A DNA stretch of 64,000 nucleotides from Alphaproteobacteria bacterium (GTDB lineage Bacteria; Pseudomonadota; Alphaproteobacteria; MPNO01; UBA830): NCBI GenBank assembly GCA_964291215.2, contig OZ219791.1, positions 2,368,001 to 2,432,000 of the forward strand. The letters are read 5' to 3'. The notes under the pieces were generated by a model that was not told where the DNA came from, did not search any database, and was given only the letters and a program-made list of their open reading frames with translations. Positions 1-64,000 of the stretch are shown here, in pieces (the first letter of the stretch is position 1; every line of letters starts with the position of its first letter). A program made the position numbers and the translations under genes.

Positions 1-821
1 CAGCTTGGGGTTGCGGATGGTGTCGCCCCATTCGATGCGGTGATTATCCTCGCCGTGCAGGAACATGTTCATCTTGGCGAGCGCCCAGGTGCTGCCAATC
101 GCCTCCTGCCCATACAGGGCATATTTGCGGGAGCCGTTGTGCTTCGCCTGAACCTGGCGCCCGCATTTCATGAGCAGCGAGCCGGACCCGCAGGTGGGGT
201 CGCAAATCTCGTAACCTTCTTCCGGCGCGACAAGCTCGACCATCAACTCGGAAATTTCTGGCGGAGTGTAGAATTCACCGGCCTTCTTGCCGCTCGTCGC
301 CGCAAAATTCTTGATCAGATACTCATAAGCATTGCCGATGATATCAAGCTTACCGATCCGGCTCGGGCGCAGGTTTAGGTCAGCCTTGTTAAAGTCCTCC
401 AGCACATGCCGCAGAATGTCGTTTTTCTGCGCCTCGTCACCTAGGCGCGTGCTGTTGAAAGTAATGTCCTGAAAAACATCCCGAAGCTTATGAATATTCG
501 TCTCTTCGATGGCATGCAGCGCTTTGTCGATGCGTTCGCCATTCCCTGCCTCGAAACGGCGCCCATGCAGGGCGTAGAAACTGGCGTCCTTGGGAAGAAC
601 GAAACGCTCGTTCTTCAGGAGTTCCTCAATGAGTTCCGGATGATCGCCATGCTCCCTCTTGTACTGATCGTAATGATCCTGCCAGACATCCGAAATGTAT
701 TTCAGGAACAGCATGGTCAGGACATAATCCTTATAGATGCTCGGGTCGACGACGCCCCGGAAGCTGTCACACGCCTCCCAAACAGCCTGATTGATTTCCC
801 CTGGTCAATGCGATCATTCAT
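1..821 (-). CDS. hsdM: Type I restriction-modification methyltransferase subunit M (runs off the left edge)
   Basis: Manual minus-strand translation from ATG at 821: MNDRIDQGEINQAVWEACDSFRG...IIGNAYEYLI...KKAGEFYTP...ICDPTCGSGSLL...YGQE...AKMNMFLHG, the canonical HsdM N-terminal and SAM-binding motifs. Absent from the ORF track because it has no stop within the window. Confidence 0.95.
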
Positions 822-825
822 TGGA

Positions 826-1413
826 TCAGCCCTTCAGTGAGTCGCCTAGCGCAATACCAGCCAAGGACCGCATCTGGCGATTTCGATTTTCAATTAATTC
901 AAGAAGCAGATGCCTTTCACGCATAGCCGCGCCATTGAACGCGACGATGGTTCTCTGCTCTTCGAGCGGCGGCATGACGATTGGCAAGTCTTCCAGTACC
1001 TGGCGCCGGATGCTGGTGATATAGGAACCCGTCGCAGAGGTGGACAGATAGCGCTGTATCGGCTCCTGATTGATCTGCCAAGCCACGAAAGCCGGCAGCA
1101 ACTTGCCGACATCCTCCACCCGTATAAGAAAGAAATGCGGAGAACAGACCGCTTGACCAGGAACCACCCCAACCAACGCCGCGACATTTCTGTTTCCACG
1201 CGCGGAAAACAAAATATCGCCCTGCCCCAACCAATCCGGTTTGCGGCGCCCCGTGAGTTGCGTGCGGGAAACGCTTGGCCAGTCGATACCCATATCGGCA
1301 TCAATGTTACGGATTTGCACAACCGCCACATCGCCCTCGGGCGCATCTTCGATGCTGCCCCTGAAGGGGTAACCGGCACCAATGCCCGCCACATCCGCCA
1401 AACATACCCTCAT
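826..1413 (-). CDS. hsdS: Short (single-TRD) type I R-M specificity subunit-like protein
   Basis: GDILFSARG, 'LEDLPIVMPPLEEQRTIV' (HsdS conserved P-x-P-x-x-EQ region); lies 5 bp upstream of hsdM. ATG at 1413 is preferred because the longer start lies inside IS ends. Confidence 0.8.
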   Translation of the reverse strand: MRVCLADVAGIGAGYPFRGSIEDAPEGDVAVVQIRNIDADMGIDWPSVSRTQLTGRRKPDWLGQGDILFSARGNRNVAALVGVVPGQAVCSPHFFLIRVEDVGKLLPAFVAWQINQEPIQRYLSTSATGSYITSIRRQVLEDLPIVMPPLEEQRTIVAFNGAAMRERHLLLELIENRNRQMRSLAGIALGDSLKG

Positions 1414-1462
1414 ATTGTACCCCACTTCCAGTCTGAAGTGCAACACCCGGCCCTCATCGCAG

Positions 1463-3055
1463 CATGGCGATCCCACGCTAGGTTTGTTGGAAGGGTCGGT
1501 TTCGCTTGTTCAGGATGATTCGCATTTTCGCTGGCTTTTTGTGAAGCGGCGTAGTATCCGTTGTCGTGGGGGCAGCGGATTTTTTTGAGACGACTCCGGA
1601 GGGTTTTGAGCTCCGGGATGTGGTTGTGCGCCTTGCGCGGCCTGATGTCGCTGGAACCGTGTTGTTGACCGTATCTTGGTTTCAAGCAGTTTGCCGGTCG
1701 AGGTCTGCGTGTTCACCTGGCGCGGGCGGTGGATTGGCACTGCGGGCTGGCAGACGGGCGCCCTCAGCTGCGCACCCGTTGGCTGGCGCCGCGAGGAACA
1801 GTTCAGGCGGTTGCCGGGAACAACACGAGGTTTGTTGTTCCTGGTGGTCGTTTCCGGGCCTTGCCTCGTTTGCGTTGTCGCGGATGGTGCGGCGGCGACC
1901 GGGAGGCTGCCGTTGCTTGTTGCGGAGTCGTTTGTCTTGCCGACGAAGTTCAGCGGCACCATGTACAAGGCGGCGAACCGGGAGTGCGTTGGCAGGAGCT
2001 ATGCGCGCGCCAGCGGGCGCTATACCGACCGGGGAGGCGAAGGATCTTTACGTGTTTCCGCTGCGTCGCGATGTCGGCTGCGGGATCGTTCGCCGCTTCC
2101 TGTGGCGTGGGAGTTGCGGGCGCCGCTGGTCGGCGCAGGAGTTGCGCTCGATTTATCAGCGGCGCTTTCCGGCGCGCGCAGGGGCACCGCATCGCCTCGG
2201 TGCTGTGCGTGATTTTGCTGGCTTGCGAACCGGCACGGTGCGGTTGCGGCGGCGCACTACGACGCAGAAGGAGCTGGAGCAGCATGGAAGAACAGGGACA
2301 AGCCGGTCTTCAAATCGACCGTGCACCGGGTGCTGCAGAACACCGACCCGGGATGGATCGAGGATGCTCTGCGGCGCTGGGCGCAGCCGCGCCTGGAGGT
2401 CGGCAACGCGATCGCGGTCGACGGCAAGCGCATCCGCGGCGCCAACCGCACCGGCGAGGATCATTACGAGACAGTCTCGCTGGCACGGGACCGGTATGCC
2501 GGTTTCGATCCTCAACTATTCTTCCGCGTTACCCGGCGCGTCGAATTCAAGAAATCCAGAAAACGGACAACCGAATACGCCATGACCTCGGTCAAGCGCG
2601 CCTCGCCGCAACAGCTGCTCGCATGGAATCGTGGACACTGGGTAGTCGAGAGCCATCATCATGTCCGTGATGCCACCTTCCGCGAAGACGACTCCATGCT
2701 CCGAACGCGCCCGCAAACAACGCGATCACCCTCGCAATCATCATCCGCAACAAACGCAAGCTGCCCAAACCCTTCAACAGCTTCGTCGACGCCCGCCACC
2801 ACTATGCCGACAAGCGCAAGCAGGTCCTGCACGCAATCACAAGACCAGGCTGACCGCGCCTCTCTCCCCGACAGAAACTGCAAGCTTTCGAGCCCGGCAA
2901 CCAAGGCCTCTCGCTCGCCCCGGATACGCCGACCAATCGCGCTCCGCGCCGCAACAGCGCGTCAGCAAATCTCAAAATCGCAGCCTCGAACGCGTCGACC
3001 CGCGCCACGATCAGGACTCCGATCACATCACATCAACAAGCATGGGATCACCTTG
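1463..3055 (+). mobile_element. ISAs1-family element with N-terminal DUF4338 (DruA-like) domain, decayed
   Basis: TIR catggcgatcccacgct / rc caaggtgatcccatgct; 10-bp TSD ctcatcgcag at 1453-1462 and 3056-3065. Fragmented motifs 'IAVDGKRIRGA', 'RGHWVVESHHHVRDATFREDDS' (ISAs1) and 'LASFALSRMVRR...ESFV...FSGTMYKAAN' (DUF4338). Confidence 0.85.
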
Positions 3056-3248
3056 CTCATCGCAGTGAGGGCCGGGTGTTGCGCAAATTTTTCCCCTCTG
3101 CCCCTCTCGATTCCGCCTGGAAACAGCTTCAGTTCCTTCAATATCGAGCTTATGCAACGCCTTTGTCGGCTTCAAGCCGCTATTTCGCCGTCGCGCGGCA
3201 TGGACCCTGCTGCACGTTGCGGCTTTGGAACATGGCGCAGATGGTCAG

Positions 3249-4018
3249 GGCGGTTTCACTTCAAGGTCGAACATTACCTCCGTCGGCGATCCCAAAACTT
3301 TCCGAGTGTTGAGCCGATCCTGTACCTTCTGAACATCTTCGTTGCATATCGCGCGAAAGTCCGTGCCCTTCGGGAAGTACTCCCGCACCAGGCCGTTGGT
3401 GTGCTCATTCAAGCCGCGCTCCCAAGAATGGAAAGGCTTGGCGAAGAAGAAATCTGCGTCAAGTGCTTCAGCGACACGCCTGTGGTCTGCGAGCTCTTTG
3501 CCGTTGTGATTGTGTGGACCAATAGCGCACCAGAGCCGAGCAGGCGGATCATGACCGAACCGACCGTGTCTTTCTGCCCACCCGGCAAGGCGTATTTCGT
3601 GGCACGATCAACCAGCGACACGACAGCTCCACTGTGAGCTTTGCCGATGATGGTTCCCAGTCGCCGACCCGTTTTTTTGCCTCCGCAGGGCACTCGGAAA
3701 TGTCCACAGGGACCCGGCCGGAATGGCATCCACCCTTCCAGTTCGGCTTCTTGCCGCGCCGCCGAAGCTTCTTCCACAAGACGCCCCCGGCTCTCTGATC
3801 TTCATGAATGCGATCATGGATCCGTTGCCGACCCACGGCCCTCCAGTCGAAAACGGCCGCTGATCTGCTCGGGGCCCTCCCGCAGCTTTTTCTGAGCTTC
3901 AGCCCATCGTTGAGGCGTCAACCGCCAAGAAACAGACGAGGCGGCCCTGTGTTTCTGCCATCCTTTGCGCCTGCTTGTGACGGTAACCCCGTCCCCCGGT
4001 GTTGCGCTTGATCTCCCG
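3249..4018 (-). mobile_element. IS30-family transposase remnant
   Basis: Minus-strand fragments 'DISECP..KKRVGDWE', 'IIGKAHSGAVVSLVDRATKY', 'HSWERGLNEHTNGLVREYFPKGTDF', with many frameshifts. Confidence 0.85.
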
Positions 4019-4114
4019 GAAAATTGTTGATCGGTCACGGCCCGGCTGCCGAGCAATCGCACCTTGTGAAAGACCGCTTTTCTGTAACGCCTCAATCTGA
4101 CATCGCTTCGTAGG

Positions 4115-7100
4115 TACTGTAACTTGATGTCTGGAAATTTGTCTGAGGTTTGCGCTTTGAGGCGTTTCACTGGGGGGCTAGCCCTGCCGTGTAGCCACAA
4201 GTTTGCTACCCAACATGTTTTTGCACCTGTTCGAGCATGTATCGCTTGCCGTCCTCGAAGCCGAATTGGTGTCCGATTCTGTGGCCGATGGTGGCTTTCG
4301 TGAGGGTTCCGTAGCCCTGCCACATGATCTGGTTTCCGGGGTCGGGCGTTCGCCCGCGGTATCCGCCGAGATGGGCGACGAGGCGGACGGCGTTCCCGAG
4401 CGTGTCGGGAGCATCGAGCCGGCTGTTGAGGGCGTAGTGACGCAGGAAGCTGAGTTCGTGATCGGTGAACAGCAGTTCGGGCTCGCACTCGGGGACCTGC
4501 CGCAGGGTCATGACCATGATGCGCGATGACGGCGGCGCGTTGCAGGCGGTGCGGAACATGAGGAACTCGGTTCGGCAGCCGGACTTGAGGACTCTGAAGA
4601 AGTCCTCGACGCCTTTGGAGGTAATATCCGATCATCTCGGCGGCGGTTGCGGCGTGGTCGACGGTGGTGAGCAGGAACCACTGGATCGGGTCCTCGTTGC
4701 CGGGCGGGTTGCGCTCGATGAGGTGGACGGCCGAGACCGGCTTCTTGACAGTGGCCGGCAGGGTGGCCTTGCAAAAGCGCAACTCGCTTTGCGCGCGCGG
4801 CTTGACCTTGCTCGACTTCCTGCGCTCGCCGAGGCGCTCGACCCGGCTCGCGGCGGGGCTGACGGTCGCGAACAGCTTCCGTTCGCCGGCCAGGCAGCGG
4901 TCGTCCGCACCAGCAGTTCGACCCCCGGCGCTGGGCATCGAACAGACAGTCGGCCTCGCACACCGCGATCACCCGCGTCAGCGCGCGCGTCGCCCGGAGC
5001 GTGTCCTCAAGCGCCGGGTCTTGCACGTGCGGTGACCGAGGCGCAGCACGCGGCAGCCCGTTCACCGCAAGCGTCAGGTGCAATCCCAGGGCGCCGGTTT
5101 GGTTCTTGCCGATGATCTGCAGGCCATCGGTGTACGGACGACGCGTGAAGTTCAGATCGGTGCCATCGCGAGCACCGTCGACTGTCCGCGCATGCCCGTG
5201 CGCTCGCGGCGCGAGGATGTTCTCGACCGTCACGTCCGCAGGATGCTCGATCAGTCGGTAGAAACCGTTCACCGCAGCTTCGTCGCTCTCGACATTGCGC
5301 GCGCCCTGGATACGCCAGCGTCGCGCTCTTGACCAGCCGTCAACCGCTTGTCGCCCAACTGCGCACCTCCAAACTCGTTCACCGCCCACACGCCAAGCCC
5401 CTCGCCCGGATCAAGCGCCGGCGCCGCCTCCGGAACCCCCAGACGCCGCCGCGTACATGAATTCACCGGCCGCGGTTCTCGCGATCCTGACGGCCGCGCC
5501 CCGCCGTCGCGCCAAGAAGTTCGCCGCACGCAGGCACGCCCCCTGATCCTCGAGAAACGTCTCGACAAGCCACGGCTGAAAACCGTAACGCGCCTCGAAG
5601 TCCCCCGCCGCAGAACACGCCCCAGCACATGGCTGGCAAGGTTGGCAACACCCGGCCGGATCAGGAAACGGCTCAGAACCCGGTCAAGATTGTCCCGCCG
5701 CTGCGCTTCGTCCCACCCCCGGTCGCGCGCCGACAACCGCAGCGGCAGAAAACCCCGCGGCGCCCAAAAGACCATGCTCGGAGCCAACGAGATAGCGCAG
5801 CCGGCAAACGTCGTCACGCGGATGCTCGTATGCCATCAGCGTGTTCCACACCCGGCGGCCGGCGCGCGTGCCGCAATCTCAAACCTCCGAAAGCCGGTCC
5901 GGAACTCCCTCCGCAGGCGCTATCGGCGTCCCCAGAAGCGACGGCCGCACCGCCGCGGCGGTGGAAGGACAATCACTTCCGAGCGCGCCTCCAGAGCCCG
6001 CAAAGCCTTCAGACAACCGGCCCCGCCGGTCCCTGAATCCTCGCACAGACGGCGGCGCGTGGCGGCTGCCAAACCGCTCCCGCGCCAGAATCGCGGCAAT
6101 CCGGGGCTCCGCCGCGCGTGGACTGGATCTGTGACTGTGCCATGCCGCGACTCTTCGCGCCGGAGTTGTCCAGTGGGTCTTTTGCTACCCGAGCCGCTGC
6201 ACCCGCGCTGGCTGCTCAAGCCGGCGACAACAGCCAGACCGTGCCCAAAATCCCGCCAACATGGTAGGCGCGGCGGGCATCGCCAAAACCATTGCTTGGT
6301 AGATTTATGTCTACACGGCAGGGCTAGCCCCCCCCAGTGAAACGCGGCGCCATCGTGCTATCCCATGGAGTTGAAAAACATTCATGGAGGAAGCGAATGG
6401 AGCTGCGACACACTACGACGATTGAGGCCGTTTTGGAACATCTGATCGCAAACGGAGCAACGGATCTGGGGCGGGTCTTTGGTCAGCTCTTCGAGCTTGC
6501 GATGCAAATCGAGCGCGAGCAGTACTTGAAAGCGGGCCACCGGACACCGGAACGACAGGGCTATGCCAACGGCTACAAGCGGATCGACACCCCCCTGTTG
6601 CCGTTCAGGTGCCAAAGACGGCCGGTCACGGGGACGATCCGTTCTATCCCCAGTCGCTTGAACGCGGCCAGCGATCTTCTCGCGCCGTAGCCGAGATGTA
6701 CATCAAGGGTGTTTCCACGCGGCAGGATGTAATGCGCGAGTTCGGGAGCCTGTCCTCTTCTCAGGGGGCCACCAGGTTGCTCGATGAAGAACTCGCCGCC
6801 TGGCGCAACCGGCTCCTTGGGCTGATGAAATACCTGATCCTGGATGCGCGCTACGAAAAAGCCCGCCATGACGGCGTTGTGCGCGATGTTGCAGTGCTCT
6901 CGGCCATCGGAATAGGGGCTGCAGGCACGTTCTGGGGCTCTCTGTGGCGCTCTCCGAGGCCGAGGTCCATTGGAGAGCCTTCCTGGAAAGCTTGCTAGCC
7001 CTGCATGGTACGACCTTCATCGTCTCGGATGACCATGCTGGGCTGAAAGCAGCACGACGCGCGGTGCTGGGCGCGGCGACATGGCAGCGCTGCCAGTTCC

Positions 7101-7525
7101 ACTTGGCGCAAAACGCCGTGCACCGAACAACGACATCAGGAAACGTATTGGAAAACAGCTCGGAGCCATGCGTCCTCACTCCAAACCGCCGAGGCTGAAC
7201 TGGGCGCCCTCGTGGCCAGCTATCGCGACAAGCATCCAGGCTTCCTGGCTGGAAAAGAATGCGGGGCTCGCTGTCTTCACCTTGCCCGATGCTCACCGCA
7301 AACGTATGCGAACCTCGAACGGCATCGAGCGGCCGATCCAGCAAGAGCTCAAGCGGCGCACCTCCAAAGTCAGGGTCTTTCCAAACCTCGCCTCGTTGGA
7401 GCGCCTCTCAACCGCGGTCCTCATCGACGAAAAATGGGAAACCGAAACCAAGGCATACATCAAATGGGAACAGCTCGATGACTGAGAGCTTCACGACAAT
7501 TTCCAGACATCAGGTTGCGTAATCT
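4115..7525 (+). mobile_element. IS256-family element (pseudogenised), interrupted by an IS4 element
   Basis: Inverted ends sharing aac.tgatgtctggaaatt (~4121-4139 / 7498-7517); flanking direct repeat cttcgtagg at 4106-4114 and 7526-7534. Motifs 'AEMYIKGVSTR', 'YLILDARYEK', 'VSDDHAGLKAA', 'WQRCQFHLAQNA', 'RTSNGIER' across 6397-7485. Confidence 0.88.
4184..6321 (-). mobile_element. IS4-family (IS50/Tn5-like) element with DUF4338 N-terminal domain, decayed
   Basis: 19-bp IS50-like ends CTGCCGTGTAGCCACAAGT / rc CTGCCGTGTAGACATAAAT; 8-bp TSD ggctagcc at 4176-4183 and 6322-6329. Motifs 'WAVNEFGGAQLGDKRL', 'DGTDLNF', 'PIQWFLLTT', 'VAHLGGYRGR..PG..MWQG', 'SRFLIRPGVANLASHVLG'. Confidence 0.88.
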
Positions 7526-7707
7526 CTTCGTAGGCCAGGTGACGGTAGCCTTTGGACATGAACAAGCTCCCTCCATCTTGTACAGGAACTCTCACCGCTA
7601 CCGCTCCGCAACATCATGCGTCTAAAAACACATGGCCACAGCCCATCATGTGTTGCACTTCACTATGGAACGGGGGGGGGGGGTATTATATCTCACATTC
7701 TATCGAG

Positions 7708-9231
7708 GTAACTGCTCACCCCTTGGTTCCGGCTTGATGTCGGGGTAGAGTAATGAACGGGTTTTCGTGGAGATTTGACACTGCAGGCCGATTCGTTTAG
7801 TGGTGGTCATCGAGAACGACGGGGACCGCCAGTGGGCTACTTTGGATCGAAGGCGACGAGCGGGCTGTGCCAGCTGCTTCCGGGGCTCCAGCCTCCGCAT
7901 GATCTGTATGTGGAAACGCATCTCGGAGGCGGCGCGCTGATGAAGCGCAAGGCCGGGTGATGGCGACGGGCGGCGCGCGAGGAGTTCGAAGCGGCCAAGA
8001 CCGCGGCGCTGCCGGCAAGGTGGCGGAAGAGGCCGTGATCCGCGTCCTCGTCATCCTGCTCGACATCATCATCGTCGTCCTTCTGGAGAAGACCACGCAC
8101 GAGCCGGAACTCCGGTCTGCCGCCGTCACAGACGGACGAGAGCGTGCCGGGAGCAACGGCCCGAAGCCGAACCGGCAGATGGGCGACAACCTGCGCAAGA
8201 CCATCGTCGAGGAGACGGTCGCGGCCTGCGACGCCTGCGGCGCTGACATCGACGGCCCCGTCGATCGGGAGCGCCGCGTCCTCTATGACATCGTGTTCGA
8301 GGTCGTCGAGCGCCGCGCCGAGATCAAGGAATGCCCGAAGTGCAAGGCCCGGGGCCGGTTCCCCGACAACATCCCGTGCAGTACGGCATTCAGGCCCTCG
8401 TCATCAACCTGCTGGTCGCCCAGATGCTGTCCCTGCACCGTCGCGCTCGTGCAGGCGATCTCCGGCATCAAGCTCTCCGAGGCAACCTGCCTCGGCTATG
8501 CTTTCACGATGTGTCATGGGAGGAGGCCGCCGTGGCGTACCTCCTGCAACGCCCGATGTCGACGATTTCGGATCAACAGTAAGTGGCTCCATGTCGTGGG
8601 ACCCTGACGTGTAAGTTCCCGCACCGCAAGCGCGGGCAAGAGATCGGCATCATCCCGTGTTACAAGGGCGTCCTGACTGCTGGGCCTCGTACATGGGCTA
8701 TGACCAATGTAGCCACCAGCTGTGCGGCAGCCACCTGCTGCGCGAACTGACCTTTGTCGTCGAGGCTACCGCGCGACTGATGAAGAGCCTGCTCCGCGAG
8801 GTCTGCCACAAGGTCAACAAGAGCGCATCCAGGACCCTGAACGACGCCGGGCCGGGCGCAAGCGCTACCGCACCATCAGGGCGCCAGGGAACTGCCCGAC
8901 ATCCCGACGAAAGGAAAACGTGGACGCAAGTCCGACGCGCACAACCTGCACGAACGTCTCGTGAAACACGAAAACCTGCGCTTCACAGACGACCCTGATG
9001 TCAGCTTCACCAACAATGCCGGAGAACAGAAAATCAGGATGGCAAAGGTCAAGGTGTCCGGATGCTTCCGCTCCACGCAAAAGCATGGTGCCGGAGCTCA
9101 AGCTACCTCACCTCCATGGCCGCACTCGGCTACAACCCACTCGTCGCCACCCAGATCGCCCTCGATGGAAAAGCCGCAGACATCATCAACGAGCACTATG
9201 AATCAGAACCCAACAAGGGGTGAGTAGATAC
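7708..9231 (+). mobile_element. IS66-family element with DNA adenine methylase passenger remnant (internally deleted)
   Basis: GTAA-type TIR gtaactgctcaccccttg / caaggggtgagtagatac; 8-bp TSD ctatcgag at 7700-7707 and 9232-9239. 'GYFGSKATSGLCQ...YVETHLGGGALMKRK' followed by IS66 fragments (HQLCGSHLLREL, FTNNAGEQKIRMAKV). Confidence 0.88.
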
Positions 9232-9250
9232 CTATCGAGTTATAACGAAA

Positions 9251-9307
9251 GTGGTTGCGGGGGCAGGCAACCACCGAGACCGACATCTGATCGAAATCCC
9301 GGTCTGA
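9251..9307 (+). other. Left att junction of the serine-recombinase element; encodes an alternative recombinase C-terminus
   Basis: gtggttgcgggggcagg (9251-9267) matches gtggtagcgggggcagg (49178-49194) at 16/17 and continues in frame as VVAGAGNHRDRHLIEIPV*. Confidence 0.8.
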
Positions 9308-9343
9308 TCCGCCGCAACCCTTTGATCTAAAGAGGTATATGTA

Positions 9344-10512
9344 ATACCAGCGGTTGAGGGTTGAGACTCATTGAGGGGATTCCCAAGGTTATCGAGTTCT
9401 GACTCAATAGCGATTCTGCGATTGGAGGGTCGTTATGAGGGCAGCAATCCCCTTGAGGGAGGATTTTGATGCGGCGCAGTTGCGCGGCTTGGCGCAGCGG
9501 AGCCGGGATGGTGCGCAGAACCGTCGCCTTCTTGCGCTTGCGGTGATTTACGACGGTTACCGTCGTTCGGATGCGGCGCGTTTTGCGGGGGTGGGCTTGC
9601 AGATCATCCGGGACTGGGTTCTTCGCTTCAACGCGGAAGGCCCGGAGGGATTGAAGGATCGCAAGGCCTCAGGTCCACCGCGCAAGTTGAACGGGGAGCA
9701 GCGCGCGGCGCTGGCGGCGGTTGTGGAGAGCGGTCCGGACCCGGCGGTCCACGGCGTGGTGCGGTGGCGGCGCTGCGACCTGGCGGCATGGCTCAGCGAG
9801 CAGTTCGGCATCTCGTTGGCGGAGACGACGGTCGGGCGGGAGTTGCGCCGGATGGGCTACGCCAGGCTGTCTGCGCGCCCGCGCCACCATGCCCAGGACG
9901 AAGCCGCGCTGGCGGCGTTCAAAAAAACTTCCCAGACCGCCTGAAGGAGATCCGCGCTGCACTCGGCGACGGCGTCGAGGTCGAAGTCTGGTGGCAGGAC
10001 GAGGCGCGCGTCGGGCAGAAGAACAAGATCACCCGGCGATGGGCGAAACGCGGCACCCGACCGTCAGCGCCCAAGGACCAGAGAACGACATCGGCCTACA
10101 TCTTCGGCGCCATATGCCCGCAGAAGGGCAAGGCCGCCGGCCTCGTCATGCCCCACGCCAACACGGAGGCACTCAACGCCCACCTCGCCGAGGTCGCCCT
10201 CACCGTTGAACCCGGAGCCCATGCCCTCGTCATGCTCGACCGGGCCGGATGGCACACATCCCCGGCCCTCAAAGTCCCCGACAACATAACCCTGATGCCG
10301 CTCCCGCCCCGGTCCCCCGAACTCAATCCCGTCGAGAATGTCTGGCAGTTCATGCGCGAAAATTGGCTCTCGAACCGCGTCTTCAAAAGCTACGACGACA
10401 TACTCGATCACTGCTGCCAAGCCTGGAACAATCTCGTCTCACAACCAGAACGCATCGCCTCCATCGGAACCCGAAAATGGGCCAATGGGTTCTGAACTAC
10501 GCCCGCTGGTAT
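9344..10512 (+). mobile_element. IS630-family element, apparently intact
   Basis: TIR ataccagcgg / ccgctggtat; two overlapping ORFs (HTH part and DDE part). Confidence 0.92.
9435..10495 (+). CDS. IS630 transposase (programmed -1 frameshift at A7 tract 9921-9927)
   Basis: ORF1 9435-9944 is the HTH part ending 'AFKK'; ORF2 has 'WWQDEARVG', 'LDRAGWH', 'PPRSPELNPVENVW'. Confidence 0.9.
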
Positions 10513-10559
10513 AAATCCGTAGCTTGCCGTCCGCTAGTGGCAAAGCGCGAGGCACCTGA

Positions 10560-10935
10560 TTGGCAGCGGTCCTTCAGCCGGTCGAACAGCGTCCGGTCGT
10601 TCTCGGCGACTGCGGCCAGCGCCGGCCCTCGGCCTCGCCGATGATCTGCAGGCCGAAGCTGTGGAAGGTGCGCACCGTCAAGCCGTCCGCGACCCCGGAT
10701 TCAAGACGATTGCGGAGGCGTTCCTCCATCTCCTTGCGGGCGTCGCGGGCGAAGGCAAGGAGCAACAGTTCGGACTGTTTGCGCTCCATCCTGCGGACGA
10801 GCCATCCGGCCTTGGCGACGATGACCGAGGTCTTGCCGCTGCCGGCCGCCGCGACCACGAGATTGCGGCAAGCGTCCACCACCACCGCCTAGCGCTGCTC
10901 TTCCGTGAGCGGGCGGGCCTCAATCCGGTCGAACA
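10560..10935 (-). pseudogene. UvrD/HelD-like helicase N-terminal fragment
   Basis: 'PLTEEQR*AVVVD..RNLVVAAAGSGKTSVIVAKAG...LLLAF...TFHSFG'; internal TAG and truncation. Confidence 0.8.
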
Positions 10936-10996
10936 CCTAGAACTTCAAGCCCCCGTCAAGCTGAAATCCGGGTGTTTCGCTCGCATCGCTTACTGT

Positions 10997-13522
10997 CTAC
11001 GTGGGCAGGTACTGCTTCTTGAGATACTTCAAGTCGCCGAGGGCGACCTTGATGGTGCCCCGGTCCGGCGTGTCATCGTCGTGCTTGGCGGGGTTGAGCT
11101 GGCTCCCGACCGAGCGAAGCTTTCCGGGATGCGACGGGTCGGCCGTGAGCAGCGGCTCCACCTTGGGTTCGAGTTGCCCGAGATTCTTGCCATCATGGTC
11201 GCTAAGCGCGGCGGCGCTGTCGCCCTTGGCCCACCGGTCCCTGACCAGCATTTCCTTGCAGAAACGCTCGGCGGCATTGCGCAGCCATTCACCCGCCTGC
11301 TTGCGAAGCTCGATGTGATCGCCCCGTGCTAGCACGTCGGCACGGGCAAGCATCGCCATGAGGTCATCGCCTGTATTGGTGACCGCTGTGCCGTCGGCCC
11401 GGTCGGTAAGGGCCAACTGGAACATGTCGATGTTCTTGTGCAGATATCGATGCTCCAGGTCCTTCCATGTCTTCTGGTCCTGGGTGAGGACGATTGTCTG
11501 GATTCCGGCGCCGGTCAGTTCCTCCAAGACGTCAGTTTTGAAATAGGCCCGGTAATCTTCATCGCTCGCCAAGATCGGGTCGTCCAGCACCATGAAGCCG
11601 GCACCCTCGTGCAGTGCGCGGGCGATGAACAGCGCGAGGCCCAGGCAGTGAAGCTGCGACTGGCTGAATACGGCGATGACGTCGCGCAACTTCGGAGCAG
11701 TTCGGTCGGTGTCAAGGGACAGGCCGGCCTTGAAGTCGACGGTGCGCCGTGCGCCTTTGCGGGGTCTGACAGCGGAGAAGAATGTTGGTTCGTCGGGGCG
11801 GAGCAGGTCCCACCAGTGTTGGATGCTGCCGCTCAGATTCGCAAATTTGTCCTCCAGAACCTTCTCGTTGCCTTTGTCGATCTGGTGCAGCGCCGAATTC
11901 AGCTCCCCATGCATGTCAGCCCGGGCCTGGCGCTCGATCAGGCTCGCGCGAAGCGCGCCCTGATCGCCGGCGAGATCGATGAGCTCCTGCCAGCCGCTGG
12001 TGTCGCTGGCGGCGTCGATGACGACCGTAAGCCTTTCCAGGAGGGCTGTTTCCGCATCGGCGTAGAGCTCCAGCTGGATCGCGAAATTGGAGTAAGCAGT
12101 TGCGGCGTTCCCAAAGCCAGTCCTCAAGGGTTGCGGATCGCGCAGAGTGTCCGGTTTCTCCGCGTAGCCCTCGACTTCCGCCGCGAGAGCGCTGGTGGTG
12201 GCGTCAATGGTCGCCCGCGCGCGGGCGAGGTTGCGTAGCGCCTTCAGCCAAGCATCGATGACGGCAGAGGCATCCGGTTCCAGCAACGTTCGGATGCGCT
12301 CCACGCGGAAACCTTCCTGCCGGCGCTCGCTTGAGTTGATGGTGAGGAAGCGGGGGCAGGCGGAAGCGGCCGCCCGATCGAACCCACGGGCGGATACGGC
12401 CAGGGCGCGCAAGGTGTCAATCGCTGCCGCCTGAGCGGTCTGGAAGTCGTCGGTCTCTTGCGCCCGGGTGCGGATAAAGGCGATGCGCTCCGGCGTCAGG
12501 CTGCCTTCCGTACCACACAGTGGGCAGTCGATGGGCTGCGTCGCGGCATTGACGGCGGGGATGGCCAAGGCCTCCCTGAACAGCGCGATCAGACGGCGCG
12601 TCTCCTCCTCCACCGTTTCGCGCTCGGCTAGGTAGACATCGAGCGTGTCCCATTCTCCTTGGGCAGGTTCGGTCCAGTTGACGAGCGCTCTCCTGGCGAA
12701 CCCGTCAACCGGGAATGTCTTGGCCCGTCGCTCCAGCAACAAGCCTTCGAGCGCAACCAGACGCCCGGCGGGCACTGTCGGCAATGGGTGCTCGGCCGCG
12801 GTCAGGACGGCTGTGATCGCCCCATCGACCGCGGCGGCGAGAACGGCAGGCGCCGGCACAGCCGAACCGAGGGGTGCTAGAAGTGGCTCCGCGTTCTCGA
12901 TGGCTGCGGCAGCAGCAAGCCGGCTTAAGTGGCGGTCGCCGTCATCGGGCTTGAACCCGGCGTCGAGCCCCGCCACCGCGCCTCGCAGTTCTTCCAGATC
13001 CGTGACTTCAAGGATCCTCTTGAAATACGTGGCGCGGTCCTGCGGCCGGGCGGAAAAGAGATAACCGAGCGTGTGCTGAGCGAGGACCGGCGCCGCGAGG
13101 GGCGGTTGCGAGAGCACGATGCCGAGGGTGGCGAGATCGCTTTCATTAGCCTCGACGCCGTCGATCTGCAGGGCTGACTGGCAGTCTTTCCGCTTGGCGT
13201 AGTCCGAGATCAGTGTCCGCCTGACGTTGTGCGTCCGGCCGTCAATGCCGGTGATCTCCGCCTCGACGTATGTGGGTATGGCGGCTGGCATATGGGCGTT
13301 GCGCAGGGCGTCAGCGAATTCGTCCTGGGTGCTGGCCAAGAGCTGGCGACGGACGATCTGTCCGGTCAGCAGGAACTCGAACGCCTCGGCAAGGCTGGTC
13401 TTGCCCTGGCTGTTCGGTGCCCAGATGGCGGCCAGTGACGAGCCGAAGGACAGCGTCTGTGCCTTCCGGCCGAAAGCCCGGAAGCCCTGCATCTCAATCT
13501 TGTTGATCTTCAGTGTTGTCAT
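10997..13522 (-). CDS. Rad50/SbcC/RloC-like ABC ATPase with zinc hook and possible C-terminal HEPN-like domain
   Basis: 'GFRAF', Walker A 'APNSQGKTS', central coiled coil with 'CPLCG', signature 'FSQSQ', Walker B 'FMVLDDP', H-loop variant 'VLTQ', C-terminal 'RNAAERFCKE...LNPAKH'. Confidence 0.8.
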   Translation of the reverse strand: MTTLKINKIEMQGFRAFGRKAQTLSFGSSLAAIWAPNSQGKTSLAEAFEFLLTGQIVRRQLLASTQDEFADALRNAHMPAAIPTYVEAEITGIDGRTHNVRRTLISDYAKRKDCQSALQIDGVEANESDLATLGIVLSQPPLAAPVLAQHTLGYLFSARPQDRATYFKRILEVTDLEELRGAVAGLDAGFKPDDGDRHLSRLAAAAAIENAEPLLAPLGSAVPAPAVLAAAVDGAITAVLTAAEHPLPTVPAGRLVALEGLLLERRAKTFPVDGFARRALVNWTEPAQGEWDTLDVYLAERETVEEETRRLIALFREALAIPAVNAATQPIDCPLCGTEGSLTPERIAFIRTRAQETDDFQTAQAAAIDTLRALAVSARGFDRAAASACPRFLTINSSERRQEGFRVERIRTLLEPDASAVIDAWLKALRNLARARATIDATTSALAAEVEGYAEKPDTLRDPQPLRTGFGNAATAYSNFAIQLELYADAETALLERLTVVIDAASDTSGWQELIDLAGDQGALRASLIERQARADMHGELNSALHQIDKGNEKVLEDKFANLSGSIQHWWDLLRPDEPTFFSAVRPRKGARRTVDFKAGLSLDTDRTAPKLRDVIAVFSQSQLHCLGLALFIARALHEGAGFMVLDDPILASDEDYRAYFKTDVLEELTGAGIQTIVLTQDQKTWKDLEHRYLHKNIDMFQLALTDRADGTAVTNTGDDLMAMLARADVLARGDHIELRKQAGEWLRNAAERFCKEMLVRDRWAKGDSAAALSDHDGKNLGQLEPKVEPLLTADPSHPGKLRSVGSQLNPAKHDDDTPDRGTIKVALGDLKYLKKQYLPT

Positions 13523-13760
13523 GGCTCTGCTTCAGTTCATCGAGACGGTTTGCGGCGACCTCTGCGATGGCATCGGCGGGTGCTGCCTCGCCTGACGCCG
13601 CGTAGGCGGTCACGAGTTTCGCGGCGAGGCTGTCCTCGGGCAGATGCGCGATCAGCCGGTCAAAGTTGGTCTGCGGCGTGGCAGGTTCTCCACCATTGGT
13701 CGCGTCGGCCGGATTGTCGTCATCCGTTTCGGCGCTCGATTCCTTGTTTTCTGTGCTCAT
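13494..13760 (-). CDS. Small acidic hypothetical protein
   Basis: 88-aa ORF overlapping both neighbours (ATGA coupling at 13757-13760). Confidence 0.65.
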   Translation of the reverse strand: MSTENKESSAETDDDNPADATNGGEPATPQTNFDRLIAHLPEDSLAAKLVTAYAASGEAAPADAIAEVAANRLDELKQSHDNTEDQQD

Positions 13761-14338
13761 GCTGTTGCCTTTCCGGCGCGGCGACGGCGTCGGACGGATG
13801 GGGGTTTCGCCTCTTCCTCGTCAGGCGGGTCGCTGAGGTCGTGAGCGCCGATCTCGATCATCCGCTGGGCGAGGGAGTTGAAGAAGGTTTCGTTGATTTG
13901 GCCGGCTTCATAGAGTTGGCGCACGACGAGGTAGGGGTTGAAAATCAGGACGTAGCTGATCGGCCCGTTCGGTCCGCTCTTGATATCGATAAAGCCGAGG
14001 TCATTGAGGGTTCGCATGCGCATTGTCCAAGTGCGTACGGCCCGCTCGCCGCTGAACCCTGAGAAGTACGCCATCTCGCGGTCCTTGTTGGCGATAACGA
14101 AGGAGTCGTCGTAAGTCCGGCACCAGAGGTCGAGATAGGTCGAGGAAACCGGCTTACCCTTGGACAGGCTGTCCATGACCTTCATGAGCAGCGGCATCGG
14201 CCGTGGCATGCTGAGCCAGCCGTCCGACCGCTCGCGCGACCACAATCGCGCCTCGTCAAGTTCGGGCCACAGCGTATCGCGCATGCGCAGCTTCTGGCGG
14301 GCGATCTTGCTGAGGCGTTTCTTGCTTTCCGTCGCCAT
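13757..14338 (-). CDS. Hypothetical winged-helix-like protein
   Basis: RBS (GAGGAG) then ATG at 14338; 'TYLDLWCRTYD...REMAYFSGFSGERAVRTWTMRMRTLNDLGFI' has a wHTH-like pattern. Confidence 0.7.
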   Translation of the reverse strand: MATESKKRLSKIARQKLRMRDTLWPELDEARLWSRERSDGWLSMPRPMPLLMKVMDSLSKGKPVSSTYLDLWCRTYDDSFVIANKDREMAYFSGFSGERAVRTWTMRMRTLNDLGFIDIKSGPNGPISYVLIFNPYLVVRQLYEAGQINETFFNSLAQRMIEIGAHDLSDPPDEEEAKPPSVRRRRRAGKATA

Positions 14339-15029
14339 GTCTTGCTCCTCTTGGCGTTTGGCCGAAAGATCGGGCCGGGGTGTGGACGCCCGGCCCTGCG
14401 GAACAATCTTGCCCGCACGTGCTTCGCTCCGTGCCGCGCACCGGAATAGGCCGTTTGGAATCGACACATCCGCTGCAAATGTCCGTTGCTGGAAAACATA
14501 ATAGAAAAATACAGTAAATCAAGGGATTAATACTAAATAGGTTTTCCGGCCGGAGGTTTTATTAGATCGATTTGATATATCGATCAGAAAAATATAGTGT
14601 CAATCCAAGATATGAATTGGAATGCGTAGTCGGAAATAATGGCCGGAGATCAAGGGATTGCCACGGGATCGTAGTGTTCCCGGTGCTCCTATGGTCCTGT
14701 GCTCGACGGTGATCCCGGTGCTCCTGGGGTCGCGGGGGAGAAGACCCCTCCGCTTGAGCGTGGATTCGTCCGTCAGGGTGTCCAGGTGCATCGCATCTGT
14801 CGCGGCGGGATCAGGCGATTCCCACGACTGGGCCGTAAGAGGGAATCTTCCTTCGGACGTTGGCTGTGTCTTGCCCGCCGCATTGTCTCGTGACCTGAGC
14901 AAGGGGGTAATACCAACGGTCGTTGATTGGAACCTATAGCAGAGCCGCCCTCCGCAGCTCGCCTCCTGAGCCGAGGCCTCCTACTGCAAGAGGTAATCTC
15001 CGCCGAGAGAGGCTAATCGGTTCTTATCT

Positions 15030-15470
15030 GTGGCCGGTGGTATAAGCGCTTCGGGTGTGCTTGCCCGGGCGGCGGCGGCGGGGCTTTCCTGGCCGCTGCC
15101 GTCCGGGCTCGACGATGAGGCGCTTCGGGCGCGGCTCTACCCGGCGCCGGAGCAGGACAGCGACCGGACGCAGCCCGACTGGGAAGCAATCGTCGAGGCG
15201 CTCGCCGCGCCCCGCAAGCGCCGCCGCGCCCGGCTGACGCGGCGCCAGCTCTGGGTCGAATACCGGGACGAGGCTCTGGCGCAGGGGGGCAAGGCCTATA
15301 CCTACAGTCACTTCTGCGGCCTGCTGAAGGAGCGTCTGCACAACCGGATCGGGCCGGCGCAGATGCGCTTCCACTACGAGCCGGGGCTGTGGGACCTGTC
15401 GGACTTCTCGGGCAAGACGCTGGCGCTGCGCACCGGCCGCGGCGAGAAGGACGTGGAGATCCTCCTGGAG
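15030..15470 (+). pseudogene. IS21-family IstA N-terminal fragment
   Basis: 'AAGLSWPLPSGLDDEALRARLY..PDW..LTRRQLWVEY..YTYSHFC..MRFHYEPG..DFSGK'. Confidence 0.8.
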
Positions 15471-15574
15471 CCCGAGGAACAGCGCGAAGGAAAAGACAGG
15501 CCAGAGCGCGACGATCACCGCGATATAGGCGAGGATCCTGAGCATCCGACCAGTGGACAGCCACACGTGTGAGC

Positions 15575-16170
15575 ACCGACCGGCCGGTTCCTCCGGCGCC
15601 TGGACCGGGGAGACCGGGACGAGCGTCACTTCGACGATTGCCGGTCTGGCGACGACGGCGACGGCGTTTGGAGTGTATGGCGTGAATTCGGCGGGTGACG
15701 GCACACCGTCCGCCGCCGTGGTGCTGGCAGCGCCGCCGGGGACGGTACAGAACCCAGACGCTGAAGGCTATGAGGTGGCCAGCCTGCTGGGCGGCACCAT
15801 CCGGCTCACCTAGGACGCGGTGACCGGCGCGGCGACCGGCGGCAAGGACATCACCGGCTACGACTACGAGCGGACGCTGGCTGGCAGCAACAGCTTCGGC
15901 AACGCCGGGACCGCGACTGGGACGCAGGTGGACATAGTCAGCCTCGGGAACAACATCGCCTTCGATTTCCGGGTGCGGGCTCGCAACGCGGACCGCGAGG
16001 GCGAGTGGCGGGTGCTCACCGTCTCCGGCCGGCCCCAGGCGCCGGGAAACGACAGGGCGACGGCTTCGACGACCTCGACTGACGTGACGGTGACTTGGGA
16101 CACGGTGACGGCGGGCACGCCGATCGTCTCCTACCGGGTGAAGCACTTCGGTCGAGCCGCGACGCTCTAC
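15575..16170 (+). pseudogene. Fibronectin type III repeat protein fragment
   Basis: 'IAGL..FGVYGVNSAGDG', 'IRLT*DAV..ITGYDY', 'FDFRVRARNADREGEW', 'VTVTWD..PIVSYRV'; internal TAG, truncated at both ends. Confidence 0.7.
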
Positions 16171-17299
16171 AATATCATCAGCGCGCCGATGGCTTTCCCG
16201 ACCCGTTCCGCGGCGGCTTCGATATCGCGGTCTCCGAGATGGGCATAGCGCAGGGTCATTCGTGTATTGCTGTGACCCAGCATCCGGGAGACGACAGGCA
16301 CCGGCACGCCGTTCATGACGGCATGACTGGCATGCGTATGGCGCAGGTCGTGGAGGCGGACATCCTCGATGCCCGCCTCGCGCCTGATGCGGTACCAGGA
16401 CCGGAGGTCGGGGCCGCGCGGGCGGGCCGGATCGCGCGGCGAGGAAAACACGAACGGGCTGGCGCCTTGCGGCTGCCGGTCGAGAATGGCGCGTGCCTGT
16501 GTGTTGAGCGGCACCGTCCTCGGCCCGGTCTTGCTGTCGCGCAGGAACAGATGGCCTTCCCGGTAGTCGCGCCATTGCAGGGTGAGGAGTTCGCCCTTGC
16601 GGCAGCCGGTCAGCAGCAGAAGCCGGATGATGGCGACCTGGCGGGGGCATCGGGCCTCATGCGCCCTGAGCCTCGCGGACAGGCGGCGGATTCCTCGTCG
16701 GAGACGAACCGTTCACGGCCCTTGCGGCGGTAGCGCCGGATGCCCCGGCATGGGTTGGAGCCCTCCGGCCGCAGGCCCATGGTCTCCGCTTCCCTCATGA
16801 TGACGGACAGCACGGGCACGGACCGGTCCACCGCCGCCGGCGTCGCGCGAAGCGAGGCGAACCAGTTCCTCACCTGCTGCCGGTCGATGTCCGCGATCTG
16901 ACGCCCGGCGAAATGCGGCAGGAGCTGGTTGCGGAGATAGCCCCGGTTCACATGGAGCGTTCCTGCCTTCCAGAGCCGCGCATGGCGCTCGAACACGATC
17001 CCGGCGACGGCCTCGAAAAGCGTCTCGTCGGGACGGTGCAGAACGTCCCCGCCCCGGCGGATGGCGGCAAGCATCCCGGCAGCCAAAGCCCGGGCCTCGT
17101 CGATGCTCATGGTTCCGGCATCGCCCACGATCTTCCAGACGCGCGCGCCGCGATGCTGGCACTGGATGAAGAACCGCTTCCTGCCGCCGGGCGTCACCCG
17201 GACGCCAAACCCCCTGAGTCTGGCGTCGCGGATGTCGAAGGATGTCTTGCGGGGCGTGAGCGCCTCGATGCGGGCCGCGGTAAGGGTAACCCTGGGCAT
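16167..17299 (-). pseudogene. Tyrosine integrase with arm-binding domain, frameshifted near 16690
   Basis: N-terminal 'DARLRGFGVRVTPGGRKRF'; 'LLTGCRKGE'; 'VRLHDLRHTHAS...LGHSNTRMTLRYAH'. Confidence 0.88.
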
Positions 17300-17404
17300 G
17301 TCGTTCTCCCGGTTCCGGTTGCAGCCGGGGAGCCGGAAGGACGAACCGCCGCCCCATCTGCAACTGATTTTCGAGAGAAAAACGACGCTATGTCAGATAA
17401 TTAG

Positions 17405-17618
17405 CACCCACTGGTGCGATGCCGGTGTCGGCACCGTCGAAACCATGCCGCGAGGCGGCCCAGTCGGACCACAGCCGCACCTGCGCGAACCGGTCCCGGT
17501 AGAGCGGATCCTGCGCGAAATACGCCCTCATCAGCCGCTCGAACAGGCGGCCCTTTTCTGCCTCCGTTCCCGCAACCGACCGGATGTGGTCAAGCACGCT
17601 CTGGAAGTCATTGCTCAC
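17405..17618 (-). pseudogene. N-terminal (Mrr-like) fragment of a type ISP restriction-modification enzyme
   Basis: 'EAEKGRLFERLMRAYFAQDPLY..FAQVRLWSDW..DTGI', then abruptly truncated. Confidence 0.7.
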
Positions 17619-17701
17619 TCAAGGTCTCCGTCCGCAGGAGAGCCGCAGGGAAGGCCGACGCAAACATCGGCGAGCAAGGGCGTCCTCCGGTATAATCGGC
17701 T

Positions 17702-18112
17702 TTAGCTATCCCGGGCCCGCCAACTGGCCTCATCCGCCAACTCCTGCGCATGGCGCTTCTGTTCGTCGCGATCCTCGACGGCAGTGTCGGGTAGAATAAT
17801 ATCCGCATGGTAGGGATTGTCTGTTTGCGGCGACGCAGTCACTTGCCGGCCATTCGAGGCGGCCGCATCTGCCTTGACCACGGCCCAACCGAAGAATGGT
17901 TTGCTTCGACCGATTGCCACCCTGTCCGCGATTTCGGTGGCTTCTCCCGGCGAAGCGAAGTCGAGGCGATCGACCGAAAGCCTGGGATCGCCCTCTCTCC
18001 CCAGAAAGACGTTGGGCAGAATCCTGCCGCGATCGGCTCGCCGGGCTTGGCTGCTGGAAAATACATCCCTGCCGAGACTTTCACCCGGTCCGATATCGTC
18101 CTTGACCGTCAC
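17702..18112 (-). CDS. Hypothetical protein (candidate toxin/effector, ART-like motif spacing)
   Basis: GTG start overlapping the upstream stop (GTGA); 'LGR..', 'RLSVDRL', 'NPYHADI'. Confidence 0.6.
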   Translation of the reverse strand: MTVKDDIGPGESLGRDVFSSSQARRADRGRILPNVFLGREGDPRLSVDRLDFASPGEATEIADRVAIGRSKPFFGWAVVKADAAASNGRQVTASPQTDNPYHADIILPDTAVEDRDEQKRHAQELADEASWRARDS

Positions 18113-18777
18113 GCAGCCAGTTCGTCCCGCCGTGCCAGCCCCTCCAGTGCCTCTCGGACGAAGCCGTCGGGCAGCAACTCCATATCCGAATAGCGCGCGC
18201 GCCTGTGCCTGCCGTCCATATTGACCAGGCACAGGGCACCGCCATCGGAGTCGCAAAGCAGCAAGACCGAGCGTCCATAGCCGCCTGGAGCGTCGATAGC
18301 GACCTCACCGTCCGGCGTCGGGTAAACCTCGAAACGCCGGGGCGAAAGCTTGTACACGGCCAGCAACAGCCGCCTGGCGTTTTCCAGCGCGAGTGTCGAA
18401 GGGACCGGGAACTCCTCGTTCTGCGCCTCGGCCGGGGCCTCCGCGAGGTCCTCCATCGCGCTGTTCAGCCACCCGTTTTCCTCTGCCTCTCCAGTGACCG
18501 ATGTATTTTGCCGGCGTACCGGGTTCGCCGTGCCGACGTTCACCGGTCCCTGCGGCTGCCTGTCTTCGAAATCGACCTGCCCGGGAAGTGGACGTGGAGG
18601 CCAGCCGATCTGTTGAAATTGCGTTTGCGCTTGCAAGTTTGTGCCGCGGTGCCTGCTGTGCCAATTATCGTCCAATATGTCCGACCGCCTGATCAAACGC
18701 ATGTGCCCGCCAGGGTGACCTATGGACCGAAGTGTTTTTAGTGGAGCCCATGTAGAAAACAGCGCTTCCTGAAGCAT
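18109..18777 (-). CDS. Hypothetical protein (low-complexity N-terminus, conserved-looking C-terminal domain)
   Basis: 'FPVPSTLALENARRLL..FEVYPTPDGEVAID'; coupled to both neighbours. Confidence 0.65.
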   Translation of the reverse strand: MLQEALFSTWAPLKTLRSIGHPGGHMRLIRRSDILDDNWHSRHRGTNLQAQTQFQQIGWPPRPLPGQVDFEDRQPQGPVNVGTANPVRRQNTSVTGEAEENGWLNSAMEDLAEAPAEAQNEEFPVPSTLALENARRLLLAVYKLSPRRFEVYPTPDGEVAIDAPGGYGRSVLLLCDSDGGALCLVNMDGRHRRARYSDMELLPDGFVREALEGLARRDELAA

Positions 18778-18780
18778 CGA

Positions 18781-19488
18781 TCAACTCCACTCCAGAGTTA
18801 GACCTAATTTCCCACAAATTGCCTTCACAAGTCTGAGCAAATGCTCCGTCCTATCGTCAAAAGAAACATGGTTTGACCCAAGACCATATTCAGAAGAAAC
18901 ATCAAGGAACAAATCGGCTTCAGGAAGAGCTGATTTATCGAGATAAATACCGGCTGACCAAACTTCTTCTTTGTTCGAAGAGTCGAACTTGGTCACGGAA
19001 TGGGTTGCCGTCGCGCCAATTTCAAATGGATCTCGTTCATTCGGGCACCAGGTTAGCTGGCGAATCATATATTCTGTGGCATCGGCTCCACCTTCAATGA
19101 CCAACCAGAGTGGAGTTCTTAATTTCCATATTGCCGGCTTACCATCTTGCAGAAATCCGCTTGCGGCAGATTCAAAATGTCTTATACACCTTTTCGCATG
19201 CTTTACATTGTCAAGGTTCCTGAGCTCGAAAAAGTGCGCGCGGTACCCGTTCAATCTCGCTTCCATGACACAGTTGGGTGACGCCAAATTCAAAGAAACG
19301 AAAGCACTGTCTATGGTATTACCGTTCTCGACCCTGATCGCCTCGGGAGGAATAATCAATTCTTGGCTCAACGCATCGTGTATCGGTTCGATAATCTGCA
19401 CGAACGAACTGATGCGGCTGAACGCCGGGCGCGAAAATACCACCTCGTAAAACGCGTCGAGTCTCGCAATGCGCGCTTTCATCTTCAC
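18781..19488 (-). CDS. Hypothetical protein, possibly TIGR04255-like
   Basis: 235-aa ORF, visibly lower GC than its flanks; first gene of a tight three-gene unit. The family call is weak. Confidence 0.6.
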   Translation of the reverse strand: MKMKARIARLDAFYEVVFSRPAFSRISSFVQIIEPIHDALSQELIIPPEAIRVENGNTIDSAFVSLNLASPNCVMEARLNGYRAHFFELRNLDNVKHAKRCIRHFESAASGFLQDGKPAIWKLRTPLWLVIEGGADATEYMIRQLTWCPNERDPFEIGATATHSVTKFDSSNKEEVWSAGIYLDKSALPEADLFLDVSSEYGLGSNHVSFDDRTEHLLRLVKAICGKLGLTLEWS

Positions 19489-20113
19489 AAGCTCAACCCA
19501 ACCGGAACTTTGTCACAACCGCTTGTCGGCGGCAATGCCGTAGCCATGGTTCAGAAGCCGCAATTCGGGCACCGCGGGATCGGCCTGTTTCGCAACGCTT
19601 CCGGCGGCTTGCGGTTCGTTTGCCGTTCTTTGCGTACTGCCTGGCGGCCTCCGCCATGGTGTGCTCCTACTGTTCAGGAAATATGGAGAAGCCGAGCCCA
19701 TGTGTAAAGGCTTGGCAGTCGTGCCATTCCGGCCGGTAGCGAAAGGTAGGCGAGAACGGATGGGCCATGGGGGCCGATTGCGGTGGCCGGGGTCAATCGG
19801 AGCATTGGCGCAGGCATTGCGTCGACGCCGGGCTTCGCTGTGGCCTGCCGGACGTGGCCCGGAGTGGCTCGACCTGTCGGCCTGACTCGGGGACGTGACC
19901 GATGCGGCCAGCCCCGTCCGCGCGTGCCGGCCTCATTTGAAGCCTCCGCCCTCTCCCTTCCTCCCGACACCGGACTGTTCGGGGTACCGGACAGGTTTTT
20001 TTCACCGCCCTGATGCGGCATGCGGCGCCTGGCGGCGCCAGGGGTATGAAACGCAGGAATTGCCATACCGAAAGCGGTTTGCGTGCCCCTCCGCTGCCAC
20101 TATCTGTCTCCGC

Positions 20114-20869
20114 ATGAAGGGATCGGAGACAGGATCGGCCGGTGGCTTGGCGGCCCGGTTTTTGCGGGCGATAGAGGTCTGGTGCGCCGGGAACGGAACA
20201 AGCGCGGGGACGTTCGGCGCCGCCGTGTACCGCGACCGCGGCTTTGTCGCCTCGCTGCGTGGCGGCCGCAGTCCGCGTCTCGGGACGGTGGACAGGGCGC
20301 TCGCCGTGATGGGCGAGCCGCCGGCCGGCCCCGCCCTCCTGAGAGAGGTGGAGGCGTTTCTCGCGGTGACGGGGGTCAAGCGCTCGCTGCTCGGACGGGA
20401 AGCGACGGGCAACCCTACCTTCGTGGCGCAGCTGCTCGGGGGCGTGTCGCCGAAGCTGGCAACGGTCGAAGCGGTGCGCGCGGCGATGAAGTCGCACGCC
20501 AGCCCTGCCGAGTGGCGCGAGATACGTGCCCGCGCCGGCGCGATGCCGGCGATCCTGACCGGCGCCCCGCTACGGTCTCCGGAGCCGCCCGCCCGGCGCG
20601 AAGACCGTGACCCTGAACCGGAGCCATTGGCCCGGCGCCGCGAGGACCGGGGCTATGTGGACACCCGCGAGGCGGCGGCGCGGCTGGGGCTGTCCCCGGG
20701 CACGCTGGCCCGGTACCGGATCACCGGGACGGGTCCCTGGTATTACCGTTTCGGGGGCTGCGTGCGCTACACGGAGACCGACCTGGAGGCATGGGATGCC
20801 GGCCGCAGGGGACGCCGGAACGGAGGCGTCGGCGCCGGGGGCGGGGCCGCGCGGCGGACATCGCCGTGA
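20114..20869 (+). CDS. DNA-binding protein: two tandem Cro-like repeats plus a C-terminal AlpA/HTH_17 (excisionase-like) domain
   Basis: Repeated 'FLRAIEVW..FG..FVASLRGGRSPRLGTV' / 'LLREVEAF..LG..FVAQLLGGVSPKLATV'; 'YVDTREAAARLGLSPGTLARYRITGTGP..VRY'. Confidence 0.75.
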   Translation: MKGSETGSAGGLAARFLRAIEVWCAGNGTSAGTFGAAVYRDRGFVASLRGGRSPRLGTVDRALAVMGEPPAGPALLREVEAFLAVTGVKRSLLGREATGNPTFVAQLLGGVSPKLATVEAVRAAMKSHASPAEWREIRARAGAMPAILTGAPLRSPEPPARREDRDPEPEPLARRREDRGYVDTREAAARLGLSPGTLARYRITGTGPWYYRFGGCVRYTETDLEAWDAGRRGRRNGGVGAGGGAARRTSP

Positions 20870-20893
20870 ACCCGGGCGTCCCCGGACGCGGGG

Positions 20894-21688
20894 ATGTCTG
20901 TCATGCCTGACAGAGACATATGGCTCCTGCCGCTGGTGGTCGCCGGGGCCTGCGCCGCCGGCATGGCGGTGCTGGTCGCCGGTATCGCGCTTGCGCTCGG
21001 CACGACCGGACACGACTGGTACGCGGCCTGGAAGTTCACGCTGGTCGAGGCCATGCTTGGCGTCGGCTTCAGCGACTACGGGATTGTCGATTACCGCACG
21101 GCGGCCGGCGAAGCCATTACTGTAGAACGTTATACACTCGCCCATGTCATGGACGAGGCGTGGTGGGCCCGCAGGCGGATATTCTCCCTGACGGTGGATC
21201 GCGCGGTGCTGTGCGCGTGCACGGGGCTTGCCCTGTTCGGGATGTGGATAGGGGTGGGAGCAGCGGTGCGCCTGCGACGGTTCGTGGGCGGGCGCGGGAC
21301 GGTCGTGGAGCCGGCGCCGCGGGTCCGGCGCGGATACGCGGGCCGGACGGAGCACCCGGACGATTGGAGCGACGGCGAACTGATCGCGGCGCTCGCTCGC
21401 CGGAGCGGCAGGGTCGGCGTGCTGTTGGTGTCCCCTGCCGAGGTCGAGCGGCTGTCGGGGGGCGGCGGCGATGCCGGTCGGTCCGCAATGCATCGGGAAT
21501 CGTTGCCGCCGGCATGGGCGCCGGGCCTGCCGTCGCCGGAGAGCGCGGAACCGGCCGGCGATGCCGCAGTCCCGGCCAAAACGGCCCCCGCCGATCCCGA
21601 AAGCCGCCCGGACAGGACGAAGACGGACAAGGCGCCCGGCGGCAAGGCGGTTGCGCGCAGGCGCGAGCCGGGCGAGCAATTCTACTGA
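20894..21688 (+). CDS. Membrane protein resembling a TraD/coupling-protein N-terminus, without an ATPase domain
   Basis: Two hydrophobic segments; stop overlaps the relaxase ATG (TGATG); no Walker A motif. Confidence 0.45.
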   Translation: MSVMPDRDIWLLPLVVAGACAAGMAVLVAGIALALGTTGHDWYAAWKFTLVEAMLGVGFSDYGIVDYRTAAGEAITVERYTLAHVMDEAWWARRRIFSLTVDRAVLCACTGLALFGMWIGVGAAVRLRRFVGGRGTVVEPAPRVRRGYAGRTEHPDDWSDGELIAALARRSGRVGVLLVSPAEVERLSGGGGDAGRSAMHRESLPPAWAPGLPSPESAEPAGDAAVPAKTAPADPESRPDRTKTDKAPGGKAVARRREPGEQFY

Positions 21689-24624
21689 TGGTCGCCTCGA
21701 TCGGCGCCGTCGCCGCGCCGTCCCAGGGCGTGAGCTACTACGAGAGGGACGGCTATTACGCGAAGGACGATCCCGAGCACCGCGATGCCAGCGCCTGGGC
21801 CGGCAAGGGTGCGAAGGCGTTGGGCCTTTCCGGCCCGGTCGATCCGGACGCCTTCACGGCGATCCTTGAAGGCCGGGTGCCGGACGGCCCGCAACTGGGC
21901 CGTCCCGGCAAGGACGGCGATATCGTCCACCGGCCCGGCCGCGACCTCACCCTCTCGGTCCCGAAATCGGTCTCCCTCGCCGCGCTGGTGGGCGGCGACG
22001 CCCGCGTCGCCGAGGCGCACGGCCGGGCGGTGAAGCGGACTCTTGCCTGGGTCGAAAGGAACGTGATCAAGACCCGGATGAAGGCGCCGAACGGCGGGAG
22101 AATGGTCCGCGCCGGGGACCAGAAGGCGGTGATCGCCACCTTCACCCACGAGACCTCGCGCAACCTCGATCCGCAGCTCCACACCCATGCGGTGATCGCC
22201 AACATGGTGCAGGGCGAGGACGGCAAGTGGCGCACCATGGCCAACGAGAAGCTGTATTCCTCGAAGATGCTGATCGGCGCGCTCTACCGGGGCGAACTTG
22301 CGCGGGAACTTGCCTCGCTCGGCTACGGCATTGAGAAGACCCATACCGACGGGCGGTTCGAGATCGCGGGTGTCTCGCGGGAGGTGATCGATACCTTTTC
22401 CACCCGCCGCGCGGAGATCGAGGCGGCGATGGACGGGCGCGGCCTGGGCACGCCGGCGGAGAACCAGCGCGCCGCCCAGCGCGCGGCGCTGATGACACGG
22501 GCGGCGAAGCGCGATGTCGACCGCGCCGAACTGCGCGAGATGTGGCAGCGCCAGGCGGAGGGGCTGGGCTTCGACGCGAGGGCGCTGACGGCCGACGCGG
22601 TGGCGTGGAGTCACGGCGCCGGGGGTAGGGACCGCGAGGCTGGCAGGGACGCAGCACCGGACGGGGCGGCGGTTCGCCAGGGCGACCTGTTCGATCCCCC
22701 GCCGCAATATCCGGTGGACGCGGCGATGGCCTGGGCGGTGGACCACCTGTCCGAGCGCGAGGCGGTGTTCGCGAAGACCGACCTGCTTGCCGCCGCGCTC
22801 GCCTGGAAACCGGGATCGGTCAGCATCGGAGAAGCCGAGGCCGCCGTTGCGCGACTGGAGAAGGAAGGGACCCTGCATCCATGCGGCCTGCCGGCCTGGG
22901 GCGAATCGCTCACCACCGACAAGGCGGTGGCTGACGAAAAGGAGACCATCGCGCTGATGGAACGTGGCCAGGGTGCCTCGCGCCCCGTGATGCGCAGCTG
23001 GATCGCGGGGCCGCTCCTGCACAAGGGCCGCCTCACCGTGGGCCAGAAGGAAGCGGTGAAGACCATCCTGTCCTCGAAGGACCGGGTGGTCGGCGTGCAG
23101 GGCTATGCCGGCACCGGCAAGACCACCATGCTCGACCGCGCCCGACAGCTTGCCGCCAAGAGCGGCTACCGCACGATCGGCGTCGCGCCGTCCGCCTCGG
23201 CGGCGCGCACATTGGCTGCCGAAGCCGGGATCGAGACCGAGACCCTGCAACGCTTCCTCGCCCGCAATGCCGGCATCGCCGAGGGGCGGCTGACCCGCAA
23301 GGGCGCCAGGGAAATGCGTGCAGCCTTCCGCAAGACCGTGCTGGTGGTCGACGAGGGCTCGCTCGCCTCGACCGTCCAGGCCCGTGACCTGCTGCGGATC
23401 GCCGCCGCCATCCGCATCCCCCGCCTGGTGCTGGTCGGCGACCGGAAGCAGCTCGACGCGGTGGATGCGGGCAAGCCCTTCGCGCAGTTGCAGGCGGCGG
23501 GCATGAAGACGGCGGTCATGGACGAGATCCTGCGCCAGAAGGACGCCGACCTGAAGGAGGCGGTGCGCGCCAGCCTCGCGGGCGAGATCCGTAGGGCCTT
23601 CGGAAAGCTCGGCGACCGCATTGCCGAGGTGAAACCGGACAATCTCGCCGGCGCGGCCGCCGCGCGCTGGCTGAGGCTCTCCGCCCGCGAACGCGAAAAC
23701 ACCGGGCTGATGGCGCCGAGCCATGCGCTCCGCCGGGAGATCAACGGCCACATCCGCGAGCGCCTCGCCCGCGACGGCGTCATCCGCGGCCCCGCTTATC
23801 AAGCCGAGCGGCTGGTCTCCCACGGTTATACAAGTGCCGAGAAGGCAGTCGCGGCGAACTATGCTCCCGGCGATGTCGTCGCCTTCCACCGGGCTTATCG
23901 CAGCCTCGGCGTCGCCAAGGGCGACGAGCGCCGCGTCGCCGGGGTCGATCACCGCAAGGGCACGGTGATGCTGGAGGGGCCGGATAGTCAATCCGTCCCC
24001 TGGCGGCCGCGCCAGGTCGGGGCGAAGCGCGGCGGGGTCGAGGTCTACCGGACCGAGGCCCTGGAGCTCCGCGCCGGCGACCGCATCCGCTGGACCCGCA
24101 ACGACACCGGCCTCGGGCTGGTCAACAGCGACACGGTGGAGGTCATGCGAGTCCATGGTGACCGTGTCGCCTTCCGGCTCGGCGACGGCCGGACGCTGGA
24201 ACTCGGCAAGAGCGACCCGCAGCTGCGCCATCTCGACCATGCCTGGGCCTCGACCGTGCATGCATTTCAGGGGCGCACCGTCGATAACGTGATCGCGGTG
24301 ATGGAGGCGAAACACCCGAAACTGTCGACGCAGAAGAGCTTCTACGTCGAGATCAGCCGCGCCCGCCACAATGCGACGCTGGTCACGGACGATGCGAAAA
24401 CGCTCCGCGAGACCCTGGAAGTAGCCACCGGCGAGCGGATCTCAGCGCTTGAAGGGATCGGCGTGGCGGCAGCACTGACGCGCGCAGAGGAGAAATCGGC
24501 TGAACGCGAACGGACGCCGCAAGTAACGCCGCCGATGCGTCCGGGACAGAAAGAACGCGACGACGGGCCGGAGAATGCGCCCGCGCCAAGGCAGAAATCC
24601 GTGGAGATGGAACTCGGCATGTAG
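21688..24624 (+). CDS. MOBF (TrwC/TraI-type) relaxase-helicase
   Basis: True start ATG 21688: 'MVASIGAV..SYYERDGYY', 'DLTLSVPKSVS', 'HETSRNLDPQLHTHAV', 'GYAGTGKTT', 'VVDEGS', 'STVHAFQGRT', 'FYVEISRAR'. Confidence 0.95.
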   Translation: MVASIGAVAAPSQGVSYYERDGYYAKDDPEHRDASAWAGKGAKALGLSGPVDPDAFTAILEGRVPDGPQLGRPGKDGDIVHRPGRDLTLSVPKSVSLAALVGGDARVAEAHGRAVKRTLAWVERNVIKTRMKAPNGGRMVRAGDQKAVIATFTHETSRNLDPQLHTHAVIANMVQGEDGKWRTMANEKLYSSKMLIGALYRGELARELASLGYGIEKTHTDGRFEIAGVSREVIDTFSTRRAEIEAAMDGRGLGTPAENQRAAQRAALMTRAAKRDVDRAELREMWQRQAEGLGFDARALTADAVAWSHGAGGRDREAGRDAAPDGAAVRQGDLFDPPPQYPVDAAMAWAVDHLSEREAVFAKTDLLAAALAWKPGSVSIGEAEAAVARLEKEGTLHPCGLPAWGESLTTDKAVADEKETIALMERGQGASRPVMRSWIAGPLLHKGRLTVGQKEAVKTILSSKDRVVGVQGYAGTGKTTMLDRARQLAAKSGYRTIGVAPSASAARTLAAEAGIETETLQRFLARNAGIAEGRLTRKGAREMRAAFRKTVLVVDEGSLASTVQARDLLRIAAAIRIPRLVLVGDRKQLDAVDAGKPFAQLQAAGMKTAVMDEILRQKDADLKEAVRASLAGEIRRAFGKLGDRIAEVKPDNLAGAAAARWLRLSARERENTGLMAPSHALRREINGHIRERLARDGVIRGPAYQAERLVSHGYTSAEKAVAANYAPGDVVAFHRAYRSLGVAKGDERRVAGVDHRKGTVMLEGPDSQSVPWRPRQVGAKRGGVEVYRTEALELRAGDRIRWTRNDTGLGLVNSDTVEVMRVHGDRVAFRLGDGRTLELGKSDPQLRHLDHAWASTVHAFQGRTVDNVIAVMEAKHPKLSTQKSFYVEISRARHNATLVTDDAKTLRETLEVATGERISALEGIGVAAALTRAEEKSAERERTPQVTPPMRPGQKERDDGPENAPAPRQKSVEMELGM

Positions 24625-24720
24625 TCGGCACGGCTCCCGGCCATCCGAGCAGCCGTATTGATGAGCCGTCCACTGGAACTTCAATCCGCCACCAAGTTGA
24701 AATCCGGGTAACTCTCCCGC

Positions 24721-27700
24721 TTACGTTTCAATTCCCATCCAGCATAGCAAGTCTATGTCGTCTCGCTGGATCGGAGGGAGCGGTTCCGGCGGTCTTGCCG
24801 CCTCCAGCCCGGTCGCATGTATCTGCTCGATCAGAAACCGTGAATGAGCGGCGCCAGCATGGTCCGTGTTTTCAAACCACTCGCGTAACAGGATCTCCTC
24901 TCGCCTGGGCCACGGCGCTTCAAGAATATCGACGGCCCCGTCGATCCGGGAGGCAGTCATGTCGGGAGGCGGGTTTTCGCGGATAAACGCGGCAACACGG
25001 TGATTGAGCGGCCTCACCTTCGGCTGCAGGTTGATCGGGTCGGTGCTCCACGTCCACTCGGAATGGATATCCGCCTGTGCGACGGCCCAGAAATCATAAA
25101 CGCGCTCCTGCAGGCTATCCGGAAACCAGACCGGCGTATCCGCTTCGCACTCGATCAACCGCAGACAGGTGCCGATCTCACGGATCACCGATCCTGCCTG
25201 GTCCGAGACGTCCCAGTCCTTGTCCGCCGGCACAAAACGCAGGAAGGTGCGCTCGCCGACAACGGCACAGAAAAAGACGCCCCGGCGTTCGCCCTTCACC
25301 ATGCCCGATCCGATCTTCCACGGGAGACCGATAATGCTCTGGCGATCCTCTTGCAGCGCCTTGCGAAGCGTCTGGCGGTATTCTTCGCCGCTTTGCGCCG
25401 CGCCCGGTGTGGCGCCCCGCTCATAGAGGGAGGCATCCTCCTTCAAGAGCTTCTCGATCTCGTCCCTCGTCTCCGCGAAGACCTGCCGCCCGTGCGCTGC
25501 ACCCTCGATGGGAGCCTCGACACCGACGCTGGCCGCCGCCATGGCCAGCTTGTCGAGGATCCGCTGTTCCAGTTTGAGAAGCCGATCCAGGCGGTCGGCC
25601 GGGAAGATCGTGCGCAGGAACACGCGGTCGTGCGGGCTGCCTATGCGGTCGATGCGCCCGTGCCGCTGCACCAGGCGCATCGGGTTCCAGGGCATATCGA
25701 AATTGACGATGTGCCGGCATTGCTGGAGGTTGACGCCTTCGGCCAGAACATCGGTGGAGATCAGAAGGTCGTACATGTCGGCGTCCCGGCCAGCAGGTGC
25801 CTCCATCGAGACCGGCGCAAAGCCCTGCACAGCCTGTTGCCGGGAGACTTCGGCCAGCTCTCCCGATCCGCTGACGGCGACCATACGCCCGCGATAGGAG
25901 ACAATTTCAGGTTTGCGGTCGAATTCCTCTTCAAGGAAGTTCCGTATCCATTCGACGGTATCCTCGAAGAACGAGAAAACCAGCACCTTGCGTTTCTGTG
26001 CTTCGTCGATGCCGTCGGTTGCCTCGCTTTCAGCTTGAAGCGCGATCGCAACCAGGGCGTCCGCCAGCGCCCTGAGTTTCGGATCCCGGTCTGGCGCGAT
26101 TTCGGCTGCCCGGCCTGCAAGCGCCCGCAACAGGTCCCGGTCGTGCTCAACATCGCGGCGCAGGCGCTCAACATCATAGAGGGCAGCTTCGGTTCGGTGT
26201 TCGGTTCCCAAAAGGACATCCTCGAATACCGCCTCGTCATCGGCAGAAAGTTCCTTCATGAACGCGGTGGTGACCACGTAGCCGGCATCCAGAGCGTCGA
26301 GGAACGCCCCGTGCTCTTCCGCCATCTTCGCCGCGGTCTTGCGGAAGGCGAAGGCCGAGGATTCAAAGCGTTTCAGGAGACCGGAACGCAAAAGCCCCGC
26401 AAGCGCCCGCGCCCGGGCCTCCTCCTCGGGCTCGGCGCCTTCGCGCAGATAGAGGTCAGGCATGTAGCGGGAGAAGGCGATCGCATCGGGGCTCTCCGGA
26501 TCGAGGGCCGCCTCCAGCCGGTCGAAGAAGCCCGGCAGCATTTCGTCGAGGTTGTAGCGGACGCTGACGGCCTGAGGCGCCGGGAACACGATCGGCGTCG
26601 GAGCGCCGTCCGGGCCGGTAATGTTGTCGCCCGCATAGTGTCTTCTGACGAACTCGCGGGTTCGTTTGACCGTGGTGGCGTCGATGATCGGATAGAGCAG
26701 GTCCGGGTTGAGGTTCGCCGGATCCTCACGCATGGCGGCCACGAACCGCTGTCGGATCGAAGTGATGCCCCTGTCAGCGAAGTGGGCATCCTGGCGAACG
26801 AAGAAACGGACAAGGTGGAAAAGGTCCCAGAGCGAGTTGTTCACCGGCGTCGCCGTCATCAGGAGCAGGTCGCGCCGCTGGCCGAACATCAGCCGTCTCA
26901 GCGCCGCCGCGCGGGTCGGCGCATCGGGGTTGCGGTAGTTGTGCGCCTCGTCGACGATTACAAGCTGGTATTCGTCCAAGGGCCGCCGTAGTTTTTGCTG
27001 GTTGGCGTTTGGTCGCTGGGCATCACGTAACTGTTCATCGCTCGCCAGTTCCTCAAAGGAAAGGCATTCGACAAACAGCTGGAACCGGGTCAGGAATTGT
27101 CTCCAGGTGCTGTCGCGCAATGAGGCCGGACAAATGAGCAAGGCCCGTTGTCGGCACTCACGGTAGATCTGCAGTATTTCGCCGGCAATGAAGGTCTTCC
27201 CGAGCCCCACCTCGTCGGCGACGATCGCGCCGCCGGTTTCCCGGATCAGGCGCAAGGCCCGCGCCACGCCGTGTTTCTGAAAGCTGGTAAGGGGCAGGTC
27301 GCCGTCGCTTCCAGCGTCCTCCTCGACCTCCTGGCCGTAGAGTTGCCACAGTACCCGAATGAAAATCTCCCAGGGCGTGCATGGCCGCAGCGCTTCCTCG
27401 AATATGGCGGCGAGGTCGTAGGGTTCGGCCTCCTCCCAGAGATGGTCGAACCACTGTCTCGCCTGCCCGGCAACCGGACGGGCGCAATGACCGAGATTCA
27501 ACTCCAGATTGCCGGTGAGCCCGGCGCTGGTGAGGTTCGACGAGCCGGCAATGATCCCTTCGGGCCCGGCAACGGCTTCGTTTGCTGAAGTGAAGATATA
27601 GGCCTTGGCGTGCAGGAATGCCTGCTCGTAGCGCCGGACCTCCATATTCCCGGCCTGCAGCGCCGCGATCAGCTTGCGCAGCGCCGCTCCGCTGGCCCGC

Positions 27701-28059
27701 GTGAATGGCAGACGGTCCCGCTCCCACAGCAGGGCCTCCTCCATGCGGTTAAGCCCGGTCCGCAGGCGTCGGTGTTCGAAGGCCGACCCGGTCTCGTTCA
27801 GGTGCCGGCGTTCCGGCGGCGTGCGCGCCGCCATGTCCGCCCCCAGCATCAGACGAACCGTGGGGACCCGCCTCAGCCGGTCGGCAATGTGGGCGAAGCC
27901 GGCAGGGCTGAAGAAGGCCGTGGCGATGCGCACCTCGTCGGGTGGTATGTCTACTTCAGCCAAGGCGTGCTCACCGGCCTGCATGCCCCCCAGCACCTGA
28001 TTCAATGCGTGTGCGAGCGTGTTGCCGTCCTGGTTGTCGATGAACTGCGGGTCGGACAT
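24721..28059 (-). CDS. PLD-domain SNF2-family helicase
   Basis: 'FLHAKAYIF..GSSNLT' (HKD-type PLD), 'ADEVGLGKT', 'VDEAHNYRN', 'TATPVNN', 'STDVLAEGVNLQ', 'QRHGRIDRIG'. Confidence 0.92.
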   Translation of the reverse strand: MSDPQFIDNQDGNTLAHALNQVLGGMQAGEHALAEVDIPPDEVRIATAFFSPAGFAHIADRLRRVPTVRLMLGADMAARTPPERRHLNETGSAFEHRRLRTGLNRMEEALLWERDRLPFTRASGAALRKLIAALQAGNMEVRRYEQAFLHAKAYIFTSANEAVAGPEGIIAGSSNLTSAGLTGNLELNLGHCARPVAGQARQWFDHLWEEAEPYDLAAIFEEALRPCTPWEIFIRVLWQLYGQEVEEDAGSDGDLPLTSFQKHGVARALRLIRETGGAIVADEVGLGKTFIAGEILQIYRECRQRALLICPASLRDSTWRQFLTRFQLFVECLSFEELASDEQLRDAQRPNANQQKLRRPLDEYQLVIVDEAHNYRNPDAPTRAAALRRLMFGQRRDLLLMTATPVNNSLWDLFHLVRFFVRQDAHFADRGITSIRQRFVAAMREDPANLNPDLLYPIIDATTVKRTREFVRRHYAGDNITGPDGAPTPIVFPAPQAVSVRYNLDEMLPGFFDRLEAALDPESPDAIAFSRYMPDLYLREGAEPEEEARARALAGLLRSGLLKRFESSAFAFRKTAAKMAEEHGAFLDALDAGYVVTTAFMKELSADDEAVFEDVLLGTEHRTEAALYDVERLRRDVEHDRDLLRALAGRAAEIAPDRDPKLRALADALVAIALQAESEATDGIDEAQKRKVLVFSFFEDTVEWIRNFLEEEFDRKPEIVSYRGRMVAVSGSGELAEVSRQQAVQGFAPVSMEAPAGRDADMYDLLISTDVLAEGVNLQQCRHIVNFDMPWNPMRLVQRHGRIDRIGSPHDRVFLRTIFPADRLDRLLKLEQRILDKLAMAAASVGVEAPIEGAAHGRQVFAETRDEIEKLLKEDASLYERGATPGAAQSGEEYRQTLRKALQEDRQSIIGLPWKIGSGMVKGERRGVFFCAVVGERTFLRFVPADKDWDVSDQAGSVIREIGTCLRLIECEADTPVWFPDSLQERVYDFWAVAQADIHSEWTWSTDPINLQPKVRPLNHRVAAFIRENPPPDMTASRIDGAVDILEAPWPRREEILLREWFENTDHAGAAHSRFLIEQIHATGLEAARPPEPLPPIQRDDIDLLCWMGIET

Positions 28060-31000
28060 TCAGCGCGTCCCGGCCCAGGAACGGTAATGACGCAGCACTG
28101 CGTCCAGGCGGCACTGGTAGTTCCAGCCGTCGTGGAAGGTCTCGAAGACATGAACGAGCTGGGATTCGCTCAACCCGTAGAGATGCGCGGCCACGGCATC
28201 AAGCTCGTGGATCATGTCGTTCTTCTCGTCGGCGGCCAGCGGTCCCCATTCAACGCCGACGGCTTCCGCCCAGCCGGCAAAGCGGTCGTCGGGGCACGCC
28301 AGACGCCCGGCGACTGCGACCACACGTTTCCACCTCGTACAGTCGCGCGGCGGGCGCGGGATGGGGAACGGATTGAAGACGAAATAGTTGACGTGAGTCT
28401 CAACAAAGCGGCGCGCATACCAGTCGAGCGGAATGGAGGAAAGCACGCCGAGAAGGAACGCTTGATCTTGTTTGTCACCGCGAGGCCAGAGCAAATAAGG
28501 TGCTTGGTTGGCGATGAACACCTTCGGAGGAATCAGGCAAGCGATGATGGTTCTGCCATCCGTTGCCCTCGCCACATCGCGGAACGCGATCCGGGGGGCA
28601 AAACACGGCAAGGTTGAACGGTCGCGACGATATTCGGCGTCGAACTCTCGATGAGGGCTGTCGCCTTTCCGGTTTCCGGCTCGTATCCGTTTCCCCAAAA
28701 TCCATTCGATGGCAGGCTCCGGATCGGCCCAAGCGTAATAGATCCCGGTATCCGGGTTCCAGAGATCGAAGGACTCGCCCTTGTAAACCGGCCAGTAGCC
28801 GTCCGCACGATCTTTGCCCGCGAAGGTCATCAGCGGCTTTTGCGCGGTAGCGTGGAGTTCGGTATCCGGCCGGGCGCGCCATTGCGGGCAGTCCGGTCGA
28901 ACGTCATGAGCGCCTTCTGCTGAGTGGCGTCCATTTCCCGGTCGGGACGGGCTCGCCACGTTACCCCCCCCCCCCCGTTCCTGTAATGTTCACATCAAGG
29001 CGCGGAGCCCTGCGGATCTGGGCAAAAACCTCGATGGAATCAGGCTTCGGGAGTAACGGAAGGGACGCGGTGTCGTTCCAGTCCAGGATCTCCTCACGGT
29101 CGAATGCGGCTGCGGTCTGCATGACCCCATCCCGGAAGGAAGGCAGGGAAGCGAAGGGGCCGCGCAAACGGACCGCTTTCTCTTTCGGAGCACCGAGCGC
29201 AATGCAGAGGAGGCCGATGGTGTATTGGGGTGTCACGTTTTCAAACACCCAACCCCGCCGATTCTTCAATGTCACAACATCCATATACGCTGCTTGTTCG
29301 AAAAGCGATTGGCGAAACTCGGTCGACCCCTTGGCGGCCAGCGCACTGCGAGGAAGGACAACACCGATGCGCCCGCCGTCCGCCGCGGTCAGATGCCAGA
29401 AACGCCAACAAAAGGCCTTGTACAGATCGGGGTCGCCGGTCCCCATGCCGGGGTAACCGCCTCCGACCAGGACCTTGCGTACACGGTCCGTCTCGGCGCG
29501 CTCGGCCTCGTACGCCGCGACCAGATCGGGCCTTGCTCCCCGCAACCGCGCCTGTTCCGCTTCGCGCGCCTGGGACGAAAGCCCCCGCAAGCCGGGGAAA
29601 TGACGGGCCCAGAACGCATGCTTTTCAAGCGTCGCTTCCTGCCACGGCGGGTTGCCCAGAATTACATCGAAGCCGGGGCGGTTGCGCAGAAACACTTCCG
29701 GGAAAGCAACCGGGAAATGCAGCGGATGAAGATCGGCAAGTTCCTGGCGTGCGGAGCGAACCGTTCCGTGCGTCTCGAAATCTTCCTTCAGGTCATCCCA
29801 TCGCTCGAAACCGAATCCTACGACTTTTTCGTCAGAGGAGACCGGCGCAGCGGTAATCAGGTCGCAGAGAGCCTCCGTCTGTCCAATTGCCCGGTGCGCC
29901 TCCTGCATGGCCTCGCGGGCGGCTGCAATATCCTGCAGTGTAGCGTCGTTGAGATTGGCAAGCCGTTTGAGGGGTTTTGCCGCTTCCCCCAGCAGGCTTT
30001 CGGCGTCGACCGCAAACAATGTCCCGGCCGCCCTCTCAAACTTCTTCCGGATGTCATCGATCGTGCCGACGCCGACCAGGGCATTGCCGTGAACCAGCGT
30101 GTGGTCGAGCACCGACAGCGGAAGTCCCGGGACAAATGTATGGATCCAGACGGCCAATCTGGCGAGTTGTACGGACAGCGGGTTGAGGTCAACACCGTAA
30201 ACGCAGCGGCGTGCGATCATGCGCCTGAGAAGCTGACCGTCCTCGATGGTTGCCGCTTCGGCCAGTTCGCCGAGTTCCCCAAGCGCAACCCCCCGCAGTT
30301 TGGCCAGTTCCCGACGGACGCCCGGCAGGTCGTGATTCGTAAGATAATCCGCCATGCCCTTCTCGATCCGGTCTATGGCCGCAATCAGGAAATGGCCCGA
30401 GCCCATGGCGATATCCGCCACCCGGAAATCGAAAAACGCCTCCGCTGCTCCGGTATCGTCCATGGCGTCCAACCGGGAGAAATGCTCGGCAAGCGCCGGT
30501 TCCAGCGCCCCGTCCAGCAGATGCTCGACCGCAAACGGCTTGGTGTAGTAACCGCCAGACGATTTGCGCGCGCCGGACCGGTTGTGGAGATAAACCTCTC
30601 CCTTCTTCACCGTGACCGTCGAGCCCGGTCGGGCAGGGAGATAAACACCCTTGTTGTCCAGCGCGAGGTCGCTTGCGGCCAGAGCCAGCTCGGACTCCAG
30701 CAGGCCTTCGTAAATCGTGCCGAACTCGCGCACGCCGAGAGACCGGAAATCGACAGGCCCCGGCGTACCCTCCGGGGTCTCGATGACGAGCAGCGCTCGC
30801 AGCGCCACCTCGAAGACCGCATTCGGCAGGTCGAGCTTCGCCAGATCGGCACCGGCGTGCGATACGTCAGGATTGTCGCTGAACAGGCCGCCATTGTAGG
30901 CGGGCACGCCCCATTCCCCATTTCCGGCGGCCACTGCCTGCCACAGCAGGGTGACTTCCTGCCAGTGCGAGCTTCCCTGGGCGATCTCAATGCCCTTGAT

Positions 31001-32239
31001 CACACATTCGGCGAGTTCCTGCGCCTTCTGCTTCAGCGACCGGCGACGGTAGGCTTCGCTGGATCTGTAGGGCAGCAGATCACGGTCCTCGGCATAGGCG
31101 ATGAACAGCAGACGGAACAGGACCGTCAACGCCATCTCATAGGTGCGTTCCAGCTCAGCCGGGCCGGGATTGTCGAGATTTCGCGCCGCGGCGATTCCTT
31201 TCGCCAGAACCGGCACAACTTCATCGTAGATCCGTTCTCTCAGGCGCGAGGCCAGGTCTCCGGCGAAGCGGCGCGAATTGTCGAGGATCTCATCGAGGCT
31301 GCCTTGCGGCGCCAAAGCGTCGGCGGAGAAGAGCAGCCAGAGACAGGGCAACTGCCCGTCCGGCAGCAGCGCAGGCTGGCACTCGACATAGGTCTTGGTC
31401 CGTCCACGCCGCCCCACGCCGGCCTGGACCGTCGTGGAATAGAGACGAAGACGGTTGCCCTGGACCAGTATGACCCAAGTCAGATTCTCGGCGTCCGCCT
31501 TGGCGAGGGCGTAACTCACCGGAGACAGATTGTTGAAGCGCGCCGCCCCGGCTTCGGGCACTTCCGTCTCGCGCAGCATCACGGCCAAGGCTGTACGCCC
31601 GTGCCGACTCCGCAGCAGGTCGGTCAGGTTGTCGAGCCGCTCGATCTGGAAACCGAGCGCCATAATCAGGTCCCGACCGCTCTTCCCCAGCGTGGCTCGG
31701 GCCTTCCAGCCGGCGTCGGGCCAATCGGGGCGTTCGGGCACGCCATGCTGCAGCTCGTGCAGGGTAAGAAGGCCCTCATTGGCTATCCCCGGCAGGGCGG
31801 TGTCGAGCGACGGCAGGGCTTGGGCGAGAAACCTCAGCGCGGCATGCCGGTTCGGTTGTCCGAGAACCTCATGGCAGAGCCGTTCCAACTGCCCGGGATC
31901 GATTTCGGAATAAACGGGAGGGTCTTCCCCGGAGGCGCCGCACAGCGCCGCGCCGCCCGGATGCAGGACGACCAGGAGCACCGGGGCCGGACGGCCTGCC
32001 CTGCGGGCCTTCCAGGTTCCCAACAGAGCCATCCTGTTCGGCGAAGATGCCGACCTCGCAACCGCGACCTCGACCGCATGGGGGCCTTGGCCGAGGAACA
32101 GCCCTTCGGGGCGAAAGCCGAATTTCGCCCCCGGCGACCACGGACGCCTTGTCTTGCCGTCGAGGAATCCTGCTTCGGCTGCCACAGTACCTCCTCTATA
32201 TTCCCGTCGCCAACCCTGCTTCCCGGATAAGGCTGTCAC
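28060..32239 (-). CDS. Type IIG/Eco57I-like N6-adenine methyltransferase (R-M) gene, out of frame at a G13 tract (28964-28976)
   Basis: 'RKSSGGYYT', 'DIAMGSGHFL', 'YGVDLNP', 'FDVILGNPPW'; the C-terminal TRD part ('RIAFRDVARATDGRTIIA..SSIPLDW..ELDA..AHLYGL') lies in another frame at 28060-28959. Confidence 0.88.
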
Positions 32240-32594
32240 CGGATCTGAAAGAGCGCGCGCGCTGCGGGCGAGATCGGCAATATTGCCGTTGGACGGAGAT
32301 CACCTGCAGGTGCGCAATGCCCACGGTAATTCCCCAGCCTCCCAAAGTCGAGAACACGGTGGTGCGTAGCTCACTGTCGACCGGTGCGTGGGGTCAGACC
32401 GGCTTGGAGCGATATCCCGGCGGCGGCAATGGTGCACACGTAAAGAGAAATCGGACGAGTGCCGGAAGCAGCGGTGCCGATGCGCTCGGTACAGAATGGC
32501 CGTGCAGACGGGCCGGAGAAGGTCCCGCACGCAAGCAAAATCCGTAGAGATGGACCCCGGCATGTAGCCGACCGCGCTGGATGCAGGGGCTATT

Positions 32595-32996
32595 TCAGGC
32601 GAATGTCGTCACACCTTCGGCGGCCGCGGCCTCGTTCAGGCGCCGGTCGAGGCTCGCCAACGCATAGTCCTCGCGAACCGCAAGCGCCAGATAGCTCGCA
32701 TCGTAGGCGCTCAACCGATGGGCGCGCGCCAGCGCCATGACTGCACTATCGTCGGTTTCGCCCGGGCAGACGATGGGAAGACGGCGCAGCCGCGCCATGG
32801 AAGCGTCGGCGTGGCGTCCGGTGATCCGCCCCCGGCGTTCCGCGCTCAGCAGCAGGTTACGCAACTCGTGCCAGAACACGCCCGGCACCTTCGCCGTCTC
32901 CGCGCCCAGCCGGTCCAGCGCAATGTCGGCCGCCGCCGCGTCCTCGTCCGGCAGAACCCAGGCCGCGGCGACCGAAGCGTCGGGAACGAACGCCAT
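32595..32996 (-). CDS. vapC: PIN-domain toxin
   Basis: 'FVPDASVAAAW', 'ELRNLL', 'LSAYDASYLALA..LASLDRRL'. Confidence 0.92.
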   Translation of the reverse strand: MAFVPDASVAAAWVLPDEDAAAADIALDRLGAETAKVPGVFWHELRNLLLSAERRGRITGRHADASMARLRRLPIVCPGETDDSAVMALARAHRLSAYDASYLALAVREDYALASLDRRLNEAAAAEGVTTFA

Positions 32997-33238
32997 CAGA
33001 GCGCGTGTCCCTCGTGACGCCAGGCCAGAATCTCCGCCGTCGTCACCATCTGCTGCTTCGCGCGTTCCCGACGCAGCGTCGCGCTGAGCGTGGCGTGTTC
33101 GTCCTCGCCGGCGATCCGCGTCACATGGGCGACCGGCGTCGTGCCGCGGCAGATCACCAGATCCTCACCCGCCTCCACCGCTGCCAGCAGCGCGGAAAGG
33201 TGGGTCTTGGCCTCCCCGATCTTCACATGCCGCGTCAT
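32996..33238 (-). CDS. Phd/YefM-family antitoxin
   Basis: 'VKIGEAKTHLSALLAAVEAGEDLVICRGTTPVA'. Confidence 0.92.
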   Translation of the reverse strand: MTRHVKIGEAKTHLSALLAAVEAGEDLVICRGTTPVAHVTRIAGEDEHATLSATLRRERAKQQMVTTAEILAWRHEGHAL

Positions 33239-33356
33239 CGCCTTCCCGCTCCTCGCGCTATCCCCACCGAAAAATTCACCTTGGGGGCAAGGATAACGCC
33301 GCCACCGGCTTGATCAAGCACCTGGGCCGATGCTCGGTTCGCCGGGTCTCCGACCC

Positions 33357-33564
33357 AAACGTCCATTGCCGGGCGGGTCGGCCACCCCGTATCATGAAAA
33401 CAGGTGCCAGCCGCGCGGGCGGGACTTCGGGCTTTTACGGGGTTGCCTACCGGTCACGATCCGCAAGACGGGCGCCGCAGATGGCGAGTATCGGACGCCT
33501 CGGGAGCAGTGCTTTGGCGGGGAGGGGTTTTTGTGCGCCCGATCCCCAACCATTTTCACGGCAA
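33357..33564. repeat. ~206-bp non-coding repeat, copy A
   Basis: Near-identical to the two tandem copies at 43302-43710. Confidence 0.92.
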
Positions 33565-33566
33565 GC

Positions 33567-33908
33567 TCAGCCTTCGGTGTCCGCCTCCGTCCCGTCGAGA
33601 ATCTCGGCCAGCGCGCTTCGCGCGGCTTCGGCGGCGGCTTCGAGGTCGCTCTCTCGGCCCTGGGCTGCAAGTTCCCGGTCCCTGAGCCACGCCAGAAAGT
33701 GCATGCCCCGGAAAGTTCGCCTGATGACCTCGGCCAATTCCGGCGTCAGGCCGCCGCCATGGAGATGGAGATCGTCGGCCGCAGCGCGCGCCGCAGCCCT
33801 GCGCACGAACGAGCCGGGAGTGATTCCGGCCTTCTCGGCGGCCTCGACCACGGCATCCCACTCGTTTTGCGTGAACCGAATCGAGCGCTGGAAGCTCCTG
33901 ATCGCCAT
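33567..33908 (-). CDS. Ribbon-helix-helix relaxosome accessory protein (MobC/TrwA-like)
   Basis: 'QRSIRFTQNEWDAVVEAAEKAGITPGSFVRRAA'; adjacent to the candidate oriT. Confidence 0.7.
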   Translation of the reverse strand: MAIRSFQRSIRFTQNEWDAVVEAAEKAGITPGSFVRRAAARAAADDLHLHGGGLTPELAEVIRRTFRGMHFLAWLRDRELAAQGRESDLEAAAEAARSALAEILDGTEADTEG

Positions 33909-34135
33909 CGTCACCTCCCATGTTCGAGCCCGAACCTGCGTCGCCGCGTGCTCCGTTGTCGGCCGGTTTCGGGCGGCCACGAAGCTGTTTCCCGGTCCAT
34001 TGGCCTACCTGCCCGTGGGCGGCAATCCCGTGTTTCCTCCGTCCCTGGCCGCAATGCGCACGCAATGTGGACGGTACTCTATGAGCATACATGGCGAACA
34101 CGACTAAAACACATTCAATGATTCCAGAGGTTTAT

Positions 34136-34178
34136 CCGTAACACAAAGCGCACTACAGATTCCCGTCATACTGTAGGC
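34136..34178 (-). promoter_or_regulatory. Candidate MOBF oriT/nic site
   Basis: Bottom strand: inverted repeat ctacag...ctgtag followed directly by TGCGCTTTGTGT^TA, resembling the R388 (TGCGTATTGTCT^A) and F (TGCGTGGGGTGT^G) nic regions. Confidence 0.6.
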
Positions 34179-34692
34179 CCTGTTTGTCGCCTTGTGGCAC
34201 CGGGAGGGTTTTACAGGCCACGCATGCGCCGACTGCGCCCCTGGCGCGTCGGGTGTATTGAATCTGCGGCTTCGCCGTAGAGACAGAGCCGAACGGTGCA
34301 GCATTCACGATGGGGAAATCGACGCCGGGGAACCCGGCGGAGGGGAGCCGCCGCGGCGTGTGAGCGGACGGCCTCGCCGGCGCGAGCGCGGGCACTGGTG
34401 CGAAGCACCGTGCCGAGCGGACGGGCGGCAGCGCCGGCAGTGCCGTCGACAGTCACGCCGGCGGAAGTGCGGCGGGCGGTGCGCCGGGATCGGCGCGGAC
34501 GGCGATGCACCCGGGCGAAGCATGGTGCAGCGGCGCGTGACGCGGACGCGGAACGCAAGCGCGATCGGCGAAGCCGGAGCACGAGTGCGGCGCGAAGCGC
34601 GCGAGGTTGGCGTTGCCGCGTCATCGATGTGCGAAAGAGGAAACGGACCGTGCCGCCGCCGGAGCGACGACACGGCCCGCGATGCGTTGCGG

Positions 34693-35619
34693 TCAGGCTG
34701 CGACCTTCATCACCGGGATGCCGAGCTGCTTCGCCTTGTCGACGAGGTTTTCGGTGATGCCGGAGCCGGGGAAGGCGATGACGCCCCTGGGCAGGAGGTT
34801 GAGCAGTTCGTCGTTGCGGCGGAAGGGTGCGGCGCGACCGTGGCGGTCCCAGTCGGGCTTGCAGACGACCTGGTGGACGCCGTTGCGCTCTGCCCAGCTT
34901 GCGGCGATCTTCTCGACGCCGGGGCCGCCGCCGTGGACGAGGACGAGGTCGGCATACCTGGCGCGGGCCTGGTCGAGCCTGGCGATCACCGCGGCCGGGT
35001 CGGCGACGTCCTTGCCGCCGGCGATGGCGACGAGGGTGCCCTGCGGCAGGTGCGCCATGGTCGCGCGGTCCTTGCGGGCACGGACGAAGTCGCGGGCGTC
35101 GATGGCGGCGCTGGTGAGCGTGCCGGTCTGGCTGGCGTGGCTGCCGTGCCGGGGCCGCCACATGTCGCCGGTCTCTTCGCGGTAGGCGTGCGCGGCGGTG
35201 TTGCGCATCTTCTCGAAGGCGTCGCGCCGGTCTCCGAGGTTCTGCGCGCGGTCGGTGACGAGCTCCAGGTCGCGGGACCTGATCTCGGTGCCGTCCTGCT
35301 CGCGCTGGAGGTCGCGCAGGTCCGGGCTGAGCCGGTCGACGCTGCGGTCGAGGCGGCGGCTCTGGGCGTGGAGCATGTTGACGAAGCCCCACAGCAGGCT
35401 CTCGCGTTCGTCGGCGAGCTGGGTGCCGTCGGGGCAGGCGCCTTCGGCGAGGATGCGGAAGGCCTCGCCGATTGCGGTCAGCGCATCGTCCTCGTCCCAG
35501 ACCTCGCGGGGGTCGAGCTCGTCGCGCTCGGGGGTGGCGCCGTAGAGGGCGGCGTGTTTGCAGACGGTTGCGGTTGCGGACTGTCCGGCGGTCTCTCGGG
35601 TGTCGGTATCGAAGGTCAT
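34693..35619 (-). CDS. DUF2493 / YspA-SLOG family protein
   Basis: 'VAIAGGKD..LVLVHGGGPGVEKIAASWA..PDWDRHGRAAPFRRND..IAFPGSGIT'. Confidence 0.85.
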   Translation of the reverse strand: MTFDTDTRETAGQSATATVCKHAALYGATPERDELDPREVWDEDDALTAIGEAFRILAEGACPDGTQLADERESLLWGFVNMLHAQSRRLDRSVDRLSPDLRDLQREQDGTEIRSRDLELVTDRAQNLGDRRDAFEKMRNTAAHAYREETGDMWRPRHGSHASQTGTLTSAAIDARDFVRARKDRATMAHLPQGTLVAIAGGKDVADPAAVIARLDQARARYADLVLVHGGGPGVEKIAASWAERNGVHQVVCKPDWDRHGRAAPFRRNDELLNLLPRGVIAFPGSGITENLVDKAKQLGIPVMKVAA

Positions 35620-36013
35620 GACGATCTCCTTGCGATCGGGTTGCACGTTCGGGGCCGATCCCCGACGTGATGTCCTGTTGGGTCACGCGCGCGCAACGGA
35701 AGCACCTGGGCTTAGAAGCTCTTGGGGCGGAGTGGTGCGGAAGATCGCGTTCGCACCGCCGATGCCAGGCGTGCTCGGCCTCTGACACGCGATCTTCACG
35801 GTCGCCGGCTTTCACGGTCCGCCCCTAGAGCTTCTTGCCCGGGCCGCAGGGAGCGCAGCGACCGGAGGACCCCGAAGGGGTTGCTGGAGAGAGCACGTGT
35901 GGCACAATGGGACAGCACAGCGGGGTGGCGTATTTCTCTGGCCCTGCACGGACCCCATCGGCGGTTCGGCCGGCATGGCGCCGGGAAGGATTTCCGGCCC
36001 TGCCGTCTTTGCG

Positions 36014-36241
36014 TCAGTTCCACAGGGGATGGGAGTCGACCCGCTGCCGGGCGGTCTCGCGGATGCGGGTGCGGTCGTGGAGATACATCGGCCCGCGCGG
36101 GTCCTCGTCGAGATGTATGGCGAACACCCTGCGCCCCGGCCGGATGCTGTCGTCGAAGGCGTGGACGTCTCCGACATGGTCGCCGTCCCGGTAGGTGCGG
36201 GATTCGTCGGGGGCGATGCGGCGGAAGGAGATGGTGCTCAT
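36014..36241 (-). CDS. Small hypothetical protein
   Basis: RBS GGAGA + ATG; 75 aa 'MSTISFRRIAPDESR..IHLDEDPRGP'. Confidence 0.55.
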   Translation of the reverse strand: MSTISFRRIAPDESRTYRDGDHVGDVHAFDDSIRPGRRVFAIHLDEDPRGPMYLHDRTRIRETARQRVDSHPLWN

Positions 36242-36422
36242 CGGGTTCTCCGGGTAGCGTGACGGGTGCGCGAGCGGACTCCCTCTCCTCCTCGCGCGGT
36301 TCACCCGCTTTCCAGCCTCGCTCCCACTCCGTATGCGCCGCGGCGAGACTCGAACCTGCCCGCATGAGAAAAGGGCCGACGCACGAGGCGCCGACCCTGT
36401 GGGGAAGGAAGAACGGGAAGCT

Positions 36423-36865
36423 CTAGAACGGGATATAGTCCCCATCCATCGGGTCGCCGCCGGCCGGCACGGGGCCGGCGTCGCTCGTCGCGTCCGGACC
36501 GGGCTGCGCAGCATTGCCGTTCGCCTTGTCGAGGAACTGGACGCGCCCGCCGGGCACGAGCAGGATCTCGGTCGAGAAGCGGTCGCCGTCCTCGCCCAGC
36601 GCCGGGTCTGGAGCTTGCCATCGATGTAGACCAGCCGGCCTTTCGTGGCGTGCCTGGCGAGCATGTCGATCAGCCCGTCCTGGAAGGTCACGACCCGGTG
36701 CCACTCGGTCCTGTCGATCCGCTCGCCGCTGCCGTTCCGGTCGATGTAGCTCTCGTCGGTGGCAACGCTCAGATTGGCGACGCGCCCGCCCGATGCGAGG
36801 TGGTTGATGGTGACGTCCGCGCCGAGGCGGCCGATGATCTGCGCCTTGTTCAGTCCGAAGCTCAT
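36423..36865 (-). pseudogene. ssb: Single-stranded DNA-binding protein, frameshifted near 36597
   Basis: 'LNKAQIIGRLGAD..ATDESY..TEWHRVV..GRLVYIDGKLQTRRW'; the C-terminus 'DRFSTEI..DYIPF' is in another frame. Confidence 0.88.
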
Positions 36866-37345
36866 TGCGATACTCCTTCAGGTTCGCGTTGATGACGATG
36901 GGTTGCGAACGACCGGGGCCGGGGTCACTCCCCCGAACCCTCGCCCGTTCAATCTCTTCAGGCCCTCCTCTACCCCTGACCGCCCGGAGAGAACGACGAC
37001 GCCGGTTCCGGGAAGAGGCTTGCGAAGCCGTGCACCGGACAGGCCGCGCCCCTGTCGGGGCAGCGGATGGCGCGCTCGTCCTCGGCGATCTCGCGGACGG
37101 TGCGACGCCGAGTTCGGCGAGCAGGTCGCAGCCGAGCGGAAGGTCGAGGGACATGTCGGGATGGAACATGGGCGGAAACTCCTCTGCCGTTGCCCTGCCC
37201 GGTATCGGCGGGGAGTTCCTCTCCTCCGCCCTGCCGGACACTCGCCCGGCAGGCGCTTCACTCCTCTCCACGACACAGGGACGGCGCGGCGGATCGCGGC
37301 CAGGCGAACGCCGCCATCGCCGCCATCGCCGCCCGGGACAGGATG

Positions 37346-38328
37346 TCAGGTCCAGGCGGTGAAGGAGGCGGTGACGGGGGCGTCGGCGACGATCTCGACG
37401 CGGTTGCGGTCGAGCTTCCCGAAGGCGAGGCAGAGGGCGACATCGGCCGGATCGTCGAACGGACCGTGCTCGCGGCCGGTCTCCAGTTCGATCACGGTCC
37501 AGACCGGCTCGTGGACCGGGATGCCCCTGAAATGCGCCGAGCCTTGATACGACCTCTCGGCACAGGGCGCACAGCGCGCCGCCCCCTGTGACGGCGCCCC
37601 GCAGGCCGTGCACAGGCCGGCGGCCCGGCGCCGGGCGTACAACTGCCGGGAGCGCGCGTTCTTGCGCTCCGGGTTGTGGCTGGCCTCCTCGATGGCGGCG
37701 CAGGGGCCGCAGCGCGAGAGGCCGTCGAAGGCCGGCTGCCCGCAGCGTGTGCAGCGGCCCCCGGTCCTGCGTTCGTCATATTGCCGCCGTTCCGCCGCCT
37801 GCCTCCTGTCCCGGCAGGGCTGGCAGGTGGTTCCGCACTCGACGGGGGGACGCTTGCCGCAGCGGATGCAGAGGCCGGCCCCGGCCCTTGCCTTCTGGCG
37901 GCGCCTGCTCTTGAGGCGGGCGGCCTTGCGTTTCGCCTCCGCATTGGCGCCGCCATAGGGCAGCCCGGCGGCCTTGCCGGCGGCGTAGCGGGCGCGGTCG
38001 TCGGCGCGACGTTTCTCCAGGCACGGCTCGCACGACGCGCGGCCCTCCACGGCCGGCGCCTGGCCGCAGCGAATACAGAGGCCTTTGGCGGCCCTTTGTT
38101 CCCTCTTGCTGCGGGTGCGCTGGCGCTCGGACTGCCGGACGGTTTCGGGGTCTCTTCGCGGCATGCCCGCGGCGCGCAGACGGGCATCGCGGGCGCGGCC
38201 GGCGCGGCTGCGTTTCGCGGCGCACCCGGCGCGGGCGGGACCTTGCCGCAGCGGGGACACAGGCCTTGGGCGATACGCTCGCGGTCGCGGGCCTTGCGGA
38301 CTTCCGGGTCCCGGCAAGCCATGGCCAT
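37346..38328 (-). CDS. Cys-rich tandem zinc-ribbon repeat protein (5' part frameshifted)
   Basis: Five 'G(L/R)CxxCG' units, four with an intact downstream CxxC, separated by Arg-rich helices. Confidence 0.7.
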
Positions 38329-38408
38329 TCTCCTCGTCGATGATGCGGGGTCGGGCGGGAGACGCCCGGCCGGCGGCGGGCCGGCCGGACGTCCGGCGAG
38401 GCGGGCGG

Positions 38409-38683
38409 TCAGCCGCGCTGGCGGCGGTCGATGCCGAAGCCCATGGCGTGGACGCCCCAGTACTGCACCCCGCCGCGGGAGCGCAGGCCGGTACACACGA
38501 TGATCTCGTTGCGCGCCGGGCGCCCTTCGGGGCGGTGTCGTCATGGCAACAGCGAATGTCGCCGTCCACCATGGCGCGAAAGCGTTCGACGGCGTAGCGT
38601 TCGCCGTCTTTCAGGCCGCCGTTGAAGAAGTGGATGAGGAAGGTTGTGTCCGTGTTCCCGGGCCTCGGGATTGCGGATGTCAT
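38409..38683 (-). pseudogene. Small hypothetical protein, paralogue of 39363-39692 (frameshifted)
   Basis: 'PGNTDTTFLIHFFNGGLKDGERYAVERFRAMVDGDIR' versus 'PGNTASTFLVHYFGGLDGDDRFVVERFRALACGDIR'. Confidence 0.6.
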
Positions 38684-38870
38684 GGGGAGCGCCTCCGTCG
38701 TGTCGGGACTTCAGGACGGCGGCGGAGACCCTCTCCCGGACCCTCCCCCGCCCGCCGCCCCGCTCACGGCCACACCCGGCCTCCCGGCGGTGCGCCGCGT
38801 GCGGACGCCAGCGGCTTCAACCGCACCGCACAATCCGGCCACGCGCCGCCTCGGAGACCGGACCCCCGCC

Positions 38871-39330
38871 CTGCCCATTGCCCACAAATGCCGTCTGGCT
38901 AGCTGATGTGTTGCCGCACGGCGCTGTCGTCCTCGGCACCTACACACTATGGCCAAGCATCCACGCCGTGAACGACAACGCAGCCTGGCCGTTCCAGGTG
39001 ATCTCCGCGCCGGGCGGGCCGTCGTTGCTGCGGTTCAGGTATCCGCCCATCGCCGCCACGAGGCGGAATGCCTGCCCGAGATCCTCGGGCGGCGGCAGCT
39101 TGCGAACGTGTGCGAAGTCCTTCAGCAGCGCCAGGTCGGTGAACGCGGTCGTGGACGGAAGCTCCGGTTCCGTTCGCGCCAGGTGGGTGAGGGCGGCGAT
39201 GCGCCAGGCGATCACCGCGTTGATGGCCACGGCCCGTTCGATGCGCGCCCCGGCGCGACCGTCTCCACCTTGCACTTGAGGATCCTGTGCCAGTCCTCGA
39301 TCCGCCACCTCAACCCGCCGCACTACCTCG
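38871..39330 (-). mobile_element. IS4/IS50-like transposase C-terminal remnant with one end
   Basis: 'RILKC..IERAVAINAVIAWRI..LVAAMGGYLNRSNDGPPGAEITWNG'; 19-bp end CTGCCCATTGCCCACAAAT at 38871-38889. Confidence 0.8.
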
Positions 39331-39362
39331 CGGGCCTGGTGCAGGCTCCCTCGGGAAAGCGC

Positions 39363-39692
39363 TCAGCCGCGCTGCTTGCGGTCACACAGGAGGCCCGCCG
39401 CAACCGAACCCCAGGCCTGTTTCCCCCCGCGGGTGCGAAGGCCGGTGCACACGATGATCTCGGTGCGCTCCGGGCGCATTGCCTCGGCTTCCTTGCGCGA
39501 GACCACGGTGCGCCTGACCTTGCGCCGTCCCTTCGCGTTCTCCTCGCCGTCCCGGACCGGACGAATGTCGCCGCAGGCCAGGGCGCGGAACCGCTCGACC
39601 ACGAAGCGGTCGTCGCCGTCGAGGCCGCCGAAATAGTGGACCAGGAACGTGCTCGCCGTATTGCCGGGCATCGCCATCCTTGCTGCCGTCAT
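39363..39692 (-). CDS. Small hypothetical protein
   Basis: RBS GGAGA; paralogue of 38409-38683. Confidence 0.55.
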   Translation of the reverse strand: MTAARMAMPGNTASTFLVHYFGGLDGDDRFVVERFRALACGDIRPVRDGEENAKGRRKVRRTVVSRKEAEAMRPERTEIIVCTGLRTRGGKQAWGSVAAGLLCDRKQRG

Positions 39693-40398
39693 GCTGCCGT
39701 CTCCATCGTGCCGTGGTGGAACCCGGCGGCAGCGCCCCGCCCTCCGGTGCGCCGACCGCCGCCCCGCTCACGGCCAGACCTTCCCTCCTGTCGGCGCGGA
39801 GCGGGGGAGGCGGTGTTCCCGACGGCGGGCGGCGGGCCGGCGGCACGGGTGACCGGTAGCTGGAGAGCACCCCGGCCATGGCCACACCGGCACGTTCGGG
39901 CTGTAATCGACCGGCGCACACGCGGCGCGCCAACGATGACAGGAAGGACCGCGAAGATGGGACAATGCGCGGTAAGGACGGCACGCTCAGGCGGCGGAAC
40001 GGGAAAGCGCGGCGGGAGCCTCGACCGTTTGCTCCGCCATCTCGACGACGCGGACCAGTCAGGGAGGCGCGGCAGTCTCGTCGCACTTGTCGTTGTGGAA
40101 GAAGTCCACGCAGATGCTGGCAGCGACCCGCGCCGCGCCCGCCTTGATCGAACCGTGCGCATGGCGCGCGATCATGTCGATCCTGGCGTGACCCTGCAGC
40201 CTGGAGGAGACGGCAACACATGGCGGCCCGGTTGGCGGCGATCAGATCCAGGCACGTAACTACTTGCCCCTTGGTTTCGGCTTGCTTTGGTCGTTATTTC
40301 CCGAGCACCTTCCCGAGCGGGCCACGGTTTCGTGACAGCGGGTTGACACCGCAGACCGCCCCGGCTACGTAGGTCCGTCGTTTCAGACGGGGCTTCGG

Positions 40399-41053
40399 TT
40401 GGGATATTTCGGATCAAAGGCGACGAACGGTCTTTGCCAGATGCTTCTGGGCCTCCAGCCTCCGCATTGTGCCTATGTCGAAACGCACTTGGGAGGCGGG
40501 GCTCTGATGAAGCGCAAGGCCGCTGCGGCGCGCAGCATCGGGATCGACCGCGACCGGCGTGTGCTTGACGGGTTCGAGTGCGGCTACCCTGTGGAGCTTG
40601 TTCACGGCTGCGCCCACGCGTTTCTGGCCGGCTTCCCGTTCCAGGGCGCGGACCTGGTCTACAGCGACCCATCTGCGCGCGACCCGCCGATCGCGACGGC
40701 GGTACCGCCACGACTACACCGAGGCCGACCATGTCGCTCTCCTCGACCTGCTCAAGGTCCTGCCGTGCCAGGTGATGGTCTCGGGACACCCCTCGGCGCT
40801 GTATGACGACATGCTGCGGGACTGGCGCCGGATCGCGCTTCAGGTGACGACCCGGGGCTAGGTCCGCACCGAGATGGTCTGGTTCAACTTCGCGCCCGAC
40901 CGGATGCACTGGGCCGGCCATGCCGGGCGGGACAGGACCGACCGCCAGCGCATCAAGCGCAAGGCCGCCCGCTGGGCGGAGGGCTACAAGAAGATGCCGC
41001 CGGGCGAGCGCCTCGCGGTGGTCTCTGCGATCATGGCGGCGGAGGCGGAGTGA
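40399..41053 (+). pseudogene. Dam-like (D12 class) N6-adenine DNA methyltransferase
   Basis: 'GYFGSK', 'YVETHLGGGA', 'IGIDRD', 'LVYSDP' (DPPY broken by a deletion), 'VMVSG.PSALYD', internal TAG, 'TEMVWFN'. Confidence 0.82.
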
Positions 41054-42488
41054 TGCCGACGGTGAACGGGGCATCGCTGCGCGCGGAACTCGATGACGCG
41101 AAGGCCCGGATCACCACGCTGCGCGCGGACGGCAAGGTGTCCGAAGAGGTCGACGCCGTGATCGGGGTCCTGCTGCCGGGCATCCTGGTGGCGGTGTTCC
41201 TCGAGAAGGCCACGCCGAAGACCTCGCGCAACTCCGGCCTCCCGCCGTCGCAGACGGACCAGACCGCGCGGCGCGCCGGCAAAGGCTCCCGCGGCAAGGG
41301 ACCGAAGGCGAGGGAGACGGCATCGGGCAACCTGCGCACGGTCACCGTCATCGGATCCAGCCCGGTCACCGAGTGCCGGCAATGCGGCCATGACCTGTCC
41401 GCAACCGTGTGCGCCGGACACGAGGAGCGTGTCGAGATCGACATCGTCTTCGAGACCGTCGAGCGCCGGGTCGAGGCCGAGATCAAGGACTGCCCGCGCT
41501 GCCGCGCCCGGAACAAGGGCGCGTTCCCCGACACCATGCCGGGGCCGCTCCAGTATGGACCCGGCATCGTTGCCTATGCCGTGCACCTGCTCTGCGCGCA
41601 GATGGTCCCGCTCAAGCGCACCGCAGCCATGATCCGGGCGATGACCGGACGGCTGCTCTCCGAGGCCACGCTTCTCGGCTTCGTCTCGCGCCTGCATCAG
41701 GCGCTGGAACCATGGGAGGCCGCCGCGACCGGGAAGCTCCTCGCCATGCCCGTGCTGAACGTCGACGAAACCTCGCTGCGGGTGGACGGAAAGAACCACT
41801 GGATCCACGTCTGCTCCGGCGGACAGGTCACCGTCAAGCGGCTGCACCGCAAGCGCGGATGCGAGGCCATCGACGACATCGGCATCATCCCACGCTACCC
41901 AGGCGTCATCGTCCACGACTGCTGGAACTCACCTACGCACACTGCAAGCATCAGCTGTGCGGCGCCCATCTGTTGCGCGAGCTTCAGGCCGTGACCGACA
42001 GCAACGGCTGGCCGTGGGCGCAGAGAATGCGCAGGCTTATCGCGCGCCGGCAGGTCATGCGACGGCCGGACAGGCGCCTCTCCATGCGCCAGTACAGGCG
42101 AATCGCACGATGCTACAGGGAGATCCTGGAGCAGGGCCGAAAGGAAATGCCCGAGATCCCGAAAAGAGAAAAAGGCCGCCGGGGACCGGTCGCCAAGTCC
42201 GATGCCCACAACCTTCTCGAACGCCTCGCCGCCCAGAGACGGAACGTCCTGCGCTTCTCAAGGCGGGCCGACACACCGTTCTTCAACAATCGCGCTGAAC
42301 GAGACTTCCGGATGGCCAAGGTCAAGCAGAAGGTCTCCGGCTGCTTCCGAACCATCGCCTGCGCAAACGCCTGGTGCCGCATATCAAGCTACATCCGGAA
42401 AATGGCGGCACTCGGATACAACCCGCTCGTCGCCATTAACATCGCACTGCAGGAAAAGGCCGTCGAATGTCTCAATCAACTCGAATGA
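41053..42488 (+). pseudogene. IS66 (single-ORF, ISBst12-like) transposase, frameshifted near 41925
   Basis: 'KTSRNSGLPPS', CxxC..CxxC, 'VDETSLRV', 'VHDCW', 'HQLCGAHLLREL', 'NNRAERDFRMAKVKQKVSGCFR'. Confidence 0.9.
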
Positions 42489-42551
42489 TATCGGGGCAAG
42501 TAGTTACCCAGGCACTTGATATTCGTAGGCCATTGGCCTATATGTGCAGGG

Positions 42552-42833
42552 ATGGAGTTTGAATGGGACGAGGCCAAGAACAGTGCCTGTTTCGAGCGTC
42601 GCGGTTTCGACTTCGCCTATGCCGTCCGGGCCTTCCTCGATCCGCACCGGATCGTCGCCTAGGACCGCCGGCGGAACTATGGCGAGGACCGCTACCGGCT
42701 GCTCGGCACAGTCGACGGGCGAGCCTATGTCGTCGTCTACACGGTGCGGGGTTCGGCCGTTCGCATCATTTCGGCCCGCAAGGCCAATCGTAAGGAGGTC
42801 GCGAACCATGAGCACAACACGCATCAGGATTGA
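42552..42833 (+). pseudogene. brnT: BrnT-family toxin with internal TAG (42660)
   Basis: Manual translation: MEFEWDEAKN..RGFDF..*DRRRNYGEDRY..VVVYT.RG..RIISARKAN. Confidence 0.88.
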
Positions 42834-43143
42834 TCCCGACGATCCGTCCACCCTGCCCGAAGGGCGGTTCGATCCCGCCAGGGTGGACGCCACGACCGAG
42901 GCAGAGATCGCGGCCCAGGAGCGGGAGGCCGAGGCCGAGGCCTTGCAGGACATGGCGCGGTATGCCCGCCGGGTCCGGCGGCGGCTGGGGCTTTCCCAGA
43001 CCGAGCTGGCGCGGCGCATCGACGTGCCGCACGCGACTATCCGCAACTGGGAGCAGGGGAAGCGTTGCCCGACCGGAGCGGCGCGCGCCCTGTTGCGGGT
43101 GCTTGACAAGGTGCCGGAAACCGCACTCCGCGTGCTGACCTGA
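42808..43143 (+). CDS. XRE-family HTH antitoxin
   Basis: 'RVRRRLGLSQTELARRIDVPHATIRNWEQGKRCPTGAARALL'; overlaps the brnT end. Confidence 0.88.
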   Translation: MSTTRIRIDPDDPSTLPEGRFDPARVDATTEAEIAAQEREAEAEALQDMARYARRVRRRLGLSQTELARRIDVPHATIRNWEQGKRCPTGAARALLRVLDKVPETALRVLT

Positions 43144-43301
43144 AGGGATGGCAGCGATGCCGCCCGGCGATTTTCTTCGATCATACGCCAGGCGCGGCGT
43201 GCCCCCCCTTGCGTCCTCCTAGCTACTCAAGTATATGATTCTATGCAGGAAATACCCTACCGGTGCCGTTTGACATGGCCCAATTACCGGCCCAAAACCT
43301 T

Positions 43302-43710
43302 CATTGCCGGGCGGGTCGGCCACCCCGTATCATGAAAACAGGTGCCGGCCGCGCGGGCGGGACTTCGGGCTTTTACGGGGTTGCCTACCGGTCACGGTCC
43401 GCAAGACGGGCACCGAAGATGGCGAGTATCGGACGCCTCGGGAGCAGTGCTCTGGCGGGGAGGGGTTTTTGTGCGCCCGATCCCCAACAATTTTCACGGC
43501 AAACGTCCATTGCCGGGCGGGTCGGCCACCCCGTATCATGAAAACAGGTGCCGGCCGCGCGGGCGGGACTTCGGGCTTTTACGGGGTTGCCTACCGGTCA
43601 CGGTCCGCAAGACGGGCGCCGCAGATGGCGAGTATCGGACGCCTCGGGAGCAGTGCTTTGGCGGGGAGTGATTTTTGTGCGCCCGATCCCCAACAATTTT
43701 CACGGCAAAC
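43302..43710. repeat. ~206-bp non-coding repeat, tandem copies B and C
   Basis: Period 206 (ttgccg at 43304 and 43510); only a few substitutions between copies. Confidence 0.95.
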
Positions 43711-43832
43711 GCCGTCCAACTTTGCTACCCCGAGCGCTCAATTCGCATCCGCTCGTGTTGCCCATAGCTCTTTCTGCGACATTGGCTTCGCTAGTTCAGG
43801 CCAGCACGGGCGCGAGCAGACGCATCGCCTTA

Positions 43833-45383
43833 TCACGCCGCCTGCTTCGTATCGGTCAACGGATGCTTGAAGTAATGCTCATCGAGCGTGTCAAGAATGG
43901 CCTTGCGCGAAGCCTGCCTCGCATACTCCCGCACCTGGGCGCCATCGCGCCAGCCGATCTCTATCCACGTACGTTTGGCCTTTTCCGTTTCAAGGAGTGC
44001 CAGCGCCTCGTCATCAAACAGGCCGGTCGTCCAGATCTCGAAGCCGAGCCGGCAACCCTGGAACCGTTCCTCGGCGCGGTGAAACCGCCAGATGCGGTTG
44101 ACTTTCTCAATCCAGGCCGCGATTTCATCCGGTCCGATCCGGGCGTCCGGCTGGCGGGCACGGCATTCGTAGAACCAGCATTCCTGCTGCTCCTTGATGC
44201 GCCGGACATCGATTTCGGCGGGCTTGCCGGACTTGGGGTCATAGACGATCTCACCGATATCGATGGTGTTGCCGTCAACTTCCCTGACAAGATAGCCGAC
44301 AATCATCTCGAACAAGGCGCCGCGCAGGTTGCCGGCGGCGCCTTCGATCGCCTTGAGGTCGGAGAGTAAACCAATGACACGGTCCGGGTTGGCGGCGGCG
44401 ACCGCGGCGGCACGGGTCAGCGTATCAATCAGTGAACCGATGGCCTTGGCGACGGTGTCACCGAACAGATTGCGGGTTGTGGCCATGACCACGCCGGCCG
44501 ATCGGCCAGCTCGCAGGGCTTCGCGGGTGTAACCGTCGGCAAGCAGGACCGGCATGAAAGGCACAACGCGGCGCATGGCCTTGAGCATGCGGACCTTGCG
44601 CAGGAAGTACTGAATGTGGGGCACATCGAGCGTGCCGCCGCAAAACACATCGGCGACAAAGAACCCCGGCTTGCGGTCATCGCTGCCGCCGGACGCCAAG
44701 GGCAACAAATAGCTGGGGCCGGTGAGGTCCCAGTGGAAGGTGCTGAACTTGGGGGCATGATGGGCATCGCGGATATCGATGGCGTTGTAGCTGGCCATGC
44801 CCAGCTTGCGCGCCCATTCGCGCAGGCCGTCCATGAGCACATCCTCGGCGATCTTGCGGGCGCGGAACGCGTGCGGGCCGGGGCCATCGAAAATATGACG
44901 GCTAAGAGCGATGCATTCGCCCATCTCGCCGATCTCGAACCGCTCAACAAGGCCGGCACTTACGAGGTTGTCCAACACACCGGATAGAGGTACCTGCTTC
45001 TTCTGTGCCTCGGGCGAGCCGGCCACGACATTGAATCTGGTGCGCTGAGCCAGCCCGCCCCGAGTCATCAACCCGTCCAGGGCCAAGCCGTAGATTGAGC
45101 CGGATTCACGCAGGTCGCGGACGAGAGCGTCCCAGAATTTCTCCGAGTTCCGGTCGTCCTCGTGGTAAAGAAAGGCCTCGTTTTTCGGAAGCAGGCGGAT
45201 GGGAAATTTGCGGACCGGCGGCGAAACGCGCGAGACGCGCTTCTTGGCGGCATCAGCCGTCAGGCCATGCCCGTCAGCGAGCGCGCCGGCGAGCCGCGAA
45301 GCGCGCATCGGGCCGTGTGCGGCCAGGATCGTTCGTATCGGGTCAGCGGATGTCACGCTGCTTAATATATATTTCGTTGCCAA
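43833..45383 (-). CDS. Hypothetical protein with PD-(D/E)XK nuclease-like C-terminus (candidate defence protein)
   Basis: 'GALFEMIV..EIDVRR..WFYECRA' (Mrr/REase-like E...D...ExK/R); a second degenerate 'WDLTG..FVADV' module; AT-rich upstream region. Confidence 0.65.
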   Translation of the reverse strand: MATKYILSSVTSADPIRTILAAHGPMRASRLAGALADGHGLTADAAKKRVSRVSPPVRKFPIRLLPKNEAFLYHEDDRNSEKFWDALVRDLRESGSIYGLALDGLMTRGGLAQRTRFNVVAGSPEAQKKQVPLSGVLDNLVSAGLVERFEIGEMGECIALSRHIFDGPGPHAFRARKIAEDVLMDGLREWARKLGMASYNAIDIRDAHHAPKFSTFHWDLTGPSYLLPLASGGSDDRKPGFFVADVFCGGTLDVPHIQYFLRKVRMLKAMRRVVPFMPVLLADGYTREALRAGRSAGVVMATTRNLFGDTVAKAIGSLIDTLTRAAAVAAANPDRVIGLLSDLKAIEGAAGNLRGALFEMIVGYLVREVDGNTIDIGEIVYDPKSGKPAEIDVRRIKEQQECWFYECRARQPDARIGPDEIAAWIEKVNRIWRFHRAEERFQGCRLGFEIWTTGLFDDEALALLETEKAKRTWIEIGWRDGAQVREYARQASRKAILDTLDEHYFKHPLTDTKQAA

Positions 45384-45476
45384 CGCTGAAGGCTTGAAAT
45401 TTTTCTTTTTTTATAATCAATGTCTTACAGAAGTATACGGTCACCGTACCGTCACCGTGCCCGCGGAATCCAACGG

Positions 45477-45600
45477 TCAGGCAAGCCGGGGTAGCGGGCT
45501 GGGGTCCTGGCGCGGCAGCACCAGCGTGAGCGAGCGGCGCGCCCGGCTCAGGGCCACATACAGCTTGCATCGCGCATAGTTGGAGCGAACCCAGCTTTGC
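45477..45600 (-). pseudogene. SF1 helicase motif VI fragment
   Basis: 'KLYVALSRARRSLTLV'. Confidence 0.5.
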
Positions 45601-45655
45601 CCAGCTTTGCACACCGTGCAACTGATCGGGGGACCGCAGTCATGGCAGCCATTCG

Positions 45656-46135
45656 CCTCACCCAGCACCGGGTCGACAGCCGCCAGCCGATTCGGTAGTC
45701 CCGCGCGCCCGTGATCCCGAACCCGACGTTCGGCGTCTCGGTGAAGCGGTCGCCGAACAGCGCCATGCCGTAGCGGAGCTCACTCGCCAGCCGGCTCTCC
45801 GGCTCGAACGTCCCGCCGTCGGGCGCAAGCCCCCGCGCATCCCGCGCCTACCACAGCCGGTCGACACCGCTCCCCCGGCGCGCCGTATGTGGGCGCCAGG
45901 CTGAACGAGAGGCCGCGACCGCGCTCCCCGGGCGCCAGACGCACCGCGCCCCATTCGCGGTAGTTCGAGTCCTCGTGGGCAATGAGCGCGCGGACGCTGG
46001 CCTCCATGCTGAGCCCCGTCTCCGGGTCCGCGTACGACAATCGCCCGCCGAGCTCGACGCCCGTGCCGGTCTCGGCATCGCCGCCGTCATGGCGCAACCC
46101 GAGCTCCAGGCCCGGCGTGAAGACGCCGCCATCGC
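45656..46135 (-). pseudogene. Autotransporter-like beta-barrel C-terminal fragment
   Basis: 'TPGLELGLRHDGGDAETGTGVELGG..ALIAHED..YREWG', 'GRGLSFSLAP', 'TPNVGFG..RDYRIGWRL'. Confidence 0.7.
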
Positions 46136-46430
46136 CCATCCTCCAGGCGCCGCGAGGCGCCGTATGCCGATTCGGATGCAGACTGGCACGAAGCGGCGCG
46201 GATGCGCGCGCAGACCGGCGGGATCGATGTCCGGCGGTACCAGCCAGCATGCATGCCGCGCGAAATTTTTTTCATCATGCCACAGGGGGCGCATGCGGGG
46301 CCTGCCGTATCCTGGAGGGGACAGGCTGTTGATTCCGCACAGGAAATCCCCTTGCTGCACCGTTTGACAATGCCATTTCGCAGGGACAAATCTGCTCCCG
46401 GAGACGCGGTTATGCGGGGGAGCGGCAGGC

Positions 46431-46645
46431 ATGGAGACAGGCAGCGACGACGGCGCGCGCGGGGACCTTCGCCGCGCCGCCGCCAACGACAATCCCGCCC
46501 CGGACAGTGGGCCGGAAGCCCGGATCGAGGCCGCAGCGCTACGCCTCGCCCGCTTGCTGGGCCGGCAGATCGCGCGCGCGCTTCGAGGCGGGCCGCGCCG
46601 CCAACGACAACGCGCTGGCGGACGAGGCCGGCGACGGATAGGTGA
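46431..46645 (+). CDS. Small protein of the type preceding this recombinase family (possible directionality factor); probably frameshifted at its 3' end
   Basis: 'AANDN..RIEAAALRLARLLGRQIAR'; a GTGA overlap at 46642 precedes 'MTRT', which resembles a recombinase start. Confidence 0.45.
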
Positions 46646-46677
46646 CCCGGACCCCCGCGCGCGGCGTCCTGGGCCCG

Positions 46678-47187
46678 CTACAGCCCGAGCCGTTCGAACG
46701 TCCGAAGCGGCAGGTACAGGCGCAGCGGCCGCGACGGGAACGGCACGAAGCCGTACCGCTCGTAGAAGGCGCTGGCGCGGTCGTGCAGCGCATCGACCAC
46801 GACGGCATAGACGCCGATGGTGTCGCCCGCGCGGACGACCCGATGGATCGCATCGAGCAGCAGGGTCTCGCCGAGCCCGCTTTCCTGACTGCGAAGATCG
46901 ACGGCCAGCCGCCCGATGACGGCCGCCGGCACGGGATAGTGCGGCAGCCGCCGGGCGAGGTCCGCCGGCAGGTTGTCCTTCTCGAAGCTCGCCGCGCTCA
47001 GCGTGTAGTAGCCGGCGATCCGTTCCGACGGGTCGCCCGGTGCGACTAACACCCGCGCGACGCGCCGCCGGGCGTCCTGGGAAGCTTGCCGGCGGATGTA
47101 GCGGTCGAGCGACGGCTCCCCGCAGGAGAAGGTCGCGCGGTCGTGATGCGGGCCGAGCGGCTCGACCGTCAGCGGCGCTTCATCCAC
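46678..47187 (-). CDS. GNAT acetyltransferase toxin (AtaT/TacT-like)
   Basis: 'HDRATFSCGEPSLDRYI', 'IAGYYTLSA', 'PAAVIGRLAVD..GLGETLL', 'VDAL..ASAFYERYGF'. Confidence 0.92.
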   Translation of the reverse strand: MDEAPLTVEPLGPHHDRATFSCGEPSLDRYIRRQASQDARRRVARVLVAPGDPSERIAGYYTLSAASFEKDNLPADLARRLPHYPVPAAVIGRLAVDLRSQESGLGETLLLDAIHRVVRAGDTIGVYAVVVDALHDRASAFYERYGFVPFPSRPLRLYLPLRTFERLGL

Positions 47188-47464
47188 CGATGCGCTCGCG
47201 GTAACGGCGCGCGGCGCGGCGCAGCGCCGCGTTCGGCGCGGGCGGGTTGAGCAGCGCGTCGTGGAAGGCGTCCCAGTCCGTCGCCGGGAGGACGATCCGC
47301 TCGCGCGCCTCGATCACCCGCTCGGCCTCGGCTACGGCGCTGCGCAGCACGAAACGGCTGACCGTGGTTTCCTCGTAGGCCGCCGCGCGTTCGAGCTTGC
47401 GCTTGCTCCTGGCGTCGAGGCGCAGGTGGACCCGCTCGTGCTTCGTCTCGGCTGTTTCGGCCAT
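47180..47464 (-). CDS. DUF1778 RHH antitoxin
   Basis: 'KHERVHLRLDARSKRKLERAA..TVSRFVL..I.L..WDAFHDALLNPPAPNAALRRA'. Confidence 0.92.
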   Translation of the reverse strand: MAETAETKHERVHLRLDARSKRKLERAAAYEETTVSRFVLRSAVAEAERVIEARERIVLPATDWDAFHDALLNPPAPNAALRRAARRYRERIGG

Positions 47465-47518
47465 TACGATGTCTCCCGCGTGAGTTGACGATAGACATAT
47501 GCACCAAATTGGCGCACA

Positions 47519-49222
47519 TTGCAACAGTGTCGGCGGAGGACGCCGACGAGAGACAGGAGAACCGAGACCCTTCGCTGTGCGCTTTACGCCCGCTATTCGT
47601 CCGACCAGCAGCGGCCGGCCTCCATCGAGGACCAGTTCCGGGTCTGCCGCGAGCACGCGGAGCGCGAGGGCTGGAAGATCGTCGGCACGTACAGGGACTC
47701 CGCCATCTCGGGAGACAGCGTGATCCTCCGGCCCGGCGTCCAGGCGCTTCTGGAGGACGCGCGGCGGGGCGCGTTCGAGACCGTCGTCGCCCTCGACCGG
47801 ATCAGCCGCGACCAGGCCGATGTTGCGACCCTCTACAAGCATCTGCGCTTCGCCGGCGTGACGATCTTCACGCTCGCGGCGGGCGAAGGCGAGATCAACG
47901 AGCTTCACGTCGGCCTCAAGGGGACCATGAACGCGCTCTTCCTGAAGGACCTCGCGGCGAAGACGCACCGGGGGCTCCGGGGCCGCGTCGAGGCCGGCAA
48001 GTCGGGTGGCGGCATCTGCTACGGCTACGATGTGGTGAAGCTGCACGACGAGGCCGGCGAGCGCATCCGGGGCGAGCGGGAGATCAACGAGGCCGAGGCG
48101 GAGATCGTCCGGCGCATCTTCCGCGAGTTCGCCGCCGGCGCCAGCCCGCGCGCCATCGCGCGGCGCCTCAACGACGAGGGCATCCCCGGCGCCAAGGGCA
48201 GGCTCTGGAGCGACTCCGTCCTGCGCGGCCACGCCAGGCGCGGCACCGGGCTGCTCAACAACGAGCTCTATATCGGCCGGCTGGTGTGGAACCGCCAGCG
48301 CTTCCTGAAGAACCCGGACACCGGCAAGCGGGTCGCGCGCGTCAACCCGCCCGAGGAATGGATAATCGCCGAGGTTCCGGAGCTCCGCATCGTCGACGAC
48401 GCGCTGTGGCAGGACGCCAAGACCCGGCAGGGAGAGCTTGCCGAGAAATACGCCATCGCGGCGACGCGGAACGCCCACGCCAACCCCATGAACGCCGCCC
48501 ACCGGCCGCGTTACCTGCTCTCCGGGCTGCTCGAATGCGGCGTCTGCGGCGGCCCCTATTCCATGCGCGGACAGGGCCGCTACGGCTGCTCTAACCACGT
48601 CATGACGGGCTCGTGCGCCAACAGCCATCCGGCGCGTCGAGATCGAGGAGCGGGTGCTGGCGGGGCTGAAGGACAAGCTGATGGAGCCCGAGGCCGCCGC
48701 CGAAGCGATGAAAGCGTATGCCGAGGAGACCAACCGGCTCAACCGCGAGCGTCGGGCGCGAGCGACCGCGCGGAGCTGGCCGGGATCGAGAAGAAAATCG
48801 CGTCGATGCTCGACGCCATTGAGGAGGGTGGCTACGTGCGGGGTATGTCCGACCGGCTCCGCGAGCTGGAGGCCCGCCAGGACGAGATCAACGAACGGCT
48901 GTCAGCCGCTCCGGTCGACATCCCGGACGTTCACCCCAACATTGCCGGCGTCTACCGCCGCAAGGTGGAGCGACTCGCGGAGGCGCTGGCCGATCCCCGC
49001 GACCAGGCGGCGGAAGCCATAAGGGGGCTGATCGAGCGGATCGTGCTGACCCCCGGCGCGAAGCATGGCGAGTTGCACGCCGCGCTCCATGGCGACCTCG
49101 GCACCATCCTCGAATGGGCCGGGAGCGGCAGGGCGAAGGGAGCGACCGACATCCTGCGAGGCAGAATGTCGGTCTCGGTGGTAGCGGGGGCAGGATTTGA
49201 ACCTGCAACCTTTAGGTTATGA
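47519..49222 (+). CDS. Large serine recombinase (degenerating: start uncertain, compensating frameshifts ~48625-48760)
   Basis: 'ALYARYSSDQQ..SIEDQ', 'DSAISG..RPG', 'LDRISRDQ', recombinase domain, Zn ribbon 'LLECGVCGG..YGCSNH..C'. Confidence 0.9.
   Translation: MQQCRRRTPTRDRRTETLRCALYARYSSDQQRPASIEDQFRVCREHAEREGWKIVGTYRDSAISGDSVILRPGVQALLEDARRGAFETVVALDRISRDQADVATLYKHLRFAGVTIFTLAAGEGEINELHVGLKGTMNALFLKDLAAKTHRGLRGRVEAGKSGGGICYGYDVVKLHDEAGERIRGEREINEAEAEIVRRIFREFAAGASPRAIARRLNDEGIPGAKGRLWSDSVLRGHARRGTGLLNNELYIGRLVWNRQRFLKNPDTGKRVARVNPPEEWIIAEVPELRIVDDALWQDAKTRQGELAEKYAIAATRNAHANPMNAAHRPRYLLSGLLECGVCGGPYSMRGQGRYGCSNHVMTGSCANSHPARRDRGAGAGGAEGQADGARGRRRSDESVCRGDQPAQPRASGASDRAELAGIEKKIASMLDAIEEGGYVRGMSDRLRELEARQDEINERLSAAPVDIPDVHPNIAGVYRRKVERLAEALADPRDQAAEAIRGLIERIVLTPGAKHGELHAALHGDLGTILEWAGSGRAKGATDILRGRMSVSVVAGAGFEPATFRL
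49179..49222 (-). other. 3' half of a tRNA-Met(CAT) (right att junction; not an intact tRNA)
   Basis: rc = TCATAACCTAAAGGTTGCAGGTTCAAATCCTGCCCCCGCTACCA (anticodon CAT, T-loop GGTTCAAATCC, CCA end). The upstream sequence does not supply a 5' half. Confidence 0.8.
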
Positions 49223-49331
49223 ACCAGACATCCTTAAGCTGACAAGTTTCGGACTTGGTGTCTTGCAAGAGCACCCAACGAGTTAGGAAATATAGCTTGC
49301 AAGCTGTATAGCCTCTGTACTATTTTTGGCC

Positions 49332-49690
49332 ATGGAATGGATCGTTGCGTTCTTCGACGCCTTCGAGACCGAGTTCAATGCCTATCCAGAGACTGTCCAA
49401 GATGCCATCTTGGCCAAGGCGGGGCTTCTTGAGCGGGAAGGTTCCCGGTTCGGTCGCCCGCATGTTGACGTGCTCACAGGCTCAAGACATGCCAACATGA
49501 AGGAGTTGTGGTGCAATGTCGGTGACGGCATCCGGCGCGGGCGTTCTCTTCGCCTTCAGCCCCGACCGCCAGGCAATCCTTCTGGCGACCGACAACAAGT
49601 CGGACGTCAGCGAGAAACGGCTTTATCGCCAGTTCCAAGGCTGATGAACATTTCGATCCTTATCTCGATACGATAAAGGGATAAACCAAT
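49332..49690 (+). pseudogene. RelE/HigB-like toxin, frameshifted
   Basis: 'LLEREG..GRPHVDVLTGSRHANMKEL'; the rest ('FAFSPDRQAILL..K..VSEKRLY') is out of frame. Confidence 0.8.
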
Positions 49691-50042
49691 GCCAACAACC
49701 TTGAAGACCAAGATGGCCGGGCTCCCCCCTAACCGTCTAGAGCGGATCGAGGCAGAAACCGAGCGACTGCATCAGGAGTATCTAACTCTCCAGCAGTTGC
49801 GAAAAGCCAAGGCGTTGACGCAGGCTCAGCTTGCTGAAACGCTAGGTATCCGCCAAGCAACCATTGCCAAGATGGAAAAGCGCAGCGACCTGATGATCTC
49901 CACCCTTCAGAGCTATGTCGAAGCCATGGGCGGTCGTCTTGATTTGGTCGTCGAGTTTCCCGGCCACTCGCCCATCCATCTCGCCGGACTCGGCGACATA
50001 GAACAGCCGACATCATCTAGCGAAGCCGCACGCCGTTCCTGA
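49689..50042 (+). CDS. XRE HTH antitoxin (HigA-like)
   Basis: 'LQQLRKAKALTQAQLAETLGIRQATIAKMEKRSDLMISTLQSYVEAMGG'. Confidence 0.9.
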   Translation: MPTTLKTKMAGLPPNRLERIEAETERLHQEYLTLQQLRKAKALTQAQLAETLGIRQATIAKMEKRSDLMISTLQSYVEAMGGRLDLVVEFPGHSPIHLAGLGDIEQPTSSSEAARRS

Positions 50043-50313
50043 TGCTCCGCGAAACGCCCATCGTCAATCTTGCACTATACAATTATAGCACCTATTGTAG
50101 ACGTCAAAAAATTGACACAGTATTGACCTCAAATTGGGACAAGAGACGAATATACGCACCTTACGACTATACAGCGAGCTTGATTTACATCGAAACGGAT
50201 ACCGAAAGCGGTGCACCGACGAGACCAGACCTCGAACCTCTCTCCGGGACAGCCGCACCGGGTTCGGTTCAGCCTGAACCCTTCGGCAACGCGCCGGCGT
50301 ACAGGCCGATTGC

Positions 50314-51513
50314 ATGACACGCAGCAAATACGTGCTTCTCGCAGCGATTCTGGGTCTGCTTCCCATGTTGCTGCCGATGTCGGTCGATGGATCCCTTGCC
50401 ATTCTGCCGGCACTCGGGGATCATTTCGGCGCGGGATCGTCAGTCGTGCAGCTGAGCCTGAGCGCCGTCGTGGCCGGAATAGCTGCAGGCCAGCTGGTGT
50501 ACGGTCCCCTGTCGGACAAATTCGGGCGCAAGCCGGTCATTGTCGGAGGCCTTCTGGCTTATCTTACCGTCGCCGTGGCATGCTCGGCGGCCACCAGCAT
50601 CGAGATGCTCACGGGATTCAGGTTTCTGCAGGGATTCTTCGCCTGCTCGGGCGTTATCGTGGCCCGCGCCGTTATCCGAGATCTGTTCAACGACGAGGCT
50701 GGCGCACGGCTCTTTGCGCTGATGATGGGCATCCACGGCATCATGCCGGCGGTCGCTCCCGGGCTTAGCAGTTGGATCGATCAGGAATGGGGTTGGCAGA
50801 CCGTCTTCGTGGCGATGGCAGGTTTTACCCTCATCGTTGTCGTCACGGTCGTCGTCGGTCTTCCCGAGACCCTGCAGAACCGCAACCCGGGCAGCATCCG
50901 CGTGCGCACCATGCTGCTCAACTACCGCCAGATTCTTGGCAACCGGACATTCAGGGCGAACACCGCGTGCGCCTGTTTACTGTACGGTTCGCTGTTCGCC
51001 TATTTTGCCGGCGCGCCAACGGTTTTCCTACGGTATCTCGAACTCGGTCCCCTCGAATTCGGCGTGGCGCTGGCGATACCGATGATCTCCTATGTCGTCA
51101 TCCAGGTCGTGGTCGCGCGATTCGTCTACAGACTCGGGCTCGACCGGATGATCCGGATCGGAAGCGGAATCGCCATCCTCGCAGGCACCGGCATGATCCT
51201 TTTCGTCGTTTCCGGGCTGGCCAATGTCTATACCCTGACCGGTCCGATTACTCTTGTCTTGGTGGCCCATGCCTTCATAAATCCCGCGATCGCGACGGGT
51301 GCGATTTCCCCTTTCGCGCACGCGGCAGGAACGGCTTCCTCCGTGCTCGGTTTCATCCAGTTTCTTGCCGCAGCGGCGATGACGGCCATCGTGGGCATAG
51401 TGGATGACGGGACGCCGCTGCCGATGGCGGCAGGAATCTGCGTGTCCTCTTTCGGCGTGCTGGCCGCCTATCTCTTCCTCGTCCGGCCGTTGCCCCGCAG
51501 ACCGCAATCATGA
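50314..51513 (+). CDS. Bcr/CflA (DHA1) MFS efflux transporter
   Basis: ~12 TM segments; 'GQLVYGPLSDKFGRKP', 'RFLQG', 'ARAVIRD', 'LPETL'. Confidence 0.92.
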   Translation: MTRSKYVLLAAILGLLPMLLPMSVDGSLAILPALGDHFGAGSSVVQLSLSAVVAGIAAGQLVYGPLSDKFGRKPVIVGGLLAYLTVAVACSAATSIEMLTGFRFLQGFFACSGVIVARAVIRDLFNDEAGARLFALMMGIHGIMPAVAPGLSSWIDQEWGWQTVFVAMAGFTLIVVVTVVVGLPETLQNRNPGSIRVRTMLLNYRQILGNRTFRANTACACLLYGSLFAYFAGAPTVFLRYLELGPLEFGVALAIPMISYVVIQVVVARFVYRLGLDRMIRIGSGIAILAGTGMILFVVSGLANVYTLTGPITLVLVAHAFINPAIATGAISPFAHAAGTASSVLGFIQFLAAAAMTAIVGIVDDGTPLPMAAGICVSSFGVLAAYLFLVRPLPRRPQS

Positions 51514-52703
51514 GGATTCCGGCACATGTCGGTTTCGCGGCGCTCCTTGCCACCACGACATCGGGGACAGCGATCGGAATCGACGGCACCTTGCCTGCCA
51601 TGCCGGCGATGGCGGAAGCGTTCGGCACCGACCAGACATCGATTCAACTCACGCTCAGCCTCTTCATGCTGGGCGTCGCCATCGGCCAGCTCGTCTACGG
51701 TCCGCTGTCCGATCGCTTCGGTCGCAAGCCCATCATTCTCGTAAGCCTGCTGATCAACATCGTCGCCACTGTCGGCTGCGCCGCCGCTCTTTCGGTGGAA
51801 ATGCTGATGGCATTCAGGTTCATGCACGGCATGGCGGCGTCAGGCGGTTTCATAGTCGCACGGGCCACGATCCGGGACCGCTACGACCGGTCAGACGCGG
51901 TGCGGGTCATCGCGGTGATGCTGTTCTTCCACACGATCGCCCCGCTGGTGGCCCCGGTCGTCGGCGCCGAACTAATCACCGCGTTCGGGTGGAATGCGAT
52001 CTTCGTCTTCATAACGATCTACACCACCACGGTGACGCTGCTCTTCTGGCTGGTCTTCCGCGAGACCCTTGCGGATCCGGATCGAAATGCGCTCCGCATC
52101 CTGCCGATGCTGCGCAATTTCGGGGCGATCTCGCGCAGCCTTCCGTTCTGGGCTTACACCGCTTGCGCATCGGCCTCGTACGGAATGCTGTTCTCGTTCC
52201 TTGCCGCATCCGCCCATGTGATCATCACATCGTTCGGCGAAACGACGAGAACCTACGGCTTCGCGCTCGGCGCAACCATGCTCGGAACCATGCTCGGGAT
52301 GCTGGGAACCGCCCAACTGGTCCACCGCTACGGCCCCGACCGGCTTCTGTGTTTTGGCGTGTCGGGCGCATCGGCCACCGGGCTGGCACTGGCCGCGCTC
52401 ACCTGGGCTGGGATACATCACTGGCTGGCGATAATCGGTCCCATGTTCTTCTGCCTGATCGCGTTTTCCTTCATTCTTCCGCAGGCGACAGCCGGCGCAT
52501 TGCAACCCTTCCCCCGCATGGCCGGAGCAGCCTCTTCCTTGGTGGGCTTCGTCCAGCAACTCATCGGCGCAATCACGGGAATGGTCGTTGCCACCTTTTC
52601 CGACGACGGCACCCAGACCGCGCTTGCCCACGGTGTTCTGTTCTGGGCGTTGTTGGCGCTGGCGACATATGCCTTCGTGATCCGTCGGCGCCGAACCCTT
52701 TGA
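51510..52703 (+). CDS. Bcr/CflA (DHA1) MFS efflux transporter, second paralogue
   Basis: 'GQLVYGPLSDRFGRKP', 'ARATIRD'; ATGA overlap with the first copy. Confidence 0.92.
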   Translation: MRIPAHVGFAALLATTTSGTAIGIDGTLPAMPAMAEAFGTDQTSIQLTLSLFMLGVAIGQLVYGPLSDRFGRKPIILVSLLINIVATVGCAAALSVEMLMAFRFMHGMAASGGFIVARATIRDRYDRSDAVRVIAVMLFFHTIAPLVAPVVGAELITAFGWNAIFVFITIYTTTVTLLFWLVFRETLADPDRNALRILPMLRNFGAISRSLPFWAYTACASASYGMLFSFLAASAHVIITSFGETTRTYGFALGATMLGTMLGMLGTAQLVHRYGPDRLLCFGVSGASATGLALAALTWAGIHHWLAIIGPMFFCLIAFSFILPQATAGALQPFPRMAGAASSLVGFVQQLIGAITGMVVATFSDDGTQTALAHGVLFWALLALATYAFVIRRRRTL

Positions 52704-52799
52704 ACGTGCGACGCGGCCGATCGCGCCTGGCAACGGCCCACTGACACACGCAGCCATCACGCTTCGGTTCCTTTCCGGCAAGCACGGCTACACCCAATT

Positions 52800-52960
52800 T
52801 CAGACGTCCTGACTTCGGCTTTGATTTCTTCCAATCAGAGTGATACTTCTGGGTCGAGTTTGCGTGCGTTGTCTGGCAGTTCGTAGATCATGCGGAGGCC
52901 GGTTCCGGAGCTTCTTCACCGCCCGCTGCACGGTCGCGCGGCTCACGCCGAACCCCGTCT
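52800..52960 (-). pseudogene. Transposase C-terminal scrap, same family as the fragment at 59067-59493
   Basis: rc reads 'GTGLRMIYEL' and ends gtcaggacgtctga, like gtcaggatatctga at ~59480-59493. Confidence 0.5.
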
Positions 52961-53035
52961 GCACCCAAGTTGCACTTTTTGCGGTCTGGAATTTTTATCA
53001 CGTTGCGCGATTTTTTTGTCGGCCGATTTCAACAT

Positions 53036-55985
53036 GGCACTACATCCTGTTGAATTCTGTCAGGTTGTGAGGCGGCTCCTCGTGCGGCGGGTTCGACACC
53101 AGCCGCCGAGGAGATTTCGGCGACCTCGGCGGTGCGTGTCCTGTCGGTTGACGATCAATGTGCGCAGGCGCGTGGTGACCTTGGTTCCGCATGCTCTCGC
53201 GGATTGATGTCCGGCACTTGTCGATGCCCCGCGCGGGGATCAGATGCACCGCGGCGAGCACGGCGATCAACAGGTGGGCGGCGATGCGATGGCCGGGCGC
53301 AATCCGGGCTCGGATTTCAATGAACGGAAGGTGGCCTCGATATCCGTGTCCCGAGCATCCATGTTTCCTGGCAAGGTTTTTGCGGGTGTCTGCGGTGATG
53401 TTTTCTGTGGTTGTCCACAAGCGGTGTGGGATTTGCCCTGCGAGCGAGGCGACATGAAGCTTGTGGTCCCGGCGGCGGGTTGCCGTCCATTGGTCACGTG
53501 AACGCGGCTACCTTGCCGCCCCCGGGCACGTGACCGTCCGGGTTCCAGGTGTCCCAAGGCGGTTCGATCTCCTCGATGTCGGCCTCGACGATGATCTGCA
53601 GACATTCTCCCCAAGTCGTGTCGTAGTAGGGAGACTGTCGATACAGTCCCGATCGCGCTCTCGGCAGGGGTGAGGGCCGTGTCTCCTTCGCTCACTCACC
53701 GGTGCTTCGGTCGACCAGCAACGCTGCTGTCGCAGCAAGGTGTTCGCCAGAGCTTGCGCATCACGGCGACAATGGCGACTTTGTGGGCCTTGCCGGCGGT
53801 CTTGTGGCGTTCGAACACCAGATCCGCGTTGAAGCGTGCTGCCGAGGTCGCGGCCAGGAGATCACGTGGCCTCCGGCGCCCGCCTCGGATATGCCGAGCA
53901 CCGTGGCCACTGTCGTTGGCCATCGGCGCCACCCCGATCAAGGCTGCCGACGCTGCCGAGTTCGGGCATCCAACAAAGAAGGGCTGCGGCGGTCACTGGA
54001 CCGGGGATCGAGGTCAGGGTACCTCTGCTCGGGATCACCGGCGATCACCGCTTTGATCGCCGCGCCGGCAATGCGGTCATCGAGATCGGCCGCCGAAGCC
54101 CTTGTGACGGTCTCGCCATCCACCTCATCTGCCACTTGCCTCAACTTGGTCCGCACGTCGACAAGCGCGGCGCCAGGAGATCCCCCAGGCAGTTGAGGAA
54201 GGCTTCCTGAGGAGCCACAGGCTCGAGATCGCACCGTGCCGATCTTGGCGTCAACGCGGTTGGCCAGATGGCCCAAAGCCTCGGCGAAGCCCTCAACGGG
54301 CAGGACAACCTCGAAGCCCCGGTCATGAAGACACTGGTGAACCTTGCGGTGATAGCGGCCTGTCGCCCACCACACGGGTTACCTCGAGGCTGCGAAGCCA
54401 CGTGCCCGTGGCGTCGTTCGTAAAACGACGCCCCAGATGTCCAGACTGGCCTTGCTGACCCCTGCTACTACCTTAACCATCGTCCCTTGTTCCTCGCCTT
54501 ATGATGATACGGTTCAAACCCAAGCATCCATTCAGGACGCAAGGGACGCCAAAGGAGGTTGCCACGCTCGGGAACGGCTCTATAAAGCCAAGGACGGAAC
54601 GGCAACCTCCGCGGAGATCGTTTGATCCCCGCTCCCCTGTACGTTCTCACACAGGGGAGCGGAATCTCTTTGCAACCATAGCTCTCCCATAGTCGAGGTT
54701 ATCCACATTTTCCCGCCCCCAACTGCTGTGGATGATTTCATCATCAAGGGGACAAAACCTAGTCATATAAGGACGGTCTCGATATCCCGGTCGCTGGTGC
54801 GCAGGCGCCCGCGTTGTCTTGTCGTCTGTGGCAGAAGCGCACGGCCGTTGCCCGGCCTTCTCGACGGTGATCTCGTAGTGCCGGGCGACGGTGGAGAAGC
54901 GCTGCTCGATACCGCTCTCCGACACCTTGTCGTGGCGCCGGCCCTTGGAGGTGGAGCTTTGCCGCCTCGAAGCCCTGCGGTCAGGAATGGCGTCCTCGGC
55001 CCTCTTACTGCTCTCCACGCCGCGCCATCCTCGCTGGCAAGGCGCCTGCACCTCGTGGTCGGTGATCAGCCTCGGGCCCACCATCGGGCGGCGCCGCCCG
55101 CGATCCAGCCGTGCTCGCCACGCGATGTTCGCCTCGGTACCGGCGTCCATGACTACCGTCGGCTTCGCCGCCCGCCTCCAGCCTCAGCAGCGCATCCGTG
55201 CCCGGCCACGTTGCCCCGCAAGACCTCGCAACTGCGCCGAAAGCCCACACCGTCGAGCGCAAGCGTGGGGCAATCATTGCGCTTCGAGCGCCCGAAGCGG
55301 GGGAGCTTGCCGTCGGCGCGGCCGTGAACAGGTCGTAAAAGGCGATGGTGTCGGGGATGCAGCGCGCGCTCGCGGTTGAACAGCTCTTTCCGGATGGCGG
55401 CCCGGTGACGCAGGTCGCCGATGCGGTACGGCGTCTTGCGCGACTTGCCCTCCAGATCCGGAAGCTCCGCGCTGTCATCGCGCAGCCAGCGCTCGCTGGC
55501 GGATCATCCTGGCGACAATCAGCGCACTCGCGATGCCGAGGTCGTGAAGCCGAGATCGCGCCTCAAGGCACAGGCAGCCGACCGAGCGCGGGTGCTCGAG
55601 GCTGTCGAGGTTGACGGTCGCAATTTGCGTGCGTCTTCCTCCAGAGCGTCGGCGCGGAACCTCCGGGCCCCTGTTGACGATGTCCTCGGCTGCGGCCTGC
55701 ACGCGGCTTCGAACAGCGGCGGGTGGCCAGCGCTTCAGCGGCAACCTCCTTCCAGTTCTTGCGCGCCACCGAATGGTCGGTACCGAAGCAGGGTGCGCTG
55801 CCTGACCTTGTCGCCGATGCGTTGAGAAAGTACGAGCCGGTGGACGGGTTTGTCGTCTGCGGTGCTGCGGGTTTTGGTTGCCCTGATGAACATGTTGTCT
55901 GGAGCCTTTCGTGTTGACGAGGCCCCGGATATACCGGGTTTGGCGGCGGGGCGAATCGGCAATATCCCGGCACTACATTGGCCAT
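53036..55985 (-). mobile_element. IS1634-family remnant, interrupted by IS110
   Basis: Fragments 'MFIRATKT', 'DTIAFYDL', 'TVVMDAG.EANIAW', 'VARHYEITV', 'DIEATFRSLKSE.GLRP', 'RIAAHLLIAVLA'. Confidence 0.7.
53690..54670 (-). mobile_element. IS110-family remnant with its non-coding upstream end
   Basis: 'ATGRYHR', 'GVAPMANDSG..RHIRGGR', 'GKAHKVAIVAVMRKL'; ~180 bp structured non-coding region upstream. Confidence 0.75.
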
Positions 55986-56157
55986 CCCGGACAGGAAATC
56001 ACAAATATAGTAGGTAATGTCACAAAAATGCCAACATATAGCATATCGAGCGAGTCTGCCGTATAAATTTTGGCTTCAACTGACGCAAAAAATGCCAACT
56101 TGGGGTAAGATTATCCTGCTGTGGAATCAGATCCGGGCGTAGTGGCCCGCGGCGAAA

Positions 56158-57138
56158 TCAGGATCCGGAGCTTTCAGCGCCGCCGCTTTCGTGATTGCGC
56201 TGGTCCCAGCGCACGCCCAGATCACGGGAGCGGTTGCCGCCGAGGCTGGCAATGGCCTGTGCGACATAATCGATGCCAGCTGCCTCCGAGAAGGCTTGCA
56301 TGAGGCGAAGGGTATCTGGACCGGGGAGGTTGCCCGAATCTCCGATCGCGGCACCGTTGAGGCGGCACACGGGCACGATGCTCGGCGATGTTCCGGAGAC
56401 AAATGCCTCGTCGGCATTGTAGATGTCATAGGCCGTGTAATCGCCCTTGACGATGTCGATGCCGAGATCTTCGGCTAGTTCGAGAACGACGCTTTGCGTT
56501 ACCCCGGCCAGTACATTGCTTCCCTTCGATGTGTGCAGGCGCCCTTCGGAAAGGAAGAAAAAATTCCCGGTGTTGGTCTCGGCGATGTTGCCGTTCGTGT
56601 CGAGGAGGAGCGGAACCGCGCCGGGATCCACACGGCCGACTTCGAGTGCCGCCTGCACCTGATTCATGCGGCTTGTGACCTTGCCCTTGGGATCAATGCT
56701 CTGTGGCGGGGTGCGGCGTACGCCTGGAGTAATCAGTCGTAGTCCCTCGAGATAGGCTTCGGCGTAGCGATCGAAATCCATGTCGACACAGAACATGGCG
56801 ACAACCGGCGGCCCGGCGCGGCCGCCTGCATGTTCGCCTCGGGTGATCACATGCCACAATGCAAAGTCGTCCCCGTCGTCGAGCCGCGCCAGATTGCGGG
56901 CCAGCGTCTCCTCGGTTGCTGCCTTGATCTCGTCGCGTGTGAGGTCGCAATCGAGACGGATATAGGCAAGAGAGCGGCAGAGCCGGGTGATATGATCGTC
57001 GAGCCGGAACAGCTTGTGGCGAAAGGTCCGCGTCACCTCGTAGACGCCGTCGCCTCCGAAAAACCCGCGTGTCGTGACCGGTACGACAGCCTCCCCCTCG
57101 GGAAGGAACCTGCCATTGAGGTATACGATTGCCTCCAT
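56158..57138 (-). CDS. Class IV (D-amino-acid/branched-chain) PLP aminotransferase
   Basis: 'YLNGRF', 'GDGVYEVTRT', 'LFRLDDHITRL', 'DPKGKVTSR', 'AETNTGNFF', 'LAGVT', 'ADEAFVSGT'. Confidence 0.92.
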   Translation of the reverse strand: MEAIVYLNGRFLPEGEAVVPVTTRGFFGGDGVYEVTRTFRHKLFRLDDHITRLCRSLAYIRLDCDLTRDEIKAATEETLARNLARLDDGDDFALWHVITRGEHAGGRAGPPVVAMFCVDMDFDRYAEAYLEGLRLITPGVRRTPPQSIDPKGKVTSRMNQVQAALEVGRVDPGAVPLLLDTNGNIAETNTGNFFFLSEGRLHTSKGSNVLAGVTQSVVLELAEDLGIDIVKGDYTAYDIYNADEAFVSGTSPSIVPVCRLNGAAIGDSGNLPGPDTLRLMQAFSEAAGIDYVAQAIASLGGNRSRDLGVRWDQRNHESGGAESSGS

Positions 57139-57145
57139 CGTTCCG

Positions 57146-58147
57146 TTATCTCCCCGTTGTTCTGCTGGCGGCGTGCCGCGTCCGTCGCGCTGTCATCTTC
57201 TCGGCCATGCGCGGCGCTCGTCCGGGTGCCGACCATGGACAGGCCGCTATACATATTCCGCATCCTTGGGTGTCGTTGAAATAGGGGATGCACTTGTCGA
57301 AATCGACATACCATTTCCGCATGCCGCGAACCTGCTGCTTTTCGCCGTGAATCGCATCCGGCGGACAGGCGTCGCTGCAGACGCGGCAGTTGGTGCAGAA
57401 GTCGTCGGCGCCGAAGATGTCGGGGACGTCAGCGGCAAGCGGGAGGTCGGTCATCACGCCCGCGAGCCGCAATGACGAGCCGTAGGAGCGGTTGATCAGG
57501 GAGCCGTGCTTGCCGAGCTCGCCCATGCCGCATGCGATAGCTGGCGGAATCAGCAGGAGCGGACCCGCCATCGGCCCTCCGTGCGGACGGGCGTTGTAAC
57601 CCTGCCGCTGGATGAAGTTGGCCACGGACCGCGCCGCACGCGTGCCCCGGTTGTACTGGCGCATGACCTCGACCGGCGATTCGATGGACGGCGCCTTCGC
57701 GAGTTCGGCATGGTCCATGGCCACGCCGATGACGACGACCCAAGGCTCGTCCACGGCGTAGCCCTCGAAGATCCAGTCGGGATCGATCGCGGCAATGCCG
57801 ACAAGATCACCTTCGTTGGCGAGGACATGCGCCTTGATCCGGCGCGTCCAGTTTTCCGACGTGTCTGTTGCCGCGGCTTCGGGTTTCGCGGACGGTCGCG
57901 AATCGCCGCGCCCGCCATATTTGAGGTGAAAATCCTGAAGTTCGGGCTTGTCGTCGAACTGGCGCAGGTAGTAGTCCTGCAGCGGCTTGTGGGGGAGATC
58001 GGTCTTGCCGTAATGCCAGAATACCGGCGTGGGCCGCCGCTGTTCGGTTTCGTCGAGGCCGTTGATCGTGTTTCCTGACACTTCGGGGAACAGGGCGAGC
58101 TGTGCCGCCGGCGGATGATAGATGGGCTTCGGTTTGCGGGCCATCAC
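57146..58147 (-). CDS. Reductive dehalogenase/QueG-like cobalamin, 2x[4Fe-4S] protein
   Basis: 'GDLVGIA', 'AIACGMGELGKHGSLI..YGSSLRLAGVMTDLPL', 'FCTNCRVCSDACPPDAI', 'KC..CGICIAACPW'; no TAT signal. Confidence 0.82.
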   Translation of the reverse strand: MMARKPKPIYHPPAAQLALFPEVSGNTINGLDETEQRRPTPVFWHYGKTDLPHKPLQDYYLRQFDDKPELQDFHLKYGGRGDSRPSAKPEAAATDTSENWTRRIKAHVLANEGDLVGIAAIDPDWIFEGYAVDEPWVVVIGVAMDHAELAKAPSIESPVEVMRQYNRGTRAARSVANFIQRQGYNARPHGGPMAGPLLLIPPAIACGMGELGKHGSLINRSYGSSLRLAGVMTDLPLAADVPDIFGADDFCTNCRVCSDACPPDAIHGEKQQVRGMRKWYVDFDKCIPYFNDTQGCGICIAACPWSAPGRAPRMAEKMTARRTRHAASRTTGR

Positions 58148-58911
58148 ACCGCAATCGGCGTGCCGCCGCGCGACGACAGGTAATTGTCGAGTTCCTGCCG
58201 CGACATCGGCATCGAGAACATTTCGTTCCGCATGTGGAGGCGCTGCATCGAAACTTCGAGCAGCGCCGTTTTCGCGGCCTTGAAATCCTCTTCGGTCGCG
58301 ATGATCCCGGCGAGATCCCCGGCCGCGTGATCGACATGGCCGTCCTCGTCATCGGCGATGACCTTGAATGCCGCCGCCAGTTTTGTCTCGAATGTGCCGC
58401 CGGTCAGCGCCGCGCCTTCGCGGAAGGTCGCAGTGCCGCCGCCTTCCGTCAGTTCCATTGCCGCGCCGACTGCCGGATTTCCCGAATGCCTGTATTCGCG
58501 GCGCATGCAGTTGAGCTTGTCGTCCTCGGGGAGCTGTTTTGGATCATCCGGTGTCAGCTTGCGCCCGAGCAGGTCCTCGAGCACCTCGGCAAGGACCACG
58601 TAATGCATGAACTCCTCTGTCATCTGGGACAGCCGGGCATGGAATTCGCGGCGGTCCAGACCGTCATTCACGCGTTCAAACCGGTCGACGAGTTCGCGGA
58701 ACTCCATGTGGAGCCCGCAGGCGTAGCCGTCGGTGGAACCGTAACCGATGACCGGGTTGAGTTCCTTGTAGACAGCGGCCCTGAGATAGCGGATCCAGCA
58801 GTCTCGCGATGGTCGCGAAGCAAAGAAGCGCCGCGTGAGCTCTGCCTCGGTTTCCCAGTATGGCGTCGCAATCTTGACCAGCTTGCGGGCATATGTCTCG
58901 GCTGTCACCAT
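58144..58911 (-). CDS. Ferritin-like di-iron domain protein
   Basis: 'KE...EEFMH...EGGG...DEDGH' paired ExxH motifs; start ATG 58911 with RBS GGAGG. Confidence 0.75.
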   Translation of the reverse strand: MVTAETYARKLVKIATPYWETEAELTRRFFASRPSRDCWIRYLRAAVYKELNPVIGYGSTDGYACGLHMEFRELVDRFERVNDGLDRREFHARLSQMTEEFMHYVVLAEVLEDLLGRKLTPDDPKQLPEDDKLNCMRREYRHSGNPAVGAAMELTEGGGTATFREGAALTGGTFETKLAAAFKVIADDEDGHVDHAAGDLAGIIATEEDFKAAKTALLEVSMQRLHMRNEMFSMPMSRQELDNYLSSRGGTPIAV

Positions 58912-59042
58912 CTGCCTCCGTGCGTCGATCTTCCGTCGGCGGAGATGCCGACAACAGGATAATGCCCGTGCGGCATTGTTCTGTCGACCGTGTCGCGCCG
59001 CGTCTTTGGCCTGCCGGGGTGCGCCGCTGTCGACGAGTGATC

Positions 59043-59735
59043 GTAACTGCTCGCCCCTGCTGATCATTGGCCGCCTTTCCTGACGACGTTCGCATCCGGG
59101 AACTCGCTGCCGATCCGGCCCTCGATGCTCTTCCGTTCCGGGAGAAGCACCGGCTCGACATCCTGCGCATGATCGCCTACCGCGCCGAAACCCGGACGAT
59201 GGCGGCCGTGGCGAAGGAGCAGGGCAGGAAACCGCGCCCGCGAAAACCCCTCCGCACCCTCCTGCAGGCCGACGCCGACATCCTCCCCGAACCTGAACCG
59301 GGGATCCTCCGGGTGCGCATCCCCGGATCCGCCTGCAACGCCGCCATCGCAGGGCTGCTGAAGGAACTCAACGAAACCGGCACCTGCTTTCCCGGAACCG
59401 AGCTCCGCATGATCTACGAACTGCCTCCGAAGCCCGCCTGAACGGCCGCCGGAGGGCCTTGCCTGCCAATTCTCCAGAGGTCAGGATATCTGAAGCTGCA
59501 CCGCCGGATTCCTCAGCCGGCACGATGGAACCCGCACCGCGGGCTCGGTACCGCATTGCAGACCCGGCGCCACCGGCCGGAAAGCAAGACCGGCCGAAGA
59601 CCGGAACGGTTCTTGCCCATCGGAACCCGCACCTCCGGTTTCCGGCAATCAGCGAGGGAAGGGGACGAGAAAAGATGCTTGACCCCGAACGCCGTCAGGA
59701 GCGGCAATCCATGACCAGCAGGGGTGAGCAGTTAC
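59043..59735. mobile_element. Non-autonomous IS66-ended element (693 bp) containing an unrelated transposase C-terminal fragment
   Basis: TIR gtaactgctcgcccctgctg / cagcaggggtgagcagttac; 8-bp TSD gagtgatc at 59035-59042 and 59736-59743. Internal 'LDILRMIAYRAET..FPGTELRMIYEL'. Confidence 0.88.
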
Positions 59736-59865
59736 GAGTGATCGATGTTGATCGGCCTGCTGTTCCCGTGCCGTTTGCGGCAGACAGCAAGGCATGCGCC
59801 AGTACTGTGGGGACCGATTTGGCAGGCTTTGCGTGGACTGCGTGGGACCGGCGGTATTGTCGGGT

Positions 59866-60510
59866 TCAGTTCCGGATGATGGAACCGCGCTCGATCACGA
59901 AGGTGCGGTCCAGCAGGTCCCGTATGTGCTTGTCGTTCGATTCGGCAACGAATACCGATTCTCCCTCGTCCTTCAGGCTTGCCATGATCTCGACCATGCG
60001 GTGCGCGAATACCGGTGCGATGCCTTCCGACGGTTCGTCGAGCATCAGCATTTTCGTGCCCGCCATCAGTGCGCGCGCGAAAGCAACGAACTTCTGCTGC
60101 CCGCCGGACAGTTCCGTGGCGCTGCGGTTGCGGAATTCCGCCACCTCGGGCATCAGCCCGTAGATCCAGTCCAGGCGCTTGGCTGCGCCCTTGGCCTTGG
60201 TTGTCCAGGTCGGGAGGAGGATGTTTTCCTCCGCGGTTAGCTGCGGCACCAGCCGCCTGTCTTCGGGCATGAAGCCCATGCCGAGATGCGCGCGCCGATG
60301 CGGCGGGGTTTCGCAAAGGTCGTCGTCGTCGAACTGCATCTCTCCGGCCTGGACCTTCAGGGCCCCCATCGCGGCGCGCATCAGGGTGGTTTTGCCGGCG
60401 CCGTTGCGGCCGATCAGGCCGCACATCGATCCCGAGGGCACCTCCAGCGTCACGCCGCGCAGAATCGGAGTCGCGCCGATATTGACGTCGATCGATCTGA
60501 TACTAAGCAT
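59866..60510 (-). CDS. Branched-chain amino acid-type ABC transporter ATP-binding protein (LivF-like)
   Basis: 'GRNGAGKTT', 'PEDRRL', 'LSGGQ', 'LDEPSEG'. Confidence 0.92.
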   Translation of the reverse strand: MLSIRSIDVNIGATPILRGVTLEVPSGSMCGLIGRNGAGKTTLMRAAMGALKVQAGEMQFDDDDLCETPPHRRAHLGMGFMPEDRRLVPQLTAEENILLPTWTTKAKGAAKRLDWIYGLMPEVAEFRNRSATELSGGQQKFVAFARALMAGTKMLMLDEPSEGIAPVFAHRMVEIMASLKDEGESVFVAESNDKHIRDLLDRTFVIERGSIIRN

Positions 60511-61285
60511 CGGTCTCTCCGTCAGCGTGCGCCGGATGGTATTCTTGGCCGATCACGAACTCGCGGACGCCAGCATCGTTCATTGCATCGGCGGTAGGCG
60601 CGTCGCAGATGATCTCGCCCTGATAGAACGCCCACACGCGATCAACAAAGCGCTCGACGATCTCCATGTCGTGCTCGATGAACATCACTGTGCAATCCTC
60701 TTCCCGCATTGCCTGCATGATGACGTCCATGAGCCCGAACTTTTCTTCAACGCTGATGCCGCTGGTCGGTTCGTCAAGCATGACGAGCTTCGGATTGCCG
60801 ACCGTGGCCATGGCGATGTCGAGCAGCTTGCGGACGCCTTGTGGCAGTGCCTCGGCCGCGACATCGCGGTAATCCGCGATCTGGAAACGCTCCAGATGCG
60901 TCTGGACTCGGTCTGCGCGCTCGTGGGTATGGATCGGGGCAAAGAGGCGCCAACCGCGGTCCTCGGCGATGCCGTAGGCCATGAGCATGTTGTCGAACAC
61001 GGTTTCGGAAAGAAATACCTGCGGAACCTGGAACGAGCGGCAGACGCCCAGTCTGGTGACATCCCGGGGATGGAGGCCGAGCAGGCTCCGCCCCATGAAG
61101 TCGATGGTACCTCCGGATGGCGACAGGTAGCCGGTCACCATGTTGACGAACGTGGTCTTGCCGGCGCCGTTGGCGCCGATGATGCCGATCGTCTCGCCTT
61201 CCTTGACGGTCACGTTAATGTTGTGCGCCGCGACCACGCCGCCGAAGTGCTTTTCGAGATCGTGGACTTCAAGGACAGTAGCCAT
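60503..61285 (-). CDS. ABC transporter ATP-binding protein (LivG-like)
   Basis: 'KHFGGVVA', 'GANGAGKTT', 'RSFQ', 'LDEPTSG', 'IEHDM'. Confidence 0.92.
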   Translation of the reverse strand: MATVLEVHDLEKHFGGVVAAHNINVTVKEGETIGIIGANGAGKTTFVNMVTGYLSPSGGTIDFMGRSLLGLHPRDVTRLGVCRSFQVPQVFLSETVFDNMLMAYGIAEDRGWRLFAPIHTHERADRVQTHLERFQIADYRDVAAEALPQGVRKLLDIAMATVGNPKLVMLDEPTSGISVEEKFGLMDVIMQAMREEDCTVMFIEHDMEIVERFVDRVWAFYQGEIICDAPTADAMNDAGVREFVIGQEYHPAHADGETDA

Positions 61286-61289
61286 TGCC

Positions 61290-62270
61290 TTACTCCGCCG
61301 CCTCCATCCGCGCTGCCTGGGCAGCCTCTCTTCGCTTCCGCCATTCCGAACGCAGGGACCACAGCCCGTCGGGAAGGAACATGATTATCAGAAGCAGGAC
61401 GCCGCCGACGATTAGCTGCCAGACATGCGGCGCATATTCGAAGGCGTAGGTCCGCAGGAGCTCATAGACCAGCGCGCCGATGAACGTCGCGCTGACATTG
61501 CCGGTGCCAGCGAGAATGGTGATGAACACGAAGTCCCCGGAGACCGGCCAGTAGACCATCGAATCCGGATCGACATGGCCGACCGTCGCCGCCATGATTA
61601 CGCCGCCCATGCCGGCGAGCAGTCCCGATATTACGTATTTGACGTGAATCGCCCGCTCGGCCGAGTAGCCGAGATATTCGACGCGGATTTCATTCTCGCG
61701 GACAGCCATCGTCATCGTCCCCAGCGTCGACTTCAGGTACCAGTGCGCGCCGATGGCGGCGAGGTAGGTGAACACCAAGCCGAAAACGAACAGCGTCGTC
61801 CGGTAGCTCTCGCCGTCCGGCAAGAAACCGGCGAAGCTCAGTTGACGGATTCCGATGCCGTCGGTCGAGCCCAGTGATTCCAGCTTGGTCAGCACGCCGT
61901 AGAGAATCATGGAAAACGCCATGTTGAGAAGCGCGAAGAATATCGCCCTGTACTGGCGGAGGAGAAAACCGAGCAGGAAGGCGAGGAGGCCGGCGACGGC
62001 TGTTCCCGCGGTCACGAGGACGAAGGCGTCGCCGATGCCGGCGATCTGCAACAGGGCCACCGTGTAGGCACCGAAACCGAAGAAAAGCGCATGGCCGAAG
62101 GAGATCAGTCCTGCGCGCCACAAGATCAGGAGTCCGATGGCGACGCAGCCGCGAGCCATCGTCTGCAACCCGATCGTGCGCATCCATTCCTCGAGCCCGA
62201 AATTGAGGGCGAACAAGGCGGCTAGGCCAATGGTCAGGCCCCAGAAGGTCTTGTCCAGCAAACGGGTCAT
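61290..62270 (-). CDS. ABC transporter permease (LivM-like)
   Basis: 'GLISFGHALFFGFGAY', 'AVRENE.R..LGY'. Confidence 0.92.
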   Translation of the reverse strand: MTRLLDKTFWGLTIGLAALFALNFGLEEWMRTIGLQTMARGCVAIGLLILWRAGLISFGHALFFGFGAYTVALLQIAGIGDAFVLVTAGTAVAGLLAFLLGFLLRQYRAIFFALLNMAFSMILYGVLTKLESLGSTDGIGIRQLSFAGFLPDGESYRTTLFVFGLVFTYLAAIGAHWYLKSTLGTMTMAVRENEIRVEYLGYSAERAIHVKYVISGLLAGMGGVIMAATVGHVDPDSMVYWPVSGDFVFITILAGTGNVSATFIGALVYELLRTYAFEYAPHVWQLIVGGVLLLIIMFLPDGLWSLRSEWRKRREAAQAARMEAAE

Positions 62271-63169
62271 ATCTTCCTCGCCGTGATCGGGGCGAAAAGC
62301 CCTTGGGGACGGACGATCAGAACGATTGCCATGATCGCGTAGATCACAAAGAGTTCCACCTGCGGGAACTGGTGCACCGCGGTTGCGCGCGCGATGCCGA
62401 CGACCACCGCGCCGATCAGCGCGCCGGGAATCGACCCCATGCCGCCTATGACGACCACGGCGAACGCGAGCACGATCACTTCGACGCCGATTCCCGGCTG
62501 CACCGAGATCGTTGGCGCCTGGTAGGCGCCGCCGAGGGCACCGAGGAACGTGCCGAGAATGAAGGTCACGAGGAACACGCCGGTCACGTTGATGCCCATC
62601 GCCATGCTGATCTCGCGGTCGAAGATGACGGCGAGCAGCATCTTGCCTTGGCGAGTGCGGTTGAGCGCATACCAGGAAACGAAAGCGACGATGAACGACA
62701 GCGCGATCATCGAAAGGTTATAGTTGTCGAAGATGAGATCTGCGATTTCGCTGTTGCCCAGCATCTCCATGGGCTGGAATGCGAGATAGGGGTTGGTGCC
62801 CCAGATCAGGATGATGATGTCCTCCAGCACCAGGAAGGCGGCGAAAGTCGCGAGCACGACAATGTGCTCGTCGCGGTCGTAGAGGAACTTCAGAAGTCCG
62901 CGCTCGATGACGATGCCGAACACGATCCCCAGCACCACGGCGGAGAGGAAGATGATCGCAAAACCGCCGATATCGGGGAGATCAGCGGTGTACCAGATGC
63001 CCATGAAGTAGGCCGCCAGATAGGCGCCAAAGGCGTAGAATGAGCCGTGGGTGACGTTGAGGACCTTCTGGACCCCGAAGATTACCGTAAGTCCGACGGC
63101 TACCATGAACAGGTACGACGAATAGATCAGGCCGTCGACCAAGATGATGGCGATGAGTTGGAAATCCAA
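62267..63169 (-). CDS. ABC transporter permease (LivH-like)
   Basis: 'AVGLTVIFG..VLNVTHG', 'AFAVVVIGGMGSIPGA', 'RPQGLF'. Confidence 0.92.
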   Translation of the reverse strand: MDFQLIAIILVDGLIYSSYLFMVAVGLTVIFGVQKVLNVTHGSFYAFGAYLAAYFMGIWYTADLPDIGGFAIIFLSAVVLGIVFGIVIERGLLKFLYDRDEHIVVLATFAAFLVLEDIIILIWGTNPYLAFQPMEMLGNSEIADLIFDNYNLSMIALSFIVAFVSWYALNRTRQGKMLLAVIFDREISMAMGINVTGVFLVTFILGTFLGALGGAYQAPTISVQPGIGVEVIVLAFAVVVIGGMGSIPGALIGAVVVGIARATAVHQFPQVELFVIYAIMAIVLIVRPQGLFAPITARKI

Positions 63170-63177
63170 GGCGGGAC

Positions 63178-63268
63178 TCCCCCCAGAGGCGCGCCTCCCT
63201 CGGGGGACGCGATTCAGTGTGGTTTATTTTCGAATCGCGTACCGGGAGCGCACTGCGCTCCCGGTACG
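63178..63268 (-). terminator. Stacked stem-loops between the substrate-binding and permease genes (mRNA stabiliser/attenuator)
   Basis: cgtaccgggagcgca-c-tgcgctcccggtacg (63238-63268); acgcgattc..gaatcgcgt; gaggcgcgcctc. Confidence 0.5.
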
Positions 63269-63292
63269 GTTGCCGTTACCGTCAGTGTTCGG

Positions 63293-64000
63293 TCAGCACT
63301 TGGCGCCTTTCATGCCGCCTTCGAGCCATGGAACCGAGTTGACGCCGTTGGGCGGAAGAATGCACTCGGGCTGGAATATCTCGACATCCTTGACCACCGG
63401 CTCGTTTCTCTCCGAATCCCAGGCCGTGATCCCCCAACGGTCGTCGGTTACGCCCTGATGGCCCTTCGAGTGTGCCATCCTGACATCGCCGACGAAGGTT
63501 GGGAAAGTGGCGCCGGCGAGCGTGGCGATCACCTGTTCGGTGGTCGGGAACTTGCCGGCTGCCTTGGCCGCCTTGTCGTAGGCGTACTTGGCGGCGAGGA
63601 AGCCCTGCGCGTACTGGTAGGAGGGCTGCGATGGCGGTTCGCCATAGGCCTTGCGGTATTCCTTCTGGAACCACTGGTTCAATGGCGACGGATCATCGAC
63701 AACGTACATGCCGTACGGACCACGGGTACCGACCATGATTCCCAGCGGGAATTTCTTGCCCAGGCGATAGCCGACCGTTTCGCCGACGGTGAAGATGAAA
63801 AATTTCTTCTTGAACAGGCCGCGCGCGGTGGCCTGACCGATGAAGGACTCGAGATCACCGCCCCAGAAGCTGGAGTGCACGATGTTTTCCTTGGCCCGCG
63901 AAAGAGCCGATATCTCGGTGCCGTACTGGCCGGCGAACAGCTTCGGGAACTGCTGCTTGCTTGCTGGCTTGATTTCGGGAGCCAGCGTCTTCATCGTGAG
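63293..64000 (-). CDS. ABC substrate-binding protein (LivK/LivJ fold), 5' part beyond the window
   Basis: Periplasmic-binding-protein type 1 C-terminal half, upstream of livH-like. Confidence 0.85.
   Translation of the reverse strand, partial: LTMKTLAPEIKPASKQQFPKLFAGQYGTEISALSRAKENIVHSSFWGGDLESFIGQATARGLFKKKFFIFTVGETVGYRLGKKFPLGIMVGTRGPYGMYVVDDPSPLNQWFQKEYRKAYGEPPSQPSYQYAQGFLAAKYAYDKAAKAAGKFPTTEQVIATLAGATFPTFVGDVRMAHSKGHQGVTDDRWGITAWDSERNEPVVKDVEIFQPECILPPNGVNSVPWLEGGMKGAKC

Follow-up and report, generated by a model that had tools for sequence, protein, structure and literature searches.

A candidate three-state switch: poly-G tract length and alternative recognition loops in overlapping frames of a methylase gene

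The methylase gene described here lies on the reverse strand of the 64,000-nucleotide stretch of DNA that we analysed (the window) and carries a run of 13 G residues, followed by two versions of the same 20-codon loop in different reading frames. The length of the run probably selects one of three outcomes: a first specificity carried by a split enzyme, a second carried by a fused enzyme, or an off state, the last being that of the window's own G13 allele. Cells probably alternate between two target sequences and an inactive state. We read the duplication as a switch that is maintained and not as a scar.

In the mechanism that we propose, tract length would set which loop, each stored in its own frame, is translated onto the methylase. 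At G12 or G15, copy 1 would be read off-frame, giving a 26-residue linker, and the product would be one chain with the T..H loop. At G11 or G14, the methylase would carry the R..D loop and end at a stop lying on the ATG of copy 2, where translation likely restarts, so that the remainder of the recognition domain would be made as a second chain and would assemble with the first. At G10 or G13, translation would stop immediately and the system would likely be off. Slipped-strand mispairing, which is established for such homopolymer tracts, could flip these states in vivo without a recombinase. The putative partner of the methylase, a PLD-SNF2 protein, would use the same recognition module to cut unmethylated sites, and a change of state would then affect restriction and modification at once.

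Simple-repeat phase variation normally turns a gene on and off, or truncates and extends its product; here the repeat would select among packed alternatives. If the switch is real, a population facing phage could change the target of its restriction and methylation as often as the tract slips. In annotation pipelines such genes would likely pass for broken ones.

The window locus and its reading frames

The features of the locus, with (-) for the reverse strand, are as follows.

28977..32239 (-): N-terminal part of the methylase gene (open reading frame 28961-32239; start codon provisional)
28964..28976 (-): G13 tract in the hinge between methyltransferase and target-recognition domain (TRD), the putative frame selector; also G13 in the X1 contig
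28961..28963 (-): TAA of the third frame, immediately 3' of the tract; likely the off state, and the state of the window
28899..28958 (-): loop copy 1, in frame at G11/G14; position 7 is R (28940-28938) and position 10 is D (28931-28929)
28882..28898 (-): 17-nt spacer, free in sequence and fixed in length, which holds the loops in different frames
28822..28881 (-): loop copy 2, in frame at G12/G15; position 7 is T (28863-28861) and position 10 is H (28854-28852)
28828..28832 (-): TGATG overlap, the copy-1-frame stop on the copy-2 ATG; putative restart of the C-terminal chain
28060..28830 (-): rest of the TRD and helical C-terminus, 256 aa from the overlapped ATG
24721..28059 (-): PLD(HKD-type)-SNF2 helicase fusion, 1112 aa, beginning directly after the methylase stop

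The N-terminal part encodes a degenerate nuclease-like domain, a helical region and a gamma-class N6-adenine methyltransferase (GSGHF, NPPW) with intact motifs (Pfam Eco57I, E 3e-14). The PADLOC profile PDLC03620 (REase_MTase_IIG) covers both halves of the gene in order, matching the N-terminal part over profile positions 30-1091 (E 2e-236) and the C-terminal part over 1094-1370 (E 2e-65). A reading made from the sequence alone had called the gene type IIG-like. This holds for the fusion of a gamma-class N6-methyltransferase and a TRD in one polypeptide, which is found in the G12/G15 frame and in single-loop homologues, but not for the N-terminus, which is nuclease-like without conserved catalytic residues. 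Inspection by eye of 31 aligned N-termini found no conserved D/E-x-K or Q..Y of an active PD-(D/E)xK nuclease, and the N-terminus gave no Pfam nuclease match.

The nuclease of the system is probably the downstream PLD-SNF2 protein (Pfam PLDc_2, SNF2-rel and Helicase_C; PADLOC 'HKD+Snf2'), and the two genes may form a two-gene defence module with the nuclease on the helicase chain. The PLD-SNF2 gene lies downstream of the methylase in most homologous loci, and on three plasmids a 'helicase-related protein' gene follows the methylase homologue. About 1.6 kb of extra genes often lies between methylase and helicase, as in L002 (about 6800-8470), where an overlapping frame of the insert matches Peptidase_M78 (IrrE-like).

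The sequence-only reading had placed a G13 tract on the coding strand between the methylase core and the specificity region, followed by two diverged 60-nt copies of one segment that are offset by 77 nt and lie in different frames; coordinates, offset and frames were all confirmed. The copies are identical at 42 of 60 nt, and the residues that they have in common are mostly encoded by different codons. In-silico translation with altered tract lengths also bore out the three outcomes that had been read from the sequence. Alleles of G10, G13 or G16 stop immediately (1092 aa at G13), those of G11, G14 or G17 read copy 1 and stop 42 codons past its Trp (1136 aa at G14), and those of G9, G12 or G15 pass through copy 1 off-frame before reading copy 2 and the whole C-terminus (1392 aa at G12).

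We considered an assembly error in the tract and ruled it out, since G13 is reproduced in a separate contig set, that of run X1, with the reservation that assembled tract lengths can err. The Logan contig of that run matches window positions 28929-30300 with 0 differences and 0 gaps, but X1 is possibly the source sample, so the match is not independent biology. A close strain in run X2 has G10, in the same stop frame as G13, with 7 differences over 28650-29224; the two closest strains (G13 and G10) are thus both in the stop frame. Runs X1-X3 also contain several other organisms with diverged versions of the junction, one of which has a C15 run beside copy 1. A second copy in the genome acting as donor was likewise considered and rejected, as a search of the genome returned only one match.

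The tract is a frame-shifting mononucleotide run within an open reading frame and lies above the threshold of at least nine nucleotides that PMC7383803 gives for phase-variable simple sequence repeats (SSRs). The genome holds 133 G/C runs of 9-33 nt compared with 6 A/T runs of at least 9, and 84 of the G/C runs share flanks with another; since long G runs are common in this genome, the tract alone proves little. Run length varies between copies of the G-run repeat families (9-17 nt in one family of 20 copies), and an identical 30-nt flank precedes both the G12 run at window positions 7672-7683 and a G11 run elsewhere (G000:C2:3449707). Loss of mismatch repair is probably not the cause of the long runs, as mutS and mutL domains are present in open frames.

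Around the cassette, the 3' end of a TrwC relaxase gene is duplicated at 24516-24627 and 32461-32570 (86 of 112 nt identical), as if a mobilisable element had acquired cargo by recombining at its relaxase end. A Phd/YefM-like antitoxin and PIN toxin pair (32595-33238, -) lies upstream of the cassette, with NikA-like and SLOG (YAcAr) genes farther upstream.

Conservation of the two-loop layout

A scan of genomes found 87 relatives, of which 80 were kept; one lacks the junction, leaving 79 analysable loci. Alignment of these homologues, a check that the earlier reading had proposed, separated 19 two-loop from 60 single-loop loci, and the window makes 20 doubles. The doubles span four named phyla, and their C-terminal parts (C-parts) are 61-82% identical. 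A G tract precedes the loops in 18 of the 20, compared with a G run of at least 8 in 2 of the 60 singles. The proposal of a phase-variable locus with three frames is upheld by these relatives. Tract lengths range from G8 to G30, and not the fixed G13 by which a plain pseudogene was to be recognised; among the 18 two-loop loci with an N-terminal part, the tract leads into the copy-1 frame in 8, the copy-2 frame in 3 and the stop frame in 7. Further frameshifts are present in four of these loci. The third frame meets an immediate TAA or TAG in 11 of the 20 doubles and runs into junk of 17-117 aa in the rest.

The geometry of the junction is conserved. The offset between the loops is 77 nt in 17 loci, 74 in two and 83 in one, always 2 mod 3, and spacer identity is 47% among the 17 loci with offset 77. 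The locus with offset 83 (L027) lies at a contig start, with an apparent CCAG repeat in place of poly-G. The loops themselves differ in a constant way: copy 1 reads R-E-[MLI]-D in 20 of 20 doubles, with R and D at positions 7 and 10, and copy 2 reads x-[ED]-[LF]-H in all 20. Read in their own frames, both copies show purifying selection, with pN/pS of 0.20 (copy 1) and 0.17 (copy 2), and variation in copy 1 is concentrated at the third codon positions of its frame (entropy 0.34, 0.23, 0.96). The frame that reads through copy 1 toward copy 2 is free of stops in 20 of 20 doubles; of the 60 singles, 34 have it closed.

These observations do not support the suggestion, made from the sequence alone, that a specificity-domain swap has left its scar in the locus: copy 1 is preserved at the protein level when read in its own frame, the opposite residues are kept in 20 of 20 loci and the offset is always 2 mod 3. 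The G11/G14 state is therefore probably a second specificity, not a dead truncation. Gene conversion between the copies was also considered and left no signal, with identity between copy 1 and copy 2 of 67% within a locus and 66% between loci.

Each kind of loop also occurs by itself. The 60 single-loop genome homologues carry R..D in 25 cases, T/A/S..H in 31 and another pair in 4, and each label requires 18 changes on the tree. Metagenome singles (n=59, from the best 80 of at least 600 matches) carry R..D in 18 cases and x..H in 31.

On a tree of the C-parts (a quick tree, with L076-L079 left out), the doubles fall in one 23-row group with SH 94, and five single-loop loci are nested among them (three R..D and two x..H). 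On the methyltransferase tree (FastTree, 67 rows), the doubles need 6 changes. A single origin of the layout was considered and not retained. Two single-loop loci, L038 and L043, have one R..D loop after a G10-11 tract; they look like a simple on/off version, and may be a precursor or a collapse product.

The predicted split enzyme, relatives with three loops and rival explanations

An overlap between the copy-1-frame stop and the copy-2 ATG is present in 20 of 20 doubles (16 with a -1 overlap and 4 as ATGA), compared with 30 of 60 singles (Fisher p 2e-5, kinship ignored), and in 4 of the 5 singles nested among doubles. It is this stop on the copy-2 ATG that makes a restart of the rest of the recognition domain as a second chain likely. 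Both -1 and ATGA overlaps are known for termination-reinitiation, and 4 of 5 pairs in E. coli reinitiated less after loss of the Shine-Dalgarno (SD) sequence (PMC6728339). We found no SD enrichment at the restart ATG in the window family (mean -1.5 versus -1.1 kcal/mol, p 0.30); as the overlap is in addition partly forced by Leu-Met codons, by itself it argues only weakly for reinitiation. Stand-alone C-terminal proteins also occur: among the 120 listed of 485 found, 60 start 4-8 residues before the WPV motif, these starts being gene-caller output. In fused loci, the same place holds an ATG in 0 of 90 and any start codon in 5 of 90. Names among the listed proteins include Acidimicrobiia and Ca. 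Poriferisocius. The loci show a natural split point in the MmeI/BrxX-type recognition domain.

More distant homologues, sought in metagenomes, argue more strongly for a split enzyme. The best 80 of at least 600 matches include 70 with both ends, comprising 59 single, 8 unrecognised, 1 double and 2 triple loci. The two triples (L140 and L152) hold three loops, Q-type, A..H and R..D, in three frames; a stop closes every loop frame, and the C-terminal ORF has its own start. Since no frame reaches the C-terminus, such three-loop systems must work split or not at all. L140 has CCGAG/CCGAA repeats, GGAGG upstream of the start of the C-terminal ORF, and further frameshifts; L152 is a 1.9-kb contig. 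A clade of 25 proteins related to these loci has an in-frame loop of Q-type in 9, x..H in 5, R..D in 6 and another kind in 5, counts that give no frequency estimate because the clade was retrieved by a loop-containing query. Of these proteins, 24 end after the junction, and off-frame loops can be decoded from the tails of the clade, compared with none of 125 shuffles.

Other repeats take the place of poly-G in the distant homologues, namely GA, CCGAG, poly-C and 4-, 5- and 7-mers. Two proteins of one 90% cluster (P0133 and P0153) represent two states of a locus with reversed loop order, and L117 combines a GA repeat with reversed order, the first-loop stop lying within the second loop. The different repeats and loop orders suggest several origins. 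A further protein, P0178, has one Q-type loop followed by a stop and no obvious repeat, and is perhaps the product of a constitutively split gene. No further three-loop loci were found in viral contigs or in the 401, 86 and 101 genomes around G041, G366 and G052. Three plasmid matches are fused genes, two of them with one recognisable loop, and 40 relatives examined for three-loop loci contained two close homologues, both single-loop.

From this we lean towards a kind of phase variation that is general and has evolved repeatedly: the three frames after a repeat would serve as a menu of base-reading loops, and the shared remainder would be a separate chain. If the menu reading is true, one gene could, without any recombinase, yield up to three specificities that differ at one base pair, and the three-loop loci would have no off state.

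Two other accounts deserve consideration, both of them improbable in our judgement. The tract might be a plain on/off switch in which only G12/G15 is active, copy 1 being a reserve used after a 77-nt deletion or conversion of copy 2. In its favour stand the singles nested among doubles, of both loop types, the two loci with a G10-11 tract before one R..D loop, and the lack of SD enrichment at the restart ATG. An irreversible deletion, however, would leave no lasting selection on copy 1 across phyla, and the copies bear no trace of conversion; the constant offset class and a copy-1 frame open to the ATG in 20 of 20 doubles speak against this account, as do the three-loop loci, where no frame reaches the C-terminus, and the 24 of 25 clade proteins that end after the junction.

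The frames might also be wired differently, in one of two ways. The C-terminal chain could start at a GTG after the TAA, making G13 a split form of specificity 2, or ribosomal frameshifting could join copy 1 to the C-terminus. Consistent with the former, an ORF of 299 aa (28060-28959) carries loop 2 and has a GTG at 28959, one base past the TAA; an ATG, GTG or TTG stands one base after the stop in 11 of 11 immediate-stop loci, and the G run could pair with the anti-SD sequence. For the latter there is a precedent in frameshift suppression at SSRs of a Type III mod gene, as reported in bioRxiv 10.64898/2026.04.01.715767. Start-type codons at that place are nevertheless not enriched (17 of 20 doubles versus 45 of 59 singles), and no conserved slippery motif was found in the spacer. 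Neither variant seems likely to us.

A decaying pseudogene, a recombination scar or an assembly artefact would fit the truncated window allele, the 133 long G/C runs of the genome, many of them in repeated elements, and the additional frameshifts of some relatives (L013, L058, L076 and L077), but is largely refuted by the recurrence of G13 in a separate contig set, the otherwise intact methylase halves and helicase, and a layout and purifying selection common to 20 loci, and we regard it as very improbable.

Predicted base reading and comparison with known systems

AlphaFold2 models of a single-loop homologue (L057) reached pLDDT values of 94.7 and 93.7. The 840-aa model matches the folds of CamA, BrxX, M.BseCI and MmeI (Z 19-26) and that of LlaGI, and a TRD-only model matches those of M.BseCI, CamA, PglX and MmeI (Z 12-15); sequence identity to the enzymes with these Z ranges is 9-16%. 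PDB sequence searches returned nothing for the TRD, and profiles matched the methyltransferase domain only. In each TRD comparison, the Trp of the loop is the first aligned residue: to MmeI 636 (Z 11.6, rmsd 4.0, 189 aligned), E. coli BrxX 675 (Z 12.1, rmsd 3.9, 193 aligned), Salmonella PglX 678 (Z 13.5, rmsd 3.9, 191 aligned) and CamA 340 (Z 13.6, rmsd 3.8, 187 aligned). Loop positions 7 and 10 then correspond to MmeI Y642/K645, BrxX K681/D684, PglX A684/S687 and CamA Q346/I349, a register that assumes no gap over ten residues, as the structure comparison gives the first aligned residue only.

The residues at these places read the base pair three positions 5' of the target adenine in MmeI (PMC4833311), in BrxX (PMC11842806) and in CamA (PMC8187626), and mutation changed specificity in the first two. 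On the strength of the model, residues 7 and 10 of the loop are predicted to read the same base pair relative to the methylated adenine. The K..D pair of BrxX reads G:C (PMC11842806), so R..D likely reads G, and the T..H loop is predicted to read a different base. By analogy, the menu would comprise an R..D loop that reads G (as in BrxX), a Q loop that reads A (as CamA Gln346) and an x..H loop that reads a pyrimidine. For one base position in recognition domains of the MmeI/BrxX type, where covariation had failed (PMC4833311), the loci offer matched pairs of residues that occur naturally.

MmeI, BrxX/PglX, CamA and M.BseCI combine a gamma-class methyltransferase with a TRD in the same fold as the L057 model, and MmeI, BrxX and CamA share the i/i+3 pair that reads the base pair three positions 5' of the target A. 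These enzymes have one fixed loop, in which the pair was altered by engineering and not by a natural switch. Among phase-variable Type IIG enzymes, Cj0031 of Campylobacter reportedly turns on and off only.

As a defence locus, the window pair shares with Type-2 BREX-related (BR) systems an N6-methyltransferase and an effector that fuses an HKD nuclease to a Swi2/Snf2 helicase; those systems have a DUF499 ATPase and DUF3780 as their defining components (PMC12839542). The window locus differs in having two genes only and no DUF499, the four genome matches to which all lie on contig C1, with the window on C2. Class I DISARM comprises drmA, drmB, drmC and drmD with drmMI. Profiles for DrmMI and DrmD do match the window genes, but below PDLC03620 and HKD+Snf2, and only two genes stand between the toxin-antitoxin pair and the relaxase.

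Alternative loops in different frames were not described in the open literature that we searched, a scope that leaves subscription journals and REBASE outside, and a 2025 review of restriction-modification (PMC12707154) contains no description of a loop-frame switch in the sections drawn on here. The nearest precedent is the H. pylori IIG enzyme JHP1272 / HP1353-54 (Hpy99XIV, HpyAXVI), where a homopolymer tract alters specificity and, as in the window, a partly duplicated piece of the TRD is read in another frame (PMC3936762). According to that account, the H. pylori gene has two tracts, and read-through adds a C-terminal domain that displaces the reader of positions -1/-2. The window gene has one tract and mutually exclusive 20-residue loops at the start of the TRD, with a predicted -3 reader; its duplicate is 20 codons long and an alternative, rather than the added domain of the H. 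pylori CTRD type. Relatives carry up to three loops, with the remainder of the TRD predicted as a separate, restarted chain. SSR-switched Type I hsdS genes (NgoAV; the three-TRD HsdS of Mannheimia and Fusobacterium) likewise reach two specificities without a recombinase, but, as PMC7383803 presents them, by truncating or extending whole TRDs, with no alternatives in overlapping frames. What sets the proposed switch apart is the use of mutually exclusive alternatives, up to three, in different frames: the system works like the H. pylori IIG and hsdS switches and is a member of neither.
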